A stretch of 64,000 nt of DNA from Octopus sinensis (lineage: Eukaryota): positions 77,624,001-77,688,000 of the forward strand of contig NC_043004.1 of assembly GCF_006345805.1 (NCBI RefSeq). The letters are read 5' to 3'. Below the pieces are notes generated by a model, which was not told the DNA's origin, made no database searches, and saw nothing but the letters and a program-made list of their open reading frames with translations. Shown here one piece after another: positions 1 to 64,000 of this stretch. The translations under genes and the position numbers were made by a program. Each line of letters begins with the position of its first letter. Position 1 is the stretch's first letter.

Positions 1-832
1 TTTCTGAAAGTCATGGGAAATAAACATTTATTATCTTTTCCAAGTTCAGATACGTTATAAATTGGTGACATATAAATAAAATAATCTCAGCCCCATTATA
101 AACTAGATAAAACGCCCTTATAAAAGTGGTAACTCATCATTATAAAAGTAGTGACCAACCGACGTGATAGAATAGGTAAATCCCCACATTATAAAACTGG
201 GGCCCCTTGTGAGAAATATATAAAATTTTATATTGAAAATAGCCGACAGTTTCATTACACAAAATTTCGTTAACAGGTTGAAGAAAACGAAGAAAGAGAA
301 ACTATTTACTAAATTAGTTTATTTACTTTCATTTAATATTTACAATATAAGTCAAAAGAAAACTGTCAAAGAAGATTACGACATAAAATTTCTATCACTA
401 ATTCTTCTATACTAAGCTACTAGAGTTTGACATAATTCAAAATAGTCTTGTTAGAATTAGATATGGACATGGCATAAAATTAACCAATATCTCAAAGGAG
501 TGATTGTTGTGGGAATGAGTGACAACCAATGAACACTGGTGTGAGTGTCATGGAGTCTAGGGACAACCAACGATCACTGGTTAATTTCCCAAAAATCAGG
601 GTTTTTATAACTGCTCATTCTTGAATTCTAAGAACCGTATTTCGTGAAAGATTTCTCTTTGACAAAAGTTTAGAATTCAAATATGAATCAGCAACTAAGT
701 TTTTTTTTTAAATATATAGATATAGATGTGATGTTGTCATTGTTGTCGTGGTGATGGTATAAAATGTAGTTTACGATAGTTGACTTATAGAAAGATTATA
801 ATGGTAAATTTTTGTAATGCAAATATGTAAAT

Positions 833-1098
833 GAAAATAAAGTTTATTTGGTAGCCGAAAGATTACTGAATCTTTTGATACCGCATACATCAAAATCGGC
901 AACTAAGTTTTTGAATGCATAAGGAACACACACACATGCTCAAACTCTGCTTTATATATACATATACATACATACATATATATATATATATATTTGTGTG
1001 TGTGTTCCTTATGCATTTGAAAACTTAGTTGCCAATTTTGGCATATGGGTATCAAAAAATTCAGTTATCTTTTGGTTACAAAATAAATTTTATTTTCT
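833..1098. repeat. Inverted repeat (~105 bp arms) around a TA/CA microsatellite spacer
   Basis: 833-937 (gaaaataaagtttatttgg...cataaggaacacacacaca) is the imperfect reverse complement of 995-1098 (tgtgtgtgttccttatgc...ttttattttc). Confidence 0.8.
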
Positions 1099-1112
1099 AT
1101 GCATACTTTTCC

Positions 1113-1610
1113 TTCTTGGGACACAAAACTCTACTTGTGAAGACCTGTTGAGGAAAGTGAGAATCAGAATCAAAATCGAAATCGATCAACATCAATGGAA
1201 ATTGTAGCTGTGATACCAGTGCCGGTGGCACGTAAGCGAACCATCTGAACGGGGATTTTGCCAGCGCCGCCCCAATGGGCCTCCGTGCTAGTGGCACGTA
1301 AAATGCACCATCCGATCGAGGCCGTTACCAGCCTCGCCTGGCCCCCGTGCCAGTGGCACATAAAAAGCACCATCCGACCGTGGCCGTTTGCCAGCCCCCA
1401 TCTGTCACCTGTGCTGGTGGCACATAAAAAGCACCCACTACACTCACGGAGTGGTTGGCGTTAGGAAGGGCATCCAGCTGTAGAAACATTGCCAGATCAG
1501 AATGGGCCTGGTGCAGCCTTCTGACTTCCCAGACCCCAGTTGAACCGTCCAACCCATGCTAGCATGGAAAGCGGACGCTAAATGATGATAATGATGATGA
1601 TGATGATGAT
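1113..1610 (+). mobile_element. 5'-truncated RTE-type LINE 3' UTR with tandem hairpin units and (GAT)n tail
   Basis: Repeated gtgcc-ggt-ggcac-gtaaaaagcacc units, terminal cccatgctagcatggaaagcggacg, then (gat)n. The same family is joined to an RTE ORF C-terminus at 14116-14908. Confidence 0.85.
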
Positions 1611-2670
1611 AGTTGCATTACAAAAATTTAACATTATAATCTTTCTATAAGTAAACTTGTCGTAAACAACATTTTATACCACCCCCACCACATCACATTT
1701 TCTATATTAGTGTGTATGTGTCTGTCAGTGTGTGTGTGTGTTTGTGCATTCATTACGTATGTTAGGCCAATGACTGAGAAGTATATGTGTGTGAATGTAT
1801 GTGATGGTGTATGTGTCAGTGAATATTCATACATTTTTATGATGACACACACACACACATCTAAAGACAGAGACAGACACATAGAGGGACAGAGTTAGGC
1901 CTGAGGTGTACAGGAATGCATGTCTGTGTGTATCTGTCTTAGTATATGTATGTGACTACCACCCAACAGTAAAACACACCAATTTTTAAAGACTTTAGTT
2001 TAGTTGTGGCTTGGATTTTAAATGAACAGCAGCATTCACTTTGAAGTACCACTATTTGGATTTTCCTCTTCATCACGGAGAGTTGTAGTTTAAGCACCAT
2101 TAATGATTATCATTACTTATGTGCTGAAATACCATTTTGGTTTTTATAACCAATGTGAAGACTTGGTTGATTTGACAGCTCTCACAACACTCACAAATAT
2201 ATCTAGGAAAAATGTTATTCTGGTTATTATAACAAATTCTGAAACTTGCAAAGTCGAAAGCCTTAGCAGCTCTTTCAGGATAATTACAGAAATATTTCGT
2301 TTTTGGATTTGGCTTGCAAGATTCTTTATATAGAGGGTCAAACCTATTGAAAAGGTTGAGAGTCAAAACTATTGAAAAGGTTGCCAGACGCAACGAAAAT
2401 TTTAGGACAATAAAAATAAGAAAAAAGTGGAAATTTTACCGGTGAGTGTGTTACATAATAAGGCACAAAAAGAAAATGACTCTCCCCAGACACTACAGAA
2501 ATGTTATTCTAGTTCTTATAACCAGTTTGAAGATAATACGTTTTTAACAGTCCTAGCATCCTGCTAAGCTGCTTTATTAGGGTGAGTTCAACACCACACA
2601 AACATTTTACTGCATTAGTCAGTATTTATTCTATAGTCTGTAACTTTACACATTTAGAATATATAGTAAA

Positions 2671-2743
2671 TGATGTCAGATTAATTATATATTGTAAGTG
2701 ATGTCAAATTAATTATATATCGTAAGTGATGTCAAATTAATTA
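2671..2743. repeat. 28-bp tandem repeat, ~2.6 copies
   Basis: Unit tgatgtca(g/a)attaattatatat(t/c)gtaag starts at 2671, 2699 and 2727. Confidence 0.85.
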
Positions 2744-3599
2744 GTGTCTTCCTACATTAGTCCTTCAGCAACTGTTTTAAATTAACGTTTACAACAGCAA
2801 CATATTCCTTTGTACAGACTTTTTTCAGTATTTGTTTAAAAATTGTAAAATAACAAATTATTTTTGCATGAAATATTAAATTATGCCTTCTGAATTTTCT
2901 TGGAGCTTGACTTTCTTCACTGTGACATTCAATCCTGAATTTTATAACATTTAGTACATGTTCCAAATAAATGTTGACTTTCTGTACTTTGTTACACGGG
3001 TGATGCACAGTCCTTTCTGCTAAATTGGTGACTTTCCAACACTGGAATATTTCTTTTGGAAGTATTCCCTAAAAAAATTTTTATAGCAAAACTATGCTAC
3101 AGAAAGTGTGTTCTGCTCCTATATAGGCTACATTTCATTTTGCTGGAACATTTTGTCTGTACATTTTGCTGTTTTCAATATTATCAATTCTATGTGTCTG
3201 TGAGTGTGTATGTATTTCTGTGTACATTACATCTATAGTAAATCAGAGTAAAGGACATTTTATGCTGTTTTAATGAGCTCACATCTAATGAAGTAGCCAT
3301 CCTTATGGTGGGTGATCCCCATGAAAATCGTGATATTCTCATTCATACTTGAGATAACAACCTTAAACGTGTTTAGAGACTCATCCCTTTTATAATGCTC
3401 TCCAGTATCCTTGTATTCTGTGGAATGGACAACATGGATGTCATTTCAATATTCCACAGATTGAACCTGCAACAGGAGAATCAATTACAAACAGAGATGT
3501 TTCATTGGATGACTTCTATTCTTACCACCTGATGTTAAAACAAGAACAATCATATCAATTACACATGTATCATGATCTGTTTCAGCAGTATCTGGTTGA

Positions 3600-3938
3600 T
3601 CTCTCTCTATATATAAACGGCAAAATGTCTGTCTGTGTGTGTGTGTGTATGCATGTCCTTTATACAAATCCACAATTTTTCAGTTAGAGGGCTCGCACTT
3701 TCTATGGTCATTCAAAACCGTCCAAGGGTGGTCGTGCACATCTTTACATTTCCCCAGTCACCCCGCAAAGCCATTAAAAAATCAATAGAAGTGACTTTTT
3801 TGTGAATTTTCTATCCAAAACCCAATCAAAATGCCCGAAACTTGATACGCCAATTGAATGCCAGCTAACTGTATGTGATTGGTCGGAGATTTGGACAGTA
3901 CTCGTGTGTATGTGTGCACGCGGGTCATAGTGCTAGTT
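3600..3938 (+). mobile_element. Non-autonomous Helitron-like element (family A, ~350 bp)
   Basis: 5' TCTCTCTATATATAAACGGC end and 3' ...GGTCATAGTGCTAG(T) end. Near-identical copies lie at ~9225, ~35153 and ~53603. Confidence 0.85.
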
Positions 3939-4474
3939 TATGTTAAAGTTGAGAGTCGGTGTCTCCTCTACATTCGTAACAATCAAAAAAAGTTAAGGGC
4001 CAAAAATTATGTTCATCTCCAAGATGCTCTGAGGACAGATGGTGATATTCAAAACATGGGGCAACTTGTAATCCTCCCATCATCATTGACAGGTGGTCCT
4101 TGATATATGCACAAACACAATATGCTATGACATGGAAAACCAAATCTTTTTGTCACTTTCACCTGCAATCTTAAATGGAAGGAAATAAAATCTAACCTTC
4201 TTCCAGTGATGCATCTTCTGGTATTGCAGTTACCCTCTTTAATAGTGGTAGAACTGCTCATTCCCTGTCCAAGATCCCTCTTAACCTTGCAATGAAAGAA
4301 TCTCAAATGTGCAACATTTCCAAAACTTCTGCAATGGCAACAATTCTTCAATAGACTTGCCTCATTGTTTGGGATGAGTGCACTGTCACATCATGGAGCT
4401 CCAGAGGCATTTGGCTGTACACTCCAAAACATCAAAAACAATAGTACGCTCTGTTCTTCTTGCAGGAGATTTTC

Positions 4475-4952
4475 ATCATCGAAATCAAACTCGGTGACTG
4501 GCATCCGTTGCTAGTGGAGCGCTAAGAGTACCATATGAGTGAGATCGTTGCCAGAGCAACAAACTGGCCTTCATGCCGATGGCACATTAAGCACACCATT
4601 CAAGCATGATCGTTACCTGCGTCGCCTTACTAGCACTTGTGATGGCGGCACATGAAACATCCGAGTGAGGTCGTTGCCAGTTCCGCTGGACTGGCTCCTG
4701 TGCAGGTGGCACGTAAAAAGCACCATTTCGGCGTAGCCGTTGCCAGTACCACCAAACTGGCCCTCGTGCCGGTGGCACGTAAAAGCACCCACTACACTCT
4801 TGGAATGTTGGCATTGGGAAGGGCATCCAGCTGTAGAAACTCTGCCAGATCAGACTGGAGTCTAGTTCGCCAGACCTCAGTCAAATCGTCCAACCCATGC
4901 TAGCAAGGAAAGGGGACGTTAAATGATGATGATGATGATGATGATGAAGATG
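4475..4952 (+). mobile_element. RTE-type LINE 3' UTR copy inserted in the Helitron helicase
   Basis: Tandem gtgccggtggcac units and (gat)n tail. It interrupts the helicase between LAGDF and ILPDIPKGS. Confidence 0.85.
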
Positions 4953-5505
4953 ATTGCCAGATATCCCCAAAGGATCAAAAGCTGATGAGGTCAATGTATA
5001 CTTCAAAAAATCATACCTTTGGAGAGATGTGAAAAACTTCATCTTACAAGCAACATCAGAGTACTTCTACAAGGGGATCATACAAGCTCCTTAAGATTGG
5101 TAATGGGATATTAACATTCAGCTCAAGACTTCGCTGTTAGAAATGGGAAGTGAACTTACAATTCCCGCCAATTAGAATGAGGTCATTGGTAACCATAGGT
5201 ACATTTATATGTGTAGATATATGTGTGTATTTATGTAGGATTGGTAGTCTGTGTGTTTATTTGACTCTCACTGTTTTTCCTTCCTTTCTTTCTGTCTTTT
5301 TTCTTGGATCGTTCGTAAACGTTGAAAAGAGGAAGTAGCAATTTAAAAGGATTTGCTATGGTAGTAGCAAGAGGAAAGTAGATTGTATTAGAGGGGGAAA
5401 TGGTTATGTATGTAGTTTTATCAATTTTTTTCATAATTGGAAGTTATTTTGGCCGAAAAAATGCCACTATGACCTAAGTTATGGTATTTAGAATATTAAT
5501 TCCGA

Positions 5506-5755
5506 TGGATCTTTTCACTTTGACCAGCAGATTTTAAAAATAATTTCTTTGTAACTAAACACTTTTATACTTCACATACTGGTAGAATGTGTTACATAAA
5601 ATATCTTTTTCTCTTGGCTTTCTTGAGAAAATTCTGTAGTTTGTAAGCTATTTGTTGTTAAATTTCTTGCATTTCGGCAATTTCAACCAATCAATGACGT
5701 CTATTGAGGTGAATACAATTTCTGCTGTTCTTTGTCAACAACAATTTCCTGCAGT
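5506..5755 (+). mobile_element. Partial MITE of the GGATCTTTTC-TIR family
   Basis: Starts ggatcttttcactttgacc. The interior (aaacacttttatacttcacatactggtagaatgtgttacataaaa) matches 23943-24057, 25085-25493 and 52085-52216. Confidence 0.7.
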
Positions 5756-6401
5756 GAAAAAGATAGTTAAATAGAGAGAGATACAGATTTAGAAATTTTG
5801 AAATCAAGTGAAAATTTTCAAATTCGATATATTGCCATACTTTTTCATGCAAAATCCAATTTTATGATTCATTTATTCTAGAAAAATTTTTTAGTTTAAA
5901 ATTCGATCATTTTTAGTCAATCAGGAAACAGGATTTGGAACCTAGCATTATGTGCACAATAGCTGTATATATTAAAATGAAACTAAACATTACAAGACAA
6001 AGTTTTAAACAAAATTAAAGCAATTGCATGTCATATGAAGTGAGAGAGAGAGAGAGAGGAGCAGCATGTAAGAGAGATATATATTTTCAGATTTTCAGAC
6101 AGAGAGATAAAGAGTGTGGTAAATATATTGAGAGAGAGGGAGGGGGTATAAAAGAGAGAGAGAGAGAGTGTGTGTGGGTGACAGATAGGGAGTGGGGAAA
6201 TTTGGCAATCTCAAAGTTGAATTATTTCTCATAGTAAATTATATTTTTTGATTATTATTTACAGATAACTTTCTCTTTAGGATACAGATTTCAAAAGTCA
6301 AATTTCTTTTTCTTGAGGAAGCATCATGTCAGAGGCTTTCATCCTTTTGGAGCTAAACACAAATACATAACCACAAACACTCTCATTTATCTAGTAGATG
6401 T

Positions 6402-6435
<34 letters not shown>

Positions 6436-6441
<6 letters not shown>

Positions 6442-6872
6442 TAACAAAGATGTACAGGTGTCCGTTCATTACGGCCATTTCAAGTGGATCCATTTAATTG
6501 ATTAATGAGAACATTACATCAATTTGAAAGAAACTGCTCTCTTCAGATGACTGCATAGGCATCAAACATAAAGGATAAACCATTTTTTAAATACAAATTT
6601 ACATCAATAATGGAAACCAAAATATTTACATTGTCTCCTCTTGTTATCATTTGCCAAAAATATAACAAAAGGAAACAATGTAAATATTTTGGTTTCCATT
6701 ATTGATGTAAATTTGTATTTAAAAAATGGTTTATCCTTTATGTTTGATGCCTATGCAGTCATCTGAAGAGAGCAGTTTCTTTCAAATTGATGTAATGTTC
6801 TCATTAATCAATTAAATGGAGCCACTTGAAATGGCCATAATGAACGGACACCTGTACATCTTTGTTACTTAT
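6436..6872. repeat. Near-perfect palindrome with ~210-bp arms
   Basis: ataagtaacaaagatgtacagg... is mirrored by ...cctgtacatctttgttacttat, with a short loop near 6648-6662. Confidence 0.95.
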
Positions 6873-6928
6873 TTATATTCTGTTCACCTAACTTGGGATC
6901 TGCACTTTAGAAATACTATGGAAAGTAT

Positions 6929-7340
6929 ATCATCATTTAACGTTTGTTTTCCATGCTAGCATGGGTTGCACGGTTCGACCAGGGTCTGGTAAGCCATGGA
7001 GGCTGCACCAGGCTCTAGTCTGACTTGGCAGTGTTTCTACAACTGGATGCCCTTCCTAATGCCAACCACTCCGTGAGTGTAGTGGGTGTTTTTTACGTGC
7101 TACCAGCACAGGGGCTAGAGCAGGCTGGCAAATGACAACGGTCGGTTGGTACCTTTACGTGTCATCGACACGGTCGCCAGTCAGGCGGCGCTGGCATCTG
7201 CCACATTCGGATGGTGCTTTTTACATGTCACCGGCACGGGTGTCTTAACTACAATTTCCATTTGAATTTTTATTTTGATGTTGGTGTACTTGACTCAATA
7301 GGTCTCCTCAAGAACAGTGGGTCACTCTACGATCCAAGGT
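6929..7340 (-). mobile_element. RTE-type LINE 3' UTR copy
   Basis: Begins catcatttaacgtttgttttccatgctagcatggg (reverse tail) and contains hairpin units. Confidence 0.85.
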
Positions 7341-7583
7341 TCTTTATATAAAAAATATACAAAAAGTACATGTCTGAATTACCAAGAACAGATATCTTCA
7401 CTTAGCTGGGTTGCATTGTCTGCACACACAGCAGGAATATTAGGTACAACAGCCCCTACATAGAGTCTTGATATTCAATATTCAAGTAAAATTGTTGAAG
7501 TGTGCAAATTATACCGAGCTAGTAAGGTGCCTCAATTTAAGAACCTAATTTAACTGAATCTTAATTATATACATATATAATTA

Positions 7584-8025
7584 TCATCATCATTTAATGT
7601 CCGTTGTCCATGCTGGCATGGGTTGGAGAGTTTGACTGGGCTGTCAAACTGGAAGGCTGCGCCAGGATCCAGTCTGATTTGGCATAGTTTTCTATGGCTG
7701 AATGCCCTTCCTAACACCAACCACTCCAAGAGTGTAATGGGTACTTTTACGTGACACTAGTTTCTGCCATGACTGCGATTTTGCTCAGCTTGATGGGTCT
7801 TCTTCTCAAACATGACATAATGCCAAAGGTCTTGGTCATTGCTTCCACGAGGCCCAACACACAAAAGGAACTCAGCCATTTTGTCCCCATAAGGCCCAAC
7901 ACTTGAAAGGAACTCAGCCACCTTGCCTCCGTGAGGCCCACTCAAAAGGAACTCAGTTACCTTGCCTCCATTAGGCCCAACACTCAAAAGAAACTCAATA
8001 ATTTTGCCTCTGTGAGGCCCAACAT
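7584..8025 (-). mobile_element. RTE 3' fragment with ~39-bp tandem expansion at the ORF end
   Basis: Reverse (gat)n tail, LGLVEAMT-type ORF C-terminus, and about five gaggcccaacac...aggaactcag units at 7848-8022. Confidence 0.75.
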
Positions 8026-8054
8026 TTCTATATATATATATATTTATGTGTGTG

Positions 8055-8412
8055 GTGGCATATAAAATGCAACATTCATGCGTGATTGCTACCAGTGGCA
8101 CATGAAAAACAACATTCAAGTGAGGTCGTTGCCAGTGCCGCTCGACTGGCTCCTGTGCAGGTGGCACGTAAAAAACACCATTTGAGCGTTGCCATTGCCA
8201 GTATCGCCTGACTGGCCCTTGTGCCGGGGGCACATAAAAGCACCCACTACACTCTCAGAGTGGTTGGCATTAGGAAGGGCATCCAGCTGTAGAAACTCTG
8301 CCAGATCAGATTGGAGCCTGGTGCAGCCATCTGGCTCACCAGTCCTCAGTCAAACCGTCAAACCCATGCCAGCATGGAAAGCAGACGTTAAACGATGATG
8401 ATGATGATGATA
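8055..8412 (+). mobile_element. RTE-type LINE 3' UTR copy
   Basis: Hairpin units and terminal cccatgccagcatggaaagcagacgttaaacgatgatg. Confidence 0.85.
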
Positions 8413-8599
8413 TAGAGAGAAAGAGAGAGACTGAGACAGAGACAGAGAGGGATACAATTATACAAATAACCAAATTTGTTTATTTGTCTAATTGTCTCTG
8501 TATCTGCTTACCTAGATTCCTCTTGTACTCACTCTTTACACTGCAGAGAAAACAGATGTTAAAGGGTGATGATGATGATGATGATATATGACATTATAC

Positions 8600-8940
8600 A
8601 GATGTGGGTGCATGGTAAAAAAAATTTACTTCCCAACCACATGGTCCCACATTCAATCCCACTGCATAGCACTTTGAGCAAGTATCTCCTACTGCAGCTT
8701 AAGGCCAACCCAATCCTTGTGAGTGAATTTGGCTAATGGAGACTGAAAGAAATCTGTCAAGTGTGTGTGTGTGTCACTATTGCTTGATTACCAGTGTTGG
8801 TTTGTTTATATCCCCGTAACTTAGCATTTCAGCAAAAGAGACCATTAGAATAAGTACCAAGTTTTTAAAAAAATAAGCTCTAGGGTCAATGCATTCAGTT
8901 AAAAATTCTTCAAGGCAGTGCCCCGGCATGGTCACAGGCT
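8600..8940 (+). mobile_element. tRNA-derived SINE with CORE-like centre (family B)
   Basis: Degenerate match to 20577-20977 (cccactgc...ttgagcaagt...gagactgaaagaa...aaggcagtgccccggcatgg). Confidence 0.75.
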
Positions 8941-8954
8941 AAATATTTATATAT

Positions 8955-8990
<36 letters not shown>

Positions 8991-8991
8991 A

Positions 8992-9215
8992 TGCAAATAT
9001 GATTTGTGAGGTGTGGATTTAGAGGTCTTCAAAGAGTGTCTGGACAAATTTCTGTGTGAAATACCAGATGAAACCACTTTGTAGCAGGAGGCACAAAGAA
9101 GAGCAACTCCATCCAATTTCACCAAATACAGTACAGAAAGGAAATCCTATTACATTGAAAGGCAGTGCTCCAGCAAGGCCGCAGCCTTTTGCTGAAACTA
9201 GTAAAAGATAAAAGA
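8992..9215 (+). mobile_element. 3' end of a CR1/L2-group LINE
   Basis: VDLEVFKECLDKFLCEIPDEP matches the LINE C-terminus at 43380-43460. The tail is aaggcagtgctccagcaaggccgcag...gaaactagtaaaagataaaag. Confidence 0.7.
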
Positions 9216-9224
9216 TATATATAT

Positions 9225-9578
9225 ATATCTATATGTATAAACAGCAAAATGTCTGTGTGTGTGTCCTTTATACAAATCCACAATTTTTCATTTAGAGGGC
9301 TCACACTTTCTATGGTCATTCAAAACCACCCAAGGGTGGTCGTGCACATCTTTACATTTCCCCAGTCACCCCGCAAAGCCATTAAAAAATCAATAGAAGT
9401 GACTTTTTTGTGAATTTTCTATCCAAATACCCGAAACTTGATACGCCAATTGAATGCCAGCTAGCTGTATGTGATTGGTCAGAGATTTGGACAGTACTCG
9501 CATGTATGTGCGCACGGACGCAGCTGTATATGCATGCACTAGCACTGTGACCCGGCGTTGCTAGGTCATAGTGCTAGT
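9225..9578 (+). mobile_element. Non-autonomous Helitron-like element (family A)
   Basis: TCTATATGTATAAAC start. 3' hairpin actagcactgtgacccggc-gtt-gctaggtcatagtgctagt. Confidence 0.85.
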
Positions 9579-9654
9579 ATATAAATATTACATATTTATT
9601 TTACACACACACACAGATAAGTAAGTAAATTTATTTTACTCACACATTTACCAA

Positions 9655-10048
9655 AAGGCAGCTGTGTAGTAAGAAGCTTGCTTTCCAGTCACATCGTACC
9701 AGGTTCAGTCCCACTGCATGGTACCTTGGGTAAGTGTCTACTACTATAGCCTCAGGCTGACCAGAGCCTTGTCAGTGGATTTGGTAGACAGAAACTGAAA
9801 GAAGCCCATCGTATATATGGGTATATATGTGTGTCTTTGTGTCTGTGTTTGTCCCCCACTATTGCTTGACAATCAGTGCTTGTGAGTTTATGTCCCTGTA
9901 ACTTAGCAGTTCAGCAAAAGAATTAATTGAATAATTATCAGGCTTAAAAAATAAATAAATAAATACTATGGTTGATTCATTCAACTAAAATTTTTTAAAG
10001 TAATGCCCCAATATTGCCACAGTGTAATGACTGAAACAAGTAAAAGAG
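9655..10048 (+). mobile_element. tRNA-derived SINE family B
   Basis: A-box-like gctgtgtagtaag, B-box-like ggttcagtccc, then ccttgggtaagt; tail gactgaaacaagtaaaag. Confidence 0.85.
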
Positions 10049-10107
10049 ATGCAAGTGTATATATTTTCAGGTATGCTGCAGGTTTGGTGAAATAGGCAGA
10101 AGGCAAA

Positions 10108-10109
<2 letters not shown>

Positions 10110-10192
<83 letters not shown>
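10110..10192. repeat. (GA)n microsatellite
   Basis: Uninterrupted ag run. Confidence 0.98.
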
Positions 10193-10195
<3 letters not shown>

Positions 10196-10896
10196 AAGCA
10201 ACGGTTTATTCCCTATGTTGTACCATTATGCATTTCACTTTTGTAGCCTGTAAAACAACATTTTGTTATTTTACATGAGAGTAGCTAAATAATCAGTTTT
10301 ATCTTAGTACAACCATCTTGTGTAAAAATTTTTGTTTGGCAAAACACTGAAGTCAATTCAGAAATATTTCATATTGACTCGAAATTAACTGAACCATTAT
10401 GTTTGCAAGATGTTAAAGAAATGGATATTTGTTTTGTCTGGCTGTAAAAGTTTGCACTGTATTTTAAATAAATGTCAAATTTATGATTGAGTGGTTCCAT
10501 CTAGTGTTTTGTTGGAATTGTATCGAATGGGTCTCATTGAGTTCATATTATGCGATGATATTTCTGTTTTCTTTAAAGGTTAACTTGGTGACTGATGTAA
10601 TATAATAGACAGGAAAAGTAGTAAAATGTACAAGATTCAGAAATGTGTAAAGGAGAGTAGGCTGAATGTGTGAATTAGACTGATGAATAGGTTTGTAAAG
10701 AAAAGCCTAAATGTCAGTTTAGAAATGTCTCAGTGAATTTCGGTATAATTCAATTCAATTCAGCTCCATTTAATATGAGAATGTAATGAACAACTAATTA
10801 CTCATAAAGTTAGTATTACTATGTTAATGTAAATTTGATTCTCCTATTAATTACAAAAAATATGTAAAGAGGCTGTGTTTCTAGTTTCTTTAATAT

Positions 10897-11105
10897 TGGT
10901 TTCAAATTTTGGCACAAGGCCAGCAAGTTTGGGAGAGGGGTGTATGTTGATTACATTGACCCAGTGTTTTACTTATGTTATCAACCCCAAACGATGAAAG
11001 GTAAGATCGACCTCATTGGAATTTGAACTCCGAATGTAAAGACAAATGAAATGCCACCAAATATTTTACCTGACATGTTAACAATCCTGCCAGCTTGCTG
11101 CCTTA
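10897..11105 (-). mobile_element. tRNA-derived SINE with Meta-like domain (family C)
   Basis: Degenerate reverse copy of gagttcaaattcc...gcctttcatcctttcggggtcgataaa. Confidence 0.7.
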
Positions 11106-11284
11106 TAGTTTAATCTAATATGGCACCATTGGGGCCATTTTTGTAACACAATGCTTTGATGTTATTGAGAGACAAATATAGCTTTGATGAGTAGAATAAA
11201 CTATTCTGGTTCAAAAGTTATGAACGTTTTGTGATTTTGAGAGAAAATAAAGAAAAACCCAGGGTCATTTGTTGTGTATTTTAC

Positions 11285-11466
11285 CATTTATTGAAGTTAG
11301 CGTCATCACTGCTGCCTGAGGTATCACTTTCAGCATCACTGACTTCATCTTTGGACTCTTCATTATCTTCAATGGCTCTAATATGCTCGTAAAGCTTGTT
11401 CAGATGAGAATTAGCCTTGTTAATGCATCCTTGGACTGTTTTGCTCTCCAGATTCTGAGATGATGC
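11285..11466 (-). other. Candidate exon of a minus-strand transcript; reading frame unresolved
   Basis: Non-repetitive sequence bounded by ctgtag| and |gtaaaa. An ATG at 11364 gives MKESKDEVSDAESDTSGSSDDANFNK, open to the donor. A second frame reads ASSQNLESKTVQGCINKANSHLNKLYEHIRAIEDNERVQR*. Confidence 0.4.
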
Positions 11467-12841
11467 CTACAGTTGTGCTAGCATGTAAGGTGTATGAGTA
11501 AAACAAGATTAATTGATAGTGAATTCAAAAGAACATCTTTCAGAGTATAAACATAAGAATCGTTAAAAATAGCCGTCAAATTACACACAGTTATACAGTG
11601 TAAGAACATATCAAGAGATTTTGAAGAGAATTGAAAGTAAATACAATGAAATTGTTAGGAATAAAAAGCCAAAATTTTTATCCATAGCAAACTATAGAAT
11701 GTCCATTCATTGACAATAGGATGTTAACATTCTCTCTTTGATGCAAGATCTGTTAGTATATCTCTTGATTGTTAATACAAAATTTTTGTTAAAACTCGTA
11801 CAAATGTAGAATCTGTTGAAGCTTATCTCAGCATGAAGTCAAGGTGAGAAAGAGTGAAAGAGAGAGAAAGAGAGAGGGGGAGAAATGAGGTGAGAAAAGC
11901 ATTTTTATGATTGGCCAAAGGCAATCACATGTCTTCTGACAAGAGACCTGCCCTCAAAGGAAAGTAAATTCTAATGTCTTTCTATTATATTGTAGAGAAT
12001 AAAAGAGCTGGGTGTGGGGGGGGGGCTATATAATTGACAGTTGCTAATTGGCCAATAATGAGGACATGTGTGTCAGAGGATGATTATGCAACAAATACAT
12101 GCTGATACAGAAAAAGGAACATTTTCTTGAAAAAAGTGAAACAATAAGAGCAGGGATTGAATTTCTGCTGAGGAAACAGCTACAAATACACATTTGTATT
12201 CTGCATTAATTAATTTTGGTGGTGTTATGTATGGAAGTTATATTACTGGAATTGTGGTTTGTGATATAGAAAAGATGTAACTCCACAGAATTGTCCAGAA
12301 TCAGTTATGATGTCATGTTTTGTTTTGAACCCCTAAGTACCAATGGTCACCAAGGAATCACAAGAGATTGGGCAAAGAGTTCAAATAACTGTGAGGGATG
12401 TTGGTTGAATAAAGTAATTCTTCCAGTGCTTAGGCCATGCAGTAAAAAACAAAAAAAGATAATGAGATTGGACTTTTATCACATGAATGAATTGCAAAGT
12501 TCGTTAAAAAGAACTGTTAAAAGGTGCCACTTTTGAAAAATGAGCTCAAAAGCAGCAGGTGCTCCTTTGCATCCTCTTTAGGCAATGCTACTGAGTGTCC
12601 AGAGAGTGTCCAGAGAACAAACAGGCAAAACAATGAAGACAATCACCTTTGGTGTACAGGGACCTCACCTGAAGTGTACCTCAAGTGCACAGGCATCATC
12701 TGTCTAAAGGTATACTTTTAGTATACAGACAGTGTCTTATCAGATATGTCCAGTTTAGTGACAAACACCTCCAGTGTCTCCAGTGTATAGATATAGACAT
12801 CTACTGTACAGACAGGTACATTCAGTGTATGGAAATGCATA

Positions 12842-13075
12842 TACCTATTTCTTTACTACTCACAAGGGGCTAAACACAGAGAGAACAAACAAGGACAGAC
12901 AAATGGATTAAGTCGATTGCATCAACCCCAGTGCGTAACTGGTACTTAATTTATCGACCCCAAAAGGATGAAAGGAAAGTTGACCTCAGTGGAATTTGAA
13001 CTCAGAATGTAACGGCAGACGAAATACTGCTAAGCATTTTGCCCGGCGCGGTAACGATTCTGCCAGCTCGCCGCC
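12842..13075 (-). mobile_element. tRNA-derived SINE family C
   Basis: Full reverse copy from cctatttctttact to ctgccagctcgccgcc. Confidence 0.9.
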
Positions 13076-13454
13076 CTCAAATATGGAAATACATATATAG
13101 TCCATGTGCAGGTACTTCTGCTTTACAGTCAACCACATTCAGTGTACACCCACCACCTGCGTACAAGCACATACAATCAGCATATACATGCATACATCTC
13201 GTAACAAGCATCTCTACAGTACACACAACTTTATTGTACTCTCAGAGACACAGTGATAGAGTACAAGTTGGTACATCCCTAAGTTGGTACATCTTGTGAA
13301 CAAGAATCCATATCCAGTGAAAACAAGAACTTCCAGCATACCAGTAAACATTTTAAATATACAGTTGACATTCCGAGAGTACAGACAAGCATAATCAGGG
13401 TAAATACAGACACCTCCAGAGTGCAGACAGATGCCTTAAGTATAGGGTATAAGT

Positions 13455-15044
13455 ATAATAAATCCACGGGCGACCATTTGCAACATTCAGCAGTGTTGTT
13501 TCACTTCCTTAAGGACAACTTAATTGGTAAGGAACTATTTGACACAGTCCCAGACTCCTTTCTGTTCAACTAATTGGCAAACTAATTTCCGTTAAACGTG
13601 AACAGAGAGTGGCAAGTGGAAAGCTTTGTGTAAGAAATTATTAGGATGCTGAGCTGCCAATTGCACCTCTTGCCTCGTCATTAGTAGCCATGTTCTATGT
13701 TTTGTAGTGACCCTGAAGGAATAGATTCAAGCAGCCTGTGAACAACTTATGCATTATATTCAAACATGCTATGAGCCCGTAGTTTTGGGTCGTATAAATC
13801 TGCATTTCAGGCACTAATACCGTACATGCTACTGTCAGCCAGATTGACACATTCAGGTCAGCATTCACGGTTCTTTTGAATAGGTAAACAAGGGCTATCC
13901 ATATCCCCTTTCCCTAATGGCTCTTTCCTTAAATCGTTCATTTATGAGTTTGAGGATATGGCCATTTATACTGCAATATACAGTTTGTGAGTTTAGTGTA
14001 AGTGGGCAATTGACAACTCTTCTGCATCCTAATAATTTCTTACACAAAGTTTTCCACTTGCCTCTCTCTATTCATCAGCATCATCATCAAAACCACCACC
14101 ACCACCACCACCAACATCATCATCATCATCATCGTTTAACGTCCACTTTCCATGCTAGCATGGGTTGGACGATTTGATTGAGGTCTGGTGAACCAGATAG
14201 CTGCACCAGACTCCAATCTGATCTGGTAGAGTTTCTAAGGCTGGATGCCCTTCCTAATGCCAACCACTCTGAGATTGTAGCGGGTGCTTTTACATGCCAC
14301 TGGCACGAGGACCAGTCAGGCAGTACTGGCAATGGCCACTCTCAAATGGTGCTTTTTATGTGCCATCTGCACAGGAGCCAGTCCAGCGGCACTGGCAACG
14401 ACCTTGCTCGAATATTTTTTCATGTGCCACCAGCAGTATGGTGATGCAGGTAATGATCACGCTCGAATGGTACTTTTTACGTGTCACCGGCACGGAGGCC
14501 AGCTTGTTGCTCTGGCAACGATCACTCTCATATAGTACTCTTAGTGCTCCACTAGCACAGATGCCAGTCATTGAATTTGATTTCGATTTCACTTGCCTCA
14601 ACAGGTCTTCGCAAACAGAGTTTAGTGTTCAATGAAGGAAAGGTAGGCATAAGGGGGCTGGTTACACCCCTGGCATAGGCTTCAGCTTGCCGAGTCTTCT
14701 CAAGCACAGCATATTTCCAAAGGTCCAGTCACTAGTCATTGCCTCAGTGAGGCCTAATGTTCAAAGGTCATGCTTCACCACCTCATCCCAGGTCTTCCTG
14801 GGTCTACTTCTTCCACAGGTTCCCTCAACCGCTAGGGTGTGGCACTTTTTCACACAGCTATCCACATCCATTCTCACCACATGGCCATACCAGCGCAGTC
14901 GTCTCTCAGGAAATTAGTTTGCCCATTAGTAGAACAGAAAGGAGTCTGGGACTGTGACAAATAGTTCCTTACCAATTAAGTTGTCCTTAAGGAAGTGAAA
15001 CAACACTGCTGAATGTTGCAGATGGTGGCCCATGGACTTATTAT
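13455..15044. mobile_element. Non-autonomous DNA transposon with ~135-bp terminal inverted repeats, containing an RTE insertion
   Basis: 13455-13590 (ataataaatccacggg...aactaatttcc) is the reverse complement of 14909-15044 (ggaaattagttt...ggacttattat). Confidence 0.8.
14116..14908 (-). mobile_element. 5'-truncated RTE LINE: ORF C-terminus plus tandem-unit 3' UTR
   Basis: Minus-strand ERRLRWYGHVVRMDVDSCVKKCHTLAVEGTCGRSRPRKTWDEVVKHDL is a typical RTE C-terminus. It is contiguous with the hairpin units and (gat)n tail. Confidence 0.92.
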
Positions 15045-15732
15045 TCACTTTGTCCTTGATGCTCAAATTCTGCTATGGTTGACTTTACCTGTCATCCTTT
15101 TGGGGTCAGCTAAATAAGTACCTATCAAGTACTGGGATCAACTTGTCCCTTCTCTCCAAAATTGGTAGCCTTGTGCCAAAATTAGAAAGAATTTTACTGG
15201 TCCTATGTTCTTTCTATTTCAAATTTCTATTCGCTATGTTTTAACAACAAAACTTGATTATTCTACATCATTCTGTAGTTATAATTAAAGTAAGTTTTTC
15301 ATATTTCTTTTGAATACAGAGGTACCTGATGTGCATAACATATGCAATAACTTCTCTATGGAGACTTCTTAAATTTTGTTATAGCTAAACTTTACAAGAT
15401 TGGTGAAAATTAAGAGGCCTAACTCAAATATTTGCAGCAGAATTATCTCTGCTAAACACATTCAAAAGTGAGGAGGTGGTATCAAACTTAGCAACAGATT
15501 AAGTTTACAACACAATGGGAGATTTTAGGTGGCAAGTATTACTTGAAGTTCTCTGACTGTTGATATTGTCATACCTAACTATCCTTGGTGAATTGATGTT
15601 TAAATCATTCTAAGATTTATATTAGTAAACAGGTGAACAGTTTTACATCAAGGATATTGATATGATATCAAAGAATTGTTAGCTTCTAGCAGATTGCTGC
15701 TTCTTTGCTTTGTTTAACAAATTGATAATGCA

Positions 15733-15962
15733 ATCATCATCATCATCATCATCATCGTCGTCATCGTTTAACGTCCGTTTTCCGTGCTAGCACGGGTTGG
15801 ATAGTTTGACTGGGGTTTGGGAAGCCAGGAGGCTGCACCAGGCTCCAATCTGATCTGACAGTGTTTCTACAGTTGGATGCCCTTCCTAATGCCAACCACT
15901 CCGTGAGTGTAGTGGGTGCTTTTTACGTGCCACCGGCACAGGTGCCAGGCGAGGCTGGCAGC
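15733..15962 (-). mobile_element. RTE-type LINE 3' UTR copy
   Basis: (cat)n followed by cgtttaacgtccgttttccgtgctagcacggg. Confidence 0.85.
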
Positions 15963-16119
15963 AATATTTCTTTTAATATAATTGACTGGGCTAGTATGGG
16001 TTGGAAAAATTGCCATTAAAAAATATTGGTCACACATTTGTAGTGTAACACTCTAACGAAATATAAATCAATATTATTTAAACATACCACGGTAATGAGC
16101 AGTAATGAGCAGGCAGTAT

Positions 16120-16318
16120 CATTAGAAAGGCTGGGCAAAATGCTTAGTGACATTTAATCTGTCTTTTCAATCTGAGTTCAAATTCTGCCCAGGTCAACTT
16201 TGCCCTTCATCTTTTCAAAGTTGATAAAATAAGTACCAGTTGAATGCTAGGGTTGATGTAATTGGCTTAACCTCTCCCAAGAACTTGCTGGCCTTGTGCC
16301 AAAATTTGAAACCAATAT
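16120..16318 (+). mobile_element. tRNA-derived SINE family C
   Basis: gagttcaaattctgcc...gcccttcatcttttc...gataaaataagtaccag...gtgccaaaatttgaaacc. Confidence 0.75.
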
Positions 16319-17125
16319 TATTTCAACATACCATTGAAAATATTTGAATCTATCAGTAAATATTTAGTTGATTCACAGAATTCTAATTGAAATATTAAAA
16401 AAAATATCATTTCGCATTTTATTTCAAACATTTCTTTAAAATGGTTTAGTTTGAGGGAAAGGGGACATTGCTTCTTTAATCAGTCTAGGCTGAATACTCA
16501 CAATTACTGGTCTCTGCTGAAGGCACTGGTGGTGTCTAACTGGTTGATGCATTAAGTTGACCACTCTAGAACAGGAGCAGTCTCTCTGGCAGGCTTCCAC
16601 GTAATTTCTGACCTCTAAATTTCCCTTACAAGACTTTGGCCAACCTGAGGTTATGGCAGGAGACACCCAAGGTACTGACACAGTGGGACTGAATTCAAAA
16701 GAACAGGTGTGTGAAGTGAACTATTTAACCACACAGCTATGCTCACACCTATTATTGGCAAAAGCGCCAAATATCGCAATTTACAGCTCAGAGAAAGGAA
16801 TGACTGTCATTTGTGTATTGTTTTTCCCAGAAAGAAAGGGATGGCGATTGCCTAAGCAGATAGACATCTTAACAGCTGCAGATGCTATAATAATGCGAAG
16901 GGAGACAATTCACATTAGTCTGCTACAACCATGCTTCCCCCACAGCAGATGCGCACACCCCATCCTCATTCACTTTCTCTACAAGCCGTTTGTCAAGAAT
17001 TTCTTGTGATTGCTTTCTTATTCTAATTGGCTCACTGTCATCCGTTCTCATTGTCACACAACACATCAAGTCCAGTACAGTATCTTTACACATCGTCTTA
17101 TCCGTAGCTTTCCCCAAATAGCGAC

Positions 17126-17141
17126 ATGGAACTGGAAGCTG
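17126..17141 (+). CDS. Exon 1 (MELEA+G) of predicted 270-aa protein
   Basis: gacATGg Kozak context and strong donor G|gtaaga. Phase 1 matches the acceptor at 21018. An inverted CCAAT box (attgg) lies at ~17026. Confidence 0.6.
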
Positions 17142-18872
17142 GTAAGATCCACTTATATATTTTTCAAGCACCATTCCTTATCTTCATGTTTCTTCTTCTG
17201 CTGTTTTATATTTTTCCTTCCTTTCATTTTTTTTTAAAGGAATAAATATTGGAAATAGTTTTTCGAATGTTTTTATCACATATCTTGCAAGTCAGTGTAG
17301 TAGTAGTCTTAACTGTTGCCATGGCAATCATAGATTTCAAGCGATCCAAATATTTCCGATACAAACAATTAATTATCTCGAGCCAAGCAGGGAGCCTCTA
17401 CGTGGTTGCTCAATTTGCTAGAAATAACAATTAAATTTCCTCTGAAAACATCCCACTCTCTTAAAAACGGGAAGGACACTTAAAAAAATGTTGATTTAAA
17501 TTCTCTTAAAATGTTATGGTTGAAATATATTTGATCATAGGTTTGCTTAATCAGATCAAGACTACGGTTTAATGACAGTAATTAATTGTATTTTCAGTCA
17601 TTGACTGAAAACATTGATTTTCACTGACTGATTCTACCCAGGTAGCATCATAGCAGTTGCCTTTCTTCAGATTTGGCCTACGACAGTATTGAATAATTAC
17701 TTCTACACATTTAGAAATACAAAAACTAGTAGCATTAATTAAGTGTTTCGTAATGCCACCAATTAATGTGTCAATTACTTTATAGATTGTTCGTTTTCTA
17801 TATTGTCATGAAATAACAATAAGACTACCACTGTCTTTATTCCTCGATCTATGAAAAAGTTAAATTGTCAAGTATATATAGTTGTATAAATAGGGAAAAC
17901 ACGACACGGTTTTATCGCTATGAAATTTAAAGCCCCACCCCACAAAAAAAGAAAGAAAATAATAATAATAACAATTAAGGGTGGTCTCGGAAGGCTTGCA
18001 GCCTTCATGTTTAACCAGCCTTACTACTACTTGTCAACTAAATGACATCTCAGCATCAAAACATTTAGACTGCTGTAACAAACAGTGACATACAATATGT
18101 GTTCTACAAAATATTATTGTTGTGATAAAATGATATTAACTAAATGGACATTTATATTTGTAATTAATTGCTCGGCATTGTGGCGTTATTTTCCTTTGCA
18201 AAGACACCAATTGTTTTAGCTACAAAATGACATTTTAACATCTGGAATTTATTTCAAATAAAAATATTATTAATGCTCTATTTTTATAAAATTCATAATT
18301 TATCTGCCATAATTAGCGAAGAATTCAAGAATATTTCGATATGATACACAATTCTTGTTTGAAAATTTTATTTCAACGTATTGGTTTATTTATTCGTATG
18401 ATTTGATAATCTTTAGAACTCGTTAAATATATATTTGATTGTAATATTTCAGAATCACCGTCGTTCTTGTCTTGGAAGTTTTTTTTTAATTTTTGTTTCT
18501 TGTTATCTGTTTTCATTTTAAATTTCTAAGAGTCAATTAACAACACTTAACGTTTGCATCATTATTTTCATCCAGATATCCATTTTGATATATTTCACTT
18601 GTATTTCCTAAAACAATTTTTTACGATTTCAACCTTGATATTTTGTTTGATGGGTTGCTACATTTAGGACTTTATTGTTACTATTTATTGGAAGCCAACA
18701 CCCAGATAATTATTTAATTATTTTTTAAAACTTAAATGGTATTTAGATCTATCATTAATGTGCTTTTTAATACTAGTACTAACTCTATTTGATGCAACTT
18801 TATAACTGACAGAATCGTTTCAAGGCCCCATGAAAGCGCATGTATTTCTTTGTCAGAATAGTTTTGTTTTGA

Positions 18873-18913
18873 ATAATAATAATAATAATATAATAATAAT
18901 AATAATAATAATA
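18873..18913. repeat. (AAT)n microsatellite
   Basis: Direct run. Confidence 0.95.
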
Positions 18914-18954
18914 TTTTCGAAGGTAAAAAGTAAAATCGATGCAATCAAGTGCAG

Positions 18955-20045
18955 AGTTTGTCCCTCCCAGATTCTCGTCGCCTCTCCCATGCTTTGACGA
19001 CCTAATCTTCATGAAACTCGATGCTTGGTTTTGGTCAATGTAAGATTCTATCCAGAGCCTCGTGACCAGGTTGCTTTGCCCAAACGGTTTGGTGGTCTTG
19101 GTTTGCGCAAGTGCTCCTCTCTATCTTTTCCCCGTATTCTTTCCTCCATCTATGCTTGCTCTCCTCTAGTAGGCAACATTCTCTCCTATCCAACACAGAC
19201 TAGGGAGATGGATGAAGCTCTATTACAGTAGAGAGAGCTGGGGGGTTTTTTTTCAGTCCCTGTTACAGTTGAGGATAGACAGAAGCAGAGAGTATGGAAC
19301 AATGTACACTTAAGTGTCACTTTCAATTCTCTCCTTGATCAACCTGATCAATTTTCAAAGTGTCACCTACTTTCTGCTAGTGCAAAATTCTCGGAAGACT
19401 GGATTGATGCCCTACCTGTGGCCAGTATTGGGGGTCTACTCACTGTAGATGAGCTCCACATCTCTATGGCAGTGGGAGCCGACGTCTGTAGGGGACTGAA
19501 ATGTCGCTGCGGTAAGCCCCTCAACTTCACAGGTCTTCACGGTTATCTTGCCGCCTAAATGTTTGTCATTTCGCTCGTCTCACCGTGCTAAACTTACTCA
19601 TTAAGCGTGCTTTGGCTCAGATTAATATCCCGTCAGTTCTGGAGCTGGCAGGATTATCCAGAAGTGATAGGAAAAGACCAGGTAGTCTGTCCCTGAGTAA
19701 GAGGTAGGTGTCTCATCTGGGACGTCACAGTCTTTGACTCGTTTGCTCCTTCCCACATCCTGGATGCTGTGGTAAATGGGAACGTCACTAATTCCGTAGC
19801 CGAACGGAACAAAATCCTGAAATATCGGGACTTGTCACTGAACTATCTCTTCCAAGCTGTGGTGTTTGAGACATTTGGAGCGGCTGGGCCGTTAAAGGCG
19901 AAGTTCATCGTTGACAGCTCGTCTGACCGAGGTGTCAGGAGATGGCCGTGAAGGTGCTTGGCTGTTCCAACGCCCAAGCTTCACCATCGCAATGCTGCAA
20001 GCGTTTTGCCATGCTTCAGCAGGTACCGTTGAACCTTTGTGATGT
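18955..20045 (+). mobile_element. Degraded RLE-type non-LTR retrotransposon (CRE-like), 3' part
   Basis: LPKRFGGLGLR; WIDALPVASIG; zinc knuckle CRCGKPLNFTGLHG; ARLTVLNLLIKRALAQINIPSVLE; RKRPGS (RPD motif decayed); LIWDVTV; AERNKILKY; FETFGAAGP. Confidence 0.85.
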
Positions 20046-20576
20046 GCGACCAATTGAGGCACTTGGTATTGCATTGATGTTCCCCCCCCCCTTTGTTTTT
20101 TGTTTTTCTTGTGTAAAATATATTCCTTTCACTGAATTATTGCAAATTGTAACAAACAGAATTTATTTTGATAAGATAATTATTTCTTCGTATATACCTA
20201 TTTTCTATCTTCAAACACTAAAATGCTAACACATTCTATCAAGAGCAAAATTTTACAGGAAAGTAATTATGTCGCGTGTATTTGCTGTTAATCGTTCTCT
20301 CGTGTATTAACATTCGATATGCTTTTGATAATTAATAGCCATGTTGCGCTCGTTAATTAAGAACGTAGTAAACCTTTCAAATTGACAATGTCAGTTCATT
20401 ATTTTCCTTTCAATACTAAATAGTTTCATTTTGTAAACCTTTGAAGTAACTACTTTCACTTTCATGGTGCCGTGCATATGACTAACTGCTCAAACATGTT
20501 AGACTTCGTTAGAAATAAACAAATATTAATAGTTATGGTAGTTAAAAATAACATTCATTGAATAAATTAACGTTCA

Positions 20577-20977
20577 GTCGTGGCTGTGTGGTAAGAAGCT
20601 TGCTTCCCAACCACATATTCCAGGTTCAGTCCCACTGCGTGGAACCTTGGGCAAGTGTCTTCTACTATAGCTTCGGGCCGAGTAAAGACTTGTGAGTGGA
20701 TTTGATAGGCGGAAACTGAAAGAAGCCCGTCGTATATGTGTGTGCGTGTGTGTGTTTATATGTGTGTATCTGTGTTTGTCCCCACCAACCATCGCTTGAT
20801 AACCGATGCTGGTATGTTTATGTCCCCGTAACCTAGCGGTTCAGCAAAACAGATGCAATAAGTATTAGGCTCGCAAAGAATAAGTCCTGGGATCAATGTC
20901 TTCGACTAAAATCCTTTAAAGCAGTTCTCTTCCATGGCCGCAGTCAAATGACTGAAACAAGTAAAAGAATAAAAGAA
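20577..20977 (+). mobile_element. tRNA-derived SINE family B, near full length
   Basis: tggctgtgtggtaag A box, ggttcagtccc B box, CORE-like ccttgggcaagt, internal (tg)n, tail aaacaagtaaaagaataaaagaa. Confidence 0.9.
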
Positions 20978-21017
20978 TTGTTCCTTTTAATTTGACTTCA
21001 TTGCGCTCATAATTTAG

Positions 21018-21197
21018 TGAAGACGCCTGACTTAATGATCGTTGTGTTGAAGTCAAGATCTGCCAGTCATGGTTTTGATTCTCCACCCTCCGTGAACATA
21101 ACGCGGTGTGATGTGTGTTTGAGCGAAATACCTCATGTCACGTTGTTCCAGGACAGTCTGTTGAAAATTAGTACCAGTGGCACTCAGCAACAGTCTG
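21018..21197 (+). CDS. Exon 2 (VKTPDLMIVV...RCDVCLSEIPH...TQQQS)
   Basis: tttag| acceptor and G|gtaaga donor; 180 bp, open, phase 1-1. An alternative in-frame ATG lies at 21035. Confidence 0.75.
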
Positions 21198-22167
21198 GTA
21201 AGAGAGAGACTTGTTCTTCGGCCTTAAACGCTTTAAAAATCTGGATAAGTTCAACATCATGAACTTGTAGGCTCGAGATATTTTATTTTCAATTATTTCC
21301 TTCGTTTATCAGACTAAAATTTGATCCTGGTAAATCTTACTCCAAATTTAGATTCAGATGAATATGGTCCTTAAGTTAAAGGCACCAGAATTTGGTATAG
21401 TATTATCCATATAAATTAAATGGGGTGATTATAATCAAAATAAGCAACAAGGATATCCAAGCTAGTGTAGTACAATCGTTTCATGCTACTTCATTTTATT
21501 AAACACTGTATTACATCAGTTTTAAAATGTCGAGCAATCTTCAGCCACATATAGAATTTTTTAATTAAATGGACAATGTACATTTTTATACTTATTTCAT
21601 TTCCCAACATTACAAAGAGGGTAGATATATAGACAGAGAGGTTAATTCCATCATTAAGAACATGGTAGTAGTATGTCCTTCTCCATCTGTAGATTTATTA
21701 TCACTCCATATATATATACTACATATGTGGGAAATTCTGTCTGTGGGTGTTTGAAGAAATTGATCCCAGGACTTATTCTTTGTGAGCCTAATACTTATCA
21801 TCTTGTTTGTTGTTATCAACAAACAAAATGAGGACAAATATTCGTCAAATGTAAATAATGTTATTTCTTAGTAGTTGAACTGTTAGAGTTATTTTCGCAA
21901 TTTATCCAGTACAACCCTTAAACAAGTAAAAAGTATTTTCCTAAACAATAGATCCACTTATTTCAGTTAGTGACTTTCTCACGAATACACCAACACTAGC
22001 GCTCCTGAGGGTAATATTCTCTGGGAACGCACAAAAGCCCTTTTCAGAGTTATTTACTTTGAATTGTTATTATCTCATATCTGATTAGCCTGTTATTACG
22101 TAACACACTTCACGATTTTAGTATACATACCTTATTAGTATTTCCTCCTATGTTCTATATACTCTGG

Positions 22168-22490
22168 GAACTGGTACTTAATTTATCGACCCCTAAACGA
22201 TGAAAGGCAAAGTCGACCTCGGCGGAATTTGAACTCAGAACATAAAGACGGACGAAATACCTATTTCTTTACTACCCACAAGGGGCTAAACACAGAGAGG
22301 ACAAACAAGGACAAAGAGATTAAGTCGATCATATCGACCCCAGTGCGTAACTGGTACTTATTTAATCGACCCCGAAAGGATGAAAGGCAAAGTCGATCTC
22401 GGTGGAATTTGAACTCAGAACGCAGCGGCAGACGAAATACCACAAAGCATTTCGCCCGGCGTGCTAACGTTTCTGCCAGCTCGCCGCCTT
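22168..22490 (-). mobile_element. Two adjacent family C SINE copies (one partial, one full)
   Basis: The aactggtactta...gaactcagaac block occurs twice. The full copy spans 22258-22490. Confidence 0.9.
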
Positions 22491-22499
22491 AGAGGAAAT

Positions 22500-23560
22500 A
22501 AAAAAATTGCGCCGTGTCTTGTTAGAAGCTTCCTTTTCTCCAGCGCCTTCAGTTGGTCTCGCTGGAGATATGGCACTTGTTTCTTCATCTCTATTTCTAC
22601 ACTCATAACCGGTCCCAAAGTGCAATTCCAAGTCACCGAACATTTTGACTACCGGGATCACTCTTCTTAAATAGTACCCGAATTCTTTAGAGATTTCAAA
22701 TCCATCTGTTACCATCTTGGGCTCTTCATTCATTTTCTTCATTGCGCTTCTGTATTCACGAATGAGTCCATTGCCTTCATAAGTAGATGGGACAACAGTA
22801 ACATTTGTTTTTAGGTTCCCTCCTATTTCATTTTCTTTGTATAATTCTGTTGTGTTCTCAGCGTAATGTTCAGGAAATAATCTCCTATATGTTTGGTCAG
22901 CATACTTCCTTAAATGTTGTTTCGTTAAAAAATAGAAAAAGTCCAGAAATTGACTCACCTTTAAATTTCCTTGGGTTATGTAAATACCTCAAGAGAGTCG
23001 GGGTTTCGACATTTCTTCTCTTATTATATCTATGCATAAGTCTTTCACGAAGATTTAGAGCCAAAGGGTTGCCGACGATATTAAGTTTATTCAATAAAAA
23101 TTCTGTAGAATATTCCGCTTTCAGTAAACCCGTATCATCAGCGCAAATAGCCTTCAAAATAATTTCTACTGAATGCAGAATTTCATATAGTAAATTGAGA
23201 GATTTCCATTCTTCCTCATCGACGGTATCTGTAGAAAGTTCTGCTCGTAGAGCATTTGGAATGCAGCTTTTCAATTTCAGAAATCTCTCAATCATATGGA
23301 ATGTGCTATTCCACCGTGTTCTGCAATCCAGTATAAGTTTATATTCTCTGTTACCAAAGTTCGCTCGTACAAAACCTTGCAAAATTTCATTTTTTGTAGG
23401 AGATTTACGGAAAAGTTTTGAAATTTTTCTTACCTTATTTAAAACTTTGTTAAATTCAGGATTTAGCTGGGGAAAACAAGCATTTTCGTGAGCCAAATCT
23501 GTTTGACAAAGTATGTCTTGTTGGCTTATGTTAGCTTCATCATCACTATCGTCTGTTAGA
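22500..23560 (-). pseudogene. Degraded hAT transposase, C-terminal half
   Basis: LNKVRKISKLFRKSPTKNEILQ...LILDCRTRWNSTFHMIERFL (hAT TRWNS motif), continuing by frameshift to a PVMSVEIE-like dimerisation region. Confidence 0.9.
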
Positions 23561-23942
23561 GCGATCTCTTCACTTTTTTAATCAAAAAATTTAGTGTTAC
23601 TTCCTTGAAATGAATCTGGAACTGGTTATTACATATGCTCAACGGGAAAGATCACCCGACTGAAGACTAACAACATCCCCATGACTTGCTATGAATAAAC
23701 TCAGTTACCTGCAAATTCAAAGAGTCAGCCAGGGGTTAGCGAAGGAGATGACAAGGTGCTGATCTAAGGTTCAAGGGGAAAGAAGGTGAGAATTGATATG
23801 TAGCGATATGTTTCAGTGAAACAGACAGCACTCAACTAAAGGCGACCGACAACAGTTCAGTTAGTCCAGTTTCAATGATATTTCTTGAAAAGAAAAAATG
23901 GAGAAATGTTTTGCGAAAAAAAAAAAAAAGAAAAGAAACAGT

Positions 23943-24057
23943 GGATCTTTTCACTTTGACCGGCACATTAAAAAAATAGTTATTTATAACTAAACACTTT
24001 TAAACTTCGTATACTGGTAGAATGTGTTACATAAAATATCTTTTATTGAAAAGATCC
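23943..24057. mobile_element. Internally deleted MITE with GGATCTTTTC TIRs and apparent 8-bp TSD
   Basis: ggatcttttc...gaaaagatcc, flanked by gaaacagt and gaaacagc. Confidence 0.75.
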
Positions 24058-24084
24058 GAAACAGCAAGCCTTAAAATCGGTTTT

Positions 24085-24518
24085 GGCAGGATTGTTAGTG
24101 CTCCAGGCAAACTATTTAGCGACACTTCGTCCCTCTTTGCGTCCTGAGTTCAAATTCTGCCGAAGTTGACTTTGCCTTTGTTCCTTTCGGGGTCGATAAA
24201 ATAAGTACCAGTTGAGCATTGGGCTCGGTTTAATCACCTTGGCTCCTACCCCAAAATTACTAGCCTTGTACCAAATTTTGAAACCAATATTTTTCTTCAC
24301 ACTAAGACGGCGAGGTGGTGGAATCGTTAACACGCGGGGCAAAATGCTAAGCTGTATTTCGTCCGTGTTTACGAACTGAATTCAAATTCCACCGGGGTAG
24401 ATTTTGCCTTTCATCCTTTCCGATTCGATAGAATAAGTACTAGTTGAAAACTGTGGACGATGTAATCATCCTCACCTCCCTGAAGTTGCAGGCCCTGTAC
24501 CAAAATTTGAAACCGATA
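24085..24518 (+). mobile_element. Two tandem family C SINEs
   Basis: 24085-24290 and 24303-24518; each ends ccaaa(a/t)tttgaaacc(a/g)atat. Confidence 0.85.
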
Positions 24519-25084
24519 TTTCCTCCACACCACGCTACACTACAGACAATACAGCAACCAATATGCTGTTTCTTTCTCTTTCTCTTCTTCCTTCACTGCA
24601 TACCCGGCTCATATATAATTTAACCCTTCTCTCTTCCAAATTTCGTGCTGATTATCTCATCATTTTGATCGTTATCTTCTTGTTAACATCTGTTTCGTCT
24701 AGTAACCCTTTCTCTTTCCTTATTCCTAAAATGTCGATTGAATCCATTTATTCAACATTATCAGAAGATATTTTTCTGATAATGTTTCCTGCCCCAAAAT
24801 CGTTCGACTTCTCTTCTTCACAGTAACTAATTTATTCAATTTTGTAAAGTTGTTATCTCCGTGAAACCAATAGTAACATTGGTGAATTAAATGTGTTAGT
24901 AGTGTGTGAGACAAAAGTTAAGCTCGGGGTATATGAATATATATATAGATACAATAATACGTGCTGGTTAGAGCTTTAAAAAATTACCTTGGTTCAGTCA
25001 TGTGAAGACAAGTGAATGACACAGGTATGGAAAAAAAATTTAATTGGCAGTACACTAAAATATATGAAGCAAAGCTGAATATTT

Positions 25085-25493
25085 GGATCTTTTCGGTTTG
25101 AACGGCAGTTTTTTCTAGCGGTGTCATATGAAATTGTCACCCATAATTATGACCCTAGTATCGATCTATTGAATTTCAATCTGTTTTAGGGTTAGGGGTG
25201 GGGGGAAGGGTATCTTTTTTTTCTTCACAAATGTAAATAAACACAATCTGTTTCTTAAAGAAGGGACATATTCATACGGCACAGAATGTTTTTTACCTCA
25301 ATAGACGTCATTGATTAGTTGAAATTGCAGAAATTGAAGAAAAACAACAAATATCTTACAAACGATAGAATTTTCTCAATAAAGCCAAGAGAAAAAGATG
25401 TTTTATAAACACATTCTACCACTATACGAAGTTTAAAATTTTTTAGTTACCTAGAAATTATGTTAAAACCTGCCGTTCAAACCGAAAAGATCC
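25085..25493. mobile_element. MITE with ~24-bp perfect TIRs
   Basis: ggatcttttcggtttgaacggcag ... ctgccgttcaaaccgaaaagatcc. Confidence 0.9.
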
Positions 25494-25519
25494 AAGTTAT
25501 CATCAATGAAACATTTTGA

Positions 25520-26390
25520 AACCGTTAGCATGCAATTTACCGTCATGAAAAAGTGAAAGTATGTGTGGTGTGAACGATGAAAAGAGTACAACAGAAAAAG
25601 GGAGAATGGAGATGCAATTGTTACGCTTTTTACTGTAATCATGCTGTTTTATTTTACTTTTCTTTCAGCAGCAAGGAAATGTAAATATTTCTTCTTTAGG
25701 AAGTTATTACAATAACATGCCCTGAAATACCTAATCTCACTCGAACATGGTTGCTTTCACAAGAAACATTTATTATAATGATATTGTATGAATTAGATTT
25801 TTTTTCTTTTTGTCAAAAGTGAATCGAAAGTCAATTGTGTCATCAGAATTTGTGATAGTAAGTAATCGTGAGACCAGGCACATGCTACTTCTCCTTCAGT
25901 GAATTTACAGAATGCTGAATACCAATCTAAGTATTTCAGATTACTTCTTAGTCAATATCATTAGAATACGAATATCTCTATAGTTTCTTTTCATTTTTAA
26001 TAATGAAATTGACCCAAATAATGAAGGTCTGAGGGAGGAAAGACAACATCATATTTAATTAATGAGTCTTTTGATGATCAGTTTTAGACTGATTATTCGA
26101 AAGTCCTAGCAGAACTTTGTATTCAAATACATAAGAAACGTTAGACCCAAAGGTAGCTTGTTATCTCAGTATATCTCCTGGTTATATTATTCTGTTCATT
26201 TCCTATCCATTGTAGCAGAAATAAAACTAAAGCATTTTGCGCATTGGAAGAGTTATTATCTGACAACAGATAATTTACTAATCTTTGCTTAAAATAATCC
26301 TGAACTAGTGGGTCTCATGAATATTTCATGGAATTAATGGCAAACCGATTTGTTATTTCTGCAAGTTTTATCCAAAAAACCTGAAATTGT
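25520..26390 (+). pseudogene. Possible very old hAT transposase relic
   Basis: Faint motifs only: actcgaacatgg (TRW-like) and ggtctcatgaatatt (GLMNI), followed by a QKNP-like end. No open frame. Confidence 0.3.
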
Positions 26391-27070
26391 AGCCTGTGTT
26401 GTGTCTATATGGAAAGATAGTGCTTGTCTGCTATTCATTGGAAAGTGAAACAAATTGGAATCTGATGATTACTTAATGCACTTTATATATACACTTTATA
26501 TACTTTATGCACAATTTAATACACAGCACTCATAAAATTAATATTCACTCTTATTTTTCCATTTTCCCCCAATACAGGAAAAAAATATCCCATATGATGC
26601 AACCTTTAATGGAATTTGAAATTGCATATATCTGCCAAGTAAATAAACATGAATATTTCATGGAATTACACTTCTGTGCACATGCGTTAAGTGATAGGTG
26701 ATATTAAAAACTTGGTTCAATTACAAAAGATACACTTTTAACTATCCGGTCATCACTGTCTCCACCACCACCACCACCACCACCTCCGTCTAAATTTATA
26801 ACTAATATAACTATCTCGACATTCATCAGTGTGCATTAAAAGCACTAACAGACGGTTTTCTGCTAGTTCCTAACTGAAAAACGAGGGGGAATTCGTGGCA
26901 GTGTTCAGTGAACAAATTAAACACACTGCACAGCAGTGGCTAAAACACGAACCAATCAAGTTTATGTATAAATTTTCTTTTTATATGTTTGTTTCCTTTT
27001 ACACAATATTAAAACAACAGCTAATAAAAATTTTCTGAAGCAGCACCCCCACTAATTTTATCTATGAGCT

Positions 27071-27323
27071 TACTGGCACCTGTGCTGGTGGCATGTGTAA
27101 AAAGATTCAAGCGAGGTTGTTTCCAGTACCGCCTGCTGGTGGCACGTAAAAAGCACCCACTACACTCTCGGAGTGGTTGGTGTTAGGAAGGGCATCCAGC
27201 TGTAAAAACTCTGCCAAATCAAGATTGAAGCCTGGTGCAGCCATCTGGTTCGCCAGCCCTTAGTCAAAATCGTCCAACCCATGCTAGCATGGAAAGCGGA
27301 CGTTAAACGATGATGATGATGAG
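27071..27323 (+). mobile_element. RTE 3' UTR copy with atgagct TSD, inside a cagtggc/gccactg MITE (26934-27332)
   Basis: tctATGAGCTtactggcacc...gatgATGAGCTgccactg. Confidence 0.8.
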
Positions 27324-28936
27324 CTGCCACTGTCTGGAATTATAAATTACAGGCTCTAGAGTGATACCACATATTTTACTTGTCCACCTCACTTTCTAAT
27401 ATATATCTACCAGCTCAACAATGAACCACTAATAGCCATTTTTGATAGGTAACTCCAACAACACCTTTGTTTCAGCTGCTGTTCAAGCTGGGATTTTAGT
27501 AGTAAACTAACCTGAGTACTTATAGTACATACCTATTACATTGTCATTAGACAATGTTTTTTTAAAATGTGAGTGTATCATTAGCCACTACACAGATTTT
27601 TTTCTCTCCTTGTTTTTGTGCCCCTTTCTGTAGAAGAGCGTAGGCTCGAAATGTAATTAAAATCCTTTTAATATTTCTGATTACTTTAGGCAGGTAGTTG
27701 AACAGTTGAGGACCTCTTAATATCAGACTGGTCCAATAAAGTGATTTTACTCATGATTTCAAAGGTGGTATATTTGAAATCTGACAGTCTCTAATAGTTC
27801 GTGCATCAAAATTCTCTCTAATGCTGAAGTTTGAAACAGGATTTTCCATATGTATATGATAGTATATCTTTCTCTTCTGCATTCAAAAGAGTAGAGACAT
27901 AACACTTTCAATTATTCCTAGTAGTTAAGGTATTTTACTAGTAAACATTCTTTGTAACCCTTCAATTTCTTCAATGAACTTGGATGAATTGGGAGACCAA
28001 AGCTATGAGTAATAATCTAACCTGCTCAGAACTCAAGTTTTCCATAGAGTTAGCCTAACTACTAGTTCTCTTGTTGCAAAGGTTTGCTAGATCCATACTA
28101 TGAGATATCTGCATTTAGTGGTCAGTTTGGTGATGTGGCTAATTAAAAAGATGCATAATTTGAAATGATTACTCCTAAATCCCATGTCATTAACACTCTG
28201 AATCATTCTGGCATCAAATTTTGTGATTTGTGTGTATTCCCACTGTAAAGAAGGGCCTCAAATTTTTATGTATTAAATTTCATCTGGTTTTAACCCACCT
28301 GTTGATAAATGAGGTTTAGTTCATTTTGGAGTGTGATAATAACTTCTGGAGTTTAAATAGCCATGGATATTTTTGCTTCATCGTCATAACTTGTTATTTT
28401 GGATGAGTGCACTTGTGATAGGTTGATGATAAAATAACTATAGTCCTAGAACCATTCCTTGAGGCATACCACTTATTACAGGTGGATTTGTAGGGAGAAA
28501 ACTATTTCCAGCAACAGATTTGCTCCTACTGTGTAGGAAGTCAAAGAGCCATTCTCTGAGTTTTCTTGAGATACCAAGATCCCTTAACTTTGACAGATGA
28601 TTCCATGAACTTTCTTGTCGAACGCTTTAACAAAATCAAGGTATATACAATCAATGTCCTTTCCTCTCAAGAGATTATTAAAAATAGTGTTATGGTGTCA
28701 TAATACTTGTGAAAGACAACTTCATCCAGTCCAAAAACCATGCTGTATATCATTTACGACGTTGTTTTCCACAAAGTATGTACAAATTCTATTTCAGACA
28801 ATGTGTTTGATAATTTTAGATGTGTGAGATGTGAGAAAAACAGGTCTGTCATTTTTAGTTTCAGCCCCGTTACCTTAGCCTTTTGTATAAGTGTTACTAT
28901 TGTGTCTTTCAATAGTTCTGGGAATTCAACCATCTA

Positions 28937-29166
28937 ATCGTGGCCATTTGCCAGCCTCATCTGGCACCTGTGCAGGTGGCACGTAAAAAGTACCCACTAC
29001 ACTCACAGAGTGGTTGGCGTTAGGAAGGGCATCAAGCTGTAGAAACTCTGCCAGATCAGACTGGGCCTAGCGCAGCCTACTGGCTTCCCAGACCCCAGTT
29101 GAACCGTCCAACCCATGCTAGCATGGAAAACGGATGTTAAACGCTGATGATGATGATGATGATGAT
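28937..29166 (+). mobile_element. RTE-type LINE 3' UTR copy nested in the LINE
   Basis: One hairpin unit and (gat)n tail, flanked by catcta/gatcta. Confidence 0.85.
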
Positions 29167-30067
29167 CTAGCAACTTTCGAAATAGAATCTTTAATGGTTT
29201 TACGAGGTTGTTTTTGCACATTTTATTTCTTTTATCAGATTCATCATGGCTAAAAAAAGGAATTTTCCTGTTTTGGGAGGGGCTGTTGCCTGGAGTTGGT
29301 ATGGTTGCACTGTTAAATATGGTTATAGTTATATGGTTTGTGGCTGTTGATTTTACAAAAGATATCTGGGTGACTTCTGGGTTTCATGAAAGTCTGGACC
29401 AACTCTGCCACTGTAAAGAATGTTTCTACTGTGGATTTGGTGGTGATGTGAAGTCATGCTTTTACTCTTGCACCGAGTTCCTGGGAGATGAGTGAAGAGA
29501 CAGTCACACATCCCACATGATCATTCGTGTTGGGAATAGCAACAGGTTGTAGGATCCCAGGTTATATGTGTAGAAGTAATTGTGATTTAGCATTTAGTAG
29601 TGGTAATGTTGTTGTAAGGTGTGTGGTTTAGTGTTGGCTAGTATTGCTTGTATGAATTATGCATTATGCACCCAGGTAAATGGGTAAAGCTACAGTCACT
29701 GCATATGCATAGCCTTTCACATTGAGAATAGCGACATATTTTAGGGTTTCGTGTGTTCATAATTTTACTTTATTTACAGTTAGCAGATTTATCAAGGAGC
29801 TGTCAAGTATGCATTCAGATTGAAGTGGACAGTGGGTGGGGTAAAAAAAGAGTGGTTCTTCGTTAATTGGAGTGTTATTGAGAATTTGAGTGGCCTGACT
29901 GTGGGAAAGAGCTGGAGACTGTTGTTTAATAGGTCATCAACTGTTCTAGTATTGAAGAGTGATTACCAATGCCGATTGTTTTTGGTGCTATTGCTTAGTT
30001 GTGGTAAGGGTAGTAGTAGCAGAACATGATGACAAAGGTAATGATAGGTCACTTGTGGTATTTCGAT

Positions 30068-30218
30068 GTACAGGTCGACTTTGCCTTTCATCCTTTCGGG
30101 GTCGATAAATTAAGCCCCAGTTACACACTGGGGTCGATATAATTAACGTTTGCCTGTCCTTGTTTGTCCCCTCTGTGTTTAGCCCCTTGTGGGTAGTAAA
30201 GAAATAAGTATTTCGATG
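30068..30218 (+). mobile_element. 5'-truncated family C SINE with 11-bp TSD gtatttcgatg
   Basis: TSD copies at 30058-30068 and 30208-30218. Confidence 0.85.
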
Positions 30219-30291
30219 AAATGAGAAAGTGGATAGCTGAACTGTGAAGGGCTCTTCATTGTGGAGTGTAATAGTTCATCAGTTGTGCTAG

Positions 30292-30339
<48 letters not shown>

Positions 30340-30382
30340 TAAACAACAACCACAGCCACTTTTCTCAATACTAGCATAAATA

Positions 30383-30582
30383 CAGAGAGGACAAACAAGG
30401 ACAGACAAATGGATTAAGTCGATTACATCGCCCCCAGTGCATAACTGGTACTTATTTAACCGACCCCGAAAGGATGAAAGTCAAAGTCGACCTCGGCGGA
30501 ATTTGAACTCAGAACGTAATGGCAGACGAAATACAGCTACGCATTTCGCCCGGCATGCTAACGTTTCTGCCAGCTCATGGCC
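30383..30582 (-). mobile_element. tRNA-derived SINE family C
   Basis: Matches the 22258-22490 copy. Confidence 0.9.
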
Positions 30583-31768
30583 TTGAATACTTGTGGTATT
30601 TCGATGAAATACCACAAGTGACCTGTCATTACCTTTGTCATCATGTTCTGCTACTACTACCCTTACCACAACTTAACAATAGCACCAAAAACGATCGTCA
30701 TTGGCAGTCACTCTTCAATACTAGAACAATAGATGACCTATTAAACAATATATAATTGAAGCTGTATATATTGTTAGATTTCTGGTTTCATAAATGGTAG
30801 TTTTAGAATTGATTCCTACCAACACAAGCAGATCAGCATTAAGCTTGTCAAACTTTACTTACTCTGTATTCAATTCTAAAGTTTTATTTATCTAAGGGGG
30901 ACTTTCAGAACAGCTGTCACACATAAATTGGAATTTATCTGTTTCTTTTGGGATTTAGGGATTTTTCCAATTTAATAGTATCCTTTATTTCAAAATACTA
31001 TGGATGGGTGTGGGAGGGGTAGTAGATATTAAAAATTTTTTATCAAATTCCATGTTTTTCAAATGCCTCGTCCCCAACTCATGCCTTTGAAACAGTAGTT
31101 ACCACTAAAATATATGGCAGTTGACTTCATCTTCATTTCTGATCGCATGTAAATCACAAGCTTATCATGAGTGCAGACCCCATTTCAGCCAATCAGAGCT
31201 CATTGTTCACATGATAAATTTTAGAATGTTCTTTCAGTAATGGCCTTATAAACAGCTGCTTTTACTGCAAAGAGGCAGAGGAAATTGGGGCCCCATTCAT
31301 TACGAGGCCCCGTGAATTCCTCTCTCATAGCTTCATACTCAAACCAGCACAGTTCTCCTAATAGCTCTTTTCACAGCTCTATACCCAACTCATAGATGGA
31401 TAAATTTTTCAAGCATTTTACCTGTTAAATGGCTCAATAATGAATAAATATATAAATAAATGAGAAATTCTAGTAATGGTAAGTCATGTATGCATGGATA
31501 CACACACACACACACATAAATAAATATGCATATGAATACACTGTGTTTGTATGCATTCATACATTTGGTTAGCAGTTCTGATGCTGCATTCTCACCCGAT
31601 GATTACCCTAGGGATAATCTAACAATATGAAACTTGAAGTAGCAAAATGCTAAGCTAATCAATATGGTAAATGTTTGATCTATCCAGATATTCAGTTGTT
31701 TTTTTTTTTGCTTTGTTTTAACTAGATTGTTATTGATTCTGTTCATTTTGTTTCTTCTTTTTTTTTAG

Positions 31769-31885
31769 TTGAAAATCTGGAAGATTACTGTGCAGCATTT
31801 GTTTCTTGTGTGGTGCTGCAAGCTGTTCAGCGCTATGTTCTGGTGGAAATCAAACAAAGGTTGACCAGTATTTCAAATGACACAG
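31769..31885 (+). CDS. Exon 3 (VENLEDYCAAFVSCVVLQAVQRYVLVEIKQRLTSISNDT), AKAP-like amphipathic helix
   Basis: Long polypyrimidine tract plus ttag|, donor cag|gttagt; 117 bp, open, phase 1-1. Confidence 0.85.
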
Positions 31886-32219
31886 GTTAGTAATGGTATC
31901 TTGTATCAAGTATCAGCAAATTCTTTTAGTAATGCCCCACTGTAATTTTTTTTAAACAATGCCCATGGCTCACTTATATATAAAATTTTGCCCTTGGAAC
32001 CTATAAATTCCAAATATTCACTTTGCAGTAAAATGTTAGTGTTTATATTTATTTATATAGTTTAACATTTGTTAATAGTTCTGAGAGAAAAAAAAGCTTC
32101 TTTTGTTTTTTAATGAACAAGCAAAGTCAGATCATAACATTCATTTGCAGACTTAAGTTCTTCTATAATATTCATGGGATATAGTTGCATAACTGAGGTG
32201 TTAAAATTTTGTGTATAAA

Positions 32220-32455
32220 TACCTATTTCTTTACTACCCCCAAGTGGCTAAACACTGAGAGGACAAACAAGGACAGACAAACAGATTAAGTCGATTATAT
32301 TGACCCCAGTGTGTAACTGGTACTTATTTAATCGACCCTGAAAAGATGAAAGGCAAAGTCGATCTCAGTGGAATTTGAACTCAGAACGTAGTGGCAGACG
32401 AAATACTGCTAAGCATTTCGCCTGGCGTGCTAATGTTTCTGCCAGCTCGCTGCCA
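32220..32455 (-). mobile_element. tRNA-derived SINE family C
   Basis: Full reverse copy. Confidence 0.9.
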
Positions 32456-33440
32456 AAAGGACAGAAAATATACTTTAGCTTTAAAGCTAAAAGTTATCAA
32501 AGTTGCTAAGACAAATGTCTGTGTTGTATTCCAGGGAACTTAGTGAAAGACTGGATATCAATCAAATTTCAGACAATACCAAAAAGAAAATGTGTTTATG
32601 GAGATAAACCAATTCATCTAAATAGAAATTAAGTTACTCATACAACTCTCCAAATCCATGCAGAAAAGAAAGCAAAGAAGAATGGAATTCCAAATTTTAA
32701 AGCAAGTACTGATGCACTCAGTTCATGAGCCGATATGAATTTGGTAGAGAGCTAAGATTGCGCAAAAGTTGCCTGAAGATCTTGGTGATAATTTATCACT
32801 GTTTCACCAGTTTATAATCAGAAATTGGAAATAGGAAGGCTACAAGTTATCATGTATTGGGAACATGGACAAAGTGCCTATTACCTTTGGCATGTCAAAA
32901 AACTGAATTGTAAACCAAAATAGAAGGAAAACAGTATTGATGAAGACCACTGGCCATGAGGAAAGTAGGATTACTTGTATGGCTGATCACACTAAGTTAA
33001 AACCAATAATTGTTTTTTACAGAAAAACTTTGCCAAAGGAGAATTTTCCAGGACTTATTACCCGTGTGTTAGATGGATGAGGGTGAATGTAGAAAATGTA
33101 TTAGGGAAGTTTGAAATTTATGATCTGGTGAACCACAAAAAAAATGGCTTGCTGATCTGAGATCAGTTTTGAGCACATCAAATATTGACAGCCTCTGATC
33201 ACTATATACTGAAATGGCTTCTTTTCCTAATGGACTTATAAATGTTTTGCAGCCATTAGATGTTATCAGTAAACCATTTAAGGATAATATGAAAATAAAG
33301 TGGAATAACTTGATGCACAATGAACAAAAAAACATACATAAAAAAGGCAACATGCAGGCTTCATTACTGCCTCTGATCTGTGAATGGATTGTTCACAGTT
33401 CAGAGAGAAAAAAGACGTTTTTGGTATAGATTCTTGTTTG
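32456..33440 (+). pseudogene. Degraded pogo (POGK-like) DDD transposase
   Basis: IGNMDKVPITFGM, MKTTGHEESRIT, ADHTKLKPIIVFYRKTLPKENFP, LQPLDVISKPFKDNMK; many stops. Confidence 0.85.
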
Positions 33441-33643
33441 CATGGGCAGTGGTGGGGGTGTTTCTACATCTTTTATTCATTTTGGTTTTTAAAGCCTGAA
33501 GCTGTGTTGAATTAGAAATAAAAGTACAGCACTGAAATATTGGACCTGTGGTGAATGTGATTTTAACCAATCATGGATATGGAAATAATATGGCTGGAGA
33601 GTTGTGATATGAAATGCACCAGACAGTTAATATTAAATATGCC

Positions 33644-33865
33644 AAAAAGGTGGTGAGCTGGCAGGATTGTTACCCCCACCAGTTAAAATGCTTTGAGGTA
33701 TTTCTCCTGACTTTACGTTCCGAGTTCAAATTCCGCCGAGGTCAACTTTGCCTTTCATCCTTTTGGGGTCGATAAATTAAGTACCAGTTGAATACTAGGG
33801 TCAATGTAATCAACTTATCTTTTCCCCTGAAATTGCTGACTTTGTACCAAACTTTGAAATCAATA
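33644..33865 (+). mobile_element. tRNA-derived SINE family C
   Basis: ggtggtgagctggcagg...gagttcaaattccgccgagg...ggtcgataaattaagtaccag. Confidence 0.85.
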
Positions 33866-34028
33866 CAAAATATGTCAGTAGCCAAGAAGCTATCAGCTAT
33901 GTGCATATTGTTACAATAAATATACAATATTTATGAGACAAATTGATTTCACTGAAGTAGTCTGTTGAGTGTGATGGATATGATTTATTTATGGTTGTTG
34001 TTACATAGTAGGATATGTTTAGATGTTA

Positions 34029-34708
34029 CATCATCATCATCATCATCATCGTTTAACGTCCGCTTTCCATGCTAGCATGGGTTGGACGGTTCAACTGGGG
34101 TCTGGGAAGCCCGAAGGCTGCACCAGGCCAGTCAGATGTGGCAGTGTTTCTACAGCTGGATGCCCTTCCTAACGCCAACCACTCCGAGAGTGTAGTGGGT
34201 GATTTTATGTGCCACCGACACAGGTGCCAGACGAGGCTGGCAGACGGCCACGCTCGGATGGTGTTTTTTATGTGCCACCGACACAGGTGCCAGACGAGGC
34301 TGGCAGACGGCCACGCTCGGATGGTGTTTTTTATGTGCCACCGACACAGGTGCCAGACGAGGCTGGCAGACGGCCACGCTCGGATGGTGTTTTTTATGTG
34401 CCACCGACACAGGTGCCAGACGAGCTGGCAGACGGCCACGCTCGGATGGTGTTTTCTTATGTGTCACCGACACAGGTGCTAGACGAGGCTGGCGGACGGC
34501 CACGCTCGGATGGTGTTTGTTACGTGCCCTCAGCACGGAGGCCAGTCATTGCGGTACTGGCTACGGTCACGTTCGGATGGTTTTCTTATGTGCCACCGGC
34601 ACTGGTACCACAAGGATACAAATTCCATTGATGTTCATCTATTTTGATTTGGTTCGATTTGATTTGATACGATTCGATTCTATTCTCACTTGCCTCAACA
34701 GGTCTTCA
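34029..34708 (-). mobile_element. RTE 3' UTR copy with homogenised 63-bp tandem array
   Basis: Units start at 34207, 34270, 34333, 34396 and 34459; reverse (gat)n tail at 34029. Confidence 0.92.
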
Positions 34709-34817
34709 TAACTTTTAGTGATTTTCTAAAAACATTCAGTTAGGTCATTTAAGCTTCTACTACTGATATAGTATTTTGGATTCTGGCATGAATTTCATCC
34801 TCTCAAAATTAGTATCT

Positions 34818-34972
34818 ATGGAGTGGTTGGCGTTAGAAAGGGCACCCAGCTGTAGAAACACTGCCAGATCAGATTGGAGCCTGGTGCAGCCTCCATGGCT
34901 TCCCAGAACCCGGTCGAACCATCCAACCCATGCTAGCATGGAAAACGGATGTTAAATGATGATGATGATGAT
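34818..34972 (+). mobile_element. Short RTE 3' end
   Basis: gagtggttggcgttag...cccatgctagcatgg...(gat)n. Confidence 0.85.
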
Positions 34973-35152
34973 GTATTAATCAACCCTATATATTTAACCT
35001 AAAAATTTCAACCTTTACACAAATCTATATGGTAATCACACTTTGAATATGACAGATAAAACATCATTATAATACTGTGCATATATAAAGATTGTTTTCT
35101 AACTTTATCTAGTGGGTGTTCATTTAGCAGTACAGTACTTATATATAGATAT

Positions 35153-35525
35153 ACTAGCACTATGACCTGGCGTTGCTGGGTCATAGTGCTAGTGCATGCA
35201 TATACAGCTGCATGCATGCGCACATACACACGAGTACTGTCCAAATCTCCGACCAATCACATACAGCTAGCTGGCATTCAATTGGCGTTTCAAGTTTCGG
35301 GCATTTTGATTGGGTTTTGGATAGAAAATTCACAAAAAAGTCACTTCTATTGATTTGTTAATGGCTTTGCGGGGTGACTGGGGAAATGTAAAGATGTGCA
35401 CGACCACCCTTGGACGGTTTTGAATGACCATAGAAAGAGCGAATCCTCTAACTGAAAAATTGTGGATTTGTATAAAGGATACACACACACACAGACAGAC
35501 ATTTTGCCGTTTATATATATAGATA
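35153..35525 (-). mobile_element. Non-autonomous Helitron-like element (family A)
   Basis: Reverse copy with hairpin actagcactatgacctggc-gtt-gctgggtcatagtgctagt. Confidence 0.88.
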
Positions 35526-35797
35526 TATATGCATGTGACAGATGCAGCAAAACTGCATGTCAAATACATGGCTTGATAGCAATAATAATGATCTAATCAT
35601 CTGTGATAATCAATCATATAGCACTTTTGATTTTTGATGTGGAACAGAACAATATGACAATAAAAATCTGACTGTCCTTCCACCAATGACTGACTCTTAT
35701 GGCATACTCTCATTTATCTTTTCAGGATTATTTGTTGCTCTGCTTTAAATAATTTTATGGTGCACTAATTACTTTTCTTGTACATTTTTACTTCCAG

Positions 35798-35886
35798 TGA
35801 CTGATAAATCTAAACTAGATTTTGAAGATTTATTCCAGCCTTTACCAGAATCAGAATGGATTCCCAATGATCAAAGCAACCATTGG
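35798..35886 (+). CDS. Exon 4 (VTDKSKLDFEDLFQPLPESEWIPNDQSNHW)
   Basis: Branch-like ctaat and cttccag| acceptor, donor tgg|gtaata; 89 bp, phase 1-0. Confidence 0.85.
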
Positions 35887-37408
35887 GTAATATTCTCTTT
35901 TCACCCTTTTACGCTAAAAGAATCAGTTCTTATTTTTTTAAACTATTCTGATGCTAACTTTCAATATTGTTTATTAAGCTTTAAAAAAAAACACTCATAA
36001 AAAATTCCTTTTATTGTGGCAGAACATCTAAACAGTTAGAAATAGTGTAAGAACCAAACTATGGAGACTGAATAGTTTTTCTGTTATTGTTGAGACTCAT
36101 GTCAGTCCTGATCCAGCAAATGCCTCGTCAAATGTCTCCAGTTATAATTACCATATCGTTTGTTTTTCATACACACGGATTTTAGTTCTATATTGTGTTC
36201 TTCCTTTTTTCATATAATTTGAAGGTGACTCAACTGCTATTTCTACCAACTGAATGACCACATAGAGAGACCCCGCTGGTGTGTAACACTTGTTCCAATA
36301 GATTAAGTTGTTAAGACTAACTGAAGCTGTTTTAGTTCTTATAAAACTACCAGTTGAAGAGTTGTAGTATGCCTAGCTAGAAGAAAAGTAGCTCTTGTTT
36401 GCTCAAACCAATGTAAATAGACAACATTGAAATTTAGTTTACTGCTGAAAGTGTTGGAGATTCTGTGTATTATTGTTAGCTGCATTGCTCAGCCCAAATA
36501 CTTCTATGGATCAAGAGAAAGCATTAAGAAAATTAATGTTTCTTTCCTAAGAAGATTTTTATATTGTCAGAAGGCTCACCAGAAGCCTTCTTGACGTGAT
36601 AGCTCCTTCTCAATCAGAAAAGTTCATTGACATTCTTAACTCAAACTTGTATTTCATTATTTATTGAAGTTTATGGTAAAGAGATTTTTTGTTTTATTTA
36701 AATGCATATTTTAAAACCTTTGTCTAAAGGAATGAATGAAGTTAATTTTGCAAGCAAAATTTTGTGTGCAAAAAGCAGACTACATGAAGCAAGTGCACAG
36801 AGAAAAATGTTACATGGCAGTACTCAGTGAATGTTGAAGGACTGTGCAGGTTTGGGAGAAATGAGATGAGTACAAATGTGCCACATTAACTTGCATGTAG
36901 CGCTGAGCACAAGTGAGCTGGACATCAGATGATGTTTGAGGAGAAAAGAGTGATAAGAATACGTGGTGTGAACTGCAGATAAGAAGTTCTTTTCTACTTG
37001 AAATCGCCCTAAGCAGAGCCCATAGGCTTTGCTTATGGGAAGAAAGGTTAAGAGAAAAGAAAGGGAGTCGTATCAATGCTACAAAAGGTAAATAAAAGAT
37101 GGTATTAAAATAATTTATAAAAAATTAAAATGACATACAATAGATGATATAAAAGAACTGATTGCAGTAAAATACAGTAAATAAAATGACAAGAAAGAAA
37201 TAATATAATTAAATAAAATAGTTATAAAAGTAGATGTAGTAATGTCTATGTGGTTATGAAGTTTGCTCTTGAACCACATGGTTAGTAGTTCATTTCCACT
37301 GCATGGATGTTATTGGCTGATGTCCTCTACTAAAGTAAAAATGAAAAAGCAAACATTTGGCATCACTTGAAAAAGACATTTATTTTAGATAGAGAATATA
37401 AACATAGA

Positions 37409-37499
37409 GTCTCTTACAGCTGTTTCTAGACTAGGCAAGCATGTGGATCATAGTATCAAGTAAGGATTCTACAAGCTGAGAATTCCGTCATCAGAGAGG
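37409..37499 (-). ncRNA. Type I hammerhead ribozyme-like motif (Penelope-type)
   Basis: Minus strand: ctct-CTGATGA-cgga...tcta-GAAAC-agct-GTA-agag. Stem I is ctct/agag and stem III is the palindrome acagctgt. Confidence 0.65.
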
Positions 37500-37734
37500 G
37501 ATAAGCCAGAGAGATGTAATAATGAGGGTATATTCCCAGTCAAGGATACCAGTAAATTCCAGTTTGTCAAAAATGGGGGAAGGATCAAAGTAAGATAGGT
37601 ATGTTACATACTTCCATGATCGAATAAATAATACAGTTATAGGTAATGTCCATTCGGAGTTTCAAATGATAATCCATGACAAGGAATGGTGGAAGTTACC
37701 AGTTCCAATTTTGAATATACTATGTATATATGTA

Positions 37735-38035
37735 TGGTGAAGACCTTTAGCTTAGTGGTTAAGGTATTCGGCTTATGATGGTAAGGCTGTGAGTTCAATT
37801 CCCAGTGATACATTGTGTCCTTGAACAAGACACTTTATTTCACATTGCTTCAATCCACTCAGCTGTCAAAAATAAACAGTACCTGTATTTCAAAGGACCG
37901 GCCTTGTCACATTCTGTGTCATATTAATTTCTCCCTGAGAACTACATTAAAGGTAGACATGTCTGTGGAGTACTCAGCCACTTGCATGTTAATTTCACGA
38001 GCAGGCTGTTCCATTGATCAGATAAACTGGAATTG
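37735..38035 (+). mobile_element. tRNA-derived SINE with V-like domain (family D)
   Basis: tagcttagtggttaag A box, gagttcaattccc B box, then tgtgtccttgaacaagacacttt...tccactcagctg. Confidence 0.75.
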
Positions 38036-38492
38036 ACAGAGTACCATATGTATGTGTGTTTGAGTGAGTTCCTTTTTTTCCCCTTGTTTTCACATATAAA
38101 CAAAAGCCTTACCATTCATACAGATGTTGGCATTTGCTTGCTGTACAATATGAAAGCATATCCACACTTCTTGCTACATTTTGACATGTTGCACACAAAT
38201 ACACAAAACCTTCACTGTTCTTACAAATGGTGTTGTTTGTTTGCAGTCCTCCACAAAAATATGTCTAAGCTGTTCATTTTTCAACAGACTGGGTACCTTA
38301 CTTAGGAACATGCAATTTAGTTTTCATACCATACTTCTAGCATATTGTTTAGCATATAACAGCTTTAAAAAAATCATTATGTGTCTTTACACAATTATTG
38401 AAAGAAATAATATTATTATAGGATGAAATATGTATTAGAATTGTAAAACTAACTTCTCATGTTATGATGCTTCATATTTTCATATTTTTCAG

Positions 38493-38903
38493 AGCGAGAC
38501 CTCAATTAAAACAATGCATGCATGTCTGGATATCCAGCTGATTATTGAATCTTGCCAGAGAGCTCTAGTTAGTATTCATAAGTCATTGCTAAGTGGCAAC
38601 AGAGAGGATATGCTGCAGAATAATTCCCAGGCGTTTTCTGTAGCCTTAAAATCTAAACCTCAAGTATTCCAACATGATGATGGATTTGTACAGTTCTGGG
38701 ATAAGTTAAATGAGCTTACCCCTGATTATTTAAGAACTTTATCATTAAATAATCAATCGTTGATGCCAACAGCAGATGGAAAACGGCGGAAAATGAGTTC
38801 CTCCCGAAGAGTGAATGCTAGAGAATATATTGGCAGTTTGTTTATTTCATGTTTGCGCAGAAGGCCAAGGATGGAATCCCGTAAAGACGTGAAATCTTTT
38901 TAA
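38493..38903 (+). CDS. Terminal exon 5 (SETSIKTMHACLDIQ...RRRPRMESRKDVKSF*)
   Basis: tttttcag| acceptor in phase 0, matching exon 4; 136 open codons then TAA. The summed CDS is 813 nt (270 aa plus stop). Confidence 0.85.
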   Translation, partial: SETSIKTMHACLDIQLIIESCQRALVSIHKSLLSGNREDMLQNNSQAFSVALKSKPQVFQHDDGFVQFWDKLNELTPDYLRTLSLNNQSLMPTADGKRRKMSSSRRVNAREYIGSLFISCLRRRPRMESRKDVKSF

Positions 38904-39855
38904 AATATCCTGTACCATTACTGTTATAATCTCTTTGAAATGATATTCATTAATATCAAATTAGCTCCTAAAACATTTTCATAACAATTATCAATGTTGG
39001 TTGTTCTCATTTTGTGCCAAATTCTAGCAAATAGTGTGACTAACAAATTGGGTGTAAACATGTCTTGTAGTCGGGTTGAAAGAATGAACAAATCATTGTG
39101 AATAATTATCTCCTGTAAGTTCATTTAAAAAAATATTGTTGGTTAATTAAGTAAAACTGTTTTAAAAGAAAGATACTCTTATATATATATATATATATGT
39201 GAAATTGTTTCAATATTGTTTTAAATATTGGTCTGCAAATTTGAAATATTATGGTTTAATACTTCTTTCTTTTAAATTACCAGTGAGCTGTTTTTTTATT
39301 TTATTTTATTTTATTTTATTTTTTTTTTACATGGAGATTAATTATTACTGTTAATTATAAAAATAGCACAGTGATGATGGCTGGTATAATCACATGAGAT
39401 ACTTTGCTATAACTATTTCTGTACTTCACTGTGCTAGGCTGAAATTCTGCCAAAGTCCACTTTTGCCATTTATCAATTCAAGGTTAATATAAAACCAAAT
39501 TATGACTCTCGTAGACTACTGGTTTGAGGAGTAGGGGAAGGTTTGTGACCCTAAAGATTTTATTTGTGTAGTATATATTAAGTAAATCAGCCTAGTAGAA
39601 TCCATTTTGTCTAATGTATCCCTATGCTGAAATTTGAACTCAACAGTGGAAGCATGTCGATTATACAGTGCTCTCCTTGATTTTAGTAGTGTATTGGACC
39701 AATTCTTTAATATATCAACTCTCAACCTTTGAACTTTGGGCTAACACTTCATTGACTCACCTAACTGCAGCTCTACTCAAACTAAATACTAGTCATATAC
39801 TACTGTTGATTCAGTAAGCTAAATACATACTGTTCTTCCATTTAAAAGAAATTAA

Positions 39856-40075
39856 CCCTTTAGCGTTCAAATTAATATGTCAGAAGTAATCCTTATTCAT
39901 TTACATTAAAAAAAATTAATCTGGTATTGTCTTGTAGCTTCAAGATTTGAAACATGTAATTGTTTATTTTTAGAATGACATTGCAGGGTGGGTGTGAGAT
40001 ACTGGTTCTGGCCAGTTTGAGCATAAAATGAGTAGAATATTTGGGCCGGATATAGCCGGTTTAAACACTAAAGGG
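39856..40075. mobile_element. piggyBac-type MITE
   Basis: TTAA|ccctttagcgttcaaa ... tttaaacactaaaggg|TTAA. Confidence 0.88.
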
Positions 40076-40420
40076 TTAAAGTTGTAATTAATTTCTGCCA
40101 ACTTACATTGAAAGTAATTAATTAAAATACAATATTTCATTTAATTTATTCATTTTACAAAGAACTAATCAATCATACACTGTAACTAATACATTACGTA
40201 TGTGACACTGTACTATGTTACACTCTACTAAGACAGATATGTTACACACTATAGAATTTACAATAGAATCTGCCTACTATTGCAATCAGATAACCATTAT
40301 ACAATTAAATGTTTTTAAAACGTGCTTTAGACATTTTGAAATCCCCAACAAAATAATGAACTTATTAAACATACTTTACTTAATACAGTTCTATATTTAA
40401 GAGATGAGGAATTATGTACA

Positions 40421-40575
40421 TTATTTACGTTATTTACAATTGAAGGATATTTGTCCTCATCTTGTTTGTTGTTAACAACGTTTTGGCTGATATACTCTCC
40501 AGCCTTCATCAGGTGTCTTGGGGAAATTTCAAACCTGGGTTCTCATTTCTAAGGTATTTTTCGATGTTGTTATTA

Positions 40576-40617
<42 letters not shown>

Positions 40618-40786
40618 TTACTGCCTGAAATTGAACTTGGAATCTTGGGGTTAGTAGCCCGTGCTCTTAACCACTACACCATATGCTCGTGGGCCCATGG
40701 ACATATGGCATAGCGGTTAAGAGCGTGGGCTACTAACCCCAAGATTCCGAGTGTGATTCCAGACAGTGACCTGAATAATAATGATG

Positions 40787-40829
<43 letters not shown>

Positions 40830-40983
40830 TAACAACATTGAAAAATGCCTTAGGAATGAGAACCCAGGTTCGAAATTTCCCCAAGACACCTGAAGAAGGC
40901 TGGAGGATATATCAGCTGAAATGTTGTGTTAACAACAAACAAGACGAGGACAAATATCTGTCAAATGTAAATAACGTAAATAA
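40421..40983. mobile_element. Head-to-head palindrome of a tRNA-headed element with (AAT)n tract and minimal hammerhead
   Basis: Centre gggccc at 40691-40696. Each ~280-bp arm has Pol III A/B boxes, (aat)n and gacac-CTGA(T/A)GA-aggctg...cagc(c/t)-(G/A)AAA-(c/t)gtt. Confidence 0.9.
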
Positions 40984-41973
40984 CACTTTACTTACTTGCA
41001 CACATGTGCAAGTATGTCTGTATATAAGAGCAACACAATTTGTCAGCATATCTGCAATGACTACAGAAACCTTTATGATTTACTAAAGAAAACTACAAAA
41101 AACAATTAGAATCCTAAATAAGGCAACTAGCAGAAGATATTTCCAGAATATGGGTCTCAAGTACTTGAAAAGTTAGTGGCAAAAACTAAAGCAGGATCAC
41201 ATGGAGTAGAAATTATAACTGAAAATAGCTAAAAGATTTAGAAATTAGAAATAAACGACCAAACAATACAGTGTATGGTGTTTGACTTGGGAATTCAATA
41301 TCCATGTCTCATTGCTATGTTTTATCACACTTTTTGCACTTACTTCAAAGAGTCTACTTTTTATAAAGAAAACGAAATCCTTTTTACCAGAAGAGTTAAC
41401 AGTTCCCTTTCTTCCACCTCTTTATATTTTTACTTCAACTAAACCAAATGATAAGCACTGCAAATCAAAGGGAGATGAATGTATGAATGAAATGACCAGA
41501 CTAACGAAACAAAACATTTTGTAATGTTATTATTCTTGAAATAGGAGTGATAGTTATTTATTTTACAAAAAGGACAGATGAAATTAACTCCTGAAATTCA
41601 AGTTATCTAAAGATGTAAATAACATTCCAAAGTTTACAGCAGAAGAAACTCTGCATTATATTACTGTTTTTATAATGAGTTATAATAGAAATATACTTAC
41701 TCTCTACAAATGATGTCTTCAGGGATAAAAACTGGAGATTATGATGAATGAAACAGCAATCTTTAAAAAATATCTAATGTTTTCAAACTGAATTATTATT
41801 GTTATTTTGTTACAAAAAGCTTTATGAAACTATTGTTTTTCATTGTTTGCATTCTGTAATTTTCTTCGAATAAAATTTTGTGAGATGTTTGTTAAATATA
41901 AAAAGAAACAATAAAAGTAAGCAAGCATAGTTTGCCTCACTGGAAGTCTCAAGTATTATTATATCATTAGTCT

Positions 41974-42402
41974 TGTTGTCGATGCATGTTTCCATTCAGA
42001 CTTTAGACCAGCAAGTTGTTAAGGTGAGACAGTGTCACGTGACAACTTGCTGGGGCTGCCTGCTGGAGCCTCACGGCAGGTATTTAAAGGGAAAAATTTG
42101 ACAAGTCAGTCAGTTACTGGCTGACACTTGCTGACGATACATCGAAGAGGCCAGGGAACAGAAGAAAGAAGAAGAAAGAAGACATGCACCCAACACCGGA
42201 GCTGAAGACACCTCCGAAAGGGGGTGGGGCCCGCCACGTCAAAACGGAAGAGGATTAGGGGCCAAAACTGGACGTGGTTCCTCCTGATGATGTCTTGAGC
42301 TAACTGGATCCTATAAAGGAGCTGTTGTGGTGGCAGACCACAAAACACGGTTGTAATTCCTCTACATTCAAGAAACAAAAATGGTATATTCATGACAATA
42401 AC
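41974..42402 (+). mobile_element. GC-richer LTR-like or pseudo-LTR-like island
   Basis: tgttgtc...gacaataaca ends, TATA-like tatttaaa, structured hairpins and two CTGAnGA motifs. No clear TSD. Confidence 0.4.
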
Positions 42403-43024
42403 ATTACTTTCCTAATGAATACAGGAGTTTTCCAGTAATTTACAAGAACAGTCTGCCATTTGTTGTAATCTTGGTTAATAATATATATGAAGTACTACTA
42501 TTAAAAATACAGTTTGTAATAAACTTAAGGCTGTGATTCTACATGAAGAGAAATAAAATGTGATATCTGTTTTTCCCAAATGAACAACTAAAGTAAAATG
42601 TTCCACCTGGAATCTGAGCTTCATCGTCTTAATTACCTAGAATCTTACATTTATTGCTTCAAATGAAAAGAATTAATTCTAAATGCAGAAGAAATCGAGG
42701 AAAATACACAGAGGGAAGACATAGAGTAAATTTTGAATGGAGTTGGAATTACATTCTTTACAAAAGAATTTAAGAGTTTGAAAAAGTTCTAAAAGGTCAC
42801 TGCTTCTATCCAGTCGTTTTTGTTACTCTATATTATAATTCTCTCATAAAATGGTTGTATAGATTATTCCATTTTTTGGTTCTGTCACTGTTCACAATGT
42901 CGTCAACCACCAAATCACAAAATATCTGTCCATTAGATAGAGTTTTTTTCTATATTTGAATACTAAATTGAGGAACAACTTGTTCCTGAATCCTTTGACC
43001 AAGGTTAATTGCCCAAACATTTCA

Positions 43025-43615
43025 AAGGTTACTACTCCCAACTATGGTCACCATACCATGTTAAATTAACAGTGGAACTTGAAGCAATCCAACGAAGCTA
43101 CATGAAGATCATCTCAATGCAACATATCAGCTACTTGGAGAGGCTGAAAAAGTTAAAACTCTACTCTCTAGAACAAAGTCATGCAGTAATATAAATATAT
43201 GGAAAATTGTAGAAACTTGTACCAAACTTTAGCATTGTCAGTTACACAAACAGCAGAATGGAGCACCATTGCATAGTACCAAAAACCCTAACACTGCCAC
43301 CAGGATACATGACAAGACACTGCAACAGTTTGGGTTTCAAGGCCCCACAGCTCTTCAATATTTTCCTAAAATGCCTAGAGACCTACATAGCATGGATGTA
43401 GGTGTCTTCAAAGCATAATTGAATCTCCTCCTGTCAAGAGTTCTGGATGAACCTACATTACTGCAGAAATCACAAATTAGAACAGTAACATCAAACTCCC
43501 TCATTCACTAAATGCCACACGTCAGACGATATTTCAAGTAGCGGAAGAGTGTAGCAAAGCTAATGGCAGTGCCCCACCATGGCTGCATCACTCAACCTAA
43601 ACTAATGAAAGAAAA
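43025..43615 (+). mobile_element. CR1/L2-group LINE 3' end
   Basis: YYSQLWSPY...LEAIQRSY...SYLERLKKLKLYSLE, then GPQLFNIFPKCL and RVLDEP. The tail is ggcagtgccccaccatggctgca. Confidence 0.85.
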
Positions 43616-43642
43616 AAAGCAAAAAATATATGTATATATATT

Positions 43643-43697
<55 letters not shown>

Positions 43698-43740
43698 AAT
43701 TTATGTATATATATATATATATGTACATATATATATATAT

Positions 43741-44580
43741 ACAAGCAGTATTGCCCGGCTCGTGCACTCGTGCGTTCTATGCACGCGTGAATTAAGCTAA
43801 ACTTGGATGAAGTTCAATCAAAATTCAATTAGTTTGGTTTTAAAATCAAGCATTTAATGCCCTCTATTTTTGCGCTTATGTGTTCCATTTCCTCAAAAGG
43901 AAGTATGTAGAAGCGTTTCATAAATTTTTGTTGATCAAATAATTGCATTGTTGAATTATTCTTTTAGATCAGTATTTTTCAACGGGGATTTCAGGGGAGA
44001 GTTTCAGGGAGTCGCTGGCGATGTATCGTGATGATCAAAAATCCGGCCTGCTAAAATTTGGTTAAAGTGATTCAAACTGCAGACTCAACGCAAAATGGTC
44101 ACATTTAATTCAAAGTGTTAAAAATGTTATGAAAACAATTGGTATGTGTTCACAAAGTCCAAACGATTAATACGAAAAAACCCTCCAGGCTACATCCCGA
44201 AAATTAATTTCTTTGCCGAATTTCTACAATGTTTACGGCGATTCGTTTTTATATCTTGATTTTTTATTTTCCATGCAATTTACGCATGCTTGCACGCGTG
44301 ATGAACACAGTTCACGTCAAACAGCTGACTGAGTAAAGTTCACTATTCAATGCATGGGATAAGGCCTAAACAAACACATTATCGATTTTTGCACTTGCAA
44401 GATGAATTTCGGAACAGAAATAGCGCAATTCAATTTTCATTCGCCTAAACTTTAAGTGACCCATTTTTGGTGGTTCTACGATTTGTTGGCTAGGAGGAGA
44501 TGTGCCGGGAAGTTAAACACACAGACACACACACAAGATACACACACAGACACAAAAGTTGAGTTTTATATATATAGATA
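43741..44580 (-). mobile_element. Non-autonomous Helitron-like element (second family)
   Basis: On the minus strand it starts TCTATATATATAAAACTCAACTTTTGTGTCTG and ends ...gccgggcaatactgcttgt (CTAGT-like), inside a (TA)n tract. Confidence 0.7.
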
Positions 44581-44597
44581 TGTTTGTGTGTGTGTTG

Positions 44598-44812
44598 GGG
44601 GAGCACAATGGTGAAAACACCTAAAGCTCCACGAGGCTCCGGCAGGGGATGGTAGTGATCCCTGCTGTACTCTTTTGCCACAACTTTCACTCTTTCTTGT
44701 GTTGGCCTGCTCGCTTAGCCAGCGAGGTGGTGTCATTTGAAGGCTAAAGCAATGCGAAGCGCATTGTGACCAGCGATGTGTAGCAACATCTGATAGCCTG
44801 GTCACTCACGGC
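44598..44812 (+). mobile_element. SINE-like repeat fragment
   Basis: GC-rich block (gaagcgcattgtgaccagcgatgtg...) between microsatellites; family not confirmed within the window. Confidence 0.45.
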
Positions 44813-44813
44813 G

Positions 44814-44867
<54 letters not shown>

Positions 44868-45479
44868 TTATATATGTACACATACAAGCACATGCACACA
44901 CATATACATACTCTCGGGCCCCAAATAATAGGGAGGTTGGAATAAGCGGGGGGAGGGTGGTAAATCGGTAATTATATAGCAGTAACTATAAAATTTTAAA
45001 ATTTTCTAGATTGTCTGCCTTAATATTTTTTAAAACCAGTTATTTACTCTTAGGTCCCTAATAATAGGGGAGAGGGGTGCTGGAATAAACGGGTGGGTTG
45101 GATATTTGCTTAAATTCATATAAGCAGATGGGTTAGAAGAAAGTGGGGTGGCTGGGAATCAGTAACTGTATAGTGTATGTACGAAAATTAGGGAAAAAAA
45201 ATCTTAAAGCAGGCGGAAGTAAAAAATATGCACAGCACCTGTTTTCAGCGTAACCCTAATCCTGAACACCTTTGCCCCTACAGCACATATAACGATACAA
45301 TGAGTTAAAAGAGATTAATAAGAAGCAAGTGAAATTAGCATATACGGGTGCTTCAAACATTCAATTTAAGGTATACATTTGGATAATAAAAATAACATAT
45401 TGGTAATTATGGAATTTTTTTTTAAATGTTGTGTGCTAAGCAGATATTGATACAAGCTTACATCGACATTAATGAAGAA

Positions 45480-46301
45480 GATATACTACTAGCCATAGAT
45501 GAGGTGGACACAAATTGAACTGGTGGTCCTGATGGTTTCCCAGCAATCCTCCTCAAATTGTGTAAGTGTGCCCTAGCGAAACCACTACAGATTCTCTTCT
45601 AGAGCTTCCTTGCAAATGGTAGACTGCCAAGCAAACTGAAGGAGAGAATAATATACCCAATCCATAAAGGGGGAAGCAGAGCAGGTGCCACAAACTTTAG
45701 GCCTATCTCTCTTATTTCACACATCAGCAAAGTCATGGAACGGATAGTCAGAGGGAAACTAATCGCATTCCTTGAAGAAAACAACTTGCTGATTGATACC
45801 CAGCATGGCTTTTGACCGGGTAGGAGCTGCCTGACCCAGCTCTTACAGCACTATGACTGGGTGTTGAGGCAATTACTCAACAACTCAAATGTGGACGTAG
45901 TATACCTTGACTTTGCAAAAGCTTTTGACAAGGTGGATCATGGTATGATATGCCACAAACTGCATGATTTTAGCATAGCTGGAAAACTTGGAGAGTGGTC
46001 AAATGATTTCCTGAAAGATAAGAGTCAGGCAGTAGTGATCAATAGAGTCACCTCAAAGAAAACACAAATATTGAGCGGTGTTCCACTGGGCACTGTCTTG
46101 GAACCACTGCTTTTCATAGTGGCCCTCTCAGATATGCTCTCAGCTGTCTGGATAGCCATTTTTCCTAGCTATGCAGAAAATATGAAAGTCTCGCAGAAAA
46201 TACAGAACCCTAGTGATGTTGCACACCTGCTGCAGGAGTTGAACTCAATTTACAGATGGGCCGAGGACAATAATATGCAGTTTAATGCTGAAAAATTCTA
46301 A
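45480..46301 (+). mobile_element. CR1/L2-group LINE reverse transcriptase fragment
   Basis: GPDGFPAILLK, PIHKGG, NFRPISLISHISKVMERIV, QHGF, VVYLDFAKAFDKVDH, SGVPLGTVLEPLLF, YAEN (decayed YADD), WAEDNNMQFNAEK. Confidence 0.93.
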
Positions 46302-47845
46302 GTTCTCTTGTCATTGCCTCTGTGTGTCCCAACGTTCGAAGGTCATGCTTCACCACCTCATCCCATGTCTTCCTGGGTATCTGTCTTCCATGGGTTCCTT
46401 CCACTGTTAGAGAGTGACACTTCTTCACTCAGCTCTCCTCATCCATAAGCATCCCTGTACAGGGCTTGTACAGCTCTTACCAACCACTCATCTATTCCCA
46501 GTTTCTGCATTGACCACCAGATAAGGGATCGAGGGACTCTGTCAAAGGCTTTCCCCAAGTCAACAAAAGCCAAGTACAGAGGTTTAACTTTGGCTAGATA
46601 TTTCTCCTGCAGGTGCCTCACCAGAAACATAGCATCAGTGGTGCTTCTGCTTGGAACAAAACCAAACTGTATCTCATACGGATACATTTCTCTCCTATGA
46701 CATCACACACTGTCTTGCAATTTGAAATACTTCAGTTCTTTGGTCTTCATGTTGCTGAACATTGCCAAACTTCTTTCCTGCTCTCCCTTGGCTACATACA
46801 CCTGTCTCTTAGCTTCCCTGTTGGCCATCTCATACATTCTCCTGCTATCCCCACTCTTCCAGGCATTTCAAGCCTGTTTCTTTGCTCTAATGGCCCTGTC
46901 TACAGTATTGTTCCACCACCATGTTACACTAGGTCTGGAAAGGACTTTGCACCAGCCACAGATTTGGTTTGTGGAACTCAGCAAGCTATTTTACAGGAAT
47001 TCCCAGCTGCCTTCTATGTCACAGGACTGTAGTTCCTCCTCCCTATCATCAAATTTCTTGGTAAGGATATTCCTAAATCTCTGACCATGTGAAGGATTCT
47101 TTAGCTTCCAAATCCTTCTTTTCCAGATTGGTCTGCTTTTTGGCATCCTTCTGGCCTTGAGTCTAAAGTCACTAATAACTAGTCTATGCTGGTGGGTACT
47201 TTCTTTACTAGGGAGGGTCTTTGTGTTTAAGAGCAACTATGCATGCCACTGTCTGGTGAGAATGAAATCGATCTGGCTAGCAGAGTCACCTGATTGATAG
47301 GTTATCAGGTGGCTAGCTGGCTCCCTGAAGTTGGTGTTGCAGATCAATAGGTTATTTATATCACAGAACTTCAGGAGCCTAGTTCCTTCTTCATTTCATG
47401 TACATGGACCTCATGTACATCATGGAAGATACCAGGTTACTGTCCAACACACCCATTAAAATCTCCAGCCACAAAGATGAAATCATTATCATTGTCACTC
47501 GTCTTTGAGGTAGCCTGCAGAAGAATATCATAAAAGCGATCCTTCTGTTCATTTGGTAGGCCTGCTTGTGAGGCATAGGCAGAGATAATTGTAGCTATAC
47601 AAGTCTGCAAGACTAGCCTGAGTTTAAGTACTCTATTGCACACTCTCACTACCTCTATGACCTTATCCACCCATTTCTCTGCAAGAAGTATGCCCACACC
47701 CCCTATTGCATCACTATTACCTTCACAGAAGTGTTTATACCTATGTGCTTTGCCTGTGAGGACTCTGGCTGAAGTTCCTCTCCACCTTACCTCTTGTATG
47801 CAACATACATCAACATGTCTCCGTTGAAGCATCTCTACAATCAGC
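46302..47845 (-). mobile_element. Internally deleted RTE LINE (APE endonuclease, RT start, C-terminus)
   Basis: VDVCCIQEVRW, GVGIL, IISAYA, VAGDFNG, QIDFIL, QHRLVISD, QFGFVPSRSTTDAMFLVRHLQEKY...FVDLGKAFDRVPR, then PRKTWDEVVKHDL. Confidence 0.93.
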
Positions 47846-47989
47846 CTGTGGGAATGAAGTTGTTGAGGCATAACTGCTGCCTTGAATCGATGTCTTGTCA
47901 TCATTCTCAGTTGAATGAGAAGATGCAATGGTAACGGCGTTTCTTTTTTGTCAGTTTAAGTGATTCTTATTTGTGGGTATGGCAGTCGT

Positions 47990-48549
47990 ATCATTTGTGC
48001 GATCTGCATGCTGTTACTATCTACGATGTTCAAGTCAAACCTTCAATGGGTATGTTTTGATTTTATAGATTTTTTTAGTTATACGTGATGTAAAATAGTC
48101 GATTTTATTCATTTTACAGGTACAACCACGATTCGTGTTGCCCACCCGTTAGGCTTCAAAATAACATTTTTGGGGATTTTTGTAACCACAAACTGTTCTT
48201 ACTAACGTTTTGGATTTTCCTGTACTTTTTCTTAATGAACACTGTTGCAGTGTTAACTTCTTAATAGATTTTCAGTGCAGTTCGAAACTTGAGCTTCATT
48301 TTGCTTTAAATCTACGGGTAATTTTTTTTCTCCATAATGTTAATAGAAGGAATATTAACCAACAATACCAACAATGGAAGTCGGCATTACACATTTGCAG
48401 CACATTCAGAGAAAACTCGAGCATCGCCACACTACACTTTTATTCATAGATTGAAACTATGTCAAAACTTTGTTAATGCGACATCAAAGTCTGCCGTTTT
48501 AAGCGCAATTAAAAAACAAACCCGAACAATGCCAGGCTATACTGCTAGT
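47990..48549 (+). mobile_element. Helitron-like 3' end
   Basis: cccgaacaatgccagg hairpin remnant followed by actgCTAGT and (TA)n. The 5' boundary is uncertain. Confidence 0.5.
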
Positions 48550-48560
48550 ATATATATATA

Positions 48561-48611
<51 letters not shown>

Positions 48612-49547
48612 ACACTGATAGAATAAATACTAAGCTTACAAAGAATAAATCCCGTGGTCAAATTTTTCGTCCAAAGGCCGTGCTCTGGCATGGTCGCAGT
48701 CACATGGCTGAAACAAGTAAAACAATAAAAAAAAACTATGCCATTTTAATCCTGAGCAAGACCGGGTATCTCTGCTAGTACACAATAAAACATAGCTCCC
48801 TGTAAAGAGGTATAAATGATAGACTCGTGATGTTTCCGTCACTATCCTTCTGCAGGTTTCTCGGTTTCGATATTCGATTCTTTACGGATCGCCAAGCTTC
48901 ACTGACAGTTGACATGAGTTTGACAAAAGTGTAAAAGTCTCGTTTTCATCCAACACTTTCTGTATATTTTCAAGGAACAGGGCATCTTTATTAGCCTGAT
49001 CGTCACTGCTGATTCCTACAAGAGAGATAGAGCTTCCCGTCATCATATTTGGCCGACCATGCTTTGGCTCCTGCAAAACCTCCATAGGGATTTCTCCAGA
49101 TGGGTTCAATCACCTCCAAAAGATAACCCAGATGGCTCACTTTCGGCAGCTTTTTCCTCAATGCCGTCACTGTCAAATCCTGCCATATTGTTTGCAGGCT
49201 TGACCCCTTTTGGTGGAATTAAGTTCTTAATGACTCTCTGAATAGTATTTGGGCAGAGTTTTGACATTATCTCAAGATGAAACTCTCGCATCGATGAACC
49301 AACGAGGTGCATGATTCATTCAGTCACCTTATAATCGTCAGAGCCATCGAAGGCGTTTGTGGTCCACATTGACTTGAAAGCAGTTTGGACATTAATCTTG
49401 CAATTTGCATGTGCTTGATGTAGCATCTGCATAATCTCAGATCGATTGGGCGTGACTGTTTTATTCAGAGTTTGAACTAACTTTTCTAGCATCTTTGCTT
49501 TCTCTTTTTCACGATACTTTGCTTTCAGTTGTTTGTGCAAGTATATA

Positions 49548-50497
49548 CCGTAAATCCTCGAGTATAATCCGCATTTCCCCCCAAAAAATTTAAAGGTCAA
49601 ATTCCCTAGTGCATACTATATACGAGGTTAATAATGAATAATATTTTCTAAGCAATGTCCGAGTCTCTATTTGCTGTCTGGCAATGTTTATTCAGACGTA
49701 TTTTGTGATGTCGAGCATGAAAATACCTTAAGCTAAGCCTGAAAGCAATGAAGTCATAAAAGAATCATCCAAAACTTGCAGTAATCAACAATTAATAAAA
49801 TAAAAGTATTCAGAACACAGAATAACATGTAACAAAAACAATTTGCAAACATATTTACATTCCCATTATTGTATTACGCATACGTGGAAGTGTTTGTTCG
49901 ACTAGGTACTGCTGGGTTAATTACGCACGAATTATGCTTAATAGTTCAGCATTAAATAGTTCATCCTGCTGTTTGTATTGGCAGTTTGCATCATTACTGT
50001 GTCAAACAATAGATACTTAATTAAATACCAGTATTAAATGCTTGAACTACTGTGGGTCTTTACTAGGGTTTTTTTTATATGCGGGACTTAAACCTGTACA
50101 TTAATCTCCAATAAAACATTTTATACATTACATGCCCATAAAATGCCTCGTAGATCTTATTCAGCTATGTTTAAACTTGAATTTATATCATATGCTGAAG
50201 ACCATGGTAATAGGGTCACCAGAAGAAAATTTGATGTTGACGAAAGCAATGTCAGGTTATGGAGAAGAAATAAAGATGAAATTAAACAGATACCAAAGAT
50301 AAAGAAGGCAAGAAAGCAATAATAAAGGACGTTACCGTATACAGTTTTACAAAGCAATGACTTTATATAGACCTCCTTGACTCAAGTTAGAGAAGGGGTG
50401 CGTATTATACACAAGGTTTAGGTTTTTCAGAGGTACAGCCCCCTAAAAATCCCCTGCGTATTATACTCTAGGGCGGACTATACTCGAGGATTTATGG
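49548..50497 (+). mobile_element. Non-autonomous pogo-family element, TA TSD, nested in the pogo relic
   Basis: TA|ccgtaaatcctcgagtataatccgc ... gcggactatactcgaggatttatgg|TA. Confidence 0.92.
50143..50322 (+). CDS. 59-aa Brinker-type DNA-binding-domain mini-ORF (truncated pogo transposase N-terminus)
   Basis: MPRRSYSAMFKLEFISYAEDHGNRVTRRKFDVDESNVRLWRRNKDEIKQIPKIKKARKQ*; just under the ORF-track length cutoff. Confidence 0.6.
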   Translation: MPRRSYSAMFKLEFISYAEDHGNRVTRRKFDVDESNVRLWRRNKDEIKQIPKIKKARKQ

Positions 50498-51696
50498 TAT
50501 CGTTAACTTGAACAAATCCGGTGATGCCACCGCTGATGATGACTAGCGCATAACCCCTTTTCCAGAGGGCGTCTCTCACCCCCGGCATCAAATGCACCAT
50601 GTAATCACCGAGCACATAAACGGCAAAGTCTGCATGTGAAGACATTTTGAATCGGTTCGGAAGGTTTCCAATGATACAGAGCAGCTGTTCTAATCAATAA
50701 CAACCTTTAGGAGACCATTAATATTTCATTGTAGGCAGGGCATTCCGTAGTGGTGGTCTTTTCCCAGTTCCTTTAAATACAAACTCTGGGATAAGATGGA
50801 TTTTGGTATCCTTGCTAACCTGGGTGAACACTGTGATATGTTCCCCAGACAAATGGTGGTTTTCTTTGACGAACGTTTATCTTGATTTCTGAATAATAAG
50901 GTAACTTGTCCGGTATTTTCATTCCGTTGCAAGGGCATTTGATCTCCATTGATAATTAGGAGGATCTACGCCAAATTTGTCGAGGAAATAACAACGCACA
51001 CTCCAAATGCTCTTCAAATAATCCTGAATGTGCTCAACTCATTGCTCTTTGGAGACTGAAATGTGTTTGTTTGGGAATCTCAGTGATACTTTATACCCCT
51101 TTTTGCCAACCTTTCATCCAGCTTTTTGAAAAACAAGGCCTTACCTCAGTTGGTGAGTTCACTCCTCATAAAATTTCCAGCCTGTAATAGGAAAAGAGCT
51201 TGTGGTAATCTCACATGCAGCGATGTTCTAACAGCCACAAACCATTCAAACGATGCGTCTTTCACGCCTGGTACTTTTGTTTTACGACCTCCTCCAGCGA
51301 CTCTGAAATACTTCATTAGGTGTTTTTCGGCGCAGTCAAGTTCACCTTTCAAATATTTTTCAAAGCAGCGTTTGGCTACTTTAACTACAGAATCAAATAG
51401 TCGATCAGAGCTTTTGACACCAGCTAAATTGGAGTAAAACAAACGAACTGCTTTGGCGAGATATCCCTGCTTCGATGTGTCTGGGACATGGCGTTTCCTT
51501 TTAGCATCCCAATGACTTTCCCCTTTCATTCGCTCTAATGCAGAATCATACTCCTCTTTGCATTTGTTCACCACGATAGCAAGTGCTTACTTTTCTTCTA
51601 TAGAATAATTTCCATACGTCGCACCACGAAATACTCTTTTCTCTGCCCTGATGTTATGAAAAAAGTTCAGAGAAATTACCCAGCCGTGTTGATGTT

Positions 51697-52504
51697 GTTT
51701 GAGACCCGTTAACGAAAACGAAAAAAAAAACCCCAGTCTACTAGGTGTGAAAAAATGTGTAGAAAACGAATATGAAAAAAAAAATTGCACAAACGAAAGG
51801 GGGTGGAGTGGGGAGAGGAGTTTCGGATAATTCACAAGATCCAATTTTCCCCTCATAACTTTCAGGAAAGTGGATATGTATTGATGAAATTTTATAGAAA
51901 TACCATTCAAATGGCACAAATTATGATTATAAAAAAATTTGTGGGGGAAAATTTTTCCGAAGGGGTGGGGAGAGGACTGTCGGAAAATTAAACATGATCT
52001 GTATTTTGCCCTCGTAAATTTCAGGATCTAGTCTAGCGCCTGGTCACCAAAGTGAAAATAAAAACAGTCTACTAGGTGTAAAACTACAGAATTTTCTCAA
52101 GAAAGCCAAGAGAAAAGGATGTTTTATGTAACACATTCTACCAGTATTCGAAGTTTAAAAGTGTTTAGTTACAAAGAAATTATTTTTAAAATCTACCGGT
52201 CAAAACGAAAAGATCCGAAAGGTGTTTCTGTAAGATTTCATTAAAAGATATCCATTTTCCTAAAAGTTTTGAGGGAAAAACGGATTGTGTGAAATTTCCG
52301 GCAGTCCTCTCGCTACCCCTTAGGAAAATTTTTCGGTAAAATTGAGGGAATCGGATCTTGTGAATTTTCTGAACGTCCTTTCCCCCCACACCCCTATTCT
52401 TTTGCACAATTATTTTTTTTCATCATATTCATTTTCTACACATTTTTTTTTTACACCTTGAAGGCTGTTTTTTTTTGTTTTGTTTTCATTTAAGGGTCTC
52501 AAAC
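51697..52504. mobile_element. Foldback/MITE with long imperfect TIRs, carrying a nested GGATC-family fragment (52085-52216)
   Basis: gtttgagacccgttaa...tgtagaaaacgaatatga... is mirrored by ...tcatattcattttctaca...ttaagggtctcaaac. Confidence 0.75.
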
Positions 52505-53602
52505 TTTATATTGACCATTAATTAAAATCCTAATTCCGTAAAAAGCTTGTCCTGTAAACAGTTCTTAGTTTGTGTTGGTGATTGGTAGAGAAATTGAAAA
52601 TGAAGATTTGTTGACTTCAGTGCGGAGTAGCAGTAAACCCAAGCATGTGTTACAGCGTCGAGTTTTTATAAACTCTGGCTGGTTGTAAAGCATATTTTCT
52701 GATAGCAATTTCCTTGTTTTCTGTGTCCCGAAGCAGGTGTGTTGTATCTCGAAATGATTGATCTTCTTAGGGTTAAAGGTTATCAATGCCCTAAAATGTT
52801 GAAGGCTCAACCGCAGGAACATATACGGTGGATAAATATTTTTCTTCCATGCGTTTTGAAAACAAGTAGAACACTTTAGGTTTTCTTCCCATTCCTGTCA
52901 TTTTTCTTCTTTTTTTTTTTGTCATGCTGGTTCGCAATTTGTGTCAGTGAAAAAATATCCCCGGGGTTTGTTGTTTTGTACTAGTAATGGGAGTCAGTTT
53001 AATTGACTTTTCCCCTCCCCTTTAAATTGCTGGCTTTGTGCCTAAGCATCGAGCAATGTACCTTGTAGCATATAGTTATGGCCCATCATGTTCTGAGTTC
53101 AATCCTGCTGAGGATAGCTTTACTTTTCATTCCTACAGGGTTGATAAAATAAAGCACCAGTAATGTACTGGGCTGCTTTAATCCACTAGTCTCTCCCATA
53201 AATTGTTGTCCTTGTGCCTCAATGAGAAATCATTATTTAAAGTTTTCTGTCAACCTTGATTTTTTTTCTAAAACCAGAATTAGTTATTTAGTTTATATAT
53301 ATCCTATTTATTTTATAACATATGGTATTGCTTGTAATGTTCTTTTTGTGTCATATTAATATAATGTCTTTAACGTAAAATAAAATTATTATTAGATTCT
53401 CCAGTTGTTTTATCAACATGAATGGCTTTCAATAAAATTTCACTGGAGATAGATTAGCAAAATTCAATAAGGAGGAAGGGTTGGAATAAAAGCAATTGGG
53501 GGGAATCTTTAAAATTAATTAGGTGGGCGTAAAAGATCTGAAAAATTAATAAGCAGGAATGAGTATTCAAGACCCCAGAGTATACATATATACAGACACA
53601 TA

Positions 53603-53974
53603 TCTCTCTATATATAAACGGCAAAATGTCTGTCTGTGTGTGCGTGTCCTTTATACAAATCCACAATTTTTCAGTTAGAGGGCTCGCACTTTCTATGGTC
53701 ATTCAAAACCACCCAAGGGTGGTCGTGCACATCTTTACATTTCCTCAGTCACCCCGCAAAGCCATTACAAAAATCAATAGAAGTGACTTTTTTGTGAATT
53801 TTCTATCCAAAACCCAATCAGAATGCCTGAAACTTGATACGCCAATTGAATGCCAGCTAGTTGTATGTGATTGGTCGGAGATTTGGACAGTACTCGCGTG
53901 TATGTGTGCATGCACGCAGCTGTATATGCATGCACTAGCACTGTGACCCGGTGTTGCCAGGTCATAGTGCTAGT
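53603..53974 (+). mobile_element. Non-autonomous Helitron-like element (family A), inserted A|T
   Basis: cacata|TCTCTCTATATATAAACGG ... GGTCATAGTGCTAG|tatata. Confidence 0.9.
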
Positions 53975-54059
53975 ATATATATTTAGACATACACTACTCC
54001 TAAAACCTATTACAGTTGCCAGAAATATAGAGTGCATCACTCTGGAGACATCATAAAGA

Positions 54060-54530
54060 TTTAGGCATAATCATGTTGTTTCTCCTGGTTGAAGTACTTT
54101 TCATCTAAGAAGAATCAAAGCATGCCATGTCCGTGAGGGTCTTTAACCTTTTTAAATGAGCACTTGGCACAGATCCAATGGTTTTCCTGTATCTTTGCAG
54201 GCATGAATTGACCTCTACTCAGTACATACTGGCACCAAATTTCCTTATACATCAATTCTGGCTACTCCAACACTTTCAAGTTCTTTGGTGATGGCCTTCA
54301 CAAGATTTCCTGGGGTCATCATTGTTTTGAACCCATTGGATGAATTGCAATGTCCTCATTGTGCCAAAAATGTTTAGAACATTTTCTTTTTCTCAGAGAA
54401 ACGTTTGTGCCAGATGTTTCCGATTCTATCCAAAGTTGTATACAAAAGATCTTGCAGCATTTGGAAAGTTGGCAGTTCCACATATATGGCAACAATGACT
54501 TTTCATTTCTTGAGTTAACAGTTTATCTGC
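54060..54530 (-). pseudogene. Degraded Tc1/mariner-type transposase N-terminus
   Basis: Fragments LTQEMK, VIVAI, ARSFVY, DDPRKS/VKAITKEL, FFLDEKYFNQ (SDEK-like). Confidence 0.5.
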
Positions 54531-54663
54531 CATGGGGGATTTCAAAGACAAACATCTTATAACTGGTTTGAAGAGAGTAATATACTGATATTTAACTGTC
54601 CAACAATTGGGAACATGAAACTCTTGAGTAACAGTTTTGTAGCTTTAATAAAAGCATATATAC

Positions 54664-55113
54664 ATCATTGTCGTTTAACGTCCGCTTTCCATGCTAGCAT
54701 GGGTTGGACGATTTTGACTGAGGGCTGGCAAACCAGATGGCTGCACCAGGCTTTAATCTTGATCTGGCAGAGTTTATACAGCTGGATGCCCTTCCTAACG
54801 CCAACCACTCCGAGAGTGTAGTGGGTGCTTTTTACATGCCACAGGCACAGGGCTAGTCAGGCGGTACTGGCAATGACCTCGCTTGAATCTTTTACACATG
54901 CCACCGGCACAAGTGCCAGTGAGGTGACGCTGGTAACGATCATGCTCGAATGTTGTTTTGAACATGCCAGATAACCGCTCTGGCAACGGTCATGCTTGGA
55001 TGGCGCTCTTTAAGGTGACGCTGGTAATGATCACGCTCGAATGGTGTCTTTTACATGCCACCGGCACGGAGGCCAGATAGCCACTCTGGCAACGATCACG
55101 CTCGAATGGTGCC
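54664..55113 (-). mobile_element. RTE-type LINE 3' UTR copy
   Basis: Reverse tail and several diverged tandem units. Confidence 0.87.
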
Positions 55114-55664
55114 ATATATCATATATCCCCTAATGTAAGAATTTTAAAATATATTTTCATATTTTACTTAGTGCAAACATTATCCGATACAGAACTCAAT
55201 GCAATGGGTAGAGTGGATAGGTATTTTTATTATATCAAAAGTTGACAGCACATGACTGTGGGTAATTATAAATTGCTTGCAGTTTATACAAGGGTGTGCT
55301 AACCCTGGAAAAGTTGTGGATGGTTGGGGTTACATGTCTTTGAAAAGTAATTTAGAGATGTAGGGATTGTAATGGAAAAATATTAATGTGTGTGTATACA
55401 TGATTGTATTGAGACATTCCTTAAATGTGCTTGTGTTTGCATTATCAAAGTTGTTAAATGAAATTATAAGAGGATGATTTTTGAAGAAGTTCCATTGACA
55501 CGACCTATCAGTTAGAGAGGTTACTGTTCTAATTCATAGGTCAAATTTTTACAAATCAGAGGTTAGCCAATGTTTTGAGTTGGTGATATTTATGCAAATA
55601 TTTGAAAAATTGTGTGTATACATATATATATATGTAAATATATATAACTGTATCATTCCTTCAG

Positions 55665-55765
55665 GAATGACTGATGAAAGTAGCATTTGTGTCCTAGGTC
55701 ATCCAGTTTTTCTTAACCAAACAGTAACAAACCTATAATGACTACTGGAAACATCTGTAAGTCAA
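55665..55765 (+). ncRNA. Degenerate type I hammerhead-like motif
   Basis: tga-CTGATGA-a-agtagcat...atgactact-g-GAAAC-atct-GTA-agtca. Confidence 0.55.
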
Positions 55766-55819
55766 ATATACTACAATAAAGACAAAATATGTAATGACCT
55801 TATATCATCATTATTGTTT

Positions 55820-56165
<346 letters not shown>

Positions 56166-57237
56166 GTCAATTAAATACCAATTTCATAGGATTTTCATGA
56201 TTTATTTCTTTTATTTTTGTATATACACAAGTACTTTCATAATATTGGGAAGCAATCGTCATGTTGAATTTTTGTACAATGAGGCATCCAGGTAAATATT
56301 TACATAGTAACTGTATCTAGATGAGTATTTAAAAATATCAATATTGGGTATTTATTTTATTTATGCTGAGTAACAGTGGCTTAAAGGTCAATAACACAAT
56401 ATTACATAATTTAATTCTTAATTAGTGTGTTGTCATTCTCAAATTAAACTAAATTTTAACCAAATTTATACCAACATTACTGTTCGTTCATACTAGTTCC
56501 AGCTTCTCAGTAAAACTCATTTCGTTTGCTCTTCTTTTGATTTCATCTGAGCCAAGGTTTATAAAATAGAACTATTAAGAAATTTATATTGCTGCATTTA
56601 TGCATGCATACACACACACACATAATCGTTATCAACATCACTGTGTTTTAAAGTCTATTTTCCAATTCTTGCACAGGCCAGACAATATGCTGAAGCAAAT
56701 TTTTTTTTATAGCCAGATGCCCTCCCTGATACCAACTGCCACCAGTTTCCAAATGAGGTAGTAATCTCTCAGTCTATCAAATAACAAACACCTCAGACAT
56801 AAATACACAGAGAACTGGAAACAAATGATACCATTTGAATGAGCAACACGTCGAAGCCCAGATGTGCTTTTATGGTGTCATACAGGCAAATGATGCCGTC
56901 ACTGCTTATAACCATAAACACATGACCACAAAGAGAAATATGAACTCACTTGCACAAACACACACACACATGTATATAAATCATATATGACGAGCTTCTT
57001 TCAATTTCTTTCTACCAAAACCACTCACAAGCCTTGTGTCGCACTCGTAGGTATGACACAGTGAAACTGAACTCAAAACTCCTCATCCACATAGCCACTC
57101 CTGAATGTTTGCTTTACCTCATATACTTCTATGTAAGTATCTATGTGTATATATATGTGTGTGTATGCACACACACACTCACGAAAGTGGCCAATAAGTA
57201 CTCAACACCACATTTAGTGAATAAATATATATTTTTT

Positions 57238-57434
57238 TGCATTGTGGAAGGTGTTTATAAGCCATTTAAAAACACACAAAAACCGTTGGATTCACTTCAA
57301 CATTTAAATTTAATTTGTCAAAATATCTTCGTTGCTTTGAGACCGCGACCTGCTGCACGGAAAAAAAACTTTGACAACTTTCTAACAGTTTTTTTTGTGC
57401 TTTTAAATGGCTTATAAACACCTTCTACACTGCA
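57238..57434. repeat. Inverted repeat, ~55-bp arms
   Basis: tgcattgtggaaggtgtttataagccatttaaaa... mirrored by ...ttttaaatggcttataaacaccttctacactgca. Confidence 0.85.
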
Positions 57435-57988
57435 ATTGTTTTTGTTTCAGCACATGATCTCAGATCAGGCTACTTGCTAGGCATGTACATCTCCCTATAT
57501 TTTATTTTATTGTGCATTAGTAAACAATGCTACCAATGGTTTCATGTGGAAAACTCATTTAAGCATACCACTTAAAACTGTTGATAACTAGCCTCCATGC
57601 TGGATGTAACTAGATGAGATTACGTAAACTTTTATGAGGCTTCAAAAAAAAAAAAAAAACCCGTGTACAGATTATTATACACAGCAGAGGGGAAGCAACT
57701 CATGTGTGGACTTATTTTTATCAATATTTGCAAAATCACCAAGGCCAAGTCAAGAAAATAACCAAAACATTTTGAAGTCTTGTAAATATTGTGTAGTCTC
57801 TTTCACATAGCCTCATCCTACATTCTTAAGAGGAAGACTTGAAAAATTGCAGCATTTTCCACATGAAACTGCCTGTAGCATTTGACAGGAGCTGGCAAGT
57901 CAGAAGACTGCGTCAAGGCCTACTGTCTGTTTGGGCATGGTTTCTATTGCTGGATACCCTTCCTAATGCCAATATGTGTGTGTGTGTG

Positions 57989-58020
<32 letters not shown>

Positions 58021-58890
58021 CACACACACATTTACATAATCTTTTAGCATTATATTCATATCAAACCAAATTTTAATCAACATCACTCTCGTCAGAACTG
58101 ATTCTCATTAAAATTTCTTTCACCCTTTTTTTAACTTCATATGAACAAGTATCACATCGTACAAGTGATCTTATTTGCTTCCAGTCTTGGCTATGGTTTG
58201 ACAACAGGAAGGACTGTAGGCTGTTGAAGAGCTTGCTTGATGCCTTTCCTGTTTACACTGAAGACTGAAAACAAAGGACGTTACTTATATGGTAGTGACT
58301 CACAATTATGATACCATGTCACACACCATACAATAGCTTTCTTTCAGTTCACCCTGGAGCTATAGTAGAAGACACATCTAAGGTGCCACAAAGTGGGACT
58401 GAACCTAAAGCCATGTGGTTGAGAAGGGAACTTCTTAAACACAGCCTTGCCTGGGCTTACACACATACACACACATATATAATGTGCATAGGTACATGCA
58501 TTAGTTTTTGTCTCTAAATTTCCATATATTTCTAATCCACAATATCTAACCTTAGATTTTCAGAAATTTGACTTACAAATTAGAACAATTTATTTCCAAA
58601 CTTTAACCTATCTCTAACAATATCAGTTAAATCCTGTCCACAGAGACAGTACAAAGATCATCTCCTCATTTCACTATTAGAATTTCAATCAACTCTATGG
58701 ATAATGTAAACATGAGCCCAGTTAAGGATAGTGCCAATCCGTTTATACATAGATACATTAACAGTATATTTCCATTGCAATCATTAAATTAGCTTTCAAA
58801 AACACATACCTCACTAAAACACACCATTCCAAGGTCAACACTCCCTAGTATAAACTAAAAACATATTCGGCATCAGTTAAGAATTGCCCA

Positions 58891-59069
58891 GCTCCAAGCA
58901 AAACACTAAGGAAGCTGACTTTTTTTTTAATATAAAACATATATTTGTATACTTGTACATACATACATACATACATATATATATATATATATGTATGTAT
59001 GTACAAGTATACAAACATATGTTTATATTAAAAAAAAAAAGTCAGCTTCCTTAGAGTTTTGCTTGGAGC
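58891..59069. repeat. Spacerless palindrome centred on (TA)n
   Basis: gctccaagcaaaacactaaggaagctgac... mirrored by ...gtcagcttccttagagttttgcttggagc. Confidence 0.92.
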
Positions 59070-59487
59070 GGATCCATTTCTAGCATAAGGGTGTCCACAT
59101 AGTGGTTTCCCTCTAATATGTATATAATACAATTTTACTGAACTTTCAGTAATTTTATATGCTAGATTGCTGGTGTGAAATCGATGTTAATTAAATTAAT
59201 ATCTAATTTCTCACCCTCATTTAAAATTTTTATATATATATATATATATATACATACACACACACACACACACACACAATTTATGCATATATATATAGTG
59301 TGACAAAGTTTAAATTACAACCATGCGGTTTCAGGTTTAGTCCCCCTGGACAACACTTTAAGGAAGAGTCTTCAATTGTAGCTACAATGGCTTCTGAATG
59401 AATTTATCAGACAGCAACTCTGTGGAAGCCTGTGGTGTTTGTGTGTGCAAGTGTATGTATAAATATATATGTATACATCTGATCTGT

Positions 59488-59750
59488 ATGTGGCCAATGC
59501 CAGTGCCGCCTTGACTGGCTGCCGTGTCGTTGGCACGTAACAACCACTAACCGATCGTGGTCGTTGCCAGCCTCTCCTGGCACGTAAAAGGCACCCACTA
59601 CATTCATGGAGTGGTTGGCACTAGGAAGGGCATCCAGCTGTAGAAACACTGCCAGATCAGACTGGAGCCTGGTGCGGCCTCCTGGCTTCCCAGACCCCAG
59701 TCGAACTGTCCAACCCATGCTAGCAAGGAATACGAACGTTAAACGATGAT
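59488..59750 (+). mobile_element. RTE-type LINE 3' UTR copy
   Basis: Hairpin unit and terminal cccatgctagcaagg...gttaaacgatgat. Confidence 0.85.
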
Positions 59751-60244
59751 AGACACACACACTTTCTATATAGGATATACATCTATATCATACTTATATC
59801 CATATATGTAAACACAGCAAGTGTACACTATGACTGACAACTTGTGCACCTGCATCATATGATTATGTAGATTATGTTACATAGTAACAACAGTACATCT
59901 CATGGGTATATGTACAGGAGTGTAACAGACCATACGGAGGTTTAAATAAATATTCTTAAACTGTGGTTTATAGCAATAACAGATACACATAGACACACAC
60001 ATGCACAAGTGCTGGTGCCATATAAAAAGCAGCCAGTACACTCTGTAAAGGGGTTGGTGTTAGGAAGGGCATCAGCTGTAGAAACCATACCAAAACAGAC
60101 AATGGAACCTGGTGCGGTTCAACATGGAAAACAGACATTAAATGATGATGGTGTATATATATGTGTGTGTGTGTATATAAACTCAAACACATGTACTTTG
60201 TACAATATATACATGCATGTGCATGCACACACACAACATTCTTA

Positions 60245-60745
60245 ATTCTAATGAGAGTTCCTTGAGGAACTCTACTGGGAGCTCTTTCAGACATGCTCTC
60301 AGTCATACAGTCAACTTTTCTCTCCAGCTATGCTGATGATATGAAATAATCAGATGTATCATGCACCCTGATGATAATGCAAAATTACACCAAGACCTAA
60401 GCACAATATGCAACTAAGGTGAAGAAGGCAACATGTAGTTCAAATTGATGACTTCAGGCACATATTGCTAAGACAGAAATAATGTGCTTGCAACTAGTTA
60501 GCTAGATTCTGAGTTTGTTTAGAACAAGAAAACAGGAAACCACGTTGGTGCTGTGGAGAACATTTGTTCACAGCTGCTTGAACTACTGCTTTCAATTATG
60601 GTTACCCATTAGGGTCTAACTAACAGTGTAACTTGGGGCAGCACTGCCCCACCAAGATTATTCAGTGTAAGAGATGAGCCACTGGGAGAAGTTGAATGTA
60701 CTAGAGCTTTACTCCCTGGAGCAAAGATATGAAAGATATGTAGTG

Positions 60746-60796
<51 letters not shown>

Positions 60797-61185
60797 GAAG
60801 ATCCTGGAAGGTCTAGTGCTAAACTTTGGAACTGAAAGCTATATCAATCTTCAAACTTGGTGCCACTGCAGAGTAGTGAATTCCCTGGCCTCTATCTAGA
60901 GTAATGACCCAATAGTTTAACAGTTCAAAGGTTCACAACTTCTCAATGTTTTGCCAAAAACCTAAGAGATCAACAAGGAGTATATGTGGATTTATTGCAA
61001 AAACACTTAGACATTCTTTCATCTGAGATCTCTGATCAACCTACATCATGGCAAGAGGGTTGTGATATCTAACTCCCTCATTCACCAAAACCAAACATAG
61101 AGCGGGCCACAGAAATGAATAAATTAAAAGTACCACTAACAAAGGTGCCACAGCTAATGGAGTGGAGCAGTTAAGAGAGTAAAAA
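60245..61185 (+). mobile_element. Scattered CR1/L2-group LINE remnants
   Basis: RVP*GTLLG...SSYADDMK at 60250-60350; WKILEGLV, GSQLLNVLPKNL and SDQPT at 60790-61050; tail aaggtgccacagc. Confidence 0.6.
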
Positions 61186-61194
61186 TATATACAT

Positions 61195-61522
61195 TATATG
61201 TATGCATAAAACACACAAACACACACATATACTTTATGTATATGTGTGTTATATGTATATATGCAGACACACATGCGCATATATATATATACATACATAT
61301 ATATATACATATGCACATATATACATATATATATATATATGCACATATATATATATACACATATATATATATATACACACATATATATGCACATATATAC
61401 ATATATATATATACATATATACACACACACACACACATATATATATACACACATACATATATATATACACACACACACACATATATATATGCATATATAT
61501 ACATATATATATATATATACAT
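61195..61522. repeat. (TA)/(CA) compound microsatellite
   Basis: Direct run. Confidence 0.97.
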
Positions 61523-62907
61523 AAAGGCAAACAAACATTCATAAAATTATTGAATGAAAATAAAACAAAAATATTAATATGGAGGGAAGAGTACACCATT
61601 TGCATTTCAGATAACAATGATACAATGATGATTATTAAACTTCAGAAGTTACAGCTTTTATTACACCAGGGTGTGAGTTAGCATAAAGAAATATTTCAAC
61701 TAAATCTGGCTATTTTAAGTGTATTTTCCTATGTTTGAAGCAACTGTTATCAACAAGGGAATTAAAACACCCTAAAGAGATTGGACCTGGCAGTTGATGA
61801 ACACTGTTTAACAATATAATACATATCTGTATTTCGTTAGGTGTTAATTCGTTATAACTGCTAATAACTAGCAGCATGACAAAAAAAATTTCTCAAAATC
61901 AACTATAAGTAAGCAGATTTTAATAATGTGATAGATAAAAAAAAAACACATGAATTGGAAACTGTTATTATGCTAACTGTTATTAACAATGCCAATGGTG
62001 AAATGACATTAGCCACATTACAACAGTTATTTACAGGAGGTACTCTGTTGTCAAATGTGAACAAGTAATTAGTCACATGGATGTCACAAAGGTGTAAAAT
62101 TAGCTGAACAGTTGAGTCAAATGTAAATCCACTGAATCTGGGCCAATATTCTAATGCATTTTCCGATGAGAGACTAACTTTACTTTTCAGACTTCATAAG
62201 CCGTATCAATATTTTGTTGCATATATTTTAAATTTATAAATTTAAAATCCTAAAGATTTAAGTCATGATTCTTCCTTAATAAATCCTCAATATTATGACT
62301 AAAAGGGACAAAAAAAAAAAAGGTGGGATGAAGTTTTCTACCGAAAGGGAAGATGTAGTTGTTAGATGGATAATATGCAAGGTAAGTGACTATATCATGC
62401 ACAGATGCCTCTTTAACCAACCAGTAAATTGAAATGATGCACATTCCTAGACAACAACCAGTTGCAAATAAATGTAATCGCTTTGCTCTAATGAGCCAGG
62501 CTACAAAAAGAAATCACATGAGATCCAGGTTAGAAATATCCATTTCACAAAATCCAAGTTGGAGGTAGAAACTCATATCGCACAGTTTCGATATGATGAA
62601 ATTTTTTTCCCAGTTCAGAAACGAACTTGAAACAATACCTTGTTCTATTTTCTTTGACAGAGACCAACAATAGTGACTAGTATGGCCCATGATGAAACGT
62701 TGGTAAAAACTGATGTGTCAAGCACAAAGCAATCACCATAATGTCAAAGTAGAAACAATGTATAACATAGATGAGATGAGATTAGAATCCACTACAGAGG
62801 GATAGTGACTAATCAGTATAACCACCTGGGTCCTGCAACATCAGAACCCTTTGAAACTCGGTGCTATGTTGTTTACCAGATAAGAGATCAACCTAAAAAA
62901 TATAATG

Positions 62908-63105
62908 TCAGGACTTTTCTTTAATTTTTGTGTCATGACTTGTTTTATTGGAAATTTGAGCCTCTGTACTATTGAATGGTGCAGATGATGTGGGTGGTAT
63001 TAGATTGCTTGGAGAGTTGGTTGATTTAGAACTTTGAATTGGTCCCTGTGAGAGCGATGCTTGTGACTGTTGCAGTACTGGGTACACTACGAGGGAATGC
63101 TGGTC
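62908..63105 (-). CDS. Probable terminal exon of a minus-strand gene extending beyond the window; frame unresolved
   Basis: Strong acceptor ttttcattttatttctgtttcctag|. Phase 0 reads DQHSLVVYPVLQQSQ...TKIKEKS* (to 62908). Phase 1 reads (G)PAFPRSVPSTATVTSIALTGTNSKF* (to 63026). About 1.3 kb of repeat-free, UTR-like sequence follows. Confidence 0.55.
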   Translation of the reverse strand, partial: DQHSLVVYPVLQQSQASLSQGPIQSSKSTNSPSNLIPPTSSAPFNSTEAQISNKTSHDTKIKEKS

Positions 63106-64000
63106 CTAGGAAACAGAAATAAAATGAAAAAATATTAAAATATTATATATAAAATAGCTTTACATGTCGAAATCATTAAAAAAAACCTAACTGAAATTCA
63201 GATAGTTGGACTAGTCAATAAATACAACAGTAGCATTTTAGCCTTTTTTAAAAGAGAAGCCTTGTAAGTGAAAAAGAACCCCTAACCTCTAAAATTTCTA
63301 AATCCTTTAACTGGAAAATTAATAGTAACAGTCAAAAAAATTTTTAATTATAGTATAGTGTTATCCAAGATAGTTTAAAAATTTTTTCCTGCCAGTTTAA
63401 AGGAATGGTAATATTGCAAATGGATGGAAATCTAAATACGTCACCATGGAGTAGATATTTGTATAATAGTTTTCAGCTATAATGTTAATAACTTAAGTTA
63501 AAACCCATTAAATAAAACAATTTAAAAGAAAAAAAGTTATTCATTTTATATATCACTTTTCTGCTTGAAATTTTAAATAAATAAAACTGAAATGTTTCCA
63601 TACACTGAAAGGAGGAGAAAGGACAAATCTGACACTGAATTACAAAATAACTTCTAGCCAAATTGTAACTTCCATTAGAAGCATTTTAAAAATATCTGGT
63701 TCCATTTCGCCAGTAATATAAAGACTTGAATAAGTTTCATTAATTGAGATTATCCAGGCAATTAGTAGACAATAACTTCCTCTAAGAGTGTTTAAAATCT
63801 GGAAACAAAAACCTAAGGAGATAACTCCAATAATATCAACTAATCAGAATTTATTTTTAAAATTAAGTCAACACACACAGAAGTGGATCTTGTCTTTTTG
63901 TTTTTAGGTAAATGTTGCTAATTTTAAAATGTGCGTGTGGCAATAGCTGCTCTGTAGAACGAATTAAAGTCTAAAACAAACAAGGTAAATTTCTAAGACC

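Follow-up and report, generated by a model that had tools for sequence, protein, structure and literature searches.

A palindromic insertion with two tRNA-like heads

The window analysed here, a stretch of 64,000 nucleotides from the Octopus sinensis genome (contig NC_043004.1), holds two inverted arms, 40694-40983 on the forward strand and 40693-40421 on the reverse strand, that meet at gggccc. The arms are identical at 254 of 319 alignment columns (83% by blastn), bearing out the head-to-head palindrome of the original prediction, and each runs in the same order from a tRNA-like head through an (AAT)n tract and about 50 nt of further sequence to a hammerhead ribozyme and an AC-rich end. The A box, the (AAT)n tracts and the hammerhead all lie where they had been placed. 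The predicted extent, 40421-40983, took in both arms, but the left arm is about 37 bp longer, so that the full insertion occupies 40383-40984, with 10-bp target-site duplications outside it. The sequence of this duplication occurs three times in the window against 0.34 expected. Because it flanks the whole unit, we read the palindrome as a single insertion event; two insertions meeting head-to-head by chance are ruled out by the same duplication.

Both boxes and both ribozymes at 40383-40984 are decayed. The lesions predicted for the ribozymes, G12>A on the left and C15.2>T on the right, are present, but there are more: a 2-nt deletion in the 3' strand of stem I on the left, C11.1>T on the right, and damage to the B box of both arms (Table 1). 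The junction corresponds, in the element, to a G six bases above the tRNA-like 5' end. We regard it as almost certain that the insertion is a palindrome of the pseudo-LTRs (pLTRs) of a Penelope-like element (PLE).

Table 1. Features of the insertion, in window coordinates.
Feature	Position	Strand	Basis
Target-site duplication, left copy, 10 bp	40373..40382	+	Duplication search and sequence
PLE tail extension, about 34-37 bp, left arm only	40383..40419	-	Sequence, end mapping
Left pLTR body; from ATG 40546-40544 on, start of the PLE ORF	40420..40567	-	Comparison with ORF-bearing copies
Left minimal hammerhead, decayed by G12>A and by the loss of 2 nt from the 3' strand of stem I	40474..40517	-	Arm alignment
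Left arm (AAT)n tract	40570..40613	-	
Left tRNA-like head; A box at 40681-40671; B box, without its last C, at about 40636-40628	40614..40694	-	
gggccc junction	40691..40696	.	Arms stop at identical element position, central GC common to both
Right tRNA-like head; A box at 40706-40716; B box with two substitutions at 40751-40759	40693..40773	+	
Right arm (AAT)n tract	40774..40832	+	
Right pLTR body; ATG 40856-40858 opens the PLE ORF frame; stops at the upstream one of two family 3' ends	40835..40984	+	
Right minimal hammerhead with C11.1>T and C15.2>T; cleavage predicted between 40925 and 40926	40885..40930	+	
Target-site duplication, right copy, 10 bp	40985..40994	+	

Elsewhere in the window, at 21798-21861, lies a 51-bp piece of this PLE tail whose 5' end carries a short inversion. 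At 6431-6878 there is a MITE-like, 448-bp near-perfect palindrome (96%) that adjoins a (TA)n tract and whose ends match locus L041; two further palindromes, at 833-1097 and 58891-59069, are centred on (TA)n or (TACA)n tracts. LINE remnants with RVT_1 and Exo_endo_phos matches occupy 45816-46301 (+) and 47437-47955 (-). A 226-codon frame at 22897-23577 (-), without a Pfam match, contains a motif suggestive of a hAT transposase remnant. A 154-codon open frame at 38439-38903 (+), 1.5 kb from the PLE and likewise without a Pfam match, is possibly a host exon.

The arm is the terminal repeat of an autonomous element

The palindrome arm is the pLTR of an autonomous Penelope/Poseidon-type element with an ORF of about 835 codons that encodes a reverse transcriptase (RT) and a GIY-YIG endonuclease. 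The proposed link to Penelope holds, and the unit is the terminal repeat of a coding PLE. Among 30 loci found by the stretch at the ORF end, 28 carry the head directly behind the ORF stop; at L025, for example, the coding frame stops about 25 nt above the head, and at L125 the frame opens within the tail. The unit runs head, (AAT)n, ATG, hammerhead, tail, rest of the ORF, stop, about 25 nt, and head again. Full-length copies at L129/L190 open with an inverted truncated copy, which is followed by head, AAT, tail, ORF, head and tail; in L129 the 5' pLTR begins at the head. Partial-tandem pLTRs with an inverted 5'-truncated copy are found at L129/L190 and at L117/L210. The column majority of 48 pieces keeps a single frame open for 839 codons, the first Met being the fifth codon. 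The hammerhead is situated within the first ORF codons, about 30 nt downstream of the ATG.

The full-length copy L190 carries an insertion of about 230 bp from another repeat in its 3' head, immediately beyond the B box (L190:2844-3078). We also observed a TATA-like hexamer that overlaps the ORF stop, about 25-30 nt above the 5' edge of the head (25-nt spacer, e.g. L025:1350-1390), and a two-codon upstream frame with which the head opens.

The protein assignment draws on several sources. An RVT_1 match in L042 has an E-value of 2e-5, below the curated cut-off, and the PLE protein is 68% identical to protein P0001, which has RVT_1 above the cut-off; identities to the proteins P0001-P0004 span 60-68%; the L297 protein has no match to Pfam or PDB sequences. 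For the C-terminus, the nearest named clusters in an Atlas feature search are GIY-YIG at 0.96, with the family in 20-28% of members, while Pfam scans of the endonuclease region gave no match. A CxxC linker between the RT and endonuclease domains, the mark of Neptune, is absent from L297 and present in L310 and L314, which fall on separate branches. The protein tree holds no named Poseidon reference, so the clade name rests on architecture.

Inverted arms, a one-sided 34-bp tail and a minimal hammerhead are known PLE traits; the passages of PMC8557442 on PLE anatomy include the inverted truncated copy and a one-sided tail of 30-40 bp. The same genome also contains younger PLE families at L310-L328 (e.g. 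L310:2324-4756, L312, L314), with frames of 700-900 codons and near-identical tandem and inverted copies. A candidate for the hammerhead pattern lies beside only one of them (L325).

A high-copy family with a minimal hammerhead

The arm is a high-copy repeat in its own 2.7-Gb genome, where a first look gave 3,213 candidates. The intact hammerhead core with stem II has 4,008 exact genome matches and the reversed-pattern control has none, so the hammerhead pattern is not due to chance. Two head motifs have 2,760 and 5,275 matches, and we estimate, roughly and allowing for divergence, 19,000 head copies genome-wide. A looser hammerhead pattern gave 4,948 matches, and the 100 matches listed all read as copies of this family. 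Long copies differ from the column majority by 5.4% on average (64 pieces), a sample biased toward young copies because the pieces are best-scoring hits.

The head-to-head form is real, but it is a habit of the family and not a special arrangement of this locus: an inverted arm is present at 21 of 29 other loci, for 23 of 43 hammerhead-anchored arms and at 40 of 68 head-anchored loci. The tail extension is likewise one-sided, occurring in one arm only in 9 of 11 palindromes, in neither in 2 and in both in 0. Copies have two alternative 3' ends, one about 125-135 nt and the other about 160 nt into the ORF; the pile at 160 nt coincides with the end of the query, but flank divergence and loose read ends occur at the same point. 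Tandem pLTR arrays are seen at L081:1200-1534 and L096, which would put two hammerheads on the same strand at a distance of about 150-200 nt, as a dimer requires.

The majority letters of head-anchored arms retain an intact CUGANGA/GAAA core, with stems I and II of 5 bp and 5-6 bp, an additional base after position 9 and a palindromic, loopless stem III, in agreement with the minimal type I hammerhead originally described. Stems I and II appear in the predicted fold of intact copies, and 91% of stem I cells are paired. The distant PLE L271 has a hammerhead of like layout with different stems. The assignment is based on motifs and on the published description of minimal hammerheads; Rfam returned no hammerhead match at the locus or in near-intact copies. 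Stem covariation, to which the original prediction had looked, amounts to 0 compensatory pairs; the 26 distinct rows compared all come from a single young family under neutral decay, and stem II was fixed by the search pattern.

The suggestion that the element is processed by its ribozyme did not find support, because copies extend about 45-80 nt beyond the cleavage site, as expected if reverse transcription starts internally. The two ribozymes of the locus lie on opposite strands and both are lesioned, and a working cis-dimer is therefore unlikely here. Passages of PMC11167929 describe in vitro insertion of an Anolis PLE without a need for hammerhead cleavage.

Solo pLTRs are not a separate SINE lineage

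Solo units outnumber ORF-linked ones by about 4 to 1, and a solo pLTR holds both the putative promoter and the RT start sites, so short transcripts from it could be copied in trans. Both points would suit the view taken in the original prediction, in which a separate non-autonomous SINE, transcribed by Pol III and processed by its ribozyme, borrows the enzymes of Penelope. Against that view, the identical sequence is the terminal repeat of a coding element, copies end well beyond the cleavage site, and solo copies have no alleles of their own: not one column separates 106 solo arms from 61 ORF-linked arms by majority letter. Both sets contain the two subfamilies in similar ratios (32:22 among ORF-linked and 66:36 among solo arms, p 0.50). 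Three tail columns do differ in frequency (p < 0.02) with the majority letter unchanged, probably because part of the solo sample was picked for an intact ribozyme. A tRNA-derived SINE with a lineage of its own would share only its 3' tail with the PLE; here the head itself stands in the coding element at 28 of 30 loci and no majority difference is diagnostic. As far as sequence comparison goes, a separate SINE lineage appears largely refuted, and we give it little credence, although short transcripts of solo pLTRs may still serve as templates.

The head has a sharp 5' edge at the distance of a Pol III start

The unusual part of this PLE is the head with A and B boxes at the start of its pLTR. 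The boxes stand at tRNA spacing, and the head scores 35-56 against 14 genomic tRNAs, compared with 19 +/- 6 for shuffled sequences. The best scores, 56 with Arg-TCT and 55 with Ala-TGC among these 14 tRNAs, assign no single isotype. The tRNA-like character that had been proposed thus rests on motifs and on this alignment; ARAGORN and Rfam made no tRNA call on the head, either at the locus or in near-intact copies, and two near-intact heads show no cloverleaf fold. The head is not a working tRNA. Nine distant PLE loci came from metagenomes and none from viral or prokaryotic collections; the A/B-box pattern is found in none of the six of these loci that were scanned.

Copies of the family begin abruptly. 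In 57 of 68 head-intact loci the sequence extends no more than 10 nt above the first tRNA-like base (in 56 if a copy with a deletion is taken to continue upward). The set includes at least three non-independent pairs, and the reference used carries two private changes close to the edge. Some 80% of head-bearing copies end within 10 nt of the head, about 13 nt above the A box. Genome-wide, a 19-mer of the head is matched 5,275 times, but one situated about 50 nt upstream 1,031 times. This edge is also where the two arms of the palindrome and the L129 5' pLTR end. Transcription by Pol III typically starts 10-20 nt above the A box; the edge fits this distance and may mark a Pol III start.

Two other origins of the edge were considered. 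The head might be a processing signal, the edge being set where RNase P or a comparable nuclease cleaves a longer transcript made by Pol II. The edge does lie near the tRNA-like 5' end, and many copies stop right there, but many others, those of the window included, retain 4-6 bases above the tRNA-like first base, and near-intact heads show no cloverleaf fold (two heads) and draw no call from ARAGORN or Rfam; we hold this to be the least probable of the readings.

The second is an ordinary PLE that captured the head of a tRNA-derived SINE as a passenger and is transcribed by Pol II, from an internal TATA-less promoter or by read-through, the edge then reflecting RT arrest and fold-back at a GC hairpin. 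The 5' edge does coincide with a 5-bp GC hairpin that has a 2-nt loop and forms the centre of many palindromes; moreover, passages of PMC2377424 place an internal LINE-like promoter at this position in Penelope of Drosophila virilis. Such a stem and loop would probably be a weak block to RT, however, and 28 of the 68 head-intact loci have no inverted sequence upstream (e.g. L143, L145, L148) yet start at the same few bases. The Pol III spacing of the edge from the A box also speaks against a passenger.

The majority coding strand has no T4 run

The sense strand of the column majority contains no run of four or more T in 2,542 columns, alongside 29 runs of four or more A. Resampling of third bases predicts 4.5 such T runs (P 0.007), synonymous permutation 3.0 (P 0.026) and dinucleotide shuffling 2.3 (P 0.069). 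All seven control PLE ORFs, by contrast, have 2-16 T runs, at or above expectation (P 0.47-0.99, third-base null); these are single copies set against a column majority, six from other, younger families of the same genome and one metagenomic, and they are mostly richer in Phe, among them the two that could be placed on the tree, which are Neptune-type. The sister proteins of the family have the same low Phe content. In 68 kb of natural copies there are 25 T4 runs, which are private, any site being shared by at most two rows. Runs of five or more A are also depleted (8 against 17 expected, P 0.001), as they are in one of the seven controls. The T4 test was one of several things looked at.

These results bear on the passenger reading in both directions. 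The absence of T4 reaches only P 0.007-0.07 and long A runs are scarce too, which would sit well with a passenger head, but the controls show no T4 deficit. RNA-seq of a relative (about 6% of each of three raw runs from one study, and one contig set) has equal strands; 70-75% of reads continue into unlike sequence, depth drops in parallel with copy number toward the 5' ORF, and a transcript start at the head appears in none of the three runs. The reads resemble read-through, as a passenger head would have it. Their pattern is that of read-through from old copies, and they carry no weight either way on Pol III or on editing. On balance, we consider a passenger head the less likely reading.

A Pol III promoter may drive a coding element

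We therefore favor, at a probability of roughly 55%, the reading that a Pol III promoter starts the RNA of this element and may drive its whole coding transcript. The Pol III transcription foreseen in the original prediction is thus probably right, though for an autonomous element and not for a non-autonomous one. Its first part, a Pol III start at the head, we find slightly easier to accept than the reading as a whole, given the boxes and the edge; that the entire coding RNA is made by Pol III we put at somewhat under an even chance. The complete scenario, to be taken as tentative, is an autonomous coding PLE under Pol III, in which a tRNA-type promoter was acquired in the pLTR, TTTT was purged from a coding strand of 2.5 kb, the uncapped RNA is translated behind an (AAU/AAC)n leader, and SINE-like solo pLTRs arise as a by-product because PLE reverse transcription starts internally.

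Under this scenario, Pol III would start about 13 nt above the A box and, unhindered by any TTTT, read through the 2.5-kb unit into flanking DNA. By analogy with Anolis, the RT/GIY-YIG protein would nick AT-rich DNA and begin reverse transcription inside the RNA at the tail sites, so that neither a defined 3' end nor poly(A) would be needed. A start at the 3' pLTR would yield ORF-bearing truncated copies, and a start at the 5' pLTR, or on the transcript of a solo pLTR, a copy of about 300 nt up to the RNA 5' end, which would account for the abundance of solo pLTRs that end sharply on the 5' side. A palindrome would then arise if the copy folded back or was re-primed at this edge, and the hammerhead could be a passenger or a regulator, acting as a dimer or with protein. 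The weak link of the Pol III reading is the translation of uncapped RNA, which it leaves unexplained; the (AAU/AAC)n leader is reminiscent of the leaders of plant viruses that are translated cap-independently.

For autonomous retrotransposons, Pol I read-through is the other accepted route besides Pol II. Passages of PMC10886601 take autonomous retrotransposons to use Pol II and only non-coding parasites to use Pol III, and describe Pol III-driven elements as length-limited. If our reading is true, a coding element under a tRNA promoter would break this split, and would offer both a natural case of translation from a Pol III RNA and one path by which an autonomous element can turn into a SINE. 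Whether or not Pol III is involved, the sharpness of the 5' edge provides a genomic read-out of the PLE transcript end in the roughly 19,000 head copies. Where host transcripts include them, the family's 300-600-bp palindromes could also supply much double-stranded RNA.

Comparison with known systems

The PLE, its hammerhead and the inversion are already known. OR1 and OR2, attributed to Ohshima and Okada in 1994, are reportedly cited as CORE SINEs, and a third family could be this PLE head. The PLE family itself is probably present in automated repeat libraries, from which the promoter reading may be absent. We found no description of a tRNA-headed or Pol III-headed PLE in the literature searched, including the pertinent passages of PMC13282606, PMC8967140, PMC4758252, PMC4824008, PMC6765202, PMC10886601 and PMC8557442; a term search of the PMC8557442 supplement gave only Naiad and Hydra for the octopus rows among the matches listed, and 0 for tRNA.

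The closest counterpart is Poseidon_Ac of Anolis carolinensis, in the Penelope/Poseidon clade. As described in passages of PMC11167929, it likewise has a single ORF for RT with a C-terminal GIY-YIG, a pLTR that runs into the ORF start with the hammerhead over the first codons, AT-rich targets, and two 3' ends 30-40 nt apart, the tail spanning two internal RT start sites. Those passages describe no tRNA-type head, whereas the octopus pLTR opens with A and B boxes on a unit without TTTT. Penelope of D. virilis also has its start site and promoter in the pLTR, an inverted 5'-truncated copy and a one-sided tail of 30-40 bp, but its promoter is given in passages of PMC2377424 and PMC8557442 as TATA-less, internal and LINE-like, with an intron, in place of the A/B-box head seen here.

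With the minimal hammerheads of metazoan PLEs, as covered in parts of PMC4209133, the putative octopus ribozyme shares the extra base between 9 and 10.1, the G10.1-C11.1 pair, the loopless palindromic 15.2-16.2 and the short helix I. Those ribozymes are mostly single or on opposite strands 100-700 bp apart, as here, and nothing essential differs. The SINE-like Sm-alpha repeats of Schistosoma likewise have a Pol III-type promoter adjoining a hammerhead, but according to passages of PMC6765202 they are non-coding, tandem and released by cleavage of a canonical ribozyme, whereas the octopus unit is the end repeat of a coding element with ends off the cut site. Finally, the TRIMp3 elements Cassandra, Helenus and Ajax carry a Pol III promoter derived from a small RNA within the terminal repeat, tRNA-like in Helenus; as set out in passages of PMC10886601, these are short non-autonomous LTR elements whose autonomous partners are argued to need Pol II, whereas the octopus repeat belongs to the autonomous PLE itself.
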